Shown: positions 1 to 43,328 of the stretch, in pieces
Numbering within the stretch: position 1 is the first letter of the stretch
How the letters are laid out: each line of letters begins with the position of its first letter
Source of the DNA: Candidatus Yonathbacteria bacterium
GTDB taxonomy: Bacteria; Patescibacteriota; Minisyncoccia; Phycocordibacterales; JACNGX01
Direction of reading: 5' to 3'
NCBI GenBank assembly: GCA_013334825.1
Contig: JAAXWR010000001.1
Span: forward strand, 406,731-450,058
DNA: 43,328 bases
Made by a program: the position numbers and the translations under genes
The notes under the pieces: model-generated
Seen by the model: only the letters and a program-made list of their open reading frames with translations
Database searches by the model: none
What the model was told of the DNA's origin: nothing

Positions 1-58
1 ACATCTCAAGTGCAGTATTGTAAAAAAAGAATCTTTTACATTATCCAAAAGAATACCG

Positions 59-604
59 ATGAAAAAACTTCTTTTCCTTTTTGGCTTTCTGTGCTTTTTG
101 TACACAGGATGTGCGCAAGAAAAAGACACCGCATCCCCACTCACCAAAGAGGGCGACATGTATACGCTTGTCATTACCTCAAAAAGTGCGTGGGACGCTC
201 ATATGAGTGTGAACACATTTGCAAATGAGGTTGGGAAGACACTCAAGTCTTCTTTCCCCGCAAAGGTCATGGACCCAGACGTTCATGTGCGTGTGTTTCG
301 AGACGACACCGGAAAGACGCACTATCGCGTCTCATGCAGTTGTCGTATCGTCCCTGCGCGAAAAGGCGAAACTCCTGATTGTTATTTTGACAGACGAGGG
401 GCACTCATCTCTGGCAAAACACCTGAGAAAGCTTTGACAAACGCTGATGCGGAAATCAGGGACTCAAGGAAGATTGAAGACATGCGGAGACGTTTCCCCC
501 ATGGGGTCATCCCCGATACGTTTGTCAGAACGTCCTTCTCTGGTTCGTCACATGAAGGATATTGGGCGATAAAAGAATACTTCATCGTCGGTCCTAAACC
601 GTAA
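59..604 (+). CDS. Hypothetical lipoprotein
   Basis: 181-aa ORF with MKK, a hydrophobic stretch and a lipobox-like LYTGC; terminator-like hairpin at 611-631 followed by a T-run. Confidence 0.7.
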   Translation: MKKLLFLFGFLCFLYTGCAQEKDTASPLTKEGDMYTLVITSKSAWDAHMSVNTFANEVGKTLKSSFPAKVMDPDVHVRVFRDDTGKTHYRVSCSCRIVPARKGETPDCYFDRRGALISGKTPEKALTNADAEIRDSRKIEDMRRRFPHGVIPDTFVRTSFSGSSHEGYWAIKEYFIVGPKP

Positions 605-777
605 AACTCACATCCCGACATTGCCGGGATGTTTTTATTTTTAACCCTTATTTTTATCAAACAAAAACCCCGCACATATTGATAGCATCAGTCTATCAAA
701 GAACTTGACAATATGTATACAATATGTATTATTCTAAACAGATAACTGTACTTCCAACAACATAACTAATACAAAAA

Positions 778-1284
778 ATGAGCGAATCTTTTAATTCATT
801 GAAAGAGTCTTCGAACTGGCGTAGTAATGTTTTGATTGTATCACTTCTTCTCCTTGCCTTTTGCGGAGTCATCTGGGGAATCGTAGAAATAAACAAGCCC
901 AAAAAAGCTCCGCTAACACCTCCGTTGCAGACCGTACAAAAGCTTGTTCTTGAAAAGGAACGCCTCGCTCTCACGGTAGAAATAACTCCTGAAGGGATGA
1001 TGCGGGTGACTGCTGTGCACCCGGGACCATATGTCCTTATCCTTGATTCAAGATGGAACGGTGTTGGTGTGGGCGACGACCCAATTGAGGGTATCTTCAG
1101 AAGTGAATGCAGTACGAGAAATACTACTGTCGTCGGTCTCGTTCGTTATCTCCCACCTGATTATACGATATCTCTGGCTCACTTTGACCGAAATGGAAAA
1201 CTCGTAAAAACAGTTTCCATTGGATATTCTGAGACCAGTTTGAAATTCAGGAACCGTCCCTTTGGTGTATATGAAACTCCTTAG
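778..1284 (+). CDS. Hypothetical membrane-anchored protein
   Basis: 168-aa ORF with one N-terminal TM segment; TTGACA-N16-TATTAT at 705-732; hairpin AGCGGCCA-TG-TGGCCGCT plus T-run overlapping the stop. Confidence 0.7.
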   Translation: MSESFNSLKESSNWRSNVLIVSLLLLAFCGVIWGIVEINKPKKAPLTPPLQTVQKLVLEKERLALTVEITPEGMMRVTAVHPGPYVLILDSRWNGVGVGDDPIEGIFRSECSTRNTTVVGLVRYLPPDYTISLAHFDRNGKLVKTVSIGYSETSLKFRNRPFGVYETP

Positions 1285-1413
1285 CGGCCATGTGGCCGCT
1301 TTTTGTTTTGTCTTTTTGCTTACGAATGACAAATACGTACGCATGTCTCGCGCCCACATGTGTATGGTTCGAAGAAATTATTAGAGTGACATTTCTTTTA
1401 TCACTATTTTGTC

Positions 1414-1488
1414 TGTCATTCTGGGCTTGACCCGGAATCCAGGTAGTAATGTCCAAGATCTAGATTCCGGGTCAAGCCCGGAATGACA
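1414..1488. repeat. REP-like palindromic element (GTCATTC...GAATGAC type)
   Basis: Inverted arms TGTCATTCTGGGCTTGACCCGGAATC / GATTCCGGGTCAAGCCCGGAATGACA. Confidence 0.75.
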
Positions 1489-1686
1489 AGCTGTTTTTAA
1501 TCTCCTCATTTTTAACTTCTCACCTTTCTCTTCCTTCTTGCTTCGTGATTCTTGCTTCCCGTCTCGTTTCGTACATTCGTACGTATTCGCTATTCGTATC
1601 CCACATTCTAAAACTTCATCCGCGCTTCGCGCGACACGACTATCCCCATTTGCAAAATAATCCCACGTAGTGTACTAATATATGGA

Positions 1687-3846
1687 ATGAAGCTCGTCAT
1701 TGTTGAATCCCCCGCAAAAGCAAAAACGATAGAAAAATATCTTGGCAAAGAATATACCGTGCGCGCAAGCGTCGGTCATGTGCGCGATTTACCCAAGAGT
1801 AATAAAAAAGCGATTGATATTCCTGCTGGATTCGTTCCTCACTATGAGACAATTCCGGGCAAAGACAAAGTCATCAAAGAAATCAAAACACTTGCCACAA
1901 AAGCTGACGAGGTAATTCTCGCGACCGACCCCGACCGTGAAGGAGAAGCAATCGCTTGGCATGTTGCCGAAGCGTTGGGACTCAAAAAACCAAAACGCAG
2001 TACATTCAATGAAATCACCAAAGATGCTGTACAACATGCGATAGCACATCCGCGTGCCATTGATGCCCAACTTGTTTCTGCTCAAGAAGCACGTCGTGTG
2101 CTCGACCGTCTCTTTGGGTATGACCTGTCCGGTCTTATCTGGAAAAAAGTACGCTATGGACTTTCGGCTGGACGTGTTCAATCTCCCGCGCTTCGTATCA
2201 TCATGGAACGCGAACGCGAAATCCGTGCATTCATTCCCGAACCGTATTTCGTTATCACTGCCAATCTTACACACGGTAAAAACACCGTGCCGTTTGTCTG
2301 TACAGAAGAACCAAGTGACACAACAACAGCTGATGCTATTGTTACAAAAGGATATGCAGGCTCATGGATAGTAACAGACGTAAAAGAGAGCGCCCAGAAA
2401 CGCACTCCCTATCCGCCGTTCATTACTTCTACGCTCCAGCAAACTGCAAGCACTCGTCTTGGATACGCGCCTGCGAAAACGATGCAAATCGCGCAGAAAT
2501 TGTATGAAGCAGGACACATCACCTATATGCGTACTGACAGTCCTGCTCTTGCCAAAGAAGCACAGAAAGCAATCATCGCGCACATTACTTCTACATACGG
2601 CAAAGGCATGGTCGCCCCACGTACATTTTCCAGTAAATCAAAAAGTGCCCAAGAAGCACACGAGGCCGTTCGACCAACGCACATGCACGTAGTTTCTGCT
2701 GGGTCAACACCAGAACAAAAACGCCTGTATGAGCTCATTCATGCACGTGCCATCGCCTCCCAAATGGTTGACGCGGAACTCAAAAAAACAAAAATCACCG
2801 CCACCATTACCGAAGGAGGTATTCCCGATTTTGCGGCAAATGGCTCACGGGTGATTTATCCCGGATGGCTATCCGTTGACGGAGATGCGCGAGGCGAAGA
2901 CGTAACACTTCCCCAGATGACCGCGGGTGACGCTCTTGTGTTGAAACATATACATGCCGAAGAAAAGACAACACAACCTCCAGGACGCTATACAGAAGCG
3001 GGTCTCGTTAAAGAACTTGAAAAACGTGGGATTGGTCGTCCTTCCACCTATGCCGCCATCATCAAAACACTTGGAGACCGCGGATATGTCACGCGCGAAA
3101 AACGCACGCTCTTCCCCACCGATACAGGAGACGTCGTCAGTACATTTTTGGAAGAACATTTCGCCGACTATATCAGCGATAACTTTACCGCGCACATGGA
3201 AGACGAACTCGACGAAATCGCCGAAGGCGCGCGCACGTATCTGGCAACCATGCAAGAGTTTTACGGACCATTCACCACCGCTGTCGCAGCGAAAAAAGAC
3301 ATCGATAAACTGACAACGCTTGGTGATGCTGACCCGTCCATGAAATGTCCCAAGTGCAAAGGGACGATGATTATCAAACTCGGAAGAACGGGAACCTTTC
3401 TCTCATGCGCAACATTCCCTGACTGTACTGGCGCGCGCACCATGGAGGGTGAAGAAATGACAGGACCAAAAGAAACAGGCGAGCTCTGTCCAACATGCGG
3501 TTCGCCACTGGTAGAACGCATGGGGAAATATGGTAAATTCATTTCATGTAGCAACTACCCCAAATGCAAATTTATCAAATCTGATCCAGTAGAAGAAGCA
3601 AAAAAGAAAACGGGTGTCCCCTGTCCCAAGTGTGGCAAAGGAGAAATGATGGAACGTCGTGGACGTTTTGGTATCTTTTATTCATGCACCAATTATCCCG
3701 ATTGTAAATATGCCATCAAAGCAAAACCAACGGGAGCGAAGTGTCCCCAGTGCGGAGAACTTATGATGGAAGGAACAAAGACCATTCCTGAACGCTGCTC
3801 GGATAAAGGGTGTCCGAATCATAATCCACATAAGTTAGGAAGATAG
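1687..3846 (+). CDS. topA: DNA topoisomerase I
   Basis: LVIVESPAKAKTI TOPRIM start, ATDPDREGEAI, SAGRVQS, ITYMRTDS catalytic Tyr, C-terminal C4 zinc ribbons. Confidence 0.98.
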   Translation: MKLVIVESPAKAKTIEKYLGKEYTVRASVGHVRDLPKSNKKAIDIPAGFVPHYETIPGKDKVIKEIKTLATKADEVILATDPDREGEAIAWHVAEALGLKKPKRSTFNEITKDAVQHAIAHPRAIDAQLVSAQEARRVLDRLFGYDLSGLIWKKVRYGLSAGRVQSPALRIIMEREREIRAFIPEPYFVITANLTHGKNTVPFVCTEEPSDTTTADAIVTKGYAGSWIVTDVKESAQKRTPYPPFITSTLQQTASTRLGYAPAKTMQIAQKLYEAGHITYMRTDSPALAKEAQKAIIAHITSTYGKGMVAPRTFSSKSKSAQEAHEAVRPTHMHVVSAGSTPEQKRLYELIHARAIASQMVDAELKKTKITATITEGGIPDFAANGSRVIYPGWLSVDGDARGEDVTLPQMTAGDALVLKHIHAEEKTTQPPGRYTEAGLVKELEKRGIGRPSTYAAIIKTLGDRGYVTREKRTLFPTDTGDVVSTFLEEHFADYISDNFTAHMEDELDEIAEGARTYLATMQEFYGPFTTAVAAKKDIDKLTTLGDADPSMKCPKCKGTMIIKLGRTGTFLSCATFPDCTGARTMEGEEMTGPKETGELCPTCGSPLVERMGKYGKFISCSNYPKCKFIKSDPVEEAKKKTGVPCPKCGKGEMMERRGRFGIFYSCTNYPDCKYAIKAKPTGAKCPQCGELMMEGTKTIPERCSDKGCPNHNPHKLGR

Positions 3847-4051
3847 GAGATGAGGAGGATAGGAAGATAGATGTAGGAAAGAGGTTAGAGGTAATAGGTT
3901 ATAGAGACGGACGGAACGGACGTGGAAAAATAGTAGCAAACGTGGCGGGGTGCACCCCGCCACGTTTGTATCAAGCACTTGACAACTAAGTATATTTATA
4001 TATTATACGGGACGGAAGTCATATTGTAAAAACTCATAAAATAGAAAAACC

Positions 4052-4558
4052 ATGAAAAAAAATACTGAGCTCACATTCGAAAAAGTTCTCAGAAACTTTT
4101 TAGGAGATGCCATCATGAACGTCCCTGTCATCCTTCCTGAAAATACGGAGGACGCAGAGGCAGTTATGGCTCTGGAAGAATTGATAACGAAGATCGTATC
4201 CGGTAAAGATATCTTTCGAGATATCATATCGGGTCTTAAAAAAACAGGCGGAAACGTCAGTATCGACATGTCTATCCCCAAAAGACCTGACGGAATGCCT
4301 TCTACGTTTTATCCGTCACAGATAGATATTTTTTGCGAATGTGGAGATTGTGGATTTGCGTCTGTGCGCATGGATGATCTGTCAGTCAGGATACCGAATG
4401 AGGATGGAACAGGACAAGTAGTCATCGAAGTTGTTCCTACCGGCAACCTGTTTCCAAGACGGAAAGTATCTTTAGATATTTGTTGTCCATTTTTAGAAAG
4501 AGATACTTGTATGTGGGTCCAAGCATGTCTTGGTATGACCATCCATACATTGTTATAA
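4052..4558 (+). CDS. Hypothetical protein
   Basis: 168-aa ORF; TTGACA-N16-TATTAT at 3979-4006; terminator AGCCGGC-ACC-GCCGGCT near 4583-4605. Confidence 0.65.
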   Translation: MKKNTELTFEKVLRNFLGDAIMNVPVILPENTEDAEAVMALEELITKIVSGKDIFRDIISGLKKTGGNVSIDMSIPKRPDGMPSTFYPSQIDIFCECGDCGFASVRMDDLSVRIPNEDGTGQVVIEVVPTGNLFPRRKVSLDICCPFLERDTCMWVQACLGMTIHTLL

Positions 4559-4726
4559 AAACGACAAGGATATAAAAAATATAGCCGGCACCGCCGGCTA
4601 TTTTTGTATAAAAATAGATTGTGTCAGAGAAAAATCCAACCACCTTCTGTTTTTTATTATTTTTTTATATTTCATGGTTTATCTTTTTAATGTTTTAATC
4701 TCTTTATTTCATGCTATAATCTCATC

Positions 4727-6262
4727 ATGTCTGAAGCAAAACAAAATGACACAACAGAAAACCATGACCTAGATATCTCTTCCCCCGCCACTCTTCCCGA
4801 CGTGCAAGATATCCTTTCTCTCATGACCAATCCGTCCGAAACGGATATCGCTCTTATTAAAAAAGCATATGAAGCAGCACTACAAGCACACGAAGGGGTA
4901 ACACGTTTTACTGGTGAACCGTATTTCAACCACGTGTTTGAAACCGCAAAAACATTGGCGCGCATGCACATGGACGCAACGACGATTGCCGCAGGATTTC
5001 TCCATGACACCATTGAGGACGGTCATATGACAGAAAAAGAAATGGAAGAACAATTTGGCACGGATATACTGTTTCTCGTAGACGGTGTTACAAAACTGGG
5101 CAAACTCAAATACCGTGGCATGGAACGCCATACAGAAAGTCTCCGCAAACTTTTTATTGCAACCGCCAAAGACATTCGCGTCATCATGATTCGTCTCGCG
5201 GATCGTCTTCATAATGTAACCACACTCTACGGACATCCCAAAGAAGATAAACGCAAACGAATTGCCCTTGAAACACTCGAGATATACGCACCTCTTGCCG
5301 ACCGCCTCGGTATTGGTTTTATGAAGGGCGAACTGGAAGATGCGGCGTTTGAATACGCATACCCCGAAGATTACAAAAAAGTAAAAGAGCTTCTCAAACA
5401 AAAGAGCAAGACAGATCAAGATTATCTGGAAAAAGTCCGTCGCACGCTTCAGAAATCACTTGCTGAAGAAAAGATTGATGTCGTCCACATGGATTATCGC
5501 ATCAAAAAAATCTACAGTCTCTTTCGCAAATTAAAACGCAAAAATATGGAAATCGACAAAGTATATGATATCGTCGCGCTTCGTGTCATTGTGCCGACTG
5601 TGTCTGACTGTTATCGAGTTCTTGGTGTTATTCATGGACTTTGGCGACCACTCCCCGGACGTATCAAAGATTATATCGCTCTTCCAAAATTAAACGGGTA
5701 TCAGAGTATTCATACCACTATCTTTACGGGTGATGGCGGTATTGCAGAAATCCAAGTACGCACACCAGAAATGCACGCCGAAGCAGAACTCGGTATCGCC
5801 TCACATGTGATGTACAAAGAATTGGGCGCAAATGGTGGAAATGGAAATGGAAAAAAACTAGATTGGATAGAGCAACTTCTTGAAGCACAAAAAACAGCAC
5901 AGGGTGGTGAATTTCTCAAAGATCTTCGTATGGACTTTTTTAGCGACCGCGTCTTTGTCTTTACACCCGCTGGTGATGTTGTCGACCTCCCTACGGGCTC
6001 GTCTCCAGTAGACTTTGCATTTACCATTCATACCGATATCGGTATGCATATGTCCGGTGCAAAAGTAAACGGCAAGATGGTTTCCCTTGATACACCACTT
6101 GTGGGAGGTGATATTGTCGAAATCATCACGGCAAAACATGTAAAGCCAACCAGCAAGTGGCTCAAATATGCCAAGTCCTCAATGGCACAACGACGCATTC
6201 GCGCATATCTTCAAAAAGAAGGCGCAGGAAGTGGTATTGGGAAGTTTTGGATGAAAGGTTAG
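4727..6262 (+). CDS. rel: RelA/SpoT family (p)ppGpp synthetase/hydrolase (HD + synthetase + TGS, no ACT domain)
   Basis: GEPYFNH, LHDTIED, LADRLHN, RIKDYIALPKLNGYQSIHT, EIQVRT, TGS (DFAFTIHT...GAKVNG). Confidence 0.95.
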   Translation: MSEAKQNDTTENHDLDISSPATLPDVQDILSLMTNPSETDIALIKKAYEAALQAHEGVTRFTGEPYFNHVFETAKTLARMHMDATTIAAGFLHDTIEDGHMTEKEMEEQFGTDILFLVDGVTKLGKLKYRGMERHTESLRKLFIATAKDIRVIMIRLADRLHNVTTLYGHPKEDKRKRIALETLEIYAPLADRLGIGFMKGELEDAAFEYAYPEDYKKVKELLKQKSKTDQDYLEKVRRTLQKSLAEEKIDVVHMDYRIKKIYSLFRKLKRKNMEIDKVYDIVALRVIVPTVSDCYRVLGVIHGLWRPLPGRIKDYIALPKLNGYQSIHTTIFTGDGGIAEIQVRTPEMHAEAELGIASHVMYKELGANGGNGNGKKLDWIEQLLEAQKTAQGGEFLKDLRMDFFSDRVFVFTPAGDVVDLPTGSSPVDFAFTIHTDIGMHMSGAKVNGKMVSLDTPLVGGDIVEIITAKHVKPTSKWLKYAKSSMAQRRIRAYLQKEGAGSGIGKFWMKG

Positions 6263-6266
6263 AGAT

Positions 6267-6318
6267 GAAACATTAGGTTAAACCTAGCGGTACTCCGCTA
6301 GGTTTAACCTAATGTTTC
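6267..6318. repeat. Long palindrome with nested AGGTTWAACCT motifs
   Basis: GAAACATTAGGTTAAACCTAGCGG-TACT-CCGCTAGGTTTAACCTAATGTTTC, perfect 24-bp arms. Confidence 0.8.
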
Positions 6319-6495
6319 CCTAGAACAATTGATGGAACATGTAATGGGAAATTAAAAATATAGAGACAACAAAAATATAGACATCCCAATCTTACTTCAA
6401 ATTTTTAATCAGAATATCTACACTTTTTCATACATACAAAATACCGGCACGAATGCCGGTATGCTATTATTTTTTCTCTTAAAATCACGAAAAAA

Positions 6496-6963
6496 TTATG
6501 AATGAAGAGCGCACCACACATGATGTGCAATCATCCCCTCTCCTATGTCATCTTTTCTTTCTTCGGGCTTCACATACATATAATTGAAGTAACTTCCTTT
6601 CGGAGTTCCTCCAAAAGAAAAGACTCTTCCAGACTCATCTTCAGGAAAGATATGCACGCGGACACCCCTTTCACAGAGAATGGTGATGGCCACCCTGTTA
6701 TGTGTCTCATAAAGGGTGAAACGCATACTCTGAGCACCAAAGATTTTCATTCCCTCTTCTATGGCAAAAAGATATTCATCACCATGAAGAATAATCTTTT
6801 GAAAAAAACACGCCAAAAGGAGATTCTTTCTTTTCTCATCCTCCAAAATACATTCAGATGAAGTGTAGAAAGCAAAATCGTATTTCTCCATCATTTTCTT
6901 CATGAAGGTATTGGCTTCTACAAAGATCCCTTTTGCATTTTCAAACATTAATGTTTTTGTCAT
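6496..6963 (-). CDS. Hypothetical protein
   Basis: 155-aa ORF; minus-strand TTGACA-N16-TATTAT at 7058-7031; hairpin ATACCGGCA-CGAA-TGCCGGTAT at 6441-6462. Confidence 0.65.
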   Translation of the reverse strand: MTKTLMFENAKGIFVEANTFMKKMMEKYDFAFYTSSECILEDEKRKNLLLACFFQKIILHGDEYLFAIEEGMKIFGAQSMRFTLYETHNRVAITILCERGVRVHIFPEDESGRVFSFGGTPKGSYFNYMYVKPEERKDDIGEGMIAHHVWCALHS

Positions 6964-7094
6964 TGTTATTTATTTAGAATGAATGTTCGGGGATTTACTT
7001 TACACCCCAAACGAAAATACTTCTCGTAGTATAATACATAAAAATGAAATATTGTCAACACAGCGCGGGCGTGAGCCCGCGCTGTGTTGTATTC

Positions 7095-7330
7095 ATATCG
7101 TTTCGAATGTTCCCTAGCACTGTGCACCACGTGGTGCACAGTGCAAACACACAAGTTCGTACTTCGTAACCCCTCATCCCCGTCCCGTTTCGTATGTTCC
7201 CTAGCACCACGTGGGGTGCGGGGCAAGCATACAAGTTCGTACTTCGTAACCCTTAATTTGTCTTTCGTATTCTTGATTCGTGCTTCGTGCTTCGTGCTTC
7301 CCTGCACCACGTAGGGTGCAGGGCACGCTT
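7095..7330. repeat. Composite intergenic repeat: TTCGT(A/G)Y heptamer tracts with three GCACCACGT..GGTGC palindromes
   Basis: Palindromes near 7118-7144, 7205-7220 and 7300-7323; direct repeat CAAGTTCGTACTTCGTAACCC twice; related tracts at 1540-1600 and 29490-29660. Confidence 0.7.
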
Positions 7331-7395
7331 GATTCAAGCGTCCGTCCTATAACCTATTTCCTCTAACCTATCTCCTACATTCGTATCCCCTGCGT

Positions 7396-8598
7396 CTATA
7401 CAACAAAATTTCGTACGGAATACAAGTCTTCCTCCTCTGCCGGTGGTACCACTCTGGGAGTTTCTTCTGTTATTTCTTCTGTTTCCGCACGGTCAATTTC
7501 TTCACGACTCCTGTCGTCAATCGGTGTTAAATCTTCTGCTTCCATACTATACGGAAGGTTTTCGGGAACGTTTGCTTGCATTTCCTCAACTGGCACTCTA
7601 TAGGGTGTTTCGACAGCATCATCCGGCAAAGAGACGATGCTCTCCTCCATCTTTGTTACTGCTTCGGCGTTTTGGGCAATGATTCCTTCTGTTCTGTCAT
7701 TTCGTTCGTCTTTTGGAAGTGCGGCAATGGGTACCATATCGGGATGAATACGTGACACCCCATTCCCTTTCAAGTGTAGCGCATCGAGAATAAAGCGAAT
7801 ATCGTCATTGGAAAAGAAATCAATGGTAATCTTGCCACCCACATCCTTGCGGTCAATACGCACACGCGTACCGAGGGCTTCAGTCAGCTTTTCTTCCATC
7901 TCTACCATCTCTGGGTCAAGTGTATGTTTACGCACGCGGTCATACGCAATGCGTCGCGCGATACCTTCTGCCTCACGCACCGACATCTTCTTGAATGTTA
8001 TTTCTTTAAAGAGCGTCAACTGCTCTTCAGGTCGGTCGCCCAACATAAGAAGCGGTCGCGTATGCCCTTCGGAAATCTTACCCGTTGATATAGCATCGAG
8101 CACTTCTTGCGGAAGCGAGAGCAAACGTACGGTATTAGAAACGTATTCACGACTCTTCCCTACTTTTTTGGCAATTTCTACATGCTTGAAACCAAATTCA
8201 TCCATCAACTTGCGAAACGCGACCGCACGATCAACAGGGTTCAAGTCCTCACGTTGCAAGTTTTCAATAATGGCAAGTTCCAATTTCATTCGGCTGTCGT
8301 CTTCCATCACGCGAATAACCGCCGGCACCTGAATGAGTCCCGCGAGCTTGGACGCGCGAAGACGTCGTTCGCCCGCGATAAGCTCGTACTCAACTCCCAT
8401 GCCACCATCGTCTTTTGCAAATTCCCTCCGCGTCACCACGAGTGGCTGGAGCACGCCATACATACGAATGGAGTCCGCAAGTTCGCGAAGCGCGCCCTCA
8501 TCAAATTCACGCCGTGGCTGATACGGATTTGGTTTAATCTTTTCAACTTCAATATGAAAAATGGCATTCTCAAAATATGGTTGTTGTGGTGTGGACAT
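7396..8598 (-). CDS. parB: ParB/Spo0J chromosome partitioning protein with acidic C-terminal tail
   Basis: PNPYQPRREF, GVLQPLVV, IAGERRLRA, IIENLQREDLNP, HTH; start reassigned to MSTPQ (8598). Confidence 0.93.
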   Translation of the reverse strand: MSTPQQPYFENAIFHIEVEKIKPNPYQPRREFDEGALRELADSIRMYGVLQPLVVTRREFAKDDGGMGVEYELIAGERRLRASKLAGLIQVPAVIRVMEDDSRMKLELAIIENLQREDLNPVDRAVAFRKLMDEFGFKHVEIAKKVGKSREYVSNTVRLLSLPQEVLDAISTGKISEGHTRPLLMLGDRPEEQLTLFKEITFKKMSVREAEGIARRIAYDRVRKHTLDPEMVEMEEKLTEALGTRVRIDRKDVGGKITIDFFSNDDIRFILDALHLKGNGVSRIHPDMVPIAALPKDERNDRTEGIIAQNAEAVTKMEESIVSLPDDAVETPYRVPVEEMQANVPENLPYSMEAEDLTPIDDRSREEIDRAETEEITEETPRVVPPAEEEDLYSVRNFVV

Positions 8599-8814
8599 GA
8601 TGTGACAAAAATAAGAAAGGGTAACGGAAGCATTATACCATATCAGGAGACAAGTATAAAAATCGTAGTCCATTTTTATGTATCGATATGCAAGGGCCTA
8701 TTCATATATCCCTATGATACGTAAACCTGTCACAACAGATTGACAAATATACATATTTATGCATAATGCAATCAGCGTTTTTCTCCATTCCACAATACAA
8801 ACCGAACAAACATC

Positions 8815-9570
8815 ATGAAAAAGAACAACGATTTGGTCATCGGGCGCGTCGCAATTGCCAGGGAACATTCATCCTGGACGGGTCACAATTTTATTATGGG
8901 TTCAATATCCTTGATGATAAGTATTGGAGTCTTTGGAAGCTTTACGGCTTATTCAAGCCCGGAAGGTCTCTCTGCACCTATCGACTCTTCATTCTTCTTG
9001 GTCATCCCTCTGTCCGTAATCGTCTGGTACATCCTGAAGTGCTCACATTTCTTGATTAACCTGTTGCGGTACAAGTCCCTTCTCCAAAAGAAAAAAGAGT
9101 TTGTGGAAGAGCATATCATGCTCGCAAACAAGATGGTGAGGGATATTGATACAATATATCTCGCTATCGAAAGTATTGACAGCAATTCCCCGGAGCTCTT
9201 CAACCTCATCAAAGGCATTGAGAGGAAGTTGTCATCTCTTGATATCCATGCACTGTTTGCTCTGGCAGATGAAAACTATACGGGTAGCGGCGAACAGATG
9301 CAAAGATGTTATCGCAGTGTACGGGAATCTTTTACAATCATCAACATGCCCGATATTCTTTTTGATATCGCGACAAATACAGAAGAGACATTGACTGTAA
9401 AAGATGAACTGAAAAGACGATGCCAGGATGCCGCCAACTCGTTTATACTCTTTTCCGCGGTGGCACACAGAAATCTGAGAAAGATGATTACGATGAAAAA
9501 GATTCTTCTCAACGCCATCAAAAACAAGCTTGGAAAACTCGTGACCTCCGAATACGTAGAAGCCGAGTAA
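8815..9570 (+). CDS. Hypothetical membrane protein (two N-terminal TM segments, helical C-terminus)
   Basis: 251-aa ORF; TTGACA-N16-CATAAT at 8740-8767; hairpin AGCCGAGT-AAC-ACTCGGCT plus T-run spanning the stop. Confidence 0.7.
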   Translation: MKKNNDLVIGRVAIAREHSSWTGHNFIMGSISLMISIGVFGSFTAYSSPEGLSAPIDSSFFLVIPLSVIVWYILKCSHFLINLLRYKSLLQKKKEFVEEHIMLANKMVRDIDTIYLAIESIDSNSPELFNLIKGIERKLSSLDIHALFALADENYTGSGEQMQRCYRSVRESFTIINMPDILFDIATNTEETLTVKDELKRRCQDAANSFILFSAVAHRNLRKMITMKKILLNAIKNKLGKLVTSEYVEAE

Positions 9571-9654
9571 CACTCGGCTTTTTTGTTTGTCATGTTTTCA
9601 TGCATATATATCTTTCTTGATTCTTTGTGTTTTTTCCAGTATCATGCATGTCAT

Positions 9655-9741
9655 GCCGAGGTGGCGAAATTGGTAGACGCAGTAGACTCAAAATCTGCCG
9701 GTGGCAACACCATGAGGGTTCAAGTCCCTCCCTCGGCACCA
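9655..9741 (+). tRNA. tRNA-Leu(CAA)
   Basis: GCCGAGG/CCTCGGC acceptor stem, anticodon loop CT-CAA-AA, long variable arm, GGTTCAAGTCC T arm, encoded CCA. Confidence 0.96.
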
Positions 9742-10146
9742 CAAAAAAGTCCCGATTCGTTCGGGACTTTTTTGTGGTGCCGAGGAGCGAGCCAACTGCT
9801 TGGCTCGCGTGAGGGACTTGAAGGCCACAGCCATATCGGAGCACTTGTGCTTCGATGGCGAGGCGGGGTCGCGAACACTTTGCATAATACGAGCTTTAGC
9901 GAAGTATTATGCTTAGTGATTCGTGACCAAGTCCAGATTGTGAGGGACTTGAACCGAGCACCACTTTTGTAATGACAAAAGTTGTGCTCGGCGTCCAGCG
10001 ATACTTAGTGAGCGACCAGCTCTGCTGGAAGCGAGCTTAGTAATCGCGGGACAAGTCCCGACCGAGGAGCGAGCCAACTGCTTGCCTTCCGCTCGCCTCA
10101 CCGAGACACTTTCACAGAAAAGTGAAGGTGGGTGAAGGGCTTGAAA
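9742..10146 (+). repeat. tRNA-associated structured repeat, about 2.5 units matched to tRNA-Leu(CAA)
   Basis: Antisense TGGTGCCGAGG, hairpin A AGCGAGCCAACTGCTTGGCTCGCG, antisense T arm GAGGGACTTGAA (9811, 9942), hairpins B and C, sense CAAGTCC. Confidence 0.85.
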
Positions 10147-10305
10147 TAATGAGAAATCAAAGTACTTTACCAACGTATACACTACTGTTCTATATCCACC
10201 TTATACATATACTTATCACAAAACAAATACGACCTTGAATCATATTGCCTTATCTGCTATATTCCTTTCAACTTGTCCTTTCTATAAAACATAACAATAT
10301 ATGCT

Positions 10306-10788
10306 ATGCAAAAAATAAAAGAAAATAGGGAGCCGTTTCAAGTCATGCCTCCTGTCTACGACATGCCAGCACTTGTCCATCTCTGGAGACGATCGTGCAG
10401 ACTTGGTGAAGTATGCAAGATTGCTCAAGATATTATTCGGAGACAAGAACGTCTATCTGAAAACAATTTTGAGGTAAACCCGAAAAATCTTGTTGAGAGA
10501 TTTTGTGCTCTTGCAAAAAGAAACACGGACGAAAAAAGACCTATCAAACTCTTTCGTTATTCTCCTGATGGAGAATCCATGAAGTCTTTTGAAGTTACAG
10601 GTGTAGAAGTATCTATTCCTCCAGGTCATATATTCTCCATAGAGACATTTGTCCCTGAAGAGTGGGCGCGAGACACGCTGAACGCATTATTTGAAAAAGG
10701 TGTGTTTGCGCTCAACCTGAATCTACCCGAACATGAGCGAGGGTATGCAATTGCCCTCACACCTCCACACAAAAAACCCGACGCCTGA
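10306..10788 (+). CDS. Hypothetical protein
   Basis: 160-aa ORF; TTGAAT-N17-TATATT upstream; hairpin CCCGACGC-CTGA-GCGTCGGG contains the stop codon. Confidence 0.65.
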   Translation: MQKIKENREPFQVMPPVYDMPALVHLWRRSCRLGEVCKIAQDIIRRQERLSENNFEVNPKNLVERFCALAKRNTDEKRPIKLFRYSPDGESMKSFEVTGVEVSIPPGHIFSIETFVPEEWARDTLNALFEKGVFALNLNLPEHERGYAIALTPPHKKPDA

Positions 10789-10803
10789 GCGTCGGGATTA
10801 TTT

Positions 10804-12660
10804 TTAATTGAGATTATTCATCACCTTCTCAATATCAACATTGGGCGAAGAAACAACATTACGCACACCCATCTGCAATTCATGAAGGTGCTTATACAAT
10901 CCCCCGTCTTTCTTGAGCAGTTCCTCATGTGTCCCCTGTTCGTGAATCGCACCGTCCTTGAGGACCAAAATCTTATCTGCTTTACGTACTGTACTCAAGC
11001 GATGCGCGATGATGAGCGTCGTACGACCCTCCATGAGACGATCGAGTGCATGTTGGATGTTCCGTTCCGACTCGGCATCAAGCGCGGATGTCGGTTCATC
11101 AAGAATGAGGATTCTTGGGTCGCGCAACACCGCGCGTGCGATAGCAATACGCTGTTTCTGTCCCGCAGACAACTTCATGCCGCGCTCACCCACGACTTGC
11201 TTGTACCCTTTCGGAAACTTCATGATAAAGTCATGAGCGTCAGCTGACTTCGCCGCCTGTTGCACTTGCGCCTTGGTTGCTCGTGGCGAGCCGTATTTGA
11301 TGTTCTCATACACAGTGCCGTTGAAAAGAACAAGTTCCTGTGGTACGACGGCGATACTCCGCCGAAGTGTACGCAAGTACCACTTCTTCACATCAACCCC
11401 GTCCACACAGACCCGCCCTTTCTTTGGGAAAAAGTATGCCGAAACAAGATCCATGAGTGTACTTTTCCCCGCACCTGAACCACCTACAAACGCAACGGTT
11501 TCTCCCGCTGAAACAGAAAAGCTGACATTCTTAATAATATCGCGCTTTTTCCCTCCTTTGTCATATGCAAATGTAACACCCGCAAACGAGACATCTCCAC
11601 GTACATCCTGCGGATTGTATCCATCCTCCGGCTCATACTGTTCCGACGGTAATACAAGTGTCTCCTCCGAATGTGCAAGTGCAATAAGTCCGTTCTGCAC
11701 CCTGCTCCACATATTACCCATGCGGACAAATGGTCCGAAAGCCATTGCCGTATAGCCGTTGAACATAACCAGTTCACCAAGCGTCATAGACCCGCTTCTC
11801 ACAAATGCAACGGAGAGAATAAAGATTGAACCCTGAACCGTAAGTAACAAAAAAGACCGAAAGGCTCCAACTGCTTCCCATCGCGCATGATTTTCGACAA
11901 GAATCTTCGAGGGACCTTTTTCAAATCCATTTTTAATCTTTTGCGTCTCCTCTCGTTCGCTACTCGCCTGCTTCACATTTCCGATATTTGTCATTGCATC
12001 GGATACGAATCCGAACACCTTGCGATACCCTTTATGCATCGTGGAAGAATGCTCCGCCATCACAGGAATCCTGAAATACAATATGACAAGGTATGATAAA
12101 ATACCTGCAACCACAATTGATGCAAAAAGTGGTTGTATAACAAACATCACCCACAAACCGATAACCACCGACAACAACTCTGGAAAAAGCCCGATGACGA
12201 GATTCTGTAATACGGTGAATATCGAATCGGCCGCCTTATTCAAACGCTCGCGCACTTCTCCCGACTTCTCTTGTTTATGAAACGACAGAGGAAGTGAAAA
12301 CAAATGTTCCATGCCACTCACAAGATACCCTGAGTACATTTTCTCACTCAAGATAATGCTCTTGATACCAGATGCCCATTCGGACACTATTGTCACAAAG
12401 CGCAACAATGCCCACACCGCAACAGCGACAACCCAAACGGGAGCCGTATACCCAAACAGAGAAATATCTGTCGGATTGATAAGCCCATCAAAAAAACGTC
12501 CGAGGATATACGGAGTCACGCCATTTGCAAACGCTTGAAATAGTGCGGTGACTGAAAGAAATACGACGAACGGACGATACGGTCTCATTTGTCGAAACGT
12601 AACCGCCAAACCTTTTCTGATGTCCGCCATCTTTTTTTTATTTTTTCCCACTTTTTTCAT
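10804..12660 (-). CDS. ABC transporter, fused permease/ATP-binding protein (MsbA/MdlB-like)
   Basis: N-terminal TM domain; GGSGAGKST Walker A, LSAGQKQR signature, ILILDEPTSALD, IAHRLST. Confidence 0.95.
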   Translation of the reverse strand: MKKVGKNKKKMADIRKGLAVTFRQMRPYRPFVVFLSVTALFQAFANGVTPYILGRFFDGLINPTDISLFGYTAPVWVVAVAVWALLRFVTIVSEWASGIKSIILSEKMYSGYLVSGMEHLFSLPLSFHKQEKSGEVRERLNKAADSIFTVLQNLVIGLFPELLSVVIGLWVMFVIQPLFASIVVAGILSYLVILYFRIPVMAEHSSTMHKGYRKVFGFVSDAMTNIGNVKQASSEREETQKIKNGFEKGPSKILVENHARWEAVGAFRSFLLLTVQGSIFILSVAFVRSGSMTLGELVMFNGYTAMAFGPFVRMGNMWSRVQNGLIALAHSEETLVLPSEQYEPEDGYNPQDVRGDVSFAGVTFAYDKGGKKRDIIKNVSFSVSAGETVAFVGGSGAGKSTLMDLVSAYFFPKKGRVCVDGVDVKKWYLRTLRRSIAVVPQELVLFNGTVYENIKYGSPRATKAQVQQAAKSADAHDFIMKFPKGYKQVVGERGMKLSAGQKQRIAIARAVLRDPRILILDEPTSALDAESERNIQHALDRLMEGRTTLIIAHRLSTVRKADKILVLKDGAIHEQGTHEELLKKDGGLYKHLHELQMGVRNVVSSPNVDIEKVMNNLN

Positions 12661-12904
12661 GATGTATGTTATTTGATTAGTTGTGAAAGAAAATCTGATG
12701 AGACAATACTACATGATATAACTATTGTCAAATATCCGTGCATGCTATTTCCTATCAAACATCTCTAGTATACCCCACCAAAAAAAATTCTAGAAATATT
12801 CTGAGGATATGTAACTCATATTATGCCCACACCCATTGACAAAACAGACATCATCATGTTACATTCGGGACAAATTTCGTACCTAAAAAATAAAAAATAT
12901 ATCC

Positions 12905-13450
12905 ATGCATAAATCAAATGGAACGTGCCGTATGGTGTTTGTCTTTCCCACGCTTGGTATTGCTATAAAAATACCTATTATACAAATACGACTTTTTTTC
13001 AAAAGACTCTACAAAATTTTAAAGTCAGATACCCCATCAAGACACATATATCAAGAAATAATACTAAAATGGTATAACAGGGCTAGTATCAAGAAACTTC
13101 TTTTTCAAGGTATATGCGAAAATCTGCATGAATACTTCTTTTATTTGTTTTTTAAAAAGAGATTTCCTATACAACCGACATACTTTTCATTTTTTGGCTT
13201 ATGCAATGTCGTAAAAGCAGGAAAGCCTATTTCTTTATCAGAGATTGAATTTACATCCTGGCGGAAAAAAATTTTCGATATTGTCGGAAGAGATATTGAA
13301 GAAGATAATCACAATTTTGAATGCCCTGAGAATTTTACACGGCATGGTAACGACTTGTTTTTTCTCGATTATGGCAGTGAAAAAACAAGGAACTTCCTCC
13401 TCTCTCATGGGAAAAAGTTTTTTGGATTTTTTAATGATGTCGGCGCGTGA
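12905..13450 (+). CDS. Hypothetical protein, possible minimal kinase-like fold
   Basis: GTCRMV, AIKIP, ENLHE, HNFECPENF and LDYG appear in kinase motif order; AT-rich. Confidence 0.55.
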   Translation: MHKSNGTCRMVFVFPTLGIAIKIPIIQIRLFFKRLYKILKSDTPSRHIYQEIILKWYNRASIKKLLFQGICENLHEYFFYLFFKKRFPIQPTYFSFFGLCNVVKAGKPISLSEIEFTSWRKKIFDIVGRDIEEDNHNFECPENFTRHGNDLFFLDYGSEKTRNFLLSHGKKFFGFFNDVGA

Positions 13451-13571
13451 GCGCCGATTTTTTTTATTTCACCTCAAAAACAAAAGGCGCGTGAGCGCCT
13501 TTTGTTTTTGGTTTGTTTCTCACAACCATGCACCACGTGGGGTGCATAGCAGACTAACAACTAACAACTCA

Positions 13572-14189
13572 TTATATCTTTCCCACCAAATCAAGCCCTG
13601 GGGTCAGGGTATCATCTCCCGGCTCCCAACTCGCGGGACACACTTGTCCATTGTGTTCAGCAACAAATTTCGCGGCACGAAGTTTGCGCAGGAGTTCCTT
13701 GGCACTTCGTCCGATAGAATTGTCATTGATTTCGGCAGATACAATCACCCCTTCTGGATTGATAATGAACGATCCACGAAGTGCAAGTCCTTCGTGAGAC
13801 AAATAGACACCGAGATACTTCGCGAGCTTCCCCGCAGGGTCAGCAACCATGGGGAAGGCAATCTTTTTAATCGTATCGGACGTGTCATGCCACGCTTTGT
13901 GCGCGTACACCGTATCAGTACTTACCGACAATACTTCCGCACCTTCTTTTTGAAACTCAGGATACAAATCAGCAAGTTCAGAAAGTTCGGTCGGACACAC
14001 AAAGGTAAAGTCCGCCGGATAAAAGACAATCGCAAGCCATTTTCCCGTAAGCGCTCCTAAATCGACGCGGATAATTTCACCCTTCTGATATGCTTCAAGT
14101 GTAAAAGGTGCCAATATATCACCGACAATCGGCCTGTCATCATCAAAATCATCGAACAATATATCGTCAAAAAATTCTTCGTTTTCCAT
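13572..14189 (-). CDS. ahpC: 2-Cys peroxiredoxin (alkyl hydroperoxide reductase C)
   Basis: FYPADFTFVCPTE peroxidatic motif and VCPASW resolving motif. Confidence 0.95.
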   Translation of the reverse strand: MENEEFFDDILFDDFDDDRPIVGDILAPFTLEAYQKGEIIRVDLGALTGKWLAIVFYPADFTFVCPTELSELADLYPEFQKEGAEVLSVSTDTVYAHKAWHDTSDTIKKIAFPMVADPAGKLAKYLGVYLSHEGLALRGSFIINPEGVIVSAEINDNSIGRSAKELLRKLRAAKFVAEHNGQVCPASWEPGDDTLTPGLDLVGKI

Positions 14190-14205
14190 ATGTGGTATAT
14201 ACTAT

Positions 14206-15156
14206 ATGAATAATACTGCTAGTATAGCACACGATATGCATTCCACCCATCGGCAAAAACTCATCATCGTCGTCGGACAAACCGCCTCGGGCAAAAGCGA
14301 CGTGGCAGTTACCATCGCACTTCACGCAAATGGAGAAGTCATTTCTGCCGATTCCCGTCAAGTATACAAGGACATCCCCATCGGTTCTGGCGTCATTTCT
14401 GATACGGACATGCGCGGTATCCCCCATCATCTCCTTGGTTTTGTCTCGCCACGTGTGGCATATACCGCGGGACAATATCGCGAAGATGGACGACGCGCGA
14501 TTGTTGATGTTGCCTCACGCGACAAAGTACCCGTGATTGTCGGGGGGACGGGATTTTATATTGATACACTGATACATGATGACCCTCTTCCCGAAGTACC
14601 GCCCAACAAGATACTCCGTGCGTCTTGTGCGAAATGCTCAACAGAAGAACTGATTGCTCGCCTCGCCTCACTTGATGCGAAACGCGCTTCTTCAATCGAC
14701 ACCAACAATCGTCGGCGTATCGTGCGAGCGATTGAAATTGCAACACTCCTTGGTCATGTCCCCACTATTCCTGTGCGTCGTAACTCTCCATACGATATAC
14801 TTTGGCTTGGCATCAGAGTTCCCGACAATGAACTTCACACACGCATCAATACACGCAATGCTTCAATGATAAGCCAAGGACTTGTTGCTGAAGTACGCAC
14901 TCTTCATGACAAACGGCTGTCATGGAAACGTATCGAGGAACTCGGTTTTGAATTTGCGTATGCTGCCATGCACATACGAGGTACACTAAGCGAAAACACC
15001 ATGCTCACGCGCATGGATATTGCCACACGTCAATATGCCAAGCGTCAAAAGACATGGTTCAAACGAAATGGCGATATCAAATGGTTTTCACCGAACGATA
15101 CCGCGCATATCTTGAAAACAGTAGATGCATTTCTCGCAGACCGACCTGCGGTATAA
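14206..15156 (+). CDS. miaA: tRNA dimethylallyltransferase
   Basis: GQTASGKS, ISADSRQVY, PHHLL, VGGTGFY, TRQYAKRQKTWF; true start may be 14236. Confidence 0.96.
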   Translation: MNNTASIAHDMHSTHRQKLIIVVGQTASGKSDVAVTIALHANGEVISADSRQVYKDIPIGSGVISDTDMRGIPHHLLGFVSPRVAYTAGQYREDGRRAIVDVASRDKVPVIVGGTGFYIDTLIHDDPLPEVPPNKILRASCAKCSTEELIARLASLDAKRASSIDTNNRRRIVRAIEIATLLGHVPTIPVRRNSPYDILWLGIRVPDNELHTRINTRNASMISQGLVAEVRTLHDKRLSWKRIEELGFEFAYAAMHIRGTLSENTMLTRMDIATRQYAKRQKTWFKRNGDIKWFSPNDTAHILKTVDAFLADRPAV

Positions 15157-15163
15157 GATACTA

Positions 15164-15279
15164 GTTCGTAGTTCGTAGTTCGTAGTTCTTGGAACAAATT
15201 TTTATCAAAGAAAAAACATGCAAAGCATGTTTTTTCTTTTTTGTATTCTCTACGAACTAAGAACTACAAACTACGAACT
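15164..15279. terminator. Probable bidirectional terminator framed by inverted AGTTCGT/ACGAACT heptamer tracts
   Basis: AAAAAACATGC-AAA-GCATGTTTTTT between convergent miaA and sod; (AGTTCGT)n on the left and ACGAACT-like units on the right. Confidence 0.6.
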
Positions 15280-15849
15280 TTTTACAAATCTTTCCTCCAC
15301 CACTCGCCAATCAATCGCATGCATGACCACATCCACATAATCAGCACGCTTGATACCATAGTCCGTCATATATGCGTGTTCAAACACATCAAGCACCAAA
15401 AGCGGTTCAGTTCCCACGAGATGCCCGCCATCATGTTCATTGATCCACAGTGTAAAAAGTCCTCCTGTTTCTCTATCTTTAGCAAAGACAACCCATCCGA
15501 TACCGCGCATCATCATCGCTTTTTCTATATCCATCTTCCATGCATCAAATGACCCGTATGCTTGTTCAATTGCTTTCATAAGCTCGGGAGCGGATGATGG
15601 CTCTACATCTTCTTTCGTCAAATTACCAAAGTAAAGTTCGTGAAGACGCATACCATCCCATTCCCATCCAAAACGTCTGCGCAATTCCGCGCTTTGGGGT
15701 GTCCCCGGTTCAATCGTCTTTGCGAGTTCCGCAATGGTATTCGTGTTTTTCACATATCCTTCATAGAGCGCGAAATGATTACGGAGCATATTCTCGGAAA
15801 GACCCGGAATACCGATGCACTGTTCAAAGTTTTGAGGGATATACGTCAT
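15271..15849 (-). CDS. Fe/Mn superoxide dismutase family protein
   Basis: NHFALYEGYVKN, RLHELYF, GIGW, LDVFEHAY; start reassigned to MTYIP. Confidence 0.92.
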   Translation of the reverse strand: MTYIPQNFEQCIGIPGLSENMLRNHFALYEGYVKNTNTIAELAKTIEPGTPQSAELRRRFGWEWDGMRLHELYFGNLTKEDVEPSSAPELMKAIEQAYGSFDAWKMDIEKAMMMRGIGWVVFAKDRETGGLFTLWINEHDGGHLVGTEPLLVLDVFEHAYMTDYGIKRADYVDVVMHAIDWRVVEERFVKSS

Positions 15850-15972
15850 GTGTATATAAAAAATGAAGTAAATAATACTCTGTGTAGTATAACAGAAAAA
15901 ATATACTATTCCCATTTTTCAAAATCACATAAGTTTCCCCTTTTCATGAAAAAGTGTATACTATGTTGCATT

Positions 15973-16467
15973 ATGGTTACTCTGTTTGATACGACAATAC
16001 TCACTTATATACTCTTTGGTACGGCCTTTGTCGCACTTGTCTCATGTATATGGGCGATTATCCTCCACCGAAAAATCAATCGTCTTCTTGGCGGCTCCAC
16101 GGCCAAAGACCTTACGCATGCAGTTACTACACTTCATGAAAAAGCTGCTGACCTTGCAAAGACGCAAGAAAAAATACATGCATATCTGTCACGTGCCGAA
16201 TCACGCATGTCGCGAAGTATCCAAGGTATTGCGACAGTTCGTTTTAATCCATTTAAAAATCAGGGTGGAGGAAGCAATCAAAGTTTCGCCACCGCCCTCC
16301 TTGATGAAGAAGGAAACGGAGTTGTTATCTCAAGCTTGTACTCTCGTGACCGCGTCGGTGTATATGCCAAGCCTATTGAGAAAGGTACATCTTCCTATGA
16401 ACTCACCGATGAAGAAAAGTCTTCAATAGAGCTCGCATATTCAAAATTCAGACAATCGAAAGAATAA
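15973..16467 (+). CDS. DUF4446-like membrane-anchored protein
   Basis: N-terminal TM, coiled coil, VRFNPF..GG.NQSF...LLDEEGNGVVISSLYSR....YAKPI. Confidence 0.8.
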   Translation: MVTLFDTTILTYILFGTAFVALVSCIWAIILHRKINRLLGGSTAKDLTHAVTTLHEKAADLAKTQEKIHAYLSRAESRMSRSIQGIATVRFNPFKNQGGGSNQSFATALLDEEGNGVVISSLYSRDRVGVYAKPIEKGTSSYELTDEEKSSIELAYSKFRQSKE

Positions 16468-16476
16468 GCTCGGAAA

Positions 16477-16513
16477 GATACGGGGGGCGGCGCGAAGCGC
16501 CGCCCCCCGTATC
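16477..16513. repeat. GC-rich palindrome with GCGAAGC core
   Basis: GATACGGGGGGCGGCGC-GAA-GCGCCGCCCCCCGTATC; the 21-nt core recurs at 35533-35553. Confidence 0.7.
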
Positions 16514-16573
16514 CCCGTATTTCCTCCCCCTCCATAGACAAACATGTCATATTGATGTAGGGTAACACAACAT

Positions 16574-18076
16574 ATGTCTCCAACACCTGACACGCCAAAG
16601 ACTCCTCGCTCCCCCATTATTGTTATCATGGGGCATATTGATCATGGAAAATCAACGCTTCTTGATTATATTCGAAAAAGCAATGTCGTCGCAACTGAAT
16701 CAGGTGGCATCACCCAGCATATTTCCGCCTACGAAGCCATGCACAAGGGCGAAGACGGAACAGACAAACGTATTGTATTCCTCGATACACCTGGACATGC
16801 AGCATTTTCATCCATGCGTGGTAATGGTGCAAAGGTCGCCGATATCGCTGTTCTCGTCGTCTCTGCAGAAGATGGTGTCAAGGAACAAACAATGGAAGCA
16901 CACAAAGCAATTATAGACGCGCATATTCCGTATATCGTCGCCATCAATAAAATAGACCGCCCTGGTGCCGACATTGACCGCACAAAACTTAGTTTAGCGG
17001 AACACAACATTTTTGTTGAAGGATATGGTGGCGATATTCCTTTTGTCCCCATCTCTGCAAAACAAGGGACAGGCGTTTCCGACCTTCTCGACATGATGCT
17101 CCTTGTCGCAGATATGGCAGAACTATCCTCTGATCCCTCTCGTCCTGCCGAAGGTGTTGTCATCGAATCAAATGTGGACCCACGTCGAGGCATTTCAGCA
17201 AGTGTCATGATTTTGGATGGTACACTTGAAAAGGGAATGTTTGTTGTTGCAGGATCATCATACTCCCCTGTTCGTGCCATTGAAAACTTTGCGGGTAAAA
17301 ATATTTCTCTTGCAGGCCCCGCGACTCCTGTTCGCATCACAGGATGGAGTACCGTGCCTCCTACAGGAGAAATCTGCTCAACATTCACTTCAATCAAAGA
17401 AGCACGTGCCGCGGCAGAACTTCATACAAACACAAAACACACCTGCACATTTACTCCATCAGAAGGAACAGAAATCGTTATTCCTCTCATTGTCAAAGCA
17501 GACACATTGGGGACTCTTGAAGCGGTCGAGAAAGAACTTGGAAAACTTGTACATGAGACAGTCTGTCTTCGTATTGTACATGCTGACGTTGGCGATATTG
17601 GTGAAAATGATATTACCATCGCCTCTGGTTCTCATGACGCACTTGTTATCGGTTTTCGTGTCAAAGCAGATAAACAAGCCCTTGCCCTAGCAGATCAAAA
17701 CACCGTCTCCGTAGAAACGTTTGCTGTTATTTATAATCTCATTGATCATATTGATGAAATCATGCGTGCCCGCACTCCCAAGAAAGAAATTGAAGAACAT
17801 CTTGGTTCTGTGAAAATCTTAAAAACTTTTAGCAAGATAAAAGATAAACAAGTTATCGGTGGCAAAGTCATTGATGGTATGATTATGAACAAACTGGATG
17901 TCATTATCGAACGACGAGGTACAGAAATTGGACGTGGAAAACTCACCGAACTTCAAGAATCACGCGTCAAAGTTGAAAAATCAGAGAAAGGTGCCGAGTG
18001 TGGCATGCTTGTTGAAGCAAAAACAGACATTGCTCCTGGTGACATTATTATCCCTTTTAAAAAGACAATCGTCTAA
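16574..18076 (+). CDS. infB: Translation initiation factor IF-2 (short form)
   Basis: MGHIDHGKST, GGITQHI, DTPGH, NKID, KADTLGTLEA. Confidence 0.97.
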   Translation: MSPTPDTPKTPRSPIIVIMGHIDHGKSTLLDYIRKSNVVATESGGITQHISAYEAMHKGEDGTDKRIVFLDTPGHAAFSSMRGNGAKVADIAVLVVSAEDGVKEQTMEAHKAIIDAHIPYIVAINKIDRPGADIDRTKLSLAEHNIFVEGYGGDIPFVPISAKQGTGVSDLLDMMLLVADMAELSSDPSRPAEGVVIESNVDPRRGISASVMILDGTLEKGMFVVAGSSYSPVRAIENFAGKNISLAGPATPVRITGWSTVPPTGEICSTFTSIKEARAAAELHTNTKHTCTFTPSEGTEIVIPLIVKADTLGTLEAVEKELGKLVHETVCLRIVHADVGDIGENDITIASGSHDALVIGFRVKADKQALALADQNTVSVETFAVIYNLIDHIDEIMRARTPKKEIEEHLGSVKILKTFSKIKDKQVIGGKVIDGMIMNKLDVIIERRGTEIGRGKLTELQESRVKVEKSEKGAECGMLVEAKTDIAPGDIIIPFKKTIV

Positions 18077-18083
18077 CACATAC

Positions 18084-18422
18084 ATGGAACACACAAAAGA
18101 AAAATTAACTGGCGTTATCATTGCTCTTGCCGCAGAATTTCTCAATCGTGAAGCAGACAAGTCTTCTCTGGTCACAGTCACAGGATGCAGTCTCTCTGAT
18201 AATCTCCGTACCGCTACGGTTCTTCTCTCTGTCCTTCCTGAAGGACGATCTGCTCCCGCACTTGAATTTGCACGCCGTAAACTGCCCGAGTTTCGCGCGT
18301 ATGTTGGTTCCCATGCCCGTCTCAAATATCTTCCGTTTTTCCATTTTGACCTTGATGCAGGAGAAAAAAATAGGCAAGCATTGGACGAGGTGTCTCGTGC
18401 ACAGGCATCATCACTCAAGTAA
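18084..18422 (+). CDS. rbfA: Ribosome-binding factor A
   Basis: Directly after infB; LVTVTG..LS.NLR.A.V and LKYLP..HF.LD pattern; start MEHTK. Confidence 0.85.
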   Translation: MEHTKEKLTGVIIALAAEFLNREADKSSLVTVTGCSLSDNLRTATVLLSVLPEGRSAPALEFARRKLPEFRAYVGSHARLKYLPFFHFDLDAGEKNRQALDEVSRAQASSLK

Positions 18423-18553
18423 CATAACGACATGAGATAGCGATTATTAATAATTGCTTGTGGTTTGATACTTGTTTATTTGATATTTTTTTATCTTTGA
18501 AAATATTTATTGGGACTAGAATAAATGTCCCATACCGTGTATCATATACGCAC

Positions 18554-18625
18554 GGCCACGTAGCCAAGTGGTAAGGCAAGGGTCTGCAAAACTCTTATAC
18601 GCGGGTTCGATTCCCGCCGTGGCCT
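18554..18625 (+). tRNA. tRNA-Cys(GCA)
   Basis: GGCCACG/CGTGGCC acceptor stem, CT-GCA-AA loop, GGTTCGATTCC; CCA not encoded. Confidence 0.95.
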
Positions 18626-18855
18626 CACGAAAAAGCCCCCTCAAGGGGCTTTTCTCGTGAGGCCACGGAGCGAGCCAACTGCTTGGCTCGCGCTTGCCTT
18701 GCCGAAACTTGTCTAAAGACAAGTGAAGGCGGGTCGAGAATCGAACCGAGCACCACTTTTATAATGATAAAAGTGGTGCTCGGCGTCCAGGAGTACTTGG
18801 CAGAATGCAAGTTTACGCAGCATTATGCCTAGTAACTCCGGGACGATTCCCGAGG
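18626..18855 (+). repeat. tRNA-associated structured repeat matched to tRNA-Cys
   Basis: Hairpin, antisense TGAGGCCACGG, hairpin A, GAGAATCGAACC, hairpin B GAGCACCACTTTT..AAAAGTGGTGCTC, hairpin C, sense CGATTCCCG. Confidence 0.85.
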
Positions 18856-18907
18856 TACTATGCACTTCTTCCGAGAATCGATTCTTATAATAATATTTAA
18901 GATAAGA

Positions 18908-20635
18908 CTATACTAAACCGAGAATATTTTTGAGTGTAATGACATGATTCCTACTAATCTCATAATCATTCTCTGATACATTTCTCCAAAATAGTGCCTT
19001 AACATCATTCTCATTCTTTATAAGATTAATTGCGTCTTCTCTATTAATGATAGGTATCCTTCGTGCTTTACTGACCACACTGGAGAGATCGGCGGGAGGA
19101 TTAGAGAGAACGGAGAAATCTTCATTCCATATTTTAGAAACACATTCAGACAAATGATTTTCATACTCCTCAAAAAGATTCTCGATTGACATTTCTTCAG
19201 GGAGTAAAATAACATGAACATCTTTGATATCTGAGAATAACATGTCTTTAAATCCATCAACTTCTTGAGAAATACTCATCTTTTGAAGATGCCGTGATAT
19301 CGCCTTCTCCATTTTTCCTTTATCAGAATCTATAATAAAGTATACAGGGGCACGAATAATATCAGGAGTTGTTGTTATTACATCAAGATATTTTCCTATC
19401 TCAGTGATACCACTTAAACCACTGACAATTGGAATCCCGACTTTTTTATATGAATCAACCGTCTCTTTCTTCTCATCCTCACAAAAAATTAATTTTTCAC
19501 TGCTTGAAGAGAAGAAATATGCAAAAAAATTTGAATCTCCCATTATCTTACCCAGATCCTTTATTCTCTCATCATCAATATTTTGTGGACTAATGGTTTC
19601 TATATCCCCAACCCCTTTCAAGATGTTCCATTTTACTCTATCCCCACTTATTCGACTACCAGCAAGGAGTACGGGCGAATGAGTAGTTACAACCATCTGG
19701 ATATTATTCAACCAAGTTTCCGAATTTAATAAGTTTGATATTTTGAACAATAAATCGGCATGCAAAAATGATTCTGGTTCTTCCATTAACCAAATCGGAT
19801 GATATTCTCCTTTATTCAAGGACCTATCACTATCTAATAAATACTGCGCCAAATAAAGTACCGTTGCTTGAGCACCTGTACCTTGTGCTGTGAGTTGTAT
19901 CTCAGGAAGATCTGTATCTCCTTGAAAATTTACATCTGATACAGCAATAACGTCTGATATGTTTTTTGGCAAAGAGACAGATACTCGACAACCTGGCCAA
20001 AAAGACTGTAGGGATTCCGATAACGAATTAGAAAGATAATCATTCGCATAATTCTTCATTCCTCCCCAACTATCTTCTAGCGCTTGAATCTGATGGGTAA
20101 GACGAGCATTCCTACCCCAGTTCTGGAGAAGACGATCTCTTAAACGTCTTTGGACGTTATCGAAAAGAATTTGACCATCTTGCGGATGGATGTACGTTAC
20201 TTTAGTTGACGCAAGTAAACTTTTTATATCGGAAGATAGTTCTTCTCGCAAAAATCCAGTCTCTCCAATAAACCATTTTATTGATACAATTTTTGATGTT
20301 GGTGTAAAAGTAACTATCTTCTTTATTAGAAGGATATCACCATACTCCCTTATCATTCGGGTTTTCCTACTTTTTGTACTTAATTCTCGTAAGTTAAATG
20401 AGACCGATATCTCACTTTGGTTATATTTCTCCTGTTTTCTCGAATATTCTGTTCTATTTAAAAAAGTCTCATCAGAAAAATACTGATCATCAAAAAAAGC
20501 TCTGATGGCATATAAAACATTTGTCTTCCCTGAATTATTTATACCAACCAGATAAGATGCTTGGGAAAAATCTAAAAGGATCTCTTCTCGAAATCCTCTA
20601 AAATTTTTTATTTTTATTTGTGTAATAAATGACAT
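18908..20635 (-). CDS. OLD-family / ABC-ATPase + TOPRIM ATP-dependent nuclease (putative defence protein)
   Basis: IKNFRG, GINNSGKT Walker A, QGTG, LMEEPESFLH, TTHSP, then FCED...DSD TOPRIM-like acidic motifs; visibly AT-rich. Confidence 0.8.
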   Translation of the reverse strand: MSFITQIKIKNFRGFREEILLDFSQASYLVGINNSGKTNVLYAIRAFFDDQYFSDETFLNRTEYSRKQEKYNQSEISVSFNLRELSTKSRKTRMIREYGDILLIKKIVTFTPTSKIVSIKWFIGETGFLREELSSDIKSLLASTKVTYIHPQDGQILFDNVQRRLRDRLLQNWGRNARLTHQIQALEDSWGGMKNYANDYLSNSLSESLQSFWPGCRVSVSLPKNISDVIAVSDVNFQGDTDLPEIQLTAQGTGAQATVLYLAQYLLDSDRSLNKGEYHPIWLMEEPESFLHADLLFKISNLLNSETWLNNIQMVVTTHSPVLLAGSRISGDRVKWNILKGVGDIETISPQNIDDERIKDLGKIMGDSNFFAYFFSSSSEKLIFCEDEKKETVDSYKKVGIPIVSGLSGITEIGKYLDVITTTPDIIRAPVYFIIDSDKGKMEKAISRHLQKMSISQEVDGFKDMLFSDIKDVHVILLPEEMSIENLFEEYENHLSECVSKIWNEDFSVLSNPPADLSSVVSKARRIPIINREDAINLIKNENDVKALFWRNVSENDYEISRNHVITLKNILGLV

Positions 20636-20894
20636 AAATTTAATATCTATAATACTGTTGATAGACCAAGCATAACGACACTGAAAAATAAATACAACTA
20701 TACACTGTTCTCAGTTTGTATTATGGTATAACACAAAATATATAAAATCCAAGGCATCAGTTTACTAAAAACAGCATCAAAGATACTACGTCTACAGAAT
20801 TCTCAAGAAAATAAGTGATTAGGCTCAAAGCCTTTGTCCGAGACATTGGAAATTTGCACCATACCCTCATGTTTTTTCATAAACAAAATGCTGC

Positions 20895-21106
20895 TGGACC
20901 TGCCGACAGGCAGGCGCGGCTCCCCAGCCCTACGTTCATGTAGTACGCATACATACGCACGAATTTTAATTCATGTAATACAGTTGTTACACATACTATC
21001 GTACATCATGAACGTAGGGCTGGGTCCGCCGTTCGAACCCCGGCGCAATGCAAGCAGTTGCATTGCTCTCTGGGCACACAAAAAAGCGCAAAAGCGCTTT
21101 TTTGTG
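20895..21106 (-). repeat. Divergent tRNA-associated structured repeat matched to tRNA-Leu(TAA)
   Basis: Minus strand: antisense TGTGCCCAGAG, hairpin A variant AGCAATGCAACTGCTTGCATTGCG, CGGGGTTCGAAC, long stem CCCAGCCCTACGTTCATG/CATGAACGTAGGGCTGGG. Confidence 0.8.
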
Positions 21107-21190
21107 TGCCCAGAGCGGGATTCGAACCCGCGCGATCTTGCGATCAAGGGATTTTAAGTCCCTCGTGTCTACCAACTCCACCACCTGGGC
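21107..21190 (-). tRNA. tRNA-Leu(TAA)
   Basis: Reverse complement GCCCAGG...CT-TAA-AA...GGTTCGAATCCCGC-TCTGGGC-A with long variable arm. Confidence 0.95.
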
Positions 21191-21252
21191 AATGTGAAGA
21201 TTATACTGTATTTCCCTGAAATTGTCTGCCCCACATCGCTAAAGCGAAGTGA

Positions 21253-21650
21253 TGCGGACGGAGAGACTTGTTCCGCGGTTACTAATCATAATGCTCCAAG
21301 CACTCGCATTTTTATAAGTACCGCTATGACGTCGAGCACCACTTTTGCCATTGCAAAAGTGGTGCTCGGTTCAAGTCTCTCGGGCCCAGCTCTACTTTCA
21401 TATATTCACAGGGTGTAAAAAAAATATAAAAAACACAAAAAACGTATATAATAAATATACGTTTTTTGAAAGTAGAGCTGGGTGCGGACGGAGAGACTTG
21501 TCCCGGAGTTACTAAGTAACATGCTCCAAGTATTCGCATGTTACTAAGTACTCCTGGACGCGGCGTGCCATCGTCGCCTAAAGGCTCCGATATGGCTCCG
21601 CCGTTCAAGTCTCTCGGCCGGGACACATTGTCCCGTCCAGGGAAACCAGA
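21253..21650 (-). repeat. Two tandem tRNA-associated units matched to tRNA-Leu(TAG)
   Basis: Each unit: GAGAGACTTGAAC, hairpin B, hairpin C, sense CAAGTCTCTCCGTCCGCA (plus-strand copies near 21253 and 21483); units linked by a 16-bp inverted repeat at 21385-21400 / 21467-21482. Confidence 0.85.
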
Positions 21651-21695
21651 GATTACCTCACTATAGAAAATCAACAAATGGAGATGTTGTGCAAG

Positions 21696-21777
21696 TGCGG
21701 ACGGAGAGACTTGAACTCTCATGGGTTGCCCCACTGGTTCCTAAGACCAGCGCGTATACCAATTCCGCCACGTCCGC
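21696..21777 (-). tRNA. tRNA-Leu(TAG)
   Basis: Reverse complement GCGGACG...CT-TAG-GA...GAGAGTTCAAGTCTCTC-CGTCCGC-A. Confidence 0.95.
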
Positions 21778-21790
21778 AATATAGATATTA

Positions 21791-22116
21791 AGCACAACTT
21801 TTGCCATTGCAAAAGTTGTGCTCGGTTCGATTCCTGGCTTGCCACGCCAAAGCTTTAGCGAAGGCAGGCTTGCCACGCCGAAGCCTTGGCGAAGGCGGGG
21901 CGCGAGCCAAGCAATTGGCTCGCTGTGTCTGGACACCACTGTGTCCATCCTACCTGAGAATCGTCCCGCGGTTACTAATAAAAATGCTCCGAGCACTCGC
22001 ATTTTTATAAGTACCGCTGGACGTCGAGCACCACTTTTGTATAGACAAAAGTGGTGCTCGGTTCGATTCCTGGCGCGAGCCAAGCAGTTGGCTCGCTGTG
22101 TCTGGACACCACTGTG
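21791..22116 (-). repeat. About 1.6 tRNA-associated units matched to tRNA-Lys(CTT)
   Basis: Hairpin A then CCAGGAATCGAACC (twice), hairpin B (twice), hairpin C, degenerate sense 3' end CGATTCTCAGGTAGGATGGACAC. Confidence 0.85.
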
Positions 22117-22189
22117 TCCATCCACCAGGAATCGAACCTGGAACCTGCCGGTTAAGAGCCGGATGCTCTACCAATTGAGCTATGGATGG
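22117..22189 (-). tRNA. tRNA-Lys(CTT)
   Basis: Reverse complement CCATCCA-TAGCTCAATTGGTAGAGC...CT-CTT-AA...CCAGGTTCGATTCCTGG-TGGATGG-A. Confidence 0.93.
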
Positions 22190-22308
22190 ATATCGTATTA
22201 TTCCGAAGAATACTATCGATGAGAAAAGTATATCAAAAACCTGCGGGAATGCAACGACCTCATATACAAAACAAACGCCTGAGGCGCTTGTTTTGTATAC
22301 TTTTTTTC

Positions 22309-22554
22309 CTAAAGTCCCAATGTCGCTTGAATAAATTTTATAATACCACCCACGGTAACCATAATAAACATTCCTGCGAGACCCCATAGCATATGATTCC
22401 TTCCATTTTCCCTAGCATTCTCATCACCCGATTGAAAGATATATGCGGCTACACCCCAAAGAAAGAGTGCAAAACCAAGCGCAAACACAACACCGATAAT
22501 CGGATTTACAATATGTTCGACGATATTATCTATAACGGTGTCAACTGCTGCCAT
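22309..22554 (-). CDS. Pilin-like small membrane protein (TrbC/VirB2-like, CPR type)
   Basis: FLWGV..YI...G....R..GR..M.WGL.G.FIM two-TM pattern. Confidence 0.75.
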   Translation of the reverse strand: MAAVDTVIDNIVEHIVNPIIGVVFALGFALFLWGVAAYIFQSGDENARENGRNHMLWGLAGMFIMVTVGGIIKFIQATLGL

Positions 22555-22629
22555 AAAGTATATAAGAAGAAAACATCAAAAAGAGGAAATGCGCGCCATA
22601 CTTAGCAAAGACACGCACTCCTCGCACTA

Positions 22630-22995
22630 TTAGTTGTTCGAACCATTCATAGGAACAGTCGGGAGATTGACACTGCCCCCGGTATTGATACGGAAGGTAT
22701 TAGCGAGTACTTCAACAAGTCCCCATACAGCAATCATGACAAACAAGGTAACGATACCATAAATCATGATTGTACGTCCTTTATCTTTTTCCGCATCAGC
22801 CTTTAAAAGATACATTGCAAGACCAAAGAAGAATATGACAACTGCAAGCGTAATAACAATAGGAATAAGGAGATCGAGAACGCTCTTGAAAACACCCAAG
22901 ATACTTACGAGTGTTGTTTGAGCAAATACAAGTGCGGGAAGGATTGTTGAAAGTCCCAAACCAGCATACGCGATCTTTTGCATAGAATTCTTCAT
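22630..22995 (-). CDS. Pilin-like membrane protein
   Basis: Signal peptide ending VFA-Q, two TMs, KGRTIMIYGIVTLFVMIAVWGLV. Confidence 0.78.
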   Translation of the reverse strand: MKNSMQKIAYAGLGLSTILPALVFAQTTLVSILGVFKSVLDLLIPIVITLAVVIFFFGLAMYLLKADAEKDKGRTIMIYGIVTLFVMIAVWGLVEVLANTFRINTGGSVNLPTVPMNGSNN

Positions 22996-23186
22996 AAAAA
23001 GAATGAAAATATGATTAAAATAAATAAAAAGACCTGCGACTCATCCGTTTCGTCCAATAGACAGATACGGAGAAAGCGTATCTATAGTATATTGCGAAAA
23101 CCTCTTTTCTGCAACGAACATGTGGATTTCGTAATAAATTAACACCCGTATATATATTCTCTACAAAAAAGAGGAACACGCCTCTA

Positions 23187-23660
23187 TTATCTTGAATTTC
23201 CTACTTCGGCATTTGTAAAATCAGACCAATTAAAAGAAGTATCTTCATTTTTTATATCTGTGGAGCTTGTTCCTAATATATCAGGTGTCTGAGGGACTTC
23301 AGTACTGGTCGTTTCAAAAATAGTTTGTTGTGCAACTTCTATCAACCCCCACAACGCAACAATAACAAAAAGAGAGACAATACCATAAACCATAATCTTA
23401 CTTCCCTCACTATACGAAGCGCTATCTCCCGCTGAAAAGAGCATTTTTGCAAGACCAAACAAAAATGCCACAAGTGCAAGTGTTACAATTACAGGAACCG
23501 CAACATCAATAATCTCGACTAGCATCGTTGCAAGTTCAGAAAAAGTCCCAGGAGCAGCGAACACAAATAAAGGAAATGCGCCGACAACATATGTTACCAA
23601 AAAAATAACGTGTTTCTGAAAAAATATCTTTGTCATAGGTATGATGTTAAAGTCCTGCAC
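23187..23660 (-). CDS. Pilin-like membrane protein
   Basis: Signal peptide ending VFA-A, AGD.....GSKIMVYGIVSLFVIVALWGL; start may be 23636. Confidence 0.75.
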   Translation of the reverse strand: MQDFNIIPMTKIFFQKHVIFLVTYVVGAFPLFVFAAPGTFSELATMLVEIIDVAVPVIVTLALVAFLFGLAKMLFSAGDSASYSEGSKIMVYGIVSLFVIVALWGLIEVAQQTIFETTSTEVPQTPDILGTSSTDIKNEDTSFNWSDFTNAEVGNSR

Positions 23661-24027
23661 CGATATCTGTTACTGTCGCATTCAAAAGTTGTGCGATTGC
23701 AAGTGCACCAAGAAGAATCGCACCACCAACAAGTGTCCATGTAAATGCGGTCTTTGCCGTTGTAAGCTCTGTTTGGTTTCCTTGAGCTTTAATAAAAAGA
23801 AAACCGGTATATACAATTGCAAGAACAAGAATGGGAAAACCAATGCGTATTGCAACACGAAGAATTTGTTCAACGAGAAGTGGCAATGTATCAACACCAC
23901 CCAAAGGATTTTCAAGTTTTACAGAAATACTAGGTGCCGCATAGACAAAACGTGCAACAAAAAAAGAACTTGCAGATATCACTGTCGCAATATACCGGAT
24001 ATGATGACGAATAGAAACTGATATCAT
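23647..24027 (-). CDS. Pilin-like membrane protein
   Basis: LENPLG...IVYTGFLFIKAQGN..EL..AK.AFTWTLVG. Confidence 0.78.
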   Translation of the reverse strand: MISVSIRHHIRYIATVISASSFFVARFVYAAPSISVKLENPLGGVDTLPLLVEQILRVAIRIGFPILVLAIVYTGFLFIKAQGNQTELTTAKTAFTWTLVGGAILLGALAIAQLLNATVTDIGAGL

Positions 24028-24055
24028 GATAAAAAATTAATATGAATAAAATATC

Positions 24056-24454
24056 TTATTTTGCCAAAAACCAATATCCATCATCAGCTACACCAAGTCC
24101 ACTCATCACAGTGTAAATGACAAGCCACGCCGCAAGGACAAGGACAAGTCCAAAAACCGCTGAACCAAAGACTTTGTGAGCTTGTTTAATTTTACCCTGA
24201 TCTCCCGCAGCAGTGAAATAGAGAAATCCACCATACGCAAAAAGCGCCGCGGCGACAATAGGTGCCGTCACCAAAAAGAAATTGAGAATATTTTGTACGA
24301 GTGAGACCAATTGAGTAAAATCACATTTATCACTATCCCCACCATCACAAGGAATAACTCCTCCTGCCGCCAAAACAAAAGATGGTACAAATACATATAT
24401 TACAAACATCATCAATGAAACATGTTTAGAAAATTTCGAAGAAAAGAAAATCAT
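24056..24454 (-). CDS. Pilin-like membrane protein with N-terminal Cys pair
   Basis: GVIPC......CDF..L, YGGFLYFTAAGD..KI..A. Confidence 0.78.
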   Translation of the reverse strand: MIFFSSKFSKHVSLMMFVIYVFVPSFVLAAGGVIPCDGGDSDKCDFTQLVSLVQNILNFFLVTAPIVAAALFAYGGFLYFTAAGDQGKIKQAHKVFGSAVFGLVLVLAAWLVIYTVMSGLGVADDGYWFLAK

Positions 24455-24486
24455 GATTACGCGTATAGTGTTAAGAGTATTGATAA

Positions 24487-25779
24487 TCAGTAGATACCCG
24501 AACCAAATCCTTCTGTCTTAATGAGTTGTTTCATCTCTTCTTTCATCGTATATACCGCTTCAGAAAGACGAGCTTTTCCTCCTGTAATTGACTCTGTTGT
24601 TTCCTTAAAGATAGTATACGACAATTCACTCTCTGGGTCGAGCCATCCTTTTGCCATAAGTGCTGACGCTTCAAACACAGAGACATAAGGGTCTTCGGAA
24701 GTTCCAGAAAGAAGAGATTTTCTTGTGGGAACAACGCCCAATTCTGATGCAAACATTTCCATTGATTCAGGAGATGAAAGTCCCGCGAGAACATACAGCG
24801 CACCTGAGGGATTTTTTGCACTCTTTGCAACTGCAACACCTGTCATCGCCCCATATGTTGCCGCACGACCACCGTCAGAAAGGCGTGGCATTGCGACGAC
24901 GTCAATATTTAAATGCGGATTACGTTCACGCACAAGAGCAAGTTCACTAGCATATCCAAAATACATGGGTAAATCACCTGCAACAAACTCTTCACGCGAC
25001 GAAGCAAATGAACGATTCCATGTATATATATCCTTACCTGGTTTTGCAAATTCAGTATAAAAGCGAAGAACAGATTCTGCTGCATCATCACGAAAATCAA
25101 GCGCCAACCCTGCATCTGTTTTTTGTGTTACTCCGCTTCCTGTCTGTAAAAAGAGAAGGGCGAGAATATCCTTCGCATGATCAATATTGGCAAATTCACC
25201 GAGCGCAACTGCAGGTTTAATGATTTCTCCTTTATCACTATATGTCGCAAATTTGGGAACCATAGCAAGAAGTTCGCTCCATGATGCTGGAGGATTCACA
25301 ACACCTACCGACGAAAAAGAATCTCTATTCCAATAGAGTACCATCGGGTCTACAAATACAGGCAATGCAATCAAACCAGCATCAGAGAGATATAATTCAC
25401 CTTCCTCAATAAAGGTGTCACGGAACGAACGCTCAGATATCGTTTCGGAAGGAATATTCATCACTTTATTTCCAAAACGCATAATCATATCTTCTGACAT
25501 AAGAAATACATCTGGTCCGTTACCTGCTGCAAAAGCTTCAACAAGTTCATCTTGATATGTTGATTCATATTTTTCAACATATGTCACGGTAAGCGTATTT
25601 GTTTTCAGCGGATCAAGTACGAGCTTCATCGTGCGTTCTTCAACCGTCCCCCATAACACGACATTACCACGCACAGAACTAGAGCTTCCAGGTGCAATCA
25701 CAAGAGTAAGAACACCGAGCAATAAAAATACTCCGAAAACAACGCCGATGATAAGTTTGAAATTTGTTGTATGTGCCAT
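24487..25779 (-). CDS. Extracellular solute-binding protein (sugar-binding family 1-like)
   Basis: N-terminal anchor, LWG, AAGNGPDVF, LPVFVDPMVLYWN, F.AG...MYFGYAS. Confidence 0.85.
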   Translation of the reverse strand: MAHTTNFKLIIGVVFGVFLLLGVLTLVIAPGSSSSVRGNVVLWGTVEERTMKLVLDPLKTNTLTVTYVEKYESTYQDELVEAFAAGNGPDVFLMSEDMIMRFGNKVMNIPSETISERSFRDTFIEEGELYLSDAGLIALPVFVDPMVLYWNRDSFSSVGVVNPPASWSELLAMVPKFATYSDKGEIIKPAVALGEFANIDHAKDILALLFLQTGSGVTQKTDAGLALDFRDDAAESVLRFYTEFAKPGKDIYTWNRSFASSREEFVAGDLPMYFGYASELALVRERNPHLNIDVVAMPRLSDGGRAATYGAMTGVAVAKSAKNPSGALYVLAGLSSPESMEMFASELGVVPTRKSLLSGTSEDPYVSVFEASALMAKGWLDPESELSYTIFKETTESITGGKARLSEAVYTMKEEMKQLIKTEGFGSGIY

Positions 25780-25797
25780 ATCAGAATGTCTCGTTAT

Positions 25798-26334
25798 TTA
25801 TATTTTTTCACAAATAATCCCGTAATGATATGCTCCCGCATCAAATACCTCTTTCATTACAAACCCTCCATCGGTAAAGAGCTGTATCGCTTCTGTCTTT
25901 GTTACAACCATATCAGATTGTGGACCGATACCACCAAACGATTCAATCCAATCAATAATCATAACGCGACCACCTTTTTTAAGAATACGTCGTACTTCTG
26001 CAACGGTATCTTTTTTTTGTTCAATAAGAAACAATATATTTGATAACATAACAACATCAACCGAAATATCCGGTAACCGTGTTCCTCCTATACGCTCAAC
26101 ATCTCCGGCCAAAATGCCAATATTCGAGAGGTGTGTTTGTCTTGCGACACTTGCAATACGTCCTAAAAGTTCGCGACGAACATCAATCGCATACACATGT
26201 CCGGAAGGACCTACCTTTTCTGCAGCGATAAATGTATACGCGCCCGTTCCTGCACCAATATCAGCAACAGACATACCTTCATGAAGATATAATCGAGCAA
26301 TAGTTGATTCTGGATTTGCGAAAGCAAGAGTCAT
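25798..26334 (-). CDS. Class I SAM-dependent methyltransferase
   Basis: VADIGAGTG, VYAID, RILKKGG; start reassigned to MTLAF. Confidence 0.88.
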   Translation of the reverse strand: MTLAFANPESTIARLYLHEGMSVADIGAGTGAYTFIAAEKVGPSGHVYAIDVRRELLGRIASVARQTHLSNIGILAGDVERIGGTRLPDISVDVVMLSNILFLIEQKKDTVAEVRRILKKGGRVMIIDWIESFGGIGPQSDMVVTKTEAIQLFTDGGFVMKEVFDAGAYHYGIICEKI

Positions 26335-26444
26335 ATTGTATATACAGTATACATCATCCTGCCCACGACAAGAAATCTCATGTTTGAAGATATGTGGATA
26401 TAGTATCAAACACGCACCTTGGAAAGGCGCGTGTTTGATACATG

Positions 26445-28988
26445 TTATTCTTGACTATCCTTTTCCACTTCACCATTCAGACACACCACAGATGCTATAG
26501 CATCCCCTTCACGCATTTTCATGATACGTACCCCTTGCGTCTGTCGTCCTAATGTAGGAATATCGGTTGTCGCAGTTCGGATGACTTGCCCCTTCTTGGA
26601 CATAGCAATAATTTCTTCAATCTCTTCATCAATAACACTTGCGCCAATCAATTTTCCTGTCTTTGCGGTAATCTGTGCGGTCAAAATACCCGAACCACCG
26701 CGCTTTTGTATCTTATATTCAGAAAGTTCGGTCTTTTTTCCATATCCACCCGCACCAACGACAAGAAGTTTTTCATGTTTCTCATCACGGACAATACCAG
26801 CACCAACAATCACATCACCCTTGGCAAGTGTCATTGCGCGCACACCCGCTGCGGTACGACCCATTTCACGAATATCAGACACTTCAAATCGAATAGACTT
26901 TCCTGCTGCCGACACAACAATAACAGTATCTTTTTCATGTACAGGCAAAACGGAAAGAAGCTCGTCTCCATCTGCAAGATTAATGGCAATAAGTCCATTT
27001 CTGCGTACATCCTTGAAACTATCTGCTTTTACGCGCTTGCTCGTCCCTTGTTTGGTAAGCATCATAAGAGACAATCCTTCCATATCTCTCATTTCTTTGG
27101 GCATCGGCAAAACTGATGACACGTTTTCACCATCAGCAAGTTGCAAGAAATTGACGATTGCTTTCCCTTTAGTAGCGCGACGTCCCTCGGGCAATTCATA
27201 CATTTTGAGTTGATACACCTTTCCTTTGTCAGTAAAGAACAAAATATCGCTATGTGTACTCGCGGAGACAAATGCCGTTACAAAATCTTCTTCTTTCGTA
27301 TTCATATCCACAACTCCCACACCACCACGCTTTTGTGCCTTGTATTCCGATGGATCAGTACGCTTCACGTACCCACCTTTCGTAAGAACGAGCATTGCAT
27401 TCTTTTCTTCCACCAAATCTTCAGGAGACATAATCTTTGCTCCCGATTTTACAATGGTCGTCTTGCGCTCATCGCCAAATGCCTCACGTGTTTCGAGAAG
27501 TTCTGTCTTTACCACGCCCATGAGTTTTTTCACATCCTTAAGCAATCCTTCATAGTACGCGATAAGTTTGCGCTTTTCTTCAAGCTCATCTTCAATCTGT
27601 TTACGCTCAAGACCAGCAAGTTTTTGCAAGCGCATCTCAAGGATTGCCGTTGCTTGAATCTCTGAAAACTTGAACTTCGCCATCAAGTTGGCATGCGCGG
27701 TTGGCGTATCCTTGGATGCTTTAATAATTTTGATGACTTCATCAATATGATCAAGTGCTTTTTTCAGACCTTCCAAAATATGCGCACGTTCTTGTGCTTT
27801 ACGAAGTTCGTGCTCGGTACGACGGGTAATCACTTCTTTACGGTGTTTAACAAATTCAGCAAGCATTGTCTTAAGCGCCAATGTTTGAGGAACACCATCA
27901 ACAAGTGCCACCATATTGTAATTGAATGTAGATTCGAGCTCTGTGTGTTTGTATATTGCATTCAATACTTTTTGTGGCTGCGCACCCGCTTTGATATCCA
28001 CGGCGACGCGAATATCTTTTGCCGATTCATCACGAAGACCCTTAATGCCATCTATTTTCTTTTCATGCACCAAATCGGCAATTTTCATAATAAGTTCCGC
28101 TTTGTTCACGCGATACGGGACAGATGAGATAATAATCTGATACTGTCCTGCTTTTCCTTCAACAATCTCGGCATGCCCACGACATACCACACCACCACGA
28201 CCAGTCGCGTACGCATGTTTAATATCAGAGGTACCAAAAGCATATCCTCCTGTTGGAAAATCTGGACCTTTTACAAATTGAAGTAAGTCTTCTGTCGTTG
28301 CCTCAGGATTATCAATAAGATGTGTCGTCGCGTCGATAAGTTCACGGAGGTTGTGGGGCGGAATATTGGTCGCCATACCAACAGCGATACCGAGTGTTCC
28401 GTTGGCAAGTAAGTTGGGAAACGCGGCAGGCAATACTGTCGGTTCTTTGCGTGTTCCATCATAGTTCGGTACATAATTCACCGTCTCCTTCTTTAAATCT
28501 TTCAGAAGTGCCTCGGCGAGTTTGGACATTTTTGCTTCGGTATATCGATACGCGGCAGGAGGGTCACCGTCGATGGATCCAAAGTTTCCCTGACCAATCA
28601 CCAGCGGATAGCGAAATGAAAAGTCTTGCGCCATTTTTACCATCGTATCATACACAGAAGAATCACCGTGCGGGTGATATTTACCGAGCACATCTCCGAC
28701 GATAAGCGCTGATTTGCGAAATTTCGCAGACGAAGAAAGCCCTAGTTCTTCCAAGGAGTACAAAATGCGACGATGCACTGGCTTCAATCCATCACGCACA
28801 TCAGGTAATGCACGCGACACAATCACGCTCATTGCGTAATCAAGATACGACGTACGCATGGCATGAGAAATATCCACAGGAACAACGGCTCCCGGGCGTA
28901 CTAACGATTCTGTACCACCGGTAACAGGTGGGGTTTCGTCTTTGTCTTTTTGTGAGTCATCTTCGTGACGTACAGGAATTTTGGGCAT
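26445..28988 (-). CDS. gyrA: DNA gyrase subunit A
   Basis: [41 protein letters not shown], GyrA-box-like QKRGGVG, beta-pinwheel repeats. Confidence 0.98.
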
Positions 28989-29065
28989 ACGATATCAAAA
29001 AAATAAGAAAAATCTGAAATGAAATCCAAATACTACCAATCATTCATCGTATAGAGTATACCATA

Positions 29066-29359
29066 TCAACGATGAAGACTCCATGTCTCCGTTTGATGAG
29101 CAATATCAATCCATCCTGCCTGCGCATCCTCTCCCACCGCAGAAACTGTTGCGACACCCTGTTTTGCAATATCCACAAGAACAAGAAAAGGAGTATGGTC
29201 CTCAAAACTTGAGTCTTTTTTCTCATCAACAACAAAACGACCCTTAATAGTCGCGATACCAAACGTCCCAACGGCAAAGGCAACAAAAAACATCACAACG
29301 AATAATATCGTGTGCCGAACATCTTCTGGTTGTTTTCTGATATGAGTAAGGAGGGACAT
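29066..29359 (-). CDS. Hypothetical single-TM protein
   Basis: 97-aa ORF (IRKQPEDVR followed by a TM segment) upstream of gyrA. Confidence 0.6.
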   Translation of the reverse strand: MSLLTHIRKQPEDVRHTILFVVMFFVAFAVGTFGIATIKGRFVVDEKKDSSFEDHTPFLVLVDIAKQGVATVSAVGEDAQAGWIDIAHQTETWSLHR

Positions 29360-29489
29360 AGTTGCTGGTTGCTGGTTGCTGGAAAAATTCTGCTGTGTAA
29401 TTCTTGTTTGTCTTTAATCGTTAGAAGTTTACCGTTTATAGTCTTTGTCTTCATATTTCATATTTCTATTTTCTTATACCGTTTTTCTT

Positions 29490-29660
29490 CGTCATTCGTA
29501 CATTCCCCAGCACTATGCACCACGTGGGATGCACAGCACGCCATGTAGGGTGCGGGGCAGGCGTACACATTCGTTATTCGTATGTTCATATTTCTTGATT
29601 CCCGTCTCGTTTCGTATGTTCGTACTCGTTCGTACTTCGTAACCCTTCATCTCGTCTCAC
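29490..29660. repeat. Composite heptamer/palindrome repeat of the same family as 7095-7330
   Basis: TGCACCACGTGGGATGCA, TAGGGTGCGGGGC, GTTCGTACTTCGTAACCC, TTCCCGTCTCGTTTCGTA. Confidence 0.65.
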
Positions 29661-29662
29661 CA

Positions 29663-30286
29663 CTACGCTTTTTTCAACACAATGACCTCTCCTTCTTTTC
29701 CATCAATGTCTTTCTTTTTAAGCGTTGCTTTATCTACCGACTTTACACCTTCCGCTCCTGCTTCTTTCAGGAATTGCTTCATATTTTTCTCATCACCATC
29801 CATAGGAATCACGATGCGCGCGCCCAGTTTATTGGCAAGTTTTTGCGCTTCATCTGGAGGCAAAACTTCACCACCACCGACAGGGACAAAAAGGACATCG
29901 ACTTCATCAAGCGCCTCTTTGAGTTCCTGCGAAAGTTCTCCCGAGTGAAGCGCACCAAGATACACGAGGGTCATCTGTTCGAGAGCAACAATATAGACTA
30001 TGTTTAATCGTTCACGCCCATCACATGTCGTTGGTACAGCATATCCTTTGATGTAGACACCATCCACTTCATATTCTCCTGGTCCTGTAATTGTGAACGG
30101 TTCTTTGCCGTTGTAGGTAACTGACTCGACACCCGCATAATCTGGATGATCAAGGGATACCAAAGCAATATCGGCACCAAAACGAGATACTGATTCTTTT
30201 GAGTCTTTGCTGATGGGATTGAAAGCGAGAACCGTATCGCCAAACTGCACACGCATAAATTGTTTTCCGTAGTACGTAATGATCAT
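29663..30286 (-). CDS. Metallo-beta-lactamase-fold protein with degenerate metal motif
   Basis: MIITYYG, ADIALVSLDHPDY, ITGPGEYEV, VDVLFVPVGG, IVIPM. Confidence 0.85.
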   Translation of the reverse strand: MIITYYGKQFMRVQFGDTVLAFNPISKDSKESVSRFGADIALVSLDHPDYAGVESVTYNGKEPFTITGPGEYEVDGVYIKGYAVPTTCDGRERLNIVYIVALEQMTLVYLGALHSGELSQELKEALDEVDVLFVPVGGGEVLPPDEAQKLANKLGARIVIPMDGDEKNMKQFLKEAGAEGVKSVDKATLKKKDIDGKEGEVIVLKKA

Positions 30287-30382
30287 GCGTGTAGTATACC
30301 AACTCATAAGTTTTTTCGCTAGAGCTTCATACAAAAACGATAAAAAAATACATACCCCACACAAGTGTTCCAAACAGTTATC

Positions 30383-30428
30383 TTCCGCACGGCGAACATA
30401 TTGCGCGCAATATGTTCGCCGTGCGGAA
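30383..30428. repeat. Perfect 46-bp palindrome
   Basis: TTCCGCACGGCGAACATATTGCG|CGCAATATGTTCGCCGTGCGGAA, no loop or mismatch. Confidence 0.9.
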
Positions 30429-30468
30429 ATGTCTGAGATATATGCCTATTTCTGTCGTACGAAAATGC

Positions 30469-30573
30469 TTGACAAAGTATACACAATATGCTATACTTTT
30501 CCTATCAGTGAGGTGCGGAAACATTCTGAGCAATATGCAAATGCTTGACAAATAATTCAACATCTGCTATAAT
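30469..30573 (+). promoter_or_regulatory. Tandem sigma70-type promoters P1 and P2
   Basis: TTGACA(30469)-N17-TATACT(30492) and TTGACA(30545)-N17-TATAAT(30568), both with an extended -10 TG. Confidence 0.85.
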
Positions 30574-30584
30574 ACTCTCATACC

Positions 30585-30894
30585 ATACAGGGACGGAAGC
30601 ACCACCTTACAACATCATATATTCTACGTCTCTGGGGAGGGACATGACACGAGTCATTGTAGTGTACGTGTGCGAGAAAGCGATTGCTGTCTCTCTTCCC
30701 TATTTATACACTTTTCAGGAAGAGAGACGCCAATCGCTTTTTTGTCAGGAGAGCGACGGAGATGAGGGTTTGTTGGATACGGGGCATACATATATTTGGC
30801 CTTTCGTATCTCACTCACCTTCGCCGCCCTCTTGGCACATACAAGCCAAGATTGTACCTTACGTCCGAACCAATGGGGGCATGACTCCCTGTAT
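30585..30894 (+). ncRNA. Candidate large structured leader RNA
   Basis: Starts just after P2; closing pair ATACAGGGA/TCCCTGTAT; internal stems at about 30674-30742 and 30746-30834; GTGTGC/GCACAT. Confidence 0.6.
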
Positions 30895-30907
30895 CGGACA
30901 ACACCTG

Positions 30908-31157
30908 AGGGGAAACGTGACGGACATACTGTCCGACGCGATTCCCCTTCTCCAATCAGCTGGCGATTGCGTGTGAAGCGCAATCACCAGCTGATAGAGA
31001 ATTGTTCTTTGTTAAATATGAAATATAAAATATGAATAAAAAAACCTATTGAACATCATGTACAGCGTATGGGTGACGAGTAATTTTATACTTACGACTC
31101 GTCCCCCGCACGCTGTACATAGATTTCAATAATTTAACGGGCCGTCAGAAATGGCGG
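30908..31157 (+). repeat. Array spacer module 1
   Basis: H1 30908-30948, H2 30949-31000, TGTTCTTT 31003, H3 31047-31131 (ATGTACAGCGT/ACGCTGTACAT), small hairpin 31142-31157. Confidence 0.75.
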
Positions 31158-31164
31158 TAAAAAA

Positions 31165-31392
31165 ATGAAAGCGACTTCAAAAAAATCAACAAAATTCCAG
31201 CCCCGCAATATCGTGGAGTTGGCGCACGCAGTTGCAACTGGGGAACACATACCCCAGGCAACACAAGCGCAGTCAGTCGCCGAGAGGCGTGCGACTGCAA
31301 AAAAAACGGCGATGATTACCCCGCAGGGTAACGTCGTCGTCGCCGCGTCATACGCGGTGGACGTTATTAAAGAGGAGTGGGCTAAAAAGTAG
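31165..31392 (+). CDS. Small hypothetical protein (cassette 1)
   Basis: 75-aa ORF fitting exactly between modules 1 and 2. Confidence 0.7.
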   Translation: MKATSKKSTKFQPRNIVELAHAVATGEHIPQATQAQSVAERRATAKKTAMITPQGNVVVAASYAVDVIKEEWAKK

Positions 31393-31403
31393 CACTCCTT
31401 TTC

Positions 31404-31579
31404 AGGGAAGGGTATCGGATCACACCGACCCCTTCCCTCTCTTATTCAGACCATGAGTCAATCATTCGTGTTCTGAAAGAGAGTCTGTTCTTTAATAACG
31501 CCTGTCTATTTCAAAATGACGAAACGGAATGATATATTTCAATTATTTATTTCGTTTCGTCGTTTTGAGAGAAACGGCG
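31404..31579 (+). repeat. Array spacer module 2
   Basis: H1 31404-31438, H2 31439-31483, TGTTCTTT 31486, H3 31499-31579. Confidence 0.75.
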
Positions 31580-31584
31580 ATAAC

Positions 31585-31704
31585 AAGGGAATTGACCCCC
31601 TTTGTAAACGCGACATATAAAAAGAGGTTATTGAAAGGTTCTCTGTCGCAAGGATTGATGAAAATCCAAAGGTCATGGAACTTCATCAATTACAAACTTC
31701 CTTT
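31585..31704 (+). ncRNA. Candidate structured RNA occupying cassette 2
   Basis: Stems TTTGTA/TACAAA, GCGACA/TGTCGC and ATTGATGAA/TTCATCAAT; possible TGACC/GGTCA pseudoknot. Confidence 0.4.
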
Positions 31705-31715
31705 CTACACTTTGC

Positions 31716-31992
31716 AGGGAGATGTGTTACGTTACAGCGTAAACATCTTCCTCCCATTTCAGGACACGAATAAACCTTCGCGTTTTGAAACAGGGATTTG
31801 TTCTTTAGAAACTAAAATAAAAAATATTAAACAAAAAATAAAAAACTCCCCATTGGAACAATGACGGAGCAGATGAGTGAATTATTGCTATACACACCCA
31901 TCCGCCGTATCGCTGTTTTGTATGGCGAAATCTTATTGCGCGCGTAGCGGATTAAAACATCTTTTTTAACGCCGCGACGCGGCAAAACGGAG
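31716..31992 (+). repeat. Array spacer module 3
   Basis: H1 31716-31752, H2 31753-31795, TGTTCTTT 31799, imperfect H3 about 31850-31925, small hairpin GCCGCGACGCGGC, GGAG RBS. Confidence 0.7.
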
Positions 31993-31999
31993 AATTATT

Positions 32000-32476
32000 G
32001 TGAGTAAGAAATATCTTCCTATGATTTTAGATGACGAAACCTATATTCCATCTCTGATGGATGGATGGTCAAAAGATTCTGAGCTTCGGGTCCGTCTTTT
32101 TGACCAGACGGGAAGACTCGACGGTTTGACATTCCGCCAGGCGGCGGGAATCATTGAAAAGGCTACTGGAAACAGTGTCCTGGTCAATCCGTATGACAAG
32201 GAAACCATCTCTTCTCTCGGAGGAGAAGATGGGGGTTATTCCCGGGGAAGTGAAGGTCGTTACCCCGAGACCTACTCCCACAAGGGAGGAGGTCTCACGT
32301 ACATGACTGGGAGCTGGAGGGGGCTTTCCATAAAGCCATCCGACGAAGCCAATCGCTGGTTGCTTGACTGCACACAGTGGTGGAAGGAGTCGGAGAGTTT
32401 TCGAGCTCAGGTCATTGAGGCGGCAGAAGCTGTCTTAAATGATCCTCAGTTCGAGGACATTTCTCTCCCTGAATGA
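32000..32476 (+). CDS. Hypothetical protein (cassette 3)
   Basis: 158-aa ORF with GTG start and GGAG upstream; ends about 10 nt before module 4. Confidence 0.8.
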   Translation: MSKKYLPMILDDETYIPSLMDGWSKDSELRVRLFDQTGRLDGLTFRQAAGIIEKATGNSVLVNPYDKETISSLGGEDGGYSRGSEGRYPETYSHKGGGLTYMTGSWRGLSIKPSDEANRWLLDCTQWWKESESFRAQVIEAAEAVLNDPQFEDISLPE

Positions 32477-32486
32477 GACGTTGCGA

Positions 32487-32695
32487 AGGGAAGTCAGATC
32501 GGTACATCCGACGACTTCCCTCCTTTTTTCAGACCATAAGTATTTCTTGTTGTCTGATAGAGGTTTTGTTCTTTGAAAAAGTTTCTCCTGTTGTTGTTCA
32601 ACTTCGCGTACGGCATCGGGTCGGTGATGGTCATCGGTCGGATGCTGTACGGGAAGACAAAAAATCGCCGCGCGTTCGGCAAAAAAGGAGGAATT
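32487..32695 (+). repeat. Array spacer module 4
   Basis: H1 32487-32521, H2 32522-32563, TGTTCTTTGAAAAA 32567, 53-nt H3 32603-32655, small hairpin, AGGAGG. Confidence 0.85.
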
Positions 32696-32857
32696 ATGAA
32701 TATATTTCTTGCGGGGCTTTGTGCCCTCGCAGCGGTGGCATTGTTGGTCGCTGCCGCCACCGTCGGCACGGGGATGCTCGTGCTGACACAGATGCAGACG
32801 GCCGCGGCATTCGTTGCTGCCGCCGTGTTGCTCGCCAAGGTGGCAAACAGATTATGA
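32696..32857 (+). CDS. 53-aa hydrophobic (two-TM) peptide (cassette 4)
   Basis: AGGAGG-AATT-ATG; MNIFLAGLCALAAVALLVAAATVGTGMLVLTQMQTAAAFVAAAVLLAKVANRL. Confidence 0.7.
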   Translation: MNIFLAGLCALAAVALLVAAATVGTGMLVLTQMQTAAAFVAAAVLLAKVANRL

Positions 32858-32864
32858 CGGGTTC

Positions 32865-33047
32865 GAGGAGCTACCCATAATACAAAGCTCCTCACTCTAT
32901 CCGGATGTGTGTCCGGACTGATGAGCCGAAAACGGCGAAAGAGCTTGTTCTTTTTATTATCGCGTCCTTCTGCGGGGAGATACTCTCTCCCCTTTCTCCC
33001 CACAGAAGGACGTGAATCAATAATAAAAATAGGTGCTAGAAAGAGCA
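32865..33047 (+). repeat. Array spacer module 5 (ribozyme-containing)
   Basis: H1 GAGGAGCT/AGCTCCTC 32865-32893, hammerhead in the H2 slot, TGTTCTTT 32946, H3 32960-33015. Confidence 0.75.
32895..32943 (+). ncRNA. Hammerhead ribozyme, type III
   Basis: CTC-TA | TCCGGA-TGTGTG-TCCGGA (stem I) CTGATGA GCCG-AAAA-CGGC (stem II) GAAA-GAG; complete catalytic core, predicted cleavage after A32899. Confidence 0.85.
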
Positions 33048-33052
33048 AAAAA

Positions 33053-33286
33053 ATGAAAATAACAATAAGCACGAGCCATAAACTCGACGCTTGGCAGATG
33101 AAAATGATCTGCCGAATTCTGAGTGTCCGGCTCAACGAGGCGCAAAGGCAGTGTCTCGTATCAATCGCCGAAGCTTTAGAAGATGCGACGGCATATCTCC
33201 CGGTGAGACGAAAAGTCCACCGGCGGTGGTTTTCTCGAAAGGAGGATCAGGTTATCGATGTTCTTTTCGACATGAAGAACTCCTGA
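33053..33286 (+). CDS. Small hypothetical protein (cassette 5)
   Basis: 77-aa ORF starting MKITIS after an A-rich leader; ends 7 nt before module 6. Confidence 0.65.
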   Translation: MKITISTSHKLDAWQMKMICRILSVRLNEAQRQCLVSIAEALEDATAYLPVRRKVHRRWFSRKEDQVIDVLFDMKNS

Positions 33287-33293
33287 ATTTTTC

Positions 33294-33506
33294 GGAGAAA
33301 CATGCGCCCCCAAGGCCCATGTTTCTCCCTTTTGTTCGGATGACAAACATATCGTTTGTCGTTCGATTGAGGATTTTGTTCTTTGAAAAAGTTTCTCCTT
33401 TGTTTTTTCTGTTCGCGTACGGCATCGGGTCGGTGATGGTCATCGGTCGGATGCTGTACGGGAAATATATCAACAACAAAAAACGCCCTTTCGGGCAGGA
33501 GGAACA
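33294..33506 (+). repeat. Array spacer module 6
   Basis: H1 33294-33328, H2 33329-33372, TGTTCTTTGAAAAA 33377, 53-nt H3 33412-33464, GCCCTTTCGGGC, AGGAGG. Confidence 0.85.
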
Positions 33507-33854
33507 ATGACAGAAATAAATAAGAAGCAGATAATAATCCGCCTGGGGAGTGGAAAAAGATTCACAGCGTGGATTGATTTTTCCCCATCAAATTATGCAG
33601 GGATAGCTGAAATTGTAGGAGATGCGTTCCCGCAATTCAGACGAGGTCGTTGGGGGAATTACCCCCACTATACGTACTCCAGGATGTGGAGTACGGGTGG
33701 TGGTTTATCGGAGGCATGGGAAATCTTTGGTGACACGGTGTACGTCACCGATGATTTTTCAACGCTGAGGGGCGACGAGATCCCCCTAAACACAGAGGGG
33801 GAAGTAACCCCCGTTAGCAGACAACCTCTTATGAGGGAGTATGCCAACTGGTGA
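33507..33854 (+). CDS. Hypothetical protein (cassette 6)
   Basis: 115-aa ORF with AGGAGG RBS. Confidence 0.8.
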   Translation: MTEINKKQIIIRLGSGKRFTAWIDFSPSNYAGIAEIVGDAFPQFRRGRWGNYPHYTYSRMWSTGGGLSEAWEIFGDTVYVTDDFSTLRGDEIPLNTEGEVTPVSRQPLMREYANW

Positions 33855-33864
33855 CTTTTAACTT

Positions 33865-34023
33865 GGGAGACTTGCGACGAAACACAAGGCAAGTCTCCCC
33901 TTATTATTGAGCATTTCTTTGCGAAGGAATGTTCATAGTGGGATTGTTCTTTGAAATATGCTCTATTATCACATACGGCATTTAGGTGAAAAATCTTTTT
34001 CGCTTAAATGCTGTATGGGATAG
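33865..34023 (+). repeat. Array spacer module 7
   Basis: H1 33865-33899, H2 33900-33942, TGTTCTTTGAAA 33945, H3 33963-34023 (CATACGGCAT/ATGCTGTATG). Confidence 0.8.
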
Positions 34024-34045
34024 AAAAAATTAAAAAAGAAAAAGT

Positions 34046-34420
34046 ATGATTAACAAATATGCTGGTGCCGTTGAAAGCGCTTTTGCGCTTTCAAATGATG
34101 AAATGGAAGAACTTGAGAGGTTTCCCGAGGTGACTCGAGGAAGTTCCATTTCTTTCTTGAAAGGAGTATGCGGATGCGCCCGCCTGTTTCTCCAAGAGAC
34201 AGGCGTGGAGGAACATCTGTCTCCTCTATGTTTTTCTGAGGAAGACTTTTACGGCTCCACGGTCGACGGTCGTGTTGTCGTACTGAGAGTTCTCGACTAC
34301 GACATGGGGGATGTCGTAGTGGGAATCTTTTTCTCCTCCGCAATCGCCAACCCCGAAGAGATTCAGAAGGCGATTGCCGAAGGAGAAAAACCGCTCTTCT
34401 ACAGAGCAGAAATCGCATAA
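34046..34420 (+). CDS. Acidic hypothetical protein (cassette 7)
   Basis: 124-aa ORF between modules 7 and 8. Confidence 0.75.
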   Translation: MINKYAGAVESAFALSNDEMEELERFPEVTRGSSISFLKGVCGCARLFLQETGVEEHLSPLCFSEEDFYGSTVDGRVVVLRVLDYDMGDVVVGIFFSSAIANPEEIQKAIAEGEKPLFYRAEIA

Positions 34421-34427
34421 TGTTTCT

Positions 34428-34656
34428 GGAGGCAACGTGCTATGGTTCACGCACGTTCCTCCCCTTTGTTCGAATGACAAACATATCGTTTGCCATTCGA
34501 TAGAGGTTTTGTTCTTTGAAAAAGATTCTCCTGTTGTTGAGTTCGCGTACGGCATCGGGTCGGTGATGGTCATCGGTCGGATGCTGTACGGGAAGAAAAA
34601 TATCAACAACCGCTGCGAAAATGCAGCACATCTACCGCTTTAGCGGAGGAGGAATT
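34428..34656 (+). repeat. Array spacer module 8
   Basis: H1 34428-34462, H2 34463-34506, TGTTCTTTGAAAAA 34510, 53-nt H3 34542-34594, CCGCTTTAGCGG, GGAGG. Confidence 0.85.
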
Positions 34657-35289
34657 ATGGGAAAGTCATTCAAGGTTTTTACAATCGAGAGCGGCTCCGT
34701 TAAGGAAGGAGCCGTCGTCGAAAAACTCACCCTCAAGGGGGCTGGGATTGATATCCCTGCCATCTTTGTGGGCGAGCAGGGGCGTGGTCGCGAACGAGGA
34801 GTCCTGCCTGTCCAACTTCCTTCCGCGCTTCAGGCGGAGTGGAAAGAAAAAGGACGGGTCCGGATTTCTTCCGCCGAGGTCGGCACGACCAAAGCGGGAA
34901 AGCCAAAGCTCTACGCTCGGTCCGGCGAAGGCGTGGACGCGGATGACGCCGTCATCTGCGTTTTCAGAACCCACATCGGTTTCCGTGGTGGAAACTCCCA
35001 CACCGGCGACCGCACAGGGGAAGTAGAAAAGGATGCGTACGGTGACGAGCGTATCAGATTTCACCCATTCCCCGGTGAGATTTTTGTAAGTGGTCATATC
35101 GCCCAGGGTGATGCCGGCCGCATGGGTGGCGGTCAGCAAATGGTCGCCACAATGCCCAAGGGCACTGTGTTCCGCACTGGATACAGTGGCCGCCTCTACG
35201 GCGGTCCCGCCGCCCACTATTACCTGTGGAACGGCGAGCAACTGCTCGCCATGACATGGGATGAGAGGGTCGCCTCGGACATTTTTTAA
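34657..35289 (+). CDS. Gly-rich hypothetical protein (cassette 8)
   Basis: 210-aa ORF from MGKSF with GGAGG RBS; visibly GC-richer than the host genes. Confidence 0.85.
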   Translation: MGKSFKVFTIESGSVKEGAVVEKLTLKGAGIDIPAIFVGEQGRGRERGVLPVQLPSALQAEWKEKGRVRISSAEVGTTKAGKPKLYARSGEGVDADDAVICVFRTHIGFRGGNSHTGDRTGEVEKDAYGDERIRFHPFPGEIFVSGHIAQGDAGRMGGGQQMVATMPKGTVFRTGYSGRLYGGPAAHYYLWNGEQLLAMTWDERVASDIF

Positions 35290-35359
35290 CCTGAGAGATC
35301 CCAAATACTAACCGGATACGAAATCCAACGTGATTCCATATCCGGTAACTTTTCGGAGT

Positions 35360-35513
35360 GGAGACTTGCGACGAAACACGAAGCAAGTCTCCCCTTATTA
35401 TTGAGCATTTCTTTGCGAAGGAATGTTCATAGTGAGGTATGCGCAAAATCTGAATCCATGTACTTTTCTGGGAAGACATTTCCTTCCCCGTCTTCCCAGA
35501 AAAGTACGTGGGG
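35360..35513 (+). repeat. Terminal array module 9 (lacks TGTTCTTT)
   Basis: H1+H2 35360-35437 nearly identical to module 7, then TATGCGCAAA in place of the motif; H3-like stem 35455-35513. Confidence 0.8.
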
Positions 35514-35716
35514 ATATATGGTGCGTGAATATGGGCGGCGCGAAGCGCCGCCCATATTGTTCTATTGTGTATTCCAACTATCCATGCTATTGTACATCCA
35601 TTACCAGCGGAATGCGCGAAGTAACCCTCCTGTCCGACTCCCTATACGACACCATCGGCACGAGACCCTCGCACACATACCGATTCCGCCATCGTGCGGT
35701 TTTTTATTTTATATAT

Positions 35717-36865
35717 ATGAGTACAGACGAAATAACCAATACAGATGCTGTTGCTACAGAAGAAATTCTCGAGACAACAGAACAGGCAGATAATAGTAAT
35801 CATCCGATGACGGCACTTGTTGCTGATTCCCCTGCTCCTCCGGCTATCGGCGATCTTGTGGAAGGACCAGTCATTGCTATCGAACGCAATGCAGTATTCG
35901 TTGACTTGGCACCTTTTGGTACAGGTACCATCTATGGTCGTGAACTCTTGAACGCACGTGATGTTATCCGCCACACAAGCATTGGTGACACCATCACTGC
36001 CAAGGTTGTGGACGCAGAAAATGAGAATGGATACATTGAACTCTCTCTCAAGGAGGCACGTCAAGCTCTCATTTGGACAGACGCTGAAGACGCCATCCGC
36101 AAGAAAACACTCCTTGAACTTACCGTCAAAGAAGCAAATAAGGGTGGGCTTATCATGGAATGGCAGGGTATCGCAGGCTTTCTCCCCGCTTCCCAACTTT
36201 CTACCGACCACTATCCACGCGTTGAAGGTGGCGACAAAGATAAAATCACCAATGAATTGCGCAAATTGGTAGGTGAAAAAATCTCTGTCATGATTCTTTC
36301 CGCAAATCCCAAAGAAGGTAAGCTTATCTTCTCTGAAAAAGATATTGCAGATAAAGACCGTACGGAACTTGCTGGAAGACATGCTGTTGGCGATGTCATC
36401 GAAGGACCAGTAACAGGTATTGTAGACTTTGGTGTCTTTGTAAAAGTTGAAGAAGGTCTCGAAGGACTCGTTCACATTTCTGAAATTGACTGGGGACTCG
36501 TCGATGATCCGAAACATTTTTGTAAAGTCGGCGAAACCGCCAAAGCAAAAATTATTGAGATCAAAGATGGTAAAGTATCCCTTTCTATCAAAGCACTCAA
36601 GGACAATCCTTGGAAAACTGCGGGTGAACACTTTAAAAAGGGCGACAAAGTAAATGGTATTGTTATCAAATTCAATCGTCACGGTGCGCTTGTGTCCATT
36701 GAAGAAGGTGTTGCGGGACTCGTTCATGTCTCTGACTTCCCTTCCGAAGAGATGCTTCGTAAGACATTAGAATTGGCAAAAACCTATCCATTTGAAATCT
36801 CTCTTTTCGAACCAAAAGATCAACGTATGACTCTCGTCTATACAGGAGAAAAGAAAGACAAGTAA
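35717..36865 (+). CDS. rpsA: 30S ribosomal protein S1
   Basis: Four S1 domains (GFLPASQL, DFGVFV..EEGLEGLVHISEI, GLVHVSD); start reassigned to MSTDE. Confidence 0.9.
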   Translation: MSTDEITNTDAVATEEILETTEQADNSNHPMTALVADSPAPPAIGDLVEGPVIAIERNAVFVDLAPFGTGTIYGRELLNARDVIRHTSIGDTITAKVVDAENENGYIELSLKEARQALIWTDAEDAIRKKTLLELTVKEANKGGLIMEWQGIAGFLPASQLSTDHYPRVEGGDKDKITNELRKLVGEKISVMILSANPKEGKLIFSEKDIADKDRTELAGRHAVGDVIEGPVTGIVDFGVFVKVEEGLEGLVHISEIDWGLVDDPKHFCKVGETAKAKIIEIKDGKVSLSIKALKDNPWKTAGEHFKKGDKVNGIVIKFNRHGALVSIEEGVAGLVHVSDFPSEEMLRKTLELAKTYPFEISLFEPKDQRMTLVYTGEKKDK

Positions 36866-36977
36866 CACAAGTTATCAGTTGTTAGTTTCGAGTTAAAAGA
36901 AAAGCTCAGCGTACATACGCGAAAGAAAAGCCGTTCCCAAGGAACGGCTTTTCTTTTTGAAACATACACTTTGTTTT

Positions 36978-37322
36978 TTAGCGCATTGTAATGCGTATTT
37001 CTTCTCCCGATGTCCGTGACGCAAATAAGGTTCTCTCAGCTGGCGGTACAACAAAACCTTTCGCAAGCGCCTCATCAAGTGTTACTGATTCAGAAAGTGA
37101 AAAATATTCTGCTTCAAGCATTGCCACACGGGCAGCAATACGTGCCACATGGTCTTCAGATTGCTTACGTTCAACAGCTGACATGACACTTGCATTGACG
37201 AGATACACATACGCCACAACCAGTATGGCAATCATGGCGAAAAGTCCATATGTTCCCGCGACGCGCTGATCAAAAACACCAGCACTATGTCGTGTGTGTG
37301 GATGTCGTGGTGTATGTGTCAT
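36978..37322 (-). CDS. FtsL-like single-TM coiled-coil protein
   Basis: Downstream of mraZ-rsmH; TM, coiled coil, A.AKGFV.P ending. Confidence 0.6.
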   Translation of the reverse strand: MTHTPRHPHTRHSAGVFDQRVAGTYGLFAMIAILVVAYVYLVNASVMSAVERKQSEDHVARIAARVAMLEAEYFSLSESVTLDEALAKGFVVPPAERTLFASRTSGEEIRITMR

Positions 37323-37383
37323 AAAAAATGTCGATAAAAAATTATATACTCTGGATAATACTCTAGGGCTTTACTTTATGTCC

Positions 37384-38310
37384 TCATGCTGAGGAAGGAT
37401 TGATTCTTTGTATACCCCTCACTTTCGCGCTCCGCGCGCGGGGATTGTTGCGACGCTCATCGTCTGTGGGCGCAATCGGCTTTTTAGTCAAAAGTTCAAA
37501 CTCTCCTGTATCTGCAGCTTCTCGAAACATACGTTTGACAATACGGTCTTCCAAACTATGAAAAGATATGACTACCATCCGACCGTGTGGAGCGAGGAGC
37601 GCTAGCCCTTTTCGTATACCCTCTTCTATCGCACCGAGTTCATCATTAACCGTAATACGAAGCGCTTGAAATGTCCGTGTTGCGGGGTGTATCGCTCCTT
37701 TTGCGTATACACGAGGGACACTTGCTTTGATAATAGCGACAAGATCGGCGGTCGTTTCAATCGGTGCTTTTTCTCGAGCATCGACGATACCTTTTGCAAT
37801 ACGTCGGGCATACCGCTCTTCTCCGTATGCATAGATGATGTCCGCAATGCTCTCCTCTCCCCATTCATTCACAATAGTGTGTGCCGTCAGTGTATCTTCA
37901 AGAACAGTGTCAGAAAGCGTCATAAGAAGTGCCTCATCTCGAAGGAATGAAAAACCTCGTCCAGAATCCTCTATCTGCATACTACTGAAACCAAGATCAA
38001 GGAGTATACCATCAACCGCGTCAACACCTTCTCGAGCACAGTACGTATCAATGTCTCGAAAACTTCCATTAACAAACGTCTTTGCGCATGGATATGAAGA
38101 CAGGCGTTTCTCCGCGACTGAAATCGCATGTGCATCTTTGTCGCAGGCAAGAAGTCTTCCTGTTCTCCCAATACGTTCACAAATATGAGAAGCATGTCCC
38201 CCACCACCAAGCGTGCCGTCAACATGTGTCTCTCCCTCGCGCGGGTCAAGCAACGTCATTGTTTCGTGTAAAAGAACTGGTACGTGTTCTGTCATATCGT
38301 TCGTCACCAT
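37384..38310 (-). CDS. rsmH: 16S rRNA m4C1402 methyltransferase
   Basis: HVPVLLHE, DGTLGGGGH, DLGFSSMQ, HPATRTFQALRI.VN.EL, ISFHSLEDR, NPRARSAK. Confidence 0.97.
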   Translation of the reverse strand: MVTNDMTEHVPVLLHETMTLLDPREGETHVDGTLGGGGHASHICERIGRTGRLLACDKDAHAISVAEKRLSSYPCAKTFVNGSFRDIDTYCAREGVDAVDGILLDLGFSSMQIEDSGRGFSFLRDEALLMTLSDTVLEDTLTAHTIVNEWGEESIADIIYAYGEERYARRIAKGIVDAREKAPIETTADLVAIIKASVPRVYAKGAIHPATRTFQALRITVNDELGAIEEGIRKGLALLAPHGRMVVISFHSLEDRIVKRMFREAADTGEFELLTKKPIAPTDDERRNNPRARSAKVRGIQRINPSSA

Positions 38311-38753
38311 TACAAGGCACCTATGCCTGCCAACTTTTCTGCAATTTTTTCTGCTTCCGCTTCAGCTTTCGTCTGATACGTCTTCCATGACGCCTCATCC
38401 CAAAGCTCAAGATGATTTTCAAGTCCAGCAACAACCACTTTTTCTTTCAGTCCCGCAAAATCTTTCAACGTATCAGGAATCAAAATGCGACCCGCTGAAT
38501 CAACGTCTGTTTCTGATGCAGTTCCCAAGATATAGCGATTGAGTGTCCTACTCTCTGCTTGCCCTTCGGACAATGCGGTGAACTTTACCACTGATTCTTT
38601 CCACTGCTTTACCGAATACACTGACACGCATTTGTCCCACCCACGTGCCACGATGACCGTCTTTCCCATTTCCTTGCGAAACTTCGCAGGAAGAGAAATC
38701 CGTTTTTTCGTATCGAGCGTGTGGAGGTGTTGTCCGATCAACATAGTCGTCAA
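38310..38753 (-). CDS. mraZ: Transcriptional regulator MraZ
   Basis: HTLDTKKRISLPAKFR, DVDSAGRILIP, LELWD. Confidence 0.95.
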   Translation of the reverse strand: MTTMLIGQHLHTLDTKKRISLPAKFRKEMGKTVIVARGWDKCVSVYSVKQWKESVVKFTALSEGQAESRTLNRYILGTASETDVDSAGRILIPDTLKDFAGLKEKVVVAGLENHLELWDEASWKTYQTKAEAEAEKIAEKLAGIGAL

Positions 38754-38818
38754 AGCAGGTCGGTCATGTTTCCGTCCGATTCGCTTCGTATCAACAAAAA
38801 CGAATCGGACATAAACAT

Positions 38819-38855
38819 TCCCACTTCATCCCACTTGATTAGTATTATATCCCAC
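38819..38855 (-). promoter_or_regulatory. Putative MraZ operator (GTGGGA repeats)
   Basis: TCCCAC at 38819, 38829 and 38850 on the plus strand, upstream of mraZ; MraZ is known to bind GTGG/TGGG repeats at about 10-bp spacing. Confidence 0.65.
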
Positions 38856-39078
38856 TTTCGTGAAACAATGCAAACGACGAGTTATCCACATCCCACAAGG
38901 CAAATATTCGTTTCACGAACATCCGCTGCGTGGGACTGTGGAATCAAGAATTGAGAAGTAAGAATGAAAAATATGAAAAGGCGCGCTCCGCGCGCCCAGT
39001 AGAGACGCAGCATCATAAGCGTTAAACTCACTCTTGTGTCTATACAATAAATATGTTATTACTGTTTTAGTTACTGAT

Positions 39079-39492
39079 ATGTTTCACTCAAAAAATAAAA
39101 CGCTCATGAATACAAGCATTGGATTCAAAAAGAATCATTCAATGTTGGAAGAATTAAGGTGGAATGACATCACCAGGATACAACATACAAATCGTGTAGA
39201 TTTTTTGGGAAATATTTCCATTCCTCTCGGGCACATCTACACGAAGATAGTGGAGATACTCCATATTTCAGAGGGGGAAATCGACATTGCAAGATTTATA
39301 AAAGGATTCAGCACATATCTCGAAAACTACGGATATGGATATCTCGGCATCACAACAGCTTTGAGCAGTTGCCCCCTTTGGATTGCTGAGGATCAACTCT
39401 CCTGGTTCTTAAGAATATATGCACCAAACATATCCGACGAGCAGTATCAAGCGATTATGAAAGAGGCTTGCGGTGGATATATCAATATGTGA
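39079..39492 (+). CDS. Hypothetical protein, paralog of 40529-40916
   Basis: KKNHSMLEELR and PLGHIYTKIVE; start uncertain (39079 or 39106); hairpin AAAACCGGC-ATA-GCCGGTTTT after the stop. Confidence 0.7.
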   Translation: MFHSKNKTLMNTSIGFKKNHSMLEELRWNDITRIQHTNRVDFLGNISIPLGHIYTKIVEILHISEGEIDIARFIKGFSTYLENYGYGYLGITTALSSCPLWIAEDQLSWFLRIYAPNISDEQYQAIMKEACGGYINM

Positions 39493-39637
39493 AAACCGGC
39501 ATAGCCGGTTTTTTATTATCTACACATAAAAATATTGAACATATATAAAAAACTTTTTAAGACATGTCCTTGCATTCATGTACAAAACACGCTATAACAT
39601 CATCAGTCTGTAATCTCAAAAACTAAATATTCCCATT

Positions 39638-40435
39638 ATGTCAACCGAAAGAACTCTCATCCTTGTCGCTGCAACAGTAGGCGCAAAACCTCTTCTCCGC
39701 TACATTAAAGAGCGGGTGAATCCGAAACAATTTGACGAAGTAGAAATCCTCCCTATGGATACATCTGCTATCAAATATGCAGTACCTCCTCCTACGGAGA
39801 TAACTTCTCTGCAATATGCAGAAAGGTATGCACTCATACTTGCAGAAGAAGCTCATCGGCGAGCAATTCCGTTTTGCTCTGAAGATGCGACGATTATCTC
39901 AGTTGCGACGAAAGCACAACGCTTCAGCATGCTTAATCCGCGAGCGCAAAGAGAAGGATGTGAAATGTTTTCACCACAATCCTTTGAGGAAGTACTGAAG
40001 TTTTGGGAGAAATATCTCTATGATGGATTTTCTCTCCATGTCGGCATACATACATCGAAAAAAGTTCTACAGAGAATAGGAGAATCAAAAAGTATGGAGT
40101 ATGACTCTCTTTGTCTCCGTGATGATATGCGGGATGATATCTTCTTTCGTATGTTTCTTATGTCACAAATGTTTTTTTGTGGATTTAATGATTCAGGACC
40201 GGATGCTCCTTTTAACGAAGGGTACTTCAAACACTTACTCTATTCGCATCCAATCCCTGATGTTGATGCCAACATCCTTTCCATGCGTCTTGTGACATGG
40301 ATACTTTCGGATTTACTTTCTCCTGATGCATTTATCCAATATACTGAGAAAGAAGTCGGTGAAAAGTTATGGGAACTTGCCTCACTCGAACGCCACTGGA
40401 CATGGAAAAAGCTACACGGAAAAACCGCTGAATAA
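39638..40435 (+). CDS. Hypothetical protein, possibly a degenerate Maf/ITPase-like fold
   Basis: 265-aa ORF; TTGCAT-N17-TATAAC upstream; loose resemblance to the Maf motif order. Confidence 0.6.
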   Translation: MSTERTLILVAATVGAKPLLRYIKERVNPKQFDEVEILPMDTSAIKYAVPPPTEITSLQYAERYALILAEEAHRRAIPFCSEDATIISVATKAQRFSMLNPRAQREGCEMFSPQSFEEVLKFWEKYLYDGFSLHVGIHTSKKVLQRIGESKSMEYDSLCLRDDMRDDIFFRMFLMSQMFFCGFNDSGPDAPFNEGYFKHLLYSHPIPDVDANILSMRLVTWILSDLLSPDAFIQYTEKEVGEKLWELASLERHWTWKKLHGKTAE

Positions 40436-40528
40436 CCAGCGGTTTTTGTTTTATCTAATCACTTGCACAATGCCTCAATTTCAGGTACTGTCATGCCAGT
40501 CTTGCAAAACAACCGAACAAAAGATTAC

Positions 40529-40916
40529 CATGCCCTATACAAAGAAAAATCATTCTATGCTTGAGGAACTACGAATCTTTGAGAAAGAGATACGGGAAAG
40601 AAATTTCAAAGAAACACCGGTGCCCATCGGACACATCTACACAAAGATCGTTGAGGTCTTTAATGTTCAAGATCCAAATATTCAGACCTTCATTATGGAG
40701 ATAAATGCAGTTCTGATTCGATTTGGATTCAATGAACAATACATGAAAGATGCGCACGCAACCATTCATCCACAGATTACCCACGCATTACTTCCTTATT
40801 TCTTGCGTAAAAAATTCCCCAGTGCAAGAAATATTCAGCTCGACATTATTATAAATGAAGCTGTAGGGGTTCCCATGAACACACTTTCAATATTAACGCT
40901 ATTGAAAAAAGCGTAA
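40529..40916 (+). CDS. Hypothetical protein, paralog of 39079-39492
   Basis: MPYTKKNHSMLEELR, PIGHIYTKIVE; hairpin ATCCGGCA-CG-TGCCGGAT at the stop. Confidence 0.7.
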
Positions 40917-40948
40917 TCCGGCACGTGCCGGATTTTTATTTTTTCTTC

Positions 40949-42418
40949 TCACTCCCGTGGGCGAAGTGTTGGGAAAAGAATCGCTTCGCGAATGTTACGC
41001 GTCCCCGTGGCAAGCATAACGAGACGGTCAATCCCCACTCCCACACCCCCCGCAGGAGGCATACCATGTTCCATCGCTTCTAAGAATTCTTCATCTTTGG
41101 GTGAAATATCTTCATCACCGCCAGTGCGTTTTATTTCTTGTTCTTCAAAACGAGCACGTTGTTCAAGAGGGTCATTTAATTCAGAAAATGCATTTACAAT
41201 TTCAAGCCCCCCAATAACCAGCTGAAAACGGTCAATCATTGACGGATCATTTTCTTTTTCTTTCGCAAACGGGGAAAACGCCTTTGGATACTCTACAAGG
41301 AATGTTGGCGCAGATAGATGTGGACGACAACATTTCTTATAAATACCATCCAGTATTTTTTCACGTCCCTCACCCTTTTTTACCACCACACCAGATTCAT
41401 GTGCTTTGGCAAGGAGCGCGTCTTCGGGCATACCAAATGGATCATCCATGTCAGCGTATTCGGCAAACAGTTCTTTAAATGATATAACGGCAAACGGCTC
41501 TGCCAAAGAAATAGTTTCCTCTTCATGGACAATGTCTGATGTACCCATCACCGACATCATCACTGTACGTATGAGTTGTTCAACATATGCCATTTGACTT
41601 GTTGCGTCCGCATACGCTTCATAAAACTCAAGCATGGTAAACTCAGGATTGTGTGTTACATCAATCCCTTCATTACGAAAATTACGACCAATTTCATATA
41701 CTTTTGGATATCCACCAATCAATAATTGTTTGAGATAAAGTTCTGGCGCGATACGCAAATACATATCCGTATCGAGGGCGTTGTGGTGAGTGATAAATGG
41801 TTGCGCAAGTGCTCCTCCTGCAAGTGATTGAAGCATCGGTGTCTCTACTTCCATATATCCTGTATCATCAAGAAAACGTCGAAGCGCGGAAACAAGACGC
41901 GCGCGCGTTTCAAAACGCTTTTTCACTTCAGGAGAGGATAGGGTATCGAGATATCGTTTACGAAAACGCTCTTCGGTATCCTTGAGTCCATGCCATTTGT
42001 CAGGAAGTGGTCGAAGTGACTTCGCAAGCATCTTCCAAGAAGCCGCCTCGATACTTTTTTCACCACGTTGAGAAAGCGCAAGGATTCCCGTGCAGGCAAT
42101 CATATCACCAATATCAACAGTCTCTGCAAAAAGAGCAAAATCATCCGTTTGCATGTTGTCGTGTTTAACAAGGACTTGTATATGTCCACTTCCATCATCA
42201 ATATCCGCAAACATAAGCTTTCCTTGCCCACGAAGTGCCATGACACGTCCCGCAAGTGTGATTGTGCGTCCATCACCTGTGAGAACATCAAAATCATTAA
42301 CTGCTGTTGCGCAATCACATGTTCGTCCAGTATGAACAGGAAACGGATTGTGTCCCTTCGTTTTAATGATTTCGAGTTTTTTGAGGCGCTCTGCGCGGAG
42401 TTCTTCAAGGGAAGACAT
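40949..42418 (-). CDS. lysS: Lysine--tRNA ligase (class II)
   Basis: LRPLPDKWHGL, LRIAPELYLK, FRNEGID.THNPEF, GMPPAGGVGVGIDRL. Confidence 0.98.
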   Translation of the reverse strand: MSSLEELRAERLKKLEIIKTKGHNPFPVHTGRTCDCATAVNDFDVLTGDGRTITLAGRVMALRGQGKLMFADIDDGSGHIQVLVKHDNMQTDDFALFAETVDIGDMIACTGILALSQRGEKSIEAASWKMLAKSLRPLPDKWHGLKDTEERFRKRYLDTLSSPEVKKRFETRARLVSALRRFLDDTGYMEVETPMLQSLAGGALAQPFITHHNALDTDMYLRIAPELYLKQLLIGGYPKVYEIGRNFRNEGIDVTHNPEFTMLEFYEAYADATSQMAYVEQLIRTVMMSVMGTSDIVHEEETISLAEPFAVISFKELFAEYADMDDPFGMPEDALLAKAHESGVVVKKGEGREKILDGIYKKCCRPHLSAPTFLVEYPKAFSPFAKEKENDPSMIDRFQLVIGGLEIVNAFSELNDPLEQRARFEEQEIKRTGGDEDISPKDEEFLEAMEHGMPPAGGVGVGIDRLVMLATGTRNIREAILFPTLRPRE

Positions 42419-42603
42419 GGTAGTATGTAAGGAGATTAGTAGGTTAGGAAGTTAGGAGATAGAATATGGGGAGGTAAAAAATGGAAAACATATATCAACA
42501 TATCGGTTAACGATTGTTCCAGTATACCAGAAAATCTGGGAAGAAAAAGTGGCGGTGTCTTGAAAAATCAAGACACCGCCACTTTTATCGTTCTTGAAGA
42601 ACA

Positions 42604-43056
42604 TTAAGCTACTTGCTCAATAACATATGTCATTGTTCCTGCAGGACTTTCATACGAGACTTCGTCCCCTTTCTTATGTCCAAGAAGTGCGTTGCCAAGT
42701 GGTGACGCCACAGAAAATTTACCTGCGGCACTGTCTGCTTCTTCCGATTCAACAAGTGTCATTTCACGTATCGTGCCTTCTTTTTTCTTTTTTACAACAA
42801 TATGTGAACCAACGCGAATGACATCACTCTTCACATGCGTCATGACCTTTGCATCTTTTACAATTGCTTCAAGTTCAACGATGCGTTTTTCAATCTTTGC
42901 TTGATTGTCTCGTGCTTCATGGTATTCGGCATTCTCTGAAAGATCACCGAGTGATTTTGCATATTCAAGTTCGTCCGCAATTTCTTTACGACGTGTAGTC
43001 TTTAAATGAGCAAGTTCATTCTTCAATTCTTCAAGTTTTTCTTTGCTGAGTAACAT
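42604..43056 (-). CDS. greA: Transcription elongation factor GreA
   Basis: GDLSENAEYHEA, SVASPLGNALLG; start reassigned to MLLSK. Confidence 0.95.
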   Translation of the reverse strand: MLLSKEKLEELKNELAHLKTTRRKEIADELEYAKSLGDLSENAEYHEARDNQAKIEKRIVELEAIVKDAKVMTHVKSDVIRVGSHIVVKKKKEGTIREMTLVESEEADSAAGKFSVASPLGNALLGHKKGDEVSYESPAGTMTYVIEQVA

Positions 43057-43207
43057 AACGGATGAGGGCGTGGGCAAAAAACGCCCACGCCACTGAAAAT
43101 AAAGGATAATATAAGAAAACTGTATTCCCGAGGCACTTAGTATATGCCCGTCAGTACTGATGGAATAGTATACTACATATATATTAAAAAGCAATGCGCT
43201 CGGGTAA

Positions 43208-43328
43208 TGTGCACACACATATGGCGGTTTTCCAAACTGTAGCTAATATTCAAGGATGTGTGTCACTATGGCAACAACAATTAAAGAAGAGCGACTACGG
43301 TGGGTACTCCCTATCGTACGAAAAGAAG
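43208..43328 (+). mobile_element. Probable left end of an IS element; transposase ORF starts at 43268 and is cut by the window edge
   Basis: MATTIKEERLRWVLPIVRKE resembles, from recollection, N-termini of CPR IS481/IS3-type DDE transposases; TGT-starting candidate end at 43208. Confidence 0.45.

Follow-up and report, generated by a model that had tools for sequence, protein, structure and literature searches.

tRNA genes of the window and the arrays behind them

The window, a stretch of 43,328 nucleotides from Candidatus Yonathbacteria bacterium (Patescibacteria, tiny genome; GCA_013334825.1 JAAXWR010000001.1:406731-450058), holds exactly five tRNA genes by ARAGORN and Rfam: tRNA-Leu(CAA) (9655..9741) and tRNA-Cys(GCA) (18554..18626) on the plus strand, and tRNA-Leu(TAA) (21106..21190), tRNA-Leu(TAG) (21695..21777) and tRNA-Lys(CTT) (22116..22189) on the minus strand. 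The layout downstream of these genes was established by direct sequence reading and with a repeat finder. Behind most tRNA genes lie tightly folded modules without genes, in which the tRNA's own tail is copied both forward and mirrored. The structured layout described in the first-pass annotation was confirmed at 5/5 window tRNAs, the modules following 3' of each in the order apex hairpin, mirrored acceptor strand, hairpin A, mirrored T arm, hairpin B, hairpin C and forward copy. The mirrored copy pairs with the tRNA 3' end, with a terminator in between, and the palindrome arms are 25 nt at Leu-CAA (100%), 22 nt at Leu-TAA (100%) and 30 nt at Cys (83%). Strong two-way terminators separate tRNA and unit at these three loci; the apex T-run terminator is absent at Leu-TAG and Lys-CTT. 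Of the common scaffold customised for each tRNA that had been proposed, the target-matched segments stood; the hairpin units themselves are a mosaic of independently swapped modules and not one scaffold.

At Leu-CAA (all features on the plus strand) the copied segment is the last 20 nt of the gene (9722-9741, T-loop nt 57 to CCA). The apex hairpin is a two-way intrinsic terminator (9742..9774) at the centre of the perfect palindrome (arms 9731-9755 and 9761-9785), followed by the mirrored, antisense acceptor 3' strand with CCA (9775..9785), hairpin A (9787..9808), which separates mirrored nt 66 from nt 65, copy 1 of the mirrored T arm (9809..9822, from the repeat finder), a hairpin B of the long type (9823..9864) and a variant subtype of hairpin C (9866..9929, 70.2 bits) with a 6-nt forward-copy stub (9929-9934). 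A second unit consists of copy 2 of the mirrored T arm (9940..9955, repeat finder), hairpin B1 (9954..9991), a type also present in rRNA insertions, and a hairpin C (9992..10053, 58 bits) with a 7-nt forward stub (10053-10059). The third unit (10062..10145) is decayed, with mirrored acceptor and degenerate hairpin A at 10062-10087, an extra hairpin, and a degenerate mirrored T arm at 10132-10145.

The Cys array, likewise on the plus strand, begins with an apex terminator hairpin (18630..18655) within palindrome arms 18612-18641 and 18644-18673. Its mirrored acceptor strand and trailer (18656..18668) extend past the mature tRNA end, so that the antisense reaches into non-tRNA trailer and terminator. 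Hairpin A (18670..18691) is separated by an extra hairpin module E (18692..18727) from the mirrored T arm (18728..18747), after which come hairpin B1 (18746..18783, repeat finder), hairpin C (18784..18845, 78 bits) and a forward copy starting at T-loop nt 57 (18845..18855), of which 8 nt match and the remainder has decayed. Between the Cys and Leu-TAA arrays lies a cargo-like gene for an AAA_15/AAA_21 ATPase (18908..20635, minus strand); other genes take this place in L053, a metagenome contig of a close relative, 90-96% identical.

The three remaining arrays are on the minus strand. At Leu-TAA the mirrored acceptor (21068-21077) and apex terminator (21078-21105; together 21068..21105) form the perfect palindrome with the tRNA end, and are followed by hairpin A (21045..21066), the mirrored T arm (21031..21044) and a distal part (20884..21030) made up of a hairpin B stem with a nested 100-nt hairpin D (20923-21024), a small hairpin and a hairpin C stump (20884-20899). 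Cut off within hairpin C, the unit lacks a forward copy; because the T arm itself is nearly palindromic, its mirrored segment is ambiguous between forward and mirrored. Leu-TAG unit 1 (21482..21694) comprises a spacer, a hairpin (21617-21638), mirrored T arm (21603-21615), hairpin B (21560-21602), hairpin C (21499-21560) and forward copy (21482-21499), so that the array reaches 21694 and not the limit of 21650 given earlier. Directly after a forward copy stands hairpin D (21385..21482), with an internal terminator (21436-21468), and then unit 2 (21253..21384), with mirrored T arm (21369-21381), hairpin B1 (21333-21368), hairpin C (21269-21330) and forward copy (21253-21270); unit 2 is absent in L053. 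Lys-CTT unit 1 (21962..22116) carries a small apex hairpin (22104-22119), hairpin A (22075-22096), mirrored T arm (22060-22073), hairpin B1 (22025-22060), in place of which L053 has a different hairpin B, and hairpin C (21962-22023). The older unit 2 (21791..21962) carries a decayed forward copy (21943-21962), a small hairpin, hairpin A (21902-21923), two tandem E modules (21836-21897) that are absent in L053, mirrored T arm (21824-21837) and a hairpin B1 variant (21791-21822).

Tail copies across the genome and the junction nucleotide

Over the whole genome, 31/49 tRNA and tmRNA genes are followed by at least one copy of their own tail, such copies being almost absent on the upstream side. 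A mirrored acceptor match of at least 9 nt was found downstream of the own gene at 18/49 genes, compared with 0.5% of non-own pairs, and a forward copy of at least 11 nt at 19/49, compared with 0.47%; the same tests on 400 nt of upstream sequence, with a minimum of 11 nt, gave 0/49. Taken by itself, the T-arm segment discriminates less well (22/49 vs 2.8%) because T arms of tRNAs resemble each other. The first-pass statement that the inserts track the adjacent tRNA therefore holds for the acceptor segments, which match their own gene far above non-own pairs, and less strictly for the T arms at Cys and Leu-TAA, each with one mismatch.

At every locus with a correctly placed T arm the forward copy begins at T-loop nt 57, with the match extending 0-1 nt further leftward, and the mirrored copy continues to nt 53-54; rows in which the script misplaced the T arm were left aside in this tally. 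The unit junction is fixed at T-loop nucleotide 56/57.

Hairpin folding, distribution and differences between relatives

Hairpin A has 24 matches in the genome, about 18 of them within 110 nt behind a tRNA and on its strand; its loop is conserved and its stem covaries. Hairpin C is 96.9% paired, with changes on both sides in 14/19 pairs (equalled by 0/500 shuffles), and keeps a conserved mismatch and bulge. The unpaired letters of both hairpins are conserved across families of the order, and their pairing is under selection. Two units folded as single strands gave z = -15.6 and -14.1 (0/200 shuffles fold as well), the folds recovering the long hairpin and hairpins A, B and C. In 26/26 units, or 23/26 with RNA parameters, folding is better for the tRNA-sense strand than for its complement; the 26/26 bias stems mostly from hairpin C and may be one inherited trait. 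Hairpins A, B and C always come in one order and one orientation, modules are nested at hairpin tips (B1 within another hairpin B, D within hairpins B and C), and in L004 whole units stand in tandem, each with its own terminator. In the same genome, hairpin B1 also flanks rRNA insertions (23S and 16S genes), one of which has a small GIY-YIG ORF. Mismatches between tRNA end and mirrored copy show no sense-strand excess of G.T (31 vs 47, from a noisy alignment).

A hairpin C model (R1) matched 64/151 genomes of the order and 0/150 genomes sampled elsewhere in the phylum. Among the best hairpin C matches of 28 genomes, 23/28 have a tRNA or tmRNA on the same strand 78-517 nt upstream, which upholds the association with tRNAs. 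No counterpart of the units was found in Rfam, the phage collection or the literature searched, and no already described family, MITE or other, came up there.

Comparison with L053 revealed differences of whole units and of modules. The 194-nt unit at Leu-TAG (21501-21694), flanked by a 19-nt direct repeat, is missing from L053; a 147-nt unit is likewise present in one and absent from the other. A hairpin B is exchanged between otherwise identical flanks, an apex terminator is replaced by hairpin D precisely between both arms, the L053 tRNA-Cys has an additional gene-proximal unit that brings a variant 3' end, and the cargo genes differ. Empty forms are also present in a run X5 contig. The more distant G002 has the unit that L053 lacks, and so the absence from L053 is explained more simply by loss through recombination between the 19-nt repeats than by gain.

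For 30/31 copies of hairpin C the closest kin lies at a different tRNA. Hairpins B and C of Gly(GCC) in G000 and of Pro(GGG) in G002 are about 98% identical, and on either side the identity stops at T-loop letters. Where tRNA-Leu(TAG) differs in its T loop between G000 and G002, the mirrored and the forward copy both differ accordingly. The Cys mirrored arm fails to track a T-stem change of its own tRNA and matches the tRNA-Cys variant of L053. As judged from these sequence comparisons, hairpin modules move between different tRNAs and tail copies remain local. Partial forms occur at tRNA-Thr(TGT), where nothing but a mirrored acceptor follows the terminator, and at the G002 tRNA-Cys, with mirrored end and hairpin A up to nt 49 and without hairpins B and C or forward copy. 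At tRNA-Ser(CGA) two ORFs separate the gene from the mirrored arm, beyond which come hairpin A, hairpin C and forward copy; relatives bearing the same end modules contain cargo genes.

Nature and possible origin of the units

We favour, at a probability of roughly one half, the reading that the units are modular DNA elements, small and protein-less, which sit in the T loop of tRNA and tmRNA genes within a single order of Patescibacteria and bring a replacement 3' end. Such an element would start at T-loop nucleotide 57 in the working gene and stop where hairpin C ends. It would contain the replacement tRNA 3' end, an apex formed by a terminator, by cargo genes or by a long hairpin D, the mirrored 3' end with hairpin A set into it, and then hairpins B and C. 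The old 3' end, displaced downstream, would be the forward copy, and since new units would enter beside the gene, older ones would accumulate distally and decay. A tRNA-targeting non-autonomous element had been among three readings offered in the first-pass annotation, and it is borne out in part: it fits best of the three because close relatives differ by discrete insertions and deletions, units stack in tandem, the junction at nucleotide 56/57 is fixed and relatives carry cargo at the apex. The direct repeat, the module swaps, the selected pairing in hairpins A and C and the placement at tRNA/tmRNA loci on the gene's strand add to this support.

The element may move or recombine as a folded single strand, namely the tRNA-sense strand, with the mirrored arm required for folding of the intermediate. 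As it is the tRNA 3' end that must restore the gene, the left-end hairpin would have to start with it; the second arm would then have to be complementary, so each unit would hold antisense to its own tRNA. Cutting and joining would fall to a trans-acting host enzyme, for which the Xer-type tyrosine recombinase or the RAYT-like HUH protein are candidates, and the shared hairpins would be reshuffled between loci by recombination at the flanking T-loop-derived letters, the tRNA-derived arms staying local. The genome contains one gene each for an Xer-type tyrosine recombinase, which scores under integron-integrase cut-offs, a RAYT-like protein, whose flanking palindromes differ from the unit hairpins, and a large serine recombinase, all away from units; a transposase or recombinase gene linked to any unit, as envisaged in the first pass, was searched for in the genome and none was found. 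Presence of hairpin C showed no association with the serine recombinase (39/64 genomes with hairpin C, 58/87 without) and a modest one with the RAYT-like gene (46/64 vs 41/87, with kinship uncontrolled), and units also occur in genomes without the RAYT-like gene.

Against mobility, simple integration alone cannot re-match the arms to a new tRNA, plain gene conversion could explain the sharing of modules between loci, no excised or circular form was seen in the contigs in addition to the missing linked enzyme, and the L053/G002 pattern, the lack of a G.T excess, the possibly inherited strand bias and the Cys arm all count the same way. A less probable account does without any dedicated element: template-switching fold-back at terminator and T-arm palindromes would yield the forward-mirrored-forward triplet, and independent repeats (B1, C, D, E) would later settle in tolerated hairpin tips and be homogenised by gene conversion. 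As replication would fold back at local palindromes, the match to the local tRNA would be automatic, with no retargeting step; the partial forms at tRNA-Thr(TGT) and the G002 tRNA-Cys, the separate histories of modules at hairpin tips, including B1 in the rRNA genes, and the lack of a linked enzyme agree with it. Fold-back at the T stem, however, would predict that the mirrored copy reaches nt 49 and that the forward copy resumes at nt 66, whereas the junction is constant at nt 56/57 in dozens of loci, different tRNAs and distant genomes. The invariant hairpin order and orientation, the conserved unpaired letters of hairpins A and C and the tandem whole units also argue against it.

Covariation and conserved loops are typical of functional RNAs, and the better folding of the sense strand in 23/26 units with RNA parameters points the same way, as does B1 in the rRNA genes, where it must be transcribed. 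It is nevertheless doubtful that the units act as RNA, whether as a structured 3' trailer or as a transcript of their own, with antisense arms that would bind the 3' half of the pre-tRNA or the forward copy in a folding or processing switch, or as a tRNA-like minihelix for RNase P/Z or RNase III. The Leu-TAG and Lys-CTT units, having no preceding T-run terminator, are probably co-transcribed, and mirrored acceptor and forward copy could form an acceptor-like stem; the cis-antisense switch proposed earlier is unsupported at Leu-CAA, Cys and Leu-TAA, three of five loci, because a strong terminator stands between tRNA and mirrored segment. The antisense running into trailer and terminator mirrors DNA and not mature tRNA, the units are dispensable (absent at 18/49 genes by the thresholds used, and at Leu-TAG in L053), their copy number, truncation and tandem decay resemble mobile DNA, cargo genes can occupy the structure's interior, and Rfam gave no match. 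Still more improbable are host decoys or shields, spare T-arm and acceptor sites that divert phage or island integrases from the working gene, or long palindromes that block integration: variable cargo does lie distal to units and outside working genes, and serine-recombinase genes adjoin other tRNA ends in the order, but the conserved hairpins A and C, the fixed order and the mirrored arm would be left without reason, and the units themselves behave like insertions.

Set beside known systems, the mobile-element reading finds several partial parallels. Insertions in rRNA genes here share hairpin B1 with the units, a likeness to rRNA intervening sequences that is limited to this module and leaves the tRNA-derived arms unexplained. 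Tycheposons reportedly carry their own recombinases and are said to lack mirrored, hairpin-split tRNA ends. They and other tRNA-anchored island arrays resemble the units in using tRNA hotspots for exchangeable gene arrays and in having partial tRNA copies (bioRxiv 10.1101/2020.12.28.424599). Like REP/REPIN repeats, the units are short repeated hairpins that carry no genes, occur in many copies and keep conserved imperfections, and a RAYT-like HUH gene is present and enriched in hairpin C genomes; unlike them, the units occur solely at tRNA ends and have 20-nt arms derived from the target, and the RAYT-like gene has other palindromes. REP/REPIN repeats, mobilised by RAYT, and IS200/IS605-type elements are hairpin-based.

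The attachment sites of integrons (attC) and of the CTX phage, the latter a hairpin on which XerCD acts, are formed by a folded single strand. The site of the units would also form by intrastrand pairing, structure is conserved over sequence with conserved mismatches and bulges, gene arrays are separated by such sites as with attC, and the observed order (site, loop, mirrored site, body, site) is exactly what integration of a single strand with a hairpin predicts. An integron integrase is absent here, the target is the tRNA T loop and not attI or dif, and the single-stranded form is our proposal. Genomic islands and prophages that integrate in tRNA and tmRNA genes by tyrosine integrases (T-loop sublocation) insert in the 3' part of the gene and supply a copy of the displaced end, while the old end persists downstream as a direct repeat; they form tandem stacks with variable cargo. 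The units share the 3'-part insertion, the intact gene, the old end as direct repeat, the tandem stacks and the variable cargo, and differ in being 150-400 nt long without integrase or any gene, in carrying a mirrored 3' end and conserved hairpins, and in occupying about 30 different tRNAs of one genome with modules in common.

Anatomy of the units and their match to the local tRNA

The genome of the window (G000) comprises 838,881 bp in three contigs (C1 to C3) at 43% G+C and carries 48 tRNA genes and one tmRNA gene. Five of the tRNA genes lie in the window, and the claim of the first-pass annotation that the DNA behind each of them follows a common layout was borne out at all five by reading of the sequence and by a repeat finder. 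Module coordinates were read by hand from the sequence and from search outputs and are accurate to about a base or two. With R denoting the last ~20 nt of the tRNA, which begin midway through the T loop, the modules after R are, in order, an apex hairpin, a mirrored (antisense) acceptor strand, hairpin A, a mirrored T arm, hairpin B, hairpin C and a forward (sense) copy of R. At three of the loci (Leu-CAA, Cys and Leu-TAA) a two-way terminator serves as the apex, and the palindrome that it makes with the mirrored acceptor has arms of 25, 30 and 22 nt, respectively. Units are stacked at Leu-CAA (three, partly decayed), Leu-TAG (two) and Lys-CTT (two), and the Leu-TAA unit ends prematurely within hairpin C. 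No credible ORFs were found within units. Folded as single strands, the Cys and Lys units (z-scores of -15.6 and -14.1) agree exactly with the layout: R and its mirror pair in a long hairpin that ends in the apex and has hairpin A branching from its side, and hairpins B and C come next.

The module boundaries are fixed with respect to tRNA numbering. In every correctly parsed locus of G000 and of G002, a genome of the same genus, the forward copy starts at T-loop nt 57 and is preceded by the constant end of hairpin C; in both genomes the mirrored copy continues to nt 53 or 54, where hairpin B begins. Hairpin A sits exactly between mirrored nt 66 and 65, the point at which the tRNA body departs from the acceptor/T-arm stack in a real tRNA. 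It has 24 matches in G000, with a conserved loop and a covarying 8-bp stem, and lies on the tRNA strand at tRNA-linked copies, one opposite-strand copy being located in the tRNA-Lys(TTT) array. Pairing in the 62-nt hairpin C is 96.9% over 24 distinct copies; changes on both sides occur in 14 of its 19 pairs, a result reached by 0 of 500 shuffles, and a mismatch and a bulged base are conserved in it. The mirrored copy tracks the genomic trailer, even into the terminator, and omits CCA where the gene does not encode it, which indicates that DNA and not the mature tRNA was mirrored; on the same grounds the idea of a retroelement-like primer-binding site, antisense to the mature tRNA 3' end, was rejected. 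An H/ACA-like guide was also considered and discarded, as no target nucleotide is left unpaired by the mirrored halves and the organism is bacterial, with a tmRNA.

A further hairpin of ~100 nt (D) was observed in the window (21385-21482), elsewhere in G000 (C1:92271-92370) and in L053, a metagenome contig of a close relative (L053:11735-11834). Hairpin D begins right at the discriminator/CCA position, either of a tRNA gene or of a forward copy; it can take the place of a terminator or lie within hairpins B and C, and it seems to represent a second family of hairpins that prefers a site of its own.

Correspondence between units and tRNAs was assessed over all 49 genes. Mirrored acceptor matches of at least 9 nt were found downstream of the own gene for 18 of them, versus 0.5% of non-own gene/locus pairs, and forward copies of at least 11 nt for 19, versus 0.47% of non-own pairs; when the same matches were sought in the upstream DNA of the 49 genes, none of at least 11 nt was found. 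By strict exact-match thresholds, at least one of three copy classes lies downstream of 31 genes, at least two classes downstream of 19, and all three downstream of 9; the T-arm segment is the less diagnostic since T arms resemble one another. The inverted arms differ between loci, each being identical to the end of the local tRNA, of which 18-30 nt is duplicated. At tRNA-Leu(TAG), a T-loop base change between G000 and G002 is repeated in both the antisense and the forward copy. Tracking is not absolute, as a T-stem change in the tRNA-Cys of the window is absent from its mirrored copy.

The T stem of tRNA-Arg(CCT) (G000 C1:179343-179415) contains an A.C mismatch. The forward copy behind the unit of this gene is not its own tail and is nearly identical to the copy at the tRNA-Arg(TCT) locus; judged by this likeness, the array holds a foreign tRNA end. 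The T-stem mismatch was dropped as proof of an imported 3' end, given that the downstream copy is almost identical to hairpin C plus the 3' end of tRNA-Arg(TCT).

Module exchange, turnover and distribution

Among 31 copies of hairpin C in G000 and G002, the closest relative of 30 was located at a different tRNA; closest pairs often differ at only 1-2 bases, and same-tRNA copies of the two genomes at 4-25. Hairpins B and C are ~98% identical between tRNA-Gly(GCC) of G000 and tRNA-Pro(GGG) of G002, this identity ending on both sides at the T-loop-derived letters, and other locus pairs have hairpin C alone in common. Such sharing across tRNAs marks the scaffold as a mosaic, the pieces of which move or are converted between loci while R and its mirror continue to match the local tRNA.

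Over 11 kb, L053 and the window are 90-96% identical. Missing from L053 are Leu-TAG unit 2 (147 nt) and Leu-TAG unit 1 (194 nt), the latter flanked in the window by a 19-nt direct repeat spanning T-loop nt 56 to the 3' end; one contig of an independent lake sequencing run (X5) has these two empty forms as well. Since unit 1 is also present in G002, its absence from L053 is probably a loss through the direct repeat and not a gain in the window. The tRNA-Leu(CAA) of G002 is without any unit. The Lys unit of L053 has a different hairpin B between flanks that are otherwise ~98% identical, and two tandem small-module copies of the older Lys unit of the window are missing from L053. At Leu-TAA, the 100-nt hairpin D of L053 occupies the place of the window's terminator, exactly between R and mirror, and hairpin C and the forward copy are intact; at tRNA-Cys of L053, one more unit, which has a terminator of its own and a variant R, lies between the gene and the window-type unit. 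Other joints in the contigs of four DNA runs came from other loci with common modules, and no circle junction was seen in the contigs of these runs.

The genes between the Cys and Leu-TAA arrays are wholly different in L053. In the window, the gap between these converging arrays is filled by the gene for a 575-aa AAA_15/AAA_21 (OLD/AbiEii-like) ATPase (18908-20635, minus strand), and the corresponding slot of L053 contains unrelated small ORFs; from this comparison, the gap is a strain-variable cargo slot with defence-like content. Two ORFs intervene between tRNA-Ser(CGA) and its mirrored acceptor, beyond which come hairpin A, the mirrored T arm, hairpin C and the forward copy; genes can thus be accommodated at the apex of the long hairpin. 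The islet at tRNA-Ser(GGA) contains four genes, and the mirrored copies of R that separate them are uninterrupted. Just past the tRNA-Lys gene of the window, two small ORFs (22309-22554 and 23187-23660, minus strand) match PF18895, a type IV secretion pilin family.

Samples of one genome per species, in which kin are not independent, were searched with a covariance model of hairpin C. It was present in 64 of 151 genomes of the order, at 1 to 22 copies each with the maximum in G000, and in 0 of 150 other genomes drawn from the phylum. For the best matches of 28 genomes, a same-strand tRNA or tmRNA lay 78-517 nt upstream in 23; for two of the remaining five, the locus included hardly any upstream sequence. 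The same architecture, made of other hairpin sequences, recurs at tRNA-Cys loci in further families of the order, and one of these loci (L004) contains two complete tandem units, each with its own terminator. Only the five tRNAs passed Rfam gathering level over the whole window, and a permissive Rfam search of two element regions returned hairpin-like chance matches, all below gathering. A distant-mode search of a phage collection with the Cys unit gave no match, and a literature search returned nothing relevant on such elements.

Comparison with known classes and candidate enzymes

Integrase islands at tRNA genes share with the units insertion at the 3' part and a direct repeat that restores the gene, but bear their own integrase gene; no integrase gene was found within the units, and the sole PF00589 gene is on another contig. 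Such islands also excise to a circle and an empty site; empty-site variants of the units exist, and no circle junction was seen in the contigs examined. MITEs have terminal inverted repeats common to all copies and a short target-site duplication; the arms of the units are locus-specific, the duplication is long, and no related autonomous transposon with the same ends was found in G000. In integrons an integrase lies beside the array. G000 has one Xer-type tyrosine recombinase (C2:115632-116624), and no integrase of the integron kind was found for the units, the best tyrosine recombinase scoring 128.7 bits versus an integron-integrase cut-off of 265. Integron cassette boundaries are imperfect palindromes with conserved unpaired bases; the mismatch and bulge of hairpin C, and the mirrored tRNA ends between the Ser(GGA) genes, may be set beside these.

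In REP/REPIN-RAYT systems the gene is flanked by the dispersed repeats. The single RAYT-like Y1 HUH gene of G000 (C3:56931-57668; NCBIfam score 43 bits, cut-off 80) is instead flanked upstream by several copies of its own 20-nt palindrome (C3:56700-57668 with the gene), a sequence with no relation to the hairpins of the tRNA units. Of 151 genomes of the order, 87 have homologues, at up to 13 copies, and the gene is present in 46 of 64 genomes with hairpin C versus 41 of 87 without it (odds ratio 2.9, uncontrolled for relatedness). Given the modest association and its different repeats, it is a candidate only.

Elements of large serine recombinases at tRNA ends adjoin their recombinase gene. 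The intact large serine recombinase of G000 (C1:105528-106865) lies ~700 nt behind tRNA-Gln(CTG), a tRNA without a unit, and unit modules were absent from serine-recombinase loci beside tRNA ends. The gene was found in 39 of 64 genomes with hairpin C versus 58 of 87 without, which is no association, and as a mobiliser it was rejected on both counts. A protein 96% identical to it is encoded in G024, a genome from another family, and homology between the two loci is confined to the gene, which suggests recent horizontal transfer of the recombinase gene alone.

Possible mechanism, rival explanations and wider occurrence

A constant junction, a direct repeat that restores the gene, the newest unit closest to the gene and decayed units farther out together form the signature of insertion into the T loop by DNA that brings a replacement 3' end. 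Integrase islands likewise insert with a replacement 3' end, and the mirrored arm is the unusual feature of the units. The reading of the units as protein-less DNA elements, taken as a whole, is given a probability of about one half. A folded single-strand mechanism is put forward more tentatively. In this mechanism, a host recombinase or HUH enzyme would insert the element at T-loop nt 56/57 and the gene would be repaired by the element's own 3' end; the inserting form would be a single-stranded circle, in which a hairpin of the site and its complement is opened in one arm and joined to the same site of a duplex target. The product expected is site, loop, mirrored site, body, site, which is the order found, and the hairpin loop could hold a terminator, another hairpin or whole genes. 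Any element required to repair the tRNA and also to open with a hairpin is bound to have the tRNA 3' end in one arm and the complement of that end in the second, and this would explain the customisation of each unit. Held with the same reserve is the wider proposal of a new class of protein-less mobile elements, inserted in this manner, whose attachment site would be a folded single strand mimicking the duplex T-arm/acceptor end of one tRNA gene, and for which most tRNA genes of the order, with shuffled hairpin modules as building blocks, would act as gene-capture platforms similar to integrons. In 26 of 26 units, the sense strand gave a more stable fold than the opposite strand, a bias that is due mostly to hairpin C and may be a single inherited trait; no excess of sense-strand wobble was detected in mismatches of the long hairpin, by a noisy test.

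The matching of the arms would be automatic if the units arose by fold-back, that is, by template switching at the terminator and T-arm palindromes with later colonisation by independent palindromic repeats. This origin also fits the partial forms, but it predicts junctions other than the single one observed and is considered rather unlikely. That some units lack a preceding terminator would suit a role of the units as RNA; the dispensability of units, their tandem decay and their cargo fit such a role poorly, making it improbable, and a role as decoys is given very little credence.

Patescibacteria have tiny genomes with few recognisable mobile elements, and their gene exchange is poorly understood. 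Here, one family of tRNA-tied structured modules accounts for much of the non-coding DNA in a genome of 839 kb, and its sites separate genes that differ between near-identical strains, including the defence-like ATPase of the window. If the single-strand mechanism is true, the units would join integron attC and the CTX phage as a third natural example of DNA folding that creates recombination sites, with a simple rule for programming the target: carry the target's end and its complement. If it is false, they are still a well-defined, order-wide and strongly covarying structure absent from Rfam, and a ready marker for genome plasticity and for annotation, since unit regions currently give spurious ORFs.

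One type of hairpin B (B1) was also observed as the terminal inverted repeats of insertions within the 23S and 16S rRNA genes of G000 (C3:65170-65485, 65797-65900 and 75689-75790), one of which encloses a small GIY-YIG ORF; the 23S gene additionally carries two group I introns.

Follow-up and report, generated by a model that had tools for sequence, protein, structure and literature searches.

Antitermination of rRNA operons involves a boxB hairpin, boxA and boxC together with NusB-S10, NusA, NusG and SuhB, and its usual target in E. coli is Rho. In 2020, Stringer et al. reportedly described boxA upstream of CRISPR arrays. The available text of Baniulyte et al. 2017 (PMC5725501) likewise places boxA outside rRNA operons, i.e. 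upstream of suhB and other genes, and gives GYTCTTTAANA as a search pattern. The boxA consensus has been quoted as UGCUCUUUAACA for E. coli and as AUGAUCUUUGAAA for B. subtilis, the latter located behind a small hairpin (PMC13753749).

Clusters of attC sites without an integrase (CALINs) have also been described (Cury et al. 2016, PMC4889954, in its available part). The accessible sections of Weinberg et al. 2017 (PMC5737381) report the DUF1874 motif in intergenic regions that follow one another, motif and ORF alternating, without an integrase, its nature as RNA or ssDNA being left open there by the authors. Bacterial hammerhead and twister ribozymes have been proposed to process polycistronic mRNAs, and the function of bacterial hammerhead-type ribozymes is called largely elusive, in the available text of a review (PMC6765202).

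Here, we analysed 43,328 nt from a Candidatus Yonathbacteria bacterium (GCA_013334825.1 JAAXWR010000001.1:406731-450058), hereafter the window. Judged from the sequence, the array at 30469-35565 is probably (at a rough probability of 0.6) an accessory operon of approximately 5 kb, in which composite RNA signals, not DNA recombination sites, would separate the genes. The repeated TGTTCTTT between the small genes is most likely a boxA antitermination signal rather than a DNA crossover site. We found no published description of a boxA-punctuated cassette array with a hammerhead in the literature.

Architecture of the array

Two strong promoters in tandem would drive the array, whose eight units are seven small ORFan genes and one without a gene. 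Its spacers follow the order terminator-like H1, hairpin H2 (once a type III hammerhead), putative boxA, leader hairpin H3 and ribosome-binding site, as listed below.

30469-30497 and 30545-30573, + strand: tandem sigma-70-type promoters pointing into the array (11/12 and 12/12 consensus positions, 17-nt spacers, TG before the -10)
30580..30907, + strand: non-coding leader with a long hairpin (30671-30748), then a degenerate motif
30908-30948 and 30949-31000, + strand: entry hairpin pair H1(0) and H2(0) before the first putative boxA, from folding
31003..31010, + strand: boxA-like motif 1 (TGTTCTTT)
31165..31392, + strand: cassette gene 1, 75 aa, no Pfam or PHROG family
31404..31493, + strand: spacer 1 (H1 31404-31438, H2 31439-31483, putative boxA 31486-31493)
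31494..31806, + strand: cassette 2, without a convincing gene (leader hairpin ~31511-31568, H1 31716-31752, H2 31753-31795, putative boxA 31799-31806)
32000..32476, + strand: cassette gene 3, 158 aa, no family
32487..32574, + strand: spacer 3 (H1 32487-32521, H2 32522-32563, putative boxA 32567-32574)
32603..32655, + strand: H3 leader hairpin, first of three identical 53-mers (others 33412-33464 and 34542-34594)
32696..32857, + strand: cassette gene 4, 53 aa, hydrophobic
32865..32893, + strand: H1 of spacer 4
32894..32944, + strand: minimal type III hammerhead ribozyme at the H2 place of spacer 4 (predicted cut 32899/32900)
32946..32953, + strand: putative boxA immediately 3' of hammerhead stem III
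33053..33286, + strand: cassette gene 5, 77 aa, weak DUF2664 match below cut-off
33294..33384, + strand: spacer 5 (H1 ~33294-33327, H2 33328-33373, putative boxA 33377-33384)
33507..33854, + strand: cassette gene 6, 115 aa, no family
33865..33952, + strand: spacer 6 (H1 33865-33899, H2 33900-33942, putative boxA 33945-33952)
34046..34420, + strand: cassette gene 7, 124 aa, no family
34428..34517, + strand: spacer 7 (H1 34428-34462, H2 34463-34506, putative boxA 34510-34517)
34657..35289, + strand: cassette gene 9, 210 aa, large conserved family without a Pfam model
35360..35437, + strand: terminal spacer with no boxA behind (H1 35360-35392, H2 35393-35437)
35448..35565, + strand: long terminal hairpin and intrinsic terminator (35528-35558)

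The two tandem promoters also constitute direct repeat D6. The leader, whose hairpin was evident solely via chance miRNA-like matches, is possibly a decayed cassette; the homologous leader of a congener (genome G001; L002 1-440) has retained TGTTCTTT in intact form at 214, after this same hairpin. At the entry pair, the flanks are identical in both genomes and the H2 stem is rewritten with paired changes. The same spacer layout and related hammerheads were found again in several distant Patescibacteria.

The array resembles rRNA-operon antitermination in its succession of promoter, hairpin and an 8-12-nt GYUCUUU-type motif on the transcript. In contrast to rRNA operons, the signal recurs ahead of all eight units of an array that codes for proteins (eight copies of the motif), always follows a terminator-like hairpin, has a 3' half unlike the rrn version and, compared with E. 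coli, occurs in a genome in which Rho was not found. As with the boxA of CRISPR arrays and suhB, a boxA outside rRNA would sustain the polymerase through a long repetitive array or regulate a gene; those are single and located at the array leader, whereas every cassette of this array has its own, combined with a hairpin or a ribozyme. With integron arrays and CALINs, the locus shares a single terminal promoter, ORFan cassettes that lack promoters of their own and all point the same way, structured but sequence-variable intergenic sites and a content that differs between close relatives. It differs from them in lacking IntI and R/L box inverted repeats, in having a ribozyme as one of its sites and in a conserved word that fits boxA and not the integron core. 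Like the DUF1874 motif, ours is a structured motif in successive intergenic regions without an integrase, but with the layout terminator, hairpin, boxA; an Rfam scan of 30300-35750 (E<=10) listed no match to the DUF1874 motif, a negative that presupposes its model in the release used. As proposed for polycistron-processing ribozymes, a type III hammerhead lies between cistrons on the sense strand, but here a plain hairpin can take its place, the U-tail of the upstream terminator forms part of its stem III and the putative boxA follows it directly.

The conserved motif and its hairpins

In the window, TGTTCTTT has 12 matches compared with 2.96 expected, a number reached by none of 100 shuffles. 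Nine of them lie on the + strand between 31003 and 34517, i.e. eight at gene junctions and one (33259) inside a coding frame. GTTCTTT, preceded by T, is invariant in 14/14 junction and leader motifs of two arrays (eight from the window and six from G001), and position 8 is G in eight, T in four and A in two of these. The full GYTCTTTAANA pattern is present at 1 of the 14 sites, as an exact 11-mer from G 31487 in spacer 1 (putative boxA plus 3' flank); the 3' part of the motif is otherwise variable (GAAA, AAUA, UUAU and others) and unlike the GACAA of rrn. Since GTTCTTT is short and T-rich, and the genome has 60 instances of G[CT]TCTTT[GA]A, most of them within long ORFs, the boxA assignment depends on context.

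On the sense strand, the motif comes right after a covarying hairpin, with a stem-to-motif gap of 1-5 nt in the window and of up to ~20 nt in related arrays. This fits the available text of PMC3177189, according to which NusB-NusE recognise 8 nt of boxA and a sequence-independent dsRNA site is contiguous with the boxA 5' end. The genome's own 16S leader consists of a promoter, a 6-bp hairpin and GCUCUUUGACAA, and the 16S leaders of four relatives of a promoter, a hairpin and the boxA-like [N][N]U[C/G]UUUG[A/U]CAA. At related loci, the motif is also found ~15 nt behind strong promoters (L063 1535, L072 2377, L077 5154). The motif thus lies in transcribed leaders, after a promoter and/or a hairpin, just as it does in the rrn leader of this organism. 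Of 26 loci with gene-9 homologues, 7 have a boxA core in the 400 nt upstream, only a modest enrichment over the background of 0.117 per 400 nt. A search with an H2 plus boxA model gave only two single weak hits in 150 other Patescibacteria genomes, which makes the distribution of this module patchy.

H1 consists of a GC-rich stem and a U-rich tail with 5-6 T in 8 positions; a consensus scan called none of the H1 hairpins as terminators because their loops exceed 8 nt. H2 is two-tiered, its lower stem being formed by the U-rich tail of H1 paired with a purine-rich GAWAGAG box. Across 16 spacers from five genomes, H2 pairing was found in 88% of cells, compared with 69.7% in shuffles (0/500) and 38-49% with the partners slid, and two-sided changes in 45 cells, compared with 13.0 in shuffles (0/500). 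The downstream half after UGUUCUUU comprises an A-rich linker, H3, a small hairpin and a Shine-Dalgarno sequence.

The hammerhead of spacer 4 (32894..32944) matches RF00008 with 28.2 bits (E 0.0065), below the gathering score of 48.5. By pattern scan, it shows the core CUGAUGA...GAAA with stem I of 8 pairs as counted (6 by reading of the hairpin) and stems II and III of 4 pairs each; it thus has the CUGANGA ... GAAA core, the three stems and the NUH triplet (here CUA) of type III hammerheads. Stem III is short, a variant mentioned in the available text of PMC5737381, and pairs the U-rich tail as the H2 lower stem does elsewhere. Altogether, the pattern scan yielded eight hammerheads of one subfamily in five scanned sources, all on the gene strand and none opposite, of which three have G[CT]TCTTT immediately 3'. 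Their stems I, II and III differ in sequence around the same core, i.e. the stems covary, and hammerheads occupy H2-homologous positions in several phyla.

The same elements could be RNA processing or stability modules, with the motif as a single-stranded nuclease site or a ribosome/S1 landing site, an unmodified polymerase and H1 as a 3' stabiliser only. A U-rich motif that is single-stranded in every fold and flanked by hairpins, its 3' half unlike rrn boxA and the plausibility that a hammerhead and RNase III lend to processing would suit such a reading. We nevertheless consider it unlikely, as the invariant 7 nt coincide with the core of the published boxA pattern, the succession of hairpin and motif and the location after promoters copy rRNA leaders of the same clade, and nuclease sites are seldom so invariant across phyla.

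Mosaic spacers and gene turnover

A first-pass annotation had proposed that spacer halves combine independently with the joint at the motif, in analogy to integron attC sites, and that [motif-H3-RBS-gene-H1-H2] is the mobile unit. The first part is borne out: all eight half-separating block ends lie within -12..+7 of the motif G, and TGTTCTTT marks the joint between a terminator plus hairpin (or hammerhead) module and a leader module, which reshuffle between genes. As had been noted, the 53-nt H3 copies at 32603, 33412 and 34542 are letter-identical, H1+H2 of modules 7 and 9 agree at 73/76 positions (33866-33941 vs 35360-35435; 97% over 75 nt), and H1/H2 of modules 2 and 4 are alike (82% over 34 nt, 31425-31458 vs 32508-32541), the last pair being unreported by BLAST at E<=0.01. 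The H2 described as common to modules 6 and 8 is indeed shared, but the block continues through the motif and H3 (-53..+86 from the motif G, 90% over 140 nt). Additional breakpoints map to +86..+89, -53..-66 and +30 relative to the motif, the H3 3' end and the H1/H2 border being among them. No copies of the spacer modules were found outside the array in the 839-kb genome, with 22/22 BLAST pieces inside it.

The suggested mobile unit did not hold. Three genes with no relation to each other lie behind one and the same H3 leader, homologues of gene 9 come with an unrelated H3 in other arrays, and gene 1 has different trailers in two genomes. Leaders are similarly common to members within one array at locus L060, and H3 tracks the array, not the gene.

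Gene 1 is the only gene common to the arrays of the window and G001; the latter has the same leader and first gene, followed by five other genes, all different, and its MBL-rpsA site is empty where the window array sits, homology resuming at ~35565. Arrays of other phyla include gene 9 among their cassettes, and in G001 it stands alone. The array is a variable accessory island. In the last spacer of both known arrays, H1-H2 is present and TTCTTT is absent, and the identity of the G001 terminal spacer to internal spacers reaches the motif G and then ends.

Integrons have the core pattern GTTRRRY, and attC combines inverse core and core as RYYYAAC ... GTTRRRY. GTTCTTT, found in 14/14 sites, does not fit this core, and no inverse core copy was seen upstream of H2 in the folds. 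A Pfam scan detected no tyrosine recombinase in the window or in six related loci. The sole PF00589 match of the genome (839 kb), on another contig, is Xer-type (XerC/XerD, 240 bits) and reaches 128.7 bits against the integron-integrase model TIGR02249 (cut-off 265). An integron integrase (IntI) was found neither next to the array nor elsewhere in the genome, and no attC-like site was seen.

Read as in that annotation, H2 plus the motif would be an attC-like site, with cassettes [TTCTTT-H3-gene-H1-H2-..TTG] cut and joined at G|TTCTTT by a recombinase acting in trans, either the lone Xer-type enzyme or another. Such a fixed crossover point fits the eight block ends near the motif, the absent TTCTTT at both array ends and the exact identity stop at G in G001; likewise, the congener's differing gene content behind a conserved entry site, the two-tiered, structure-conserved and sequence-variable H2, as in attC sites, and the ORFan cassettes in a single orientation behind one promoter would be expected. 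Even so, we hold it to be quite unlikely: besides the recombinase results above, the motif belongs to no inverted repeat, is also located right after promoters and looks like the boxA that follows hairpins in rRNA leaders, an RNA device, the hammerhead, takes the H2 place in several phyla, H3 separates from its gene and other breakpoints exist. The attC analogy is not supported, and boxA explains the motif better.

Short-homology recombination or gene conversion between members of the array, combined with gain and loss of entire genes, accounts best for the exchange of halves at the seam and at the two other borders (H3 and H1|H2); integron-type site-specific recombination is unnecessary for it. 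A conventional operon, its duplicated spacers made uniform by gene conversion, with no cassette turnover and the mosaic as concerted-evolution noise, would account for the identical H3 copies, the leader sharing in L060 and the breakpoints at several module borders, but is highly improbable given the congener's five different genes behind the same leader, its empty site, and gene 9 as a cassette in other phyla and stand-alone in G001.

A candidate boxA-dependent mode of expression

We infer the functions of all array parts from their sequence. Under the boxA reading, the 3' half of a spacer (H1 plus H2 or hammerhead) would belong to the upstream gene as an intrinsic-terminator-like 3' end, and the 5' half, beginning with UGUUCUUU as the boxA, i.e. 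a NusB-S10 binding site, to the downstream gene. With two such functional halves, the breakpoint noted earlier would be the seam between two functional modules; this seam is the only 13-19-nt block common to nearly all spacers. A boxA behind the promoter would make RNA polymerase termination-resistant and thereby allow it to read through the H1 terminators. The transcript would be cut between cistrons by the hammerhead or, at H2, probably by RNase III, giving each upstream message a hairpin-plus-U 3' end. As the cut would also release the upstream boxA tether, the fresh boxA directly after every cut site could reload the complex.

The genome encodes NusB (100 bits), a SuhB-like protein (147 bits) and RNase III (132 bits), the last adjoining nusB. 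No Rho RNA-binding domain was found in the genome, in which the best TIGR00767 score was 59 bits (cut-off 509).

An apparent recombination site becomes a testable gene-expression device, in which repeated boxA would let the polymerase pass a string of terminators in an organism without detectable Rho, and the bacterial hammerhead gains a concrete, testable role. It is tempting to speculate, albeit with considerable doubt, that ultra-small Patescibacteria have in such arrays a gene-capture platform that needs no integrase of its own, with a border made of a terminator tail in a hairpin or hammerhead plus boxA, and with genes joined at the 13-19-nt hairpin-foot/boxA block by an undescribed mechanism. 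If so, the job of the hammerhead would be co-transcriptional cistron separation coupled to reloading of the antitermination complex. Candidate-phyla bacteria carry small, fast-changing gene arrays with a layout common to distant lineages. Searches with the junction module could reveal more such arrays and their cargo, including a large conserved protein family without a known fold match. The source bacterium itself has a tiny genome of 839 kb.

Architecture of the array and its insertion site

The array (window 30469-35565, plus strand) lies in a genome of 839 kb in three contigs (G000) and shows a higher G+C content than the window as a whole (47.7 vs 43.6 %). Downstream of two tandem promoters there is a non-coding leader, followed by eight units, all on the plus strand, i.e. 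seven with small genes and one without a gene.

Features of the window array
30469-30497 and 30545-30573, pointing into the array: tandem promoters (11/12 and 12/12 consensus positions)
31494-31798, plus strand: gene-less unit 2, with the full signal set; candidate frames are one of 32 codons and one crossing the next motif
35360-35437, plus strand: terminal spacer with H1 and H2, motif absent
35528-35558, plus strand: terminator, after a long hairpin 3' of the terminal spacer

None of the seven genes could be assigned to a Pfam family above the cut-off or to a PHROG family. When the homologous array of a same-genus relative (G001) was included, 0/13 cassette proteins had a PHROG family, and the sole Pfam match was a weak one to DUF2664, below the cut-off.

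Folding of every spacer revealed a single plan, i.e. a terminator-like hairpin (H1), a second hairpin (H2), the motif TGTTCTTT, an A-rich linker, a leader hairpin (H3), a small GC hairpin and the ribosome-binding site. H1 is strong and GC-rich with a T-rich tail, and H2, which follows directly, is two-tiered, its lower stem being formed by the H1 tail (YCUU..) paired with a purine box (GAWAGAG). Between H2 and TGTTCTTT there are 1-5 nt in the window; related arrays have as many as about 20 nt. The small GC hairpins, flanked by A-runs and located just 5' of the ribosome-binding sites (32665-32682, 33484-33497 and 34611-34628), resemble intrinsic terminators when read on the minus strand and might block antisense transcription. 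The leader contains a long hairpin (window 30580-30907; related locus L002, 100-440), behind which TGTTCTTT is intact in G001 and degenerate in the window; further blocks are common to both leaders. The leader may be a small RNA or the remnant of a cassette.

In G001, about 400 nt separate the adjacent genes for an MBL-fold hydrolase and rpsA; in G000 this gap is where the array sits. Just past the array terminator, at about 35565, homology to the empty site sets in again (window 30374-30470 and 35565-35719; L095 2118-2530). Therefore, the whole array, including promoters and terminator, is an insertion of about 5 kb. The genome G002 has no array at this place either.

The motif and the structures preceding it

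TGTTCTTT occurs 12 times in the window, compared with 2.96 copies expected, a number reached in 0/100 shuffles. Nine copies are on the plus strand between 31003 and 34517, eight of them intergenic and one (33259) within a coding frame. In the rest of the genome no comparable motif cluster with the hairpin layout was found; a cluster at C2:149283-150430 was rejected as a second array, the hairpin layout being wholly absent. The reading of TTGTTC as a -35 box was likewise rejected, with no consistent -10 box visible by eye.

The 8-nt word TGTTCTTT fits boxA. According to the available text of the sources, the published boxA search pattern is GYTCTTTAANA (PMC5725501), and boxA reads UGCUCUUUAACA in E. 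coli and AUGAUCUUUGAAA in B. subtilis, the latter immediately 3' of a small hairpin (PMC13753749). All 14 motifs of both arrays contain an invariant T-GTTCTTT, and the motif at 31487 fits the 11-mer exactly. The 16S leader of G000 shows the order promoter, 6-bp hairpin and GCUCUUUGACAA, a layout also seen in four relatives, whose cores differ slightly. In loci of other lineages (L063, L072 and L077), the motif is also found about 15 nt 3' of strong promoters. Considering that the available text of PMC3177189 describes a sequence-independent dsRNA site of NusB-NusE that adjoins boxA at its 5' end, a stem a few nucleotides 5' of the motif would offer such dsRNA. G000 encodes NusB, a SuhB-like protein and RNase III, and Rho was not found with two models in this genome, which is rated 97 % complete. 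The nusB and RNase III genes are adjacent on one strand (G000:C3:159477-160890).

The putative assignment to boxA is limited by the word being short and T-rich (G[CT]TCTTT[GA]A has 60 copies genome-wide) and by its variable 3' half. That the motif is an RNA signal other than boxA is a rather unlikely reading, with the order seen in the 16S leaders speaking against it. Among arrangements described so far, the DUF1874 motif comes closest; it lies in consecutive intergenic regions, and its authors, in the available text, leave open whether it is RNA or ssDNA (PMC5737381); Rfam at E<=10 did not list it here.

H2 is a selected structure. In an alignment of H2 and motif from 16 units of five genomes, with the structure taken from folds, 88 % of cells were paired, compared with 69.7 % in shuffles (0/500) and 38-49 % with slid partners. 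Changes on both sides were found in 45 cells, vs 13.0 in shuffles (0/500). All these figures are somewhat overstated due to the relatedness of the sequences and the derivation of the structure from the same set. The entry hairpin shows the effect most clearly: its flanks are identical in the window and G001, and its stem is rewritten by paired changes. H2 showed no apparent fit to the pistol, hatchet, twister or hairpin ribozymes or to the kink-turn. A cassette-specific helix of leader and trailer, as in rRNA, was also rejected, i.e. the duplex energies of own pairs (mean -36.6) were no better than those of mismatched ones (mean -38.9, sd 8.5).

In spacer 4, a minimal type III hammerhead (32894-32944) stands in for H2, made up of a 4-pair stem III, CUA as the cleavage triplet, a hairpin for stem I, CUGAUGA, stem II and GAAA. 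Its score with the Rfam model RF00008, 28.2 bits at E 0.0065, does not reach the gathering score of 48.5, and at gathering scores Rfam returned only tRNAs in the window and 11 related loci. A pattern scan of the window, G001 and the loci around homologues of gene 9 (window 34657-35289) found eight hammerheads in five sources, i.e. the window, L060, L066 (three), L068 (two) and L072. All eight share the orientation of the genes, with no match on the opposite strand; core and loops are alike and stems different. G[CT]TCTTT follows directly 3' of three of them (window, L060 and L072), and in the hairpin type and the ribozyme type alike the stem adjoining the motif is made from the H1 tail. A gene for a TrmB-type helix-turn-helix protein lies divergently 5' of the arrays in L066 (1732-2592), L068 (4767-5579) and L072 (1458-2222), each on the minus strand. 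These three loci are unrelated to each other and all of the hammerhead type; the protein may be a regulator of such arrays. According to the available text of PMC6765202, the role of bacterial self-cleaving ribozymes is largely elusive, and polycistronic processing has merely been suggested.

Mosaic of spacer halves and the proposed mechanism

The first-pass annotation had described a mosaic of spacers, which our comparison reproduced: the 53-mer at 32603, 33412 and 34542 is letter-identical, H1 and H2 of modules 7 and 9 agree at 73/76 positions, H2 is common to modules 6 and 8, and a 34-nt H1/H2 stretch of modules 2 and 4 is 82 % identical. The spacers of the window (W) and of G001 (G) were all compared by BLAST.

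Boundaries of similarity between spacers (BLAST; coordinates relative to the motif's G)
Downstream half only, block starts: -12 (W3-W7), -4 (W3-W5), -2 (G1-W6)
Upstream half only, block ends: +7 (G2-G4), +6 (G2-W7), -6 (W6-W8)
Upstream half only, block ends at 0: terminal G6 with W3; likewise G6-G2 and G6-W7
Unbroken across the motif: W5-W7 as the sole pair, -53 to +86
Remaining boundaries: three pairs at the 3' end of H3 (+86 to +89); the H1-H2 border (-53 to -66); G1-W6 (+30)

Three downstream types occur with the upstream type 'GGAGG.. / UCGRAU..ACAAAC' (W5, W7, G2 and G4), and two upstream types with the downstream type that has the identical H3 (W3, W5 and W7). The W6 downstream type is found again in G1, behind a different upstream half. 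Thus, both the BLAST blocks and these pairings bear out that the halves assort independently with the seam at the motif. However, since every spacer has the motif, any one-sided similarity must run out there. A block of 13-19 nt (hairpin foot and motif) is identical in several spacers, which is enough for homology-driven exchange.

The further proposal that the motif is the crossover joint of a mobile unit, analogous to integron attC sites, held only in part, i.e. the seam of half-exchange speaks for it, while the lack of a nearby recombinase and a motif deviating from the integron core speak against it. Pfam found no recombinase or transposase among 42 neighbouring ORFs of six array-bearing loci, and the only tyrosine recombinase of G000 is Xer-type, below the integron-integrase cut-off and on another contig. 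GTTCTTT does not fit the integron core, and no inverse core is visible. We therefore regard a recombination site as unlikely.

As to the suggested check of whether a gene keeps its own H3 and its own trailer, it does not: the identical H3 leader stands before three unrelated genes. Homologues of gene 9 in L060, L069, L072 and L077, with about 50-66 % best-segment identity, keep the plan (motif, linker and big hairpin) with unrelated H3 sequences, and in L060 leaders are again common to different genes. Gene 1 has a C-terminus that differs between the two arrays, and its H1/H2 trailers in the window and G001 could not be matched to each other at E<=0.01. H3 tracks the array and not the gene, pointing to concerted evolution inside the array. 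Plain concerted evolution with no gene turnover is improbable when set beside G001, whose array opens with a homologous leader, followed by entry hairpins, gene 1 and five genes of which none occurs in the window's array.

Our data suggest, with a probability of about 0.6, a mechanism combining boxA antitermination, cutting between cistrons and homology-driven exchange. BoxA behind the promoters would load NusB-S10 and render the polymerase resistant to the H1 terminators, and the hammerhead would cut the transcript between cistrons, as RNase III probably would at H2. The upstream message would then end in H1 plus a U-tail, the same end as given by termination. Since each cut would free the upstream boxA from the polymerase, each cut site would need to be directly followed by a new boxA. 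At the shared blocks, halves would be swapped by gene conversion or by recombination over short homologies. The parts are already known, i.e. boxA, hammerheads and integrase-less cassette-like arrays; full-text literature searches found no description of boxA recurring before each cassette, nor of a hammerhead coupled to boxA.

Distribution of the module and its cargo

Only gene 1 is common to the arrays of the window and G001, the latter having motifs at 532, 1043, 2176, 2923 and 3419 and its end beside nusA. Among 401 genomes of the order, gene 1 had real matches in G000 and G001 only, besides three weak ones (E 0.003-0.008). An exact 19-mer and an exact 18-mer from the junction were found in 8 and 43 loci, respectively, of genome and metagenome contigs, with an array on one contig only, which has the length and the motif spacing of G001:C40; the remaining loci are single chance matches.

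A covariance model of H2 and boxA (R1) recovered 7/7 training sites in G000 and gave only two single 30-bit matches in 150 other genomes of the phylum, i.e. L100, which by eye has the layout H1-H2-boxA, and a doubtful one. So few matches, one with the same layout, indicate that the module is wide in range and patchy.

The gene 9 family is large and strongly conserved, without a Pfam model (582 matches at E<=0.001 among 814 candidates, many with 60-90 % identity). A single-sequence query for related loci found none; an alignment query placed the gene in 29 loci of many lineages. It occurs as a cassette in such arrays and, in G001 (L061), by itself behind a promoter of its own. Its AlphaFold model is confident (pLDDT 90.9) and all-beta, with no Foldseek match to solved structures at E<=0.001 and a best VIA-align Z of 4.5.

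In L081 and L077 (L081 1222-2409 and 4530-5171; L077 3097-5013), one H2-boxA cassette protein has a Csx3 domain, and next to the arrays there are HepT/nucleotidyltransferase pairs and an AbiEii gene, which hints at defence or counter-defence cargo. At the insertion site, both genomes have conserved non-coding sequence just 5' of rpsA, with a hairpin and T-run at its end (window 35590-35715; L095 2330-2470), which may be an S1 leader or attenuator. By the hydrolase gene, both genomes have a perfect palindrome of roughly 45 nt and similar build (window 30383-30428; L095 2130-2175), probably a dispersed palindromic repeat.

Follow-up and report, generated by a model that had tools for sequence, protein, structure and literature searches.

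A cassette array in the genome of Candidatus Yonathbacteria bacterium carries, in one of its spacers, a type III hammerhead ribozyme that is probably functional, its self-cleavage after A32899 most likely separating the cassette mRNAs of one boxA-bearing transcript. Judged from its sequence and from the covariation of its relatives, the motif (32895-32943) is genuine, and a family-specific model places it in a hammerhead subfamily that is common in this order of Patescibacteria (CPR). Its most likely contribution is to help cut a long transcript into single-gene messages. Positions are those of the window, that is, the whole stretch of 43,328 nucleotides that was analysed, and all features described lie on its plus strand. 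Within a few hundred bases, this locus, like its many relatives, provides a compact test of what natural hammerheads do in bacteria.

The hammerhead motif and its family

The core letters, a strict descriptor and the family-specific model (R1) all identify the same element. Stem III (CTCT/AGAG, 32895-98/32940-43) includes the A15.1-U16.1 pair, and stem I (TCCGGA/TCCGGA, 32900-05/32912-17) is capped by the loop TGTGTG. The core segment CTGATGA (CUGAUGA, 32918-32924) leads into stem II (GCCG/CGGC, 32925-28/32933-36), which has an AAAA loop and a G10.1-C11.1 closing pair and is followed by GAAA (32937-32940), whose GAA (32937-39) belongs to the core. Direct reading of the sequence recovered each of the elements that the initial annotation had listed, namely the core, stems I-III, the loop and the CUA cleavage triplet, and it was right to speak of a canonical hammerhead consensus: the core is canonical, and the architecture, with stems I and II capped by loops and stem III open, is that of type III. 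All invariant core positions are present (C3 U4 G5 A6 N7 G8 A9, G12 A13 A14, and H17, which is A32899), and the cut is predicted between A32899 and U32900. Stem III has only four pairs, followed by an A-C mismatch, and the CUA triplet differs from the commoner GUC or GUA of the R1 family.

The strict type III descriptor matched once in the whole 838,881-base genome, at this very site, and nowhere on either strand of 40 Markov-simulated genomes. The comparison with Rfam that the initial annotation had proposed gave a divided answer. A covariance-model match exists, RF00008 aligning end to end with 32894-32944 at 28.2 bits (E = 4.8e-4 in 401 nt, 6.1e-3 in 5.1 kb), but there is no match at the gathering score of 48.5 bits, a threshold that is a curation cut-off and not a structural feature. 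In the alignment, the low score can be traced to the shortness of stem III and of the loop on stem II. Seven CPR hammerhead copies scanned with RF00008 obtained 24.9-44.4 bits, all under 48.5, and scores below the cut-off make the subfamily invisible to routine annotation. The model R1, made from seven relatives, gives the site 72.2 bits, inside the family range. Its matches, which are frequently clustered in the genomes of this order, reach 37 of the 151 examined there and 17 of the 151 genomes of a phylum-wide sample, both counts including the source genome.

The predicted helices covary. Among 44 distinct hammerhead copies, 97.6% of the pair cells contain a pair (shuffles 69.9%, slid controls 35-54%), and 182 cells carry double changes, against 43 in shuffles, a level that none of 500 shuffles reached. 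The A15.1-U16.1 pair is kept in all 44 copies and the G10.1-C11.1 pair in 40. The family also conserves the sequences of loop 1 (UGUGUR) and loop 2 (AAAA), and this would fit a tertiary contact between the two. Stem I is fixed at 6 bp and stem II at 4 bp. Stem III measures 4-5 bp throughout the family, and a helix of at least 6 bp ends 0-3 nt 5' of it in 34 of the 44 copies (35% of controls), which eases the worry, raised in the initial annotation, that so short a stem might compromise activity. In a strain contig of about 93% identity (X3), none of the changes listed falls between 32897 and 32939, and among those listed T32896C is paired with one in the 3' arm of stem III. Hardly any similarity links the proteins encoded beside 45 ribozyme copies, so that no conserved partner gene emerges from them.

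Directly 5' of the hammerhead lies the hairpin H1 (GAGGAGCT/AGCTCCTC, 32865-72/32886-93), which can form, together with its flanking bases, an H-type pseudoknot abutting stem III. This candidate (32859-32893) ends 1 nt before stem III and would consist of S1 (GGGT/ACCC, 32859-62/32873-76), L1 (TC), S2 (H1 itself) and an A-rich L3 (ATAATACAA, 32877-85). A strict definition of the pseudoknot fits 16 of the 37 hairpin-bearing upstream regions of relatives and 6.5% of controls (binomial 3e-10, a value that counts related genomes though they are not independent), and at least eight different complementary spellings of S1 occur among 20 loosely matching cases. A MAFFT alignment (A5) was dropped from the count of pseudoknot pairs because it was out of structural register.

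The cassette array and its shared slot

The array spans about 4.9 kb (30.47-35.56 kb) and is most likely one transcription unit reaching from tandem promoters to a terminator. Two sigma-70-type promoters, TTGACA-17-TATACT (30469-30497, 11 of 12 matches) and TTGACA-17-TATAAT (30545-30573, 12 of 12), both with a TG, stand at its start, and promoter scoring found no comparable ones inside it. Its end is marked by a 14-bp hairpin, GC-rich and terminator-like, whose tail is rich in T (35528-35558). Termination could also occur at the H1 hairpins, which U-rich runs follow, and the array would then comprise more than one unit. Phage origin was considered and rejected, as a distant blastn search with 30000-36000 found a single match of 53 nt among 50,697 phage records; the array proteins gave no PHROG matches (eight proteins), no Pfam matches and no meaningful NCBIfam matches.

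Each spacer has the same order: the 3' hairpin H1, a boundary element (a hairpin, H2, or the hammerhead), GUUCUUUGAA, a long 5'-UTR hairpin and a Shine-Dalgarno site before a small orphan ORF. Folds, motif and the module alignment (A4) place H2 and the boxA-like element at 30950-31002 and 31004-31014 (GTTCTTTGTTA) in module M1, and at 31434-31485 and 31487-31497 (GTTCTTTAATA) in M2. The two elements together occupy 31752-31810 in M3 (GTTCTTTAGAA), and 32519-32578, 33326-33388, 33894-33956 and 34459-34521 in M4, M6, M7 and M8, where the boxA-like element is GTTCTTTGAAA. The hammerhead spacer is M5, and its ribozyme is the only one in the array. It follows a cassette ORF for a hydrophobic product of 53 aa (32696-32857) and precedes one of 77 aa (33053-33286), neither with a family match. 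Directly 3' of the ribozyme comes TGTTCTTT (32946-53), with the boxA-like GTTCTTTTTAT at 32947-32957, and the 5' UTR of the downstream cassette contains a hairpin of about 20 bp (32961-33014), which miRNA-precursor models match as a generic long hairpin. The terminal module, M9 (35360-35437), is a copy of the H1 and H2 hairpins of M7 without boxA, and there is no TGTTCTTT on the plus strand 3' of 34510.

The initial annotation had placed the hammerhead in the slot of H2 and had seen in its base a mirror of the base of H2 elsewhere. Alignment A4 bears out both observations: the ribozyme lies between H1 and TGTTCTTT, where seven other spacers have H2, and its CTCT/AGAG aligns with their CCTC/GAGG-type base helices. 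In other genomes, too, this slot is filled now by a hammerhead, now by a hairpin. In one of them (G007), a promoter-like site and a terminator enclose five hammerheads together with a single H2-type spacer, and no gene follows the last hammerhead. In related genomes several hammerheads of the same polarity flank single genes, 0.5-0.9 kb apart. All seven H2s of the array fold into irregular hairpins of 16-20 bp (z -3.9 to -7.8; for M1, -31.6 kcal/mol and z -7.5). The genome encodes RNase III, with its gene at C3:160498-160890, as well as RNase Y and RNase J, and no RNase E/G, Rho or RtcB turned up in it (97% complete). It is plausible, as had been proposed, that H2 marks a position of transcript cleavage, with nuclease sites in the other H2 hairpins replacing a ribozyme, an idea favoured by the 16-20 bp folds, the RNase III gene and the alternation with hammerheads. 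Their geometry and the RNase III gene suggest that they are probably RNase III-type equivalents of the hammerhead.

We also considered whether the H2s are decayed hammerheads and rejected this, since R1 with its filters off gave them no more than 10.2 bits (M2) and 6.9 bits (M4), and matched only the base helix and GAAA. The likeness of H2 to the hammerhead in CUGAUAGAGG and CUGAAAGAG is suggestive, not significant. An Rfam E-value scan of 30400-35500 gave the hammerhead only, and no other ribozyme class in the H2s.

The element that follows the slot, GUUCUUUGAA, is a boxA-like candidate for NusB/NusE loading in each spacer. The published consensus of boxA, as given in the available text of PMC5725501, is GYTCTTTAANA, and TGTTCTTT(GAA) matches this NusB/NusE loading site. 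The modules spell GTTCTTTGAAA or GTTCTTTAATA, which match both the consensus (perfectly so for GTTCTTTAATA in M2) and the organism's own 16S leader GCTCTTTGACAA, itself preceded by a promoter and a small hairpin of 6 bp. The candidate boxA spelling is GUUCUUUGAAA and the variant behind the ribozyme GUUCUUUUUAU: GTTCTTTTTAT agrees with the consensus in its first 7 nt and at position 10 only, having TT at positions 8-9, unlike the consensus and the other modules, which have A/G and then A. GTTCTTT stands 1-4 nt after stem III in 14 of the 44 hammerhead copies when taken exactly (controls 0.46%), and in 26 when at most one mismatch is allowed (controls 3.9%). The genome has a NusB gene, and in both of the arrays examined the terminal module, which lies ahead of a terminator, lacks a good boxA. 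TGTTCTTT occurs 116 times in the genome, against about 41 expected, and is clustered in the M1-M9 array only. No boxA match was found in the 23S leader of the genome; the 16S leader region of G007 was uninformative, and the G039 leader has a looser match, GAACTTTGACAA. The initial annotation had not recognised TGTTCTTT as a boxA-like anti-termination signal, which changes the reading of the module.

Other readings of TGTTCTTT were discarded. Taken as a -35 box, it has no -10 element at the proper distance. Taken as the start of a mini-ORF (TTG/ATG-TTC-TTT), it is preceded in many relatives by a triplet that is not a start codon, and indels between three repeated leaders break the frame. Integron attC sites have the consensus GTTRRRY, which the motif does not resemble, and the presence of a ribozyme in the slot argues for a role at the level of RNA.

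Proposed processing and its alternatives

Our preferred reading, in which the ribozyme separates cassette messages in vivo, would require the hammerhead to fold once transcribed, its short stem III being aided by stacking on the H1 or pseudoknot helix, and then to cut after A32899. The upstream message would be freed with a 3' end made of the pseudoknot and ACUCUA carrying a 2',3'-cyclic phosphate, and the downstream message would begin with a 5'-OH within the paired stem I. The boxA on the latter may re-load Nus factors, so that the polymerase passes the following H1 hairpin. Elsewhere in the array, separating the messages would fall to the H2 hairpins, probably as RNase III substrates. The 19 sequencing runs found for this DNA included none listed as RNA. 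It is possible, if somewhat doubtful, that CPR of this order more generally run an rRNA-operon-style 'cut and re-arm' scheme for imported cassettes, in which one strongly promoted transcript is sustained by the boxA of each spacer, hammerheads and RNase III-type hairpins are interchangeable separators, and the pseudoknot both props stem III and caps the 3' end of the mRNA, which might shield it from exonucleases. If the model is right, it would reveal how cassettes gained by horizontal transfer are expressed in ultra-small bacteria, and it would provide a natural insulator design (ribozyme, boxA and stabilising hairpins) for synthetic biology.

The main effect of cleavage might be to damp the expression of the downstream cassette, by exposing the 5'-OH RNA to decay by RNase J, although we regard this as unlikely. 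The 5'-OH product of the glmS ribozyme in Bacillus subtilis is reported to be degraded by RNase J, and the decay machinery of this genome seems Bacillus-like, with genes for RNase J and RNase Y but none detected for RNase E/G. Yet the new 5' end would lie within the 6-bp stem I, with no single-stranded tail, and would be followed by the 20-bp hairpin, and the last ribozyme of G007, lacking a downstream gene, is a better fit to the definition of 3' ends. One could also suppose that the slot needs nothing beyond a folded element beside boxA, be it a boxB-like aid to Nus assembly or a cistron insulator, and that cleavage is incidental or lost. A boxB hairpin does precede boxA in rRNA leaders, the organism's own 16S leader has the same order, and a plain hairpin fills the slot in seven of the eight boxA-bearing spacers of the array. 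We find this account rather improbable, because nucleotides of the catalytic core that a plain hairpin would not need are preserved in nearly all of the 44 copies, which come from many genera, and because the H2s, at 16-20 bp, greatly exceed in length the hairpin of the 16S leader (6 bp).

An inactive hammerhead, either a decayed relic or a chance match, would agree with the Rfam score under the cut-off, with the short stem III and with the lack of a second hammerhead in the array. Nevertheless it is very unlikely: every invariant position is intact, the simulated genomes gave no descriptor match, the R1 score lies within the family range, and the strain variant keeps the stem III pair by changes on both strands. 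Finally, the ribozymes might release RNAs of unit length for circularisation, in the manner of retrozymes or viroid-like elements, a possibility raised by Perreault et al. (PMC3088659) and suggested by the same-polarity hammerheads found around single genes in related genomes. This is highly implausible here, where the array has a single ribozyme and RtcB was found neither in this genome nor in any of five hammerhead-rich relatives; moreover, the available part of that paper reports that no circular products were detected (PMC3088659).

Relation to known systems

The CPR motif shares with the type III hammerheads of RF00008 the three-helix junction open at stem III, the CUGAUGA...GAA core, a NUH triplet and the A15.1-U16.1 and G10.1-C11.1 pairs. 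It differs from them by a very short stem III (4-5 bp) abutted by a hairpin or pseudoknot, and by the fixed lengths of stem I (6 bp) and stem II (4 bp) and the conserved loops UGUGUR/AAAA of the subfamily. Among the early genes of phage T7, RNase III processing hairpins lie between cistrons, and their cleavage leaves hairpins at the ends of the mRNAs. The H2s resemble these sites in being irregular hairpins of about two helical turns between the cistrons of a long transcript, but, unlike in T7, their cleavage is suggested here by geometry and by the presence of an RNase III gene.

Clustered hammerheads around single genes have been known since 2011 in prophage-like regions, and in vitro cleavage was obtained with three tandem arrangements (Perreault et al. 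2011, PMC3088659). As described in the available text of that paper, those clusters resemble the CPR ones in having ribozymes of one polarity between small non-conserved genes, with a proposed role in cutting mRNA to gene length. The array studied here differs from them in that it lies on a CPR chromosome with no phage genes detected (no PHROG match among the eight array proteins), and in that its ribozyme alternates with long hairpins in a fixed slot, followed by a boxA-like site.

The boxB-boxA of rRNA operons and the boxA sites outside them, in the portions available of Baniulyte et al. 2017 (PMC5725501) and Stagno et al. 2011 (PMC3177189), likewise show GYUCUUU(A/G)A after a hairpin, and NusB is encoded here. 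In contrast to those sites, the motif recurs here ahead of each cassette in an array of protein-coding genes, as a candidate for NusB/S10 binding, and the hairpin slot can hold a ribozyme. In the literature searched, we found no case of a self-cleaving ribozyme physically joined, at a distance of 1-4 nt, to a site that loads Nus factors. At this locus a ribozyme and a plain hairpin share one slot beside a recognisable anti-termination signal, and the organisms concerned have a minimal machinery for RNA processing.

A hammerhead in the H2 slot of a cassette spacer

As read from its sequence, the motif in the spacer of module M5 is a genuine hammerhead. It belongs to a subfamily that is spread across the CPR and escapes routine annotation. 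Every element named in the initial annotation was found in place, all on the forward strand. Hairpin H1 (GAGGAGCT at 32865-72 with AGCTCCTC at 32886-93) leads to stem III (CUCU 32895-98 with AGAG 32940-43), the H17 residue A32899, stem I (UCCGGA/UCCGGA, loop UGUGUG), the core CUGAUGA (32918-24), stem II (GCCG-AAAA-CGGC, with G10.1-C11.1 as closing pair) and GAA (32937-39); the boxA-like motif TGTTCTTT (32946-53) stands after the hammerhead. At gathering score, an Rfam scan of the window returned five tRNAs and nothing else. In the hammerhead model check proposed earlier, RF00008 aligns with 32894-32944 end to end, but at 28.2 bits against a cut-off of 48.5 (E-values of 4.8e-4 in 401 nt and 6.1e-3 in 5.1 kb), the score being lost where stem III and the stem II loop of this copy are short. 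A strict type III descriptor (exact CTGATGA; stem II of at least 3 bp closed by G...C; GAAA; stem I of at least 4 bp; U followed by a non-G residue (U-H); at least three more stem III pairs) matched this site alone in the whole genome that holds the window (G000), and matched neither strand in any of 40 first-order Markov genomes of equal size.

The hammerhead had also been placed in the slot taken by hairpin H2 in other spacers, and this holds: an alignment of eight window modules and one spacer from the related genome G007 (A4) puts it between the 3' arm of H1 and TGTTCTTT, the place taken in the other modules by a hairpin on a CCUC/GAGG-type base helix. Each on its own, the seven H2s folded into irregular hairpins of 16-20 bp (-16 to -32 kcal/mol, z of -3.9 to -7.8), which would be the right size for processing by RNase III. 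No second hammerhead was found in 30400-35500 by our family covariance model (R1) with filters off, the top H2 scores being 10.2 and 6.9 bits. The G007 array has the same layout, in which at least one H2-type spacer accompanies five ribozymes, and H2-type modules 5' of GTTCTTT also occur in genome G039 and in loci L032 and L040 from related genomes. The H2-slot position of the hammerhead is thus real and recurs in other genomes.

Relatives, covariation and a putative upstream pseudoknot

A blastn search of 32860-32960 against 41 related genomes matched G039 over 70 nt and G007 at several places; Rfam aligned these matches as hammerheads at 24.9-44.4 bits. The model R1 was built from the seven copies in alignment A2 (the window, G039 and five from G007). 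At E <= 0.01 it had matches in 37 of 151 order-sampled genomes, G000 counted (36 of 131 genera), often clustered (G007 six, G108 eight, G122 eight, G082 five within 1.7 kb); at E <= 0.001, 17 of 151 genomes of the phylum-wide sample were matched, G000 counted. In the family consensus, CUGU-H is followed by a 6-bp stem I (loop UGUGUR or UGAAA), CUGAUGA, a 4-bp stem II (loop AAAA) and GAA-ACAG(A). The window copy fits it, with CUCU/AGAG as stem III and a CUA triplet shared with L040. G000 has a second hammerhead of the subfamily at C2:126380-126438 on the minus strand (L002:1499-1557, minus; 48.8 bits with R1, 17.5 with RF00008). Its core is CCGAUGA (U4 to C), a change also seen in L029; the copy may be inactive, or the variant may be tolerated.

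Covariation was assessed in 45 matches from the fetched loci (A3; 44 distinct rows). Standard pairs fill 97.6% of the pair cells, against 69.9% in shuffles, and 182 cells are altered on both sides, against 43.4 in shuffles, a value attained by none of 500; sliding the 3' partner by 1-3 columns lowered pairing to 35-54%. Double changes occur at all six stem I pairs, A15.1-U16.1 is U-A in 44/44 rows and G10.1-C11.1 is G-C in 40/44. The alignment was fitted to the model structure, which favours it, and its sequences are related; the signal is nevertheless well past both controls. Copies lie upstream of rpsO (ribosomal protein S15) in L030 and L041 (G135 and G096, different genera) and others precede dcd, holB or response-regulator genes, so that the subfamily reaches past orphan cassettes.

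In 34/44 copies a helix of 6 bp or longer stops 0-3 nt short of stem III on its 5' side, compared with 35% of random positions. In many copies the bases directly 5' of this helix are complementary to the first bases of its loop, in the pseudoknot order S1a, L1 (UUY-like, 1-3 nt), S2a, S1b, A-rich L3 (3-11 nt), S2b. Such an H-type arrangement lies directly 5' of stem III in the window (32859-32893) and in L013, L020, L023-L026, L028, L035 and L037, frequently spelled GGUUYGAGG...UAAAA...CCUC. Under a strict definition it is present in 16/37 hairpin-bearing copies and in 6.5% of hairpin-bearing random sites (binomial 3e-10, the genomes being related and not independent). Among 20 loose matches the spelling of S1 varies yet stays complementary: GGGT/ACCC in the window, and AGAG/CUCU, UGGUU/AACCA, AGGUU/AACCU, AUGGU/ACCAU, AUGG/CCAU, AGGU/ACCU and AAGAG/CUCUU elsewhere. 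We know of no description of an H-type pseudoknot beside hammerheads.

boxA and the proposed processing of the cassette transcript

The motif TGTTCTTT is, on sequence grounds, boxA-like. It has 12 matches in the window, against 3.0 expected, and across the genome it clusters in this array only (nine on the plus strand in 3.5 kb, 8/9 in spacers). Among the 44 hammerhead copies, GTTCTTT follows stem III by 1-4 nt exactly in 14, or in 26 if one mismatch is allowed, the rates at random positions being 0.46% and 3.9%. Passages of published work give the boxA consensus as GYTCTTTAANA, with sites also before non-rRNA genes (Baniulyte et al., PMC5725501), and 8 nt as the length read by NusB-NusE (Stagno et al., PMC3177189). 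The M2 copy GTTCTTTAATA matches this consensus perfectly; GTTCTTTGAAA in M4, M6, M7 and M8 matches the organism's own form with G at position 8, and GTTCTTTTTAT behind the ribozyme is a weaker match. Upstream of the 16S rRNA gene (C3:75526-77238), TTGACT-17-TATAAT, a 6-bp hairpin and GCTCTTTGACAA follow one another in what reads as the classical promoter-boxB-boxA order. Of the two rRNA leaders compared in G000, the 16S leader shows a boxA match and the 23S leader does not. The two genes are unlinked, 23S (C3:64904-68434) lying 7 kb upstream, each with its own consensus promoter. NusB is encoded in G000; Rho was not found in the genome.

The array is probably a single transcription unit. Promoters were recognized at its head (TTGACA-17-TATACT at 30469-97 and a perfect TTGACA-17-TATAAT at 30545-73), and the scan found nothing comparable inside it. 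The leader of about 370 nt behind them is hairpin-rich (for example 30671-30748). The 143-aa ORF listed at 30545-30976 has its start within a TTGACA box of these promoters, and is probably no real gene. Past the last ORF, M9 (35360-35437) repeats H1 and H2 of M7 without boxA; a long hairpin comes next, then a GC hairpin of 14 bp and its T-rich tail (35528-58). The final ribozyme of the G007 array likewise has a poor boxA behind it and then an intrinsic terminator, and no gene intervenes. In these two arrays the terminal modules lack a good boxA and precede terminators, as would be expected if boxA sustained elongation and transcription could end where it is missing. The 480-aa S1-domain ORF as listed (35423-36865) runs over M9 and both hairpins behind it, the long one and the terminator-like one, and probably starts further downstream than listed.

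We infer that the hammerhead serves to cut a boxA-driven cassette transcript. Cleavage of the array RNA after A32899 would leave on the upstream 53-codon message a tail of 42 nt, closed by the putative pseudoknot and a cyclic phosphate; the downstream message would start inside stem I, bear boxA and run into a 20-bp hairpin and a 77-codon ORF. With so short a stem III stacked on H1, fast release of the 5' product would be favoured. Genes for RNase III, RNase Y and RNase J were found in G000; no RNase E/G or RtcB was detected there, nor any RtcB in 5/5 hammerhead-rich relatives. Perreault et al. (2011, PMC3088659) report prophage regions in which single non-conserved genes are flanked by multiple hammerheads; they propose processing into gene-length mRNAs, and report in vitro cleavage of three tandem arrangements. 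By that account the array is of a known kind, here in a CPR chromosome instead of prophage regions. The searchable full text, with subscription journals and supplements outside its scope and judged partly by titles and abstract openings, held no report of CPR/Patescibacteria hammerheads. Judged mostly by title or abstract, it held no natural hammerhead-boxA coupling either; passages in one paper concern an engineered ribozyme in an rRNA construct. Relative to this literature, the minimal stem III with support from an adjoining hairpin or putative pseudoknot, the direct coupling to boxA and the interchange with long hairpins are new.

Strain variation and chromosomal setting

None of the 19 sequencing runs listed for the region is of RNA. 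DNA contigs of four runs were compared over 32400-33500. A contig of run X3 covers 32663-33098 with 28 differences and 5 gaps; among the differences listed, none lies between 32897 and 32939. In this contig T32896C goes together with changes in the 3' arm of stem III (insertion of G after 32940; G32943T; C32944T), which converts a U-A pair to C-G. A contig of run X4 matching 32945-33029 (17 differences) is preceded by ...ATTCGATAGAGGAT, which reads as an H2-type hairpin end instead of the ribozyme. Other strain contigs join 32659 to 33320 (367 other letters between), 32661 to 33345 and 32702 to 33375. The community includes strains without the two cassettes around the ribozyme, or with a replacement of them, apparently by recombination between repeated leaders. 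As strain contigs skip or replace the cassettes of 32659-33375, the array gains and loses cassettes. A hairpin-forming leader element of about 52 nt, TTCGCGTACGGCATCGGG...GCTGTACGGGAA, has three copies, identical by eye, between boxA and the Shine-Dalgarno site (32603-32655, 33412-33464 and 34542-34594). Contig depth in run X2 climbs over it from about 137 to 1770-2560, so that it is widely repeated in that community.

The array of small plus-strand ORFs spans 30.47-35.56 kb. Its ORFs gave neither Pfam nor PHROG hits and no meaningful ones in NCBIfam. In the 32-36 kb bins GC content reaches 48-50%, the genome as a whole (838,881 bases, 97% complete) being at 43%. Since ordinary cellular genes are present (topA, relA/spoT, parB, gyrA, infB, lysS, greA, mraZ/rsmH, T4SS-pilin-like), the window, at C3:406731-450058 of G000, is part of a small-genome (CPR/Patescibacteria) chromosome and not a phage. 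Elsewhere in G000, the NusB-domain gene (C3:159477-159860) and the RNase III gene (160498-160890) share a strand, with some 0.6 kb between them; the NusB match lies inside a 322-aa open frame, which exceeds typical NusB length.
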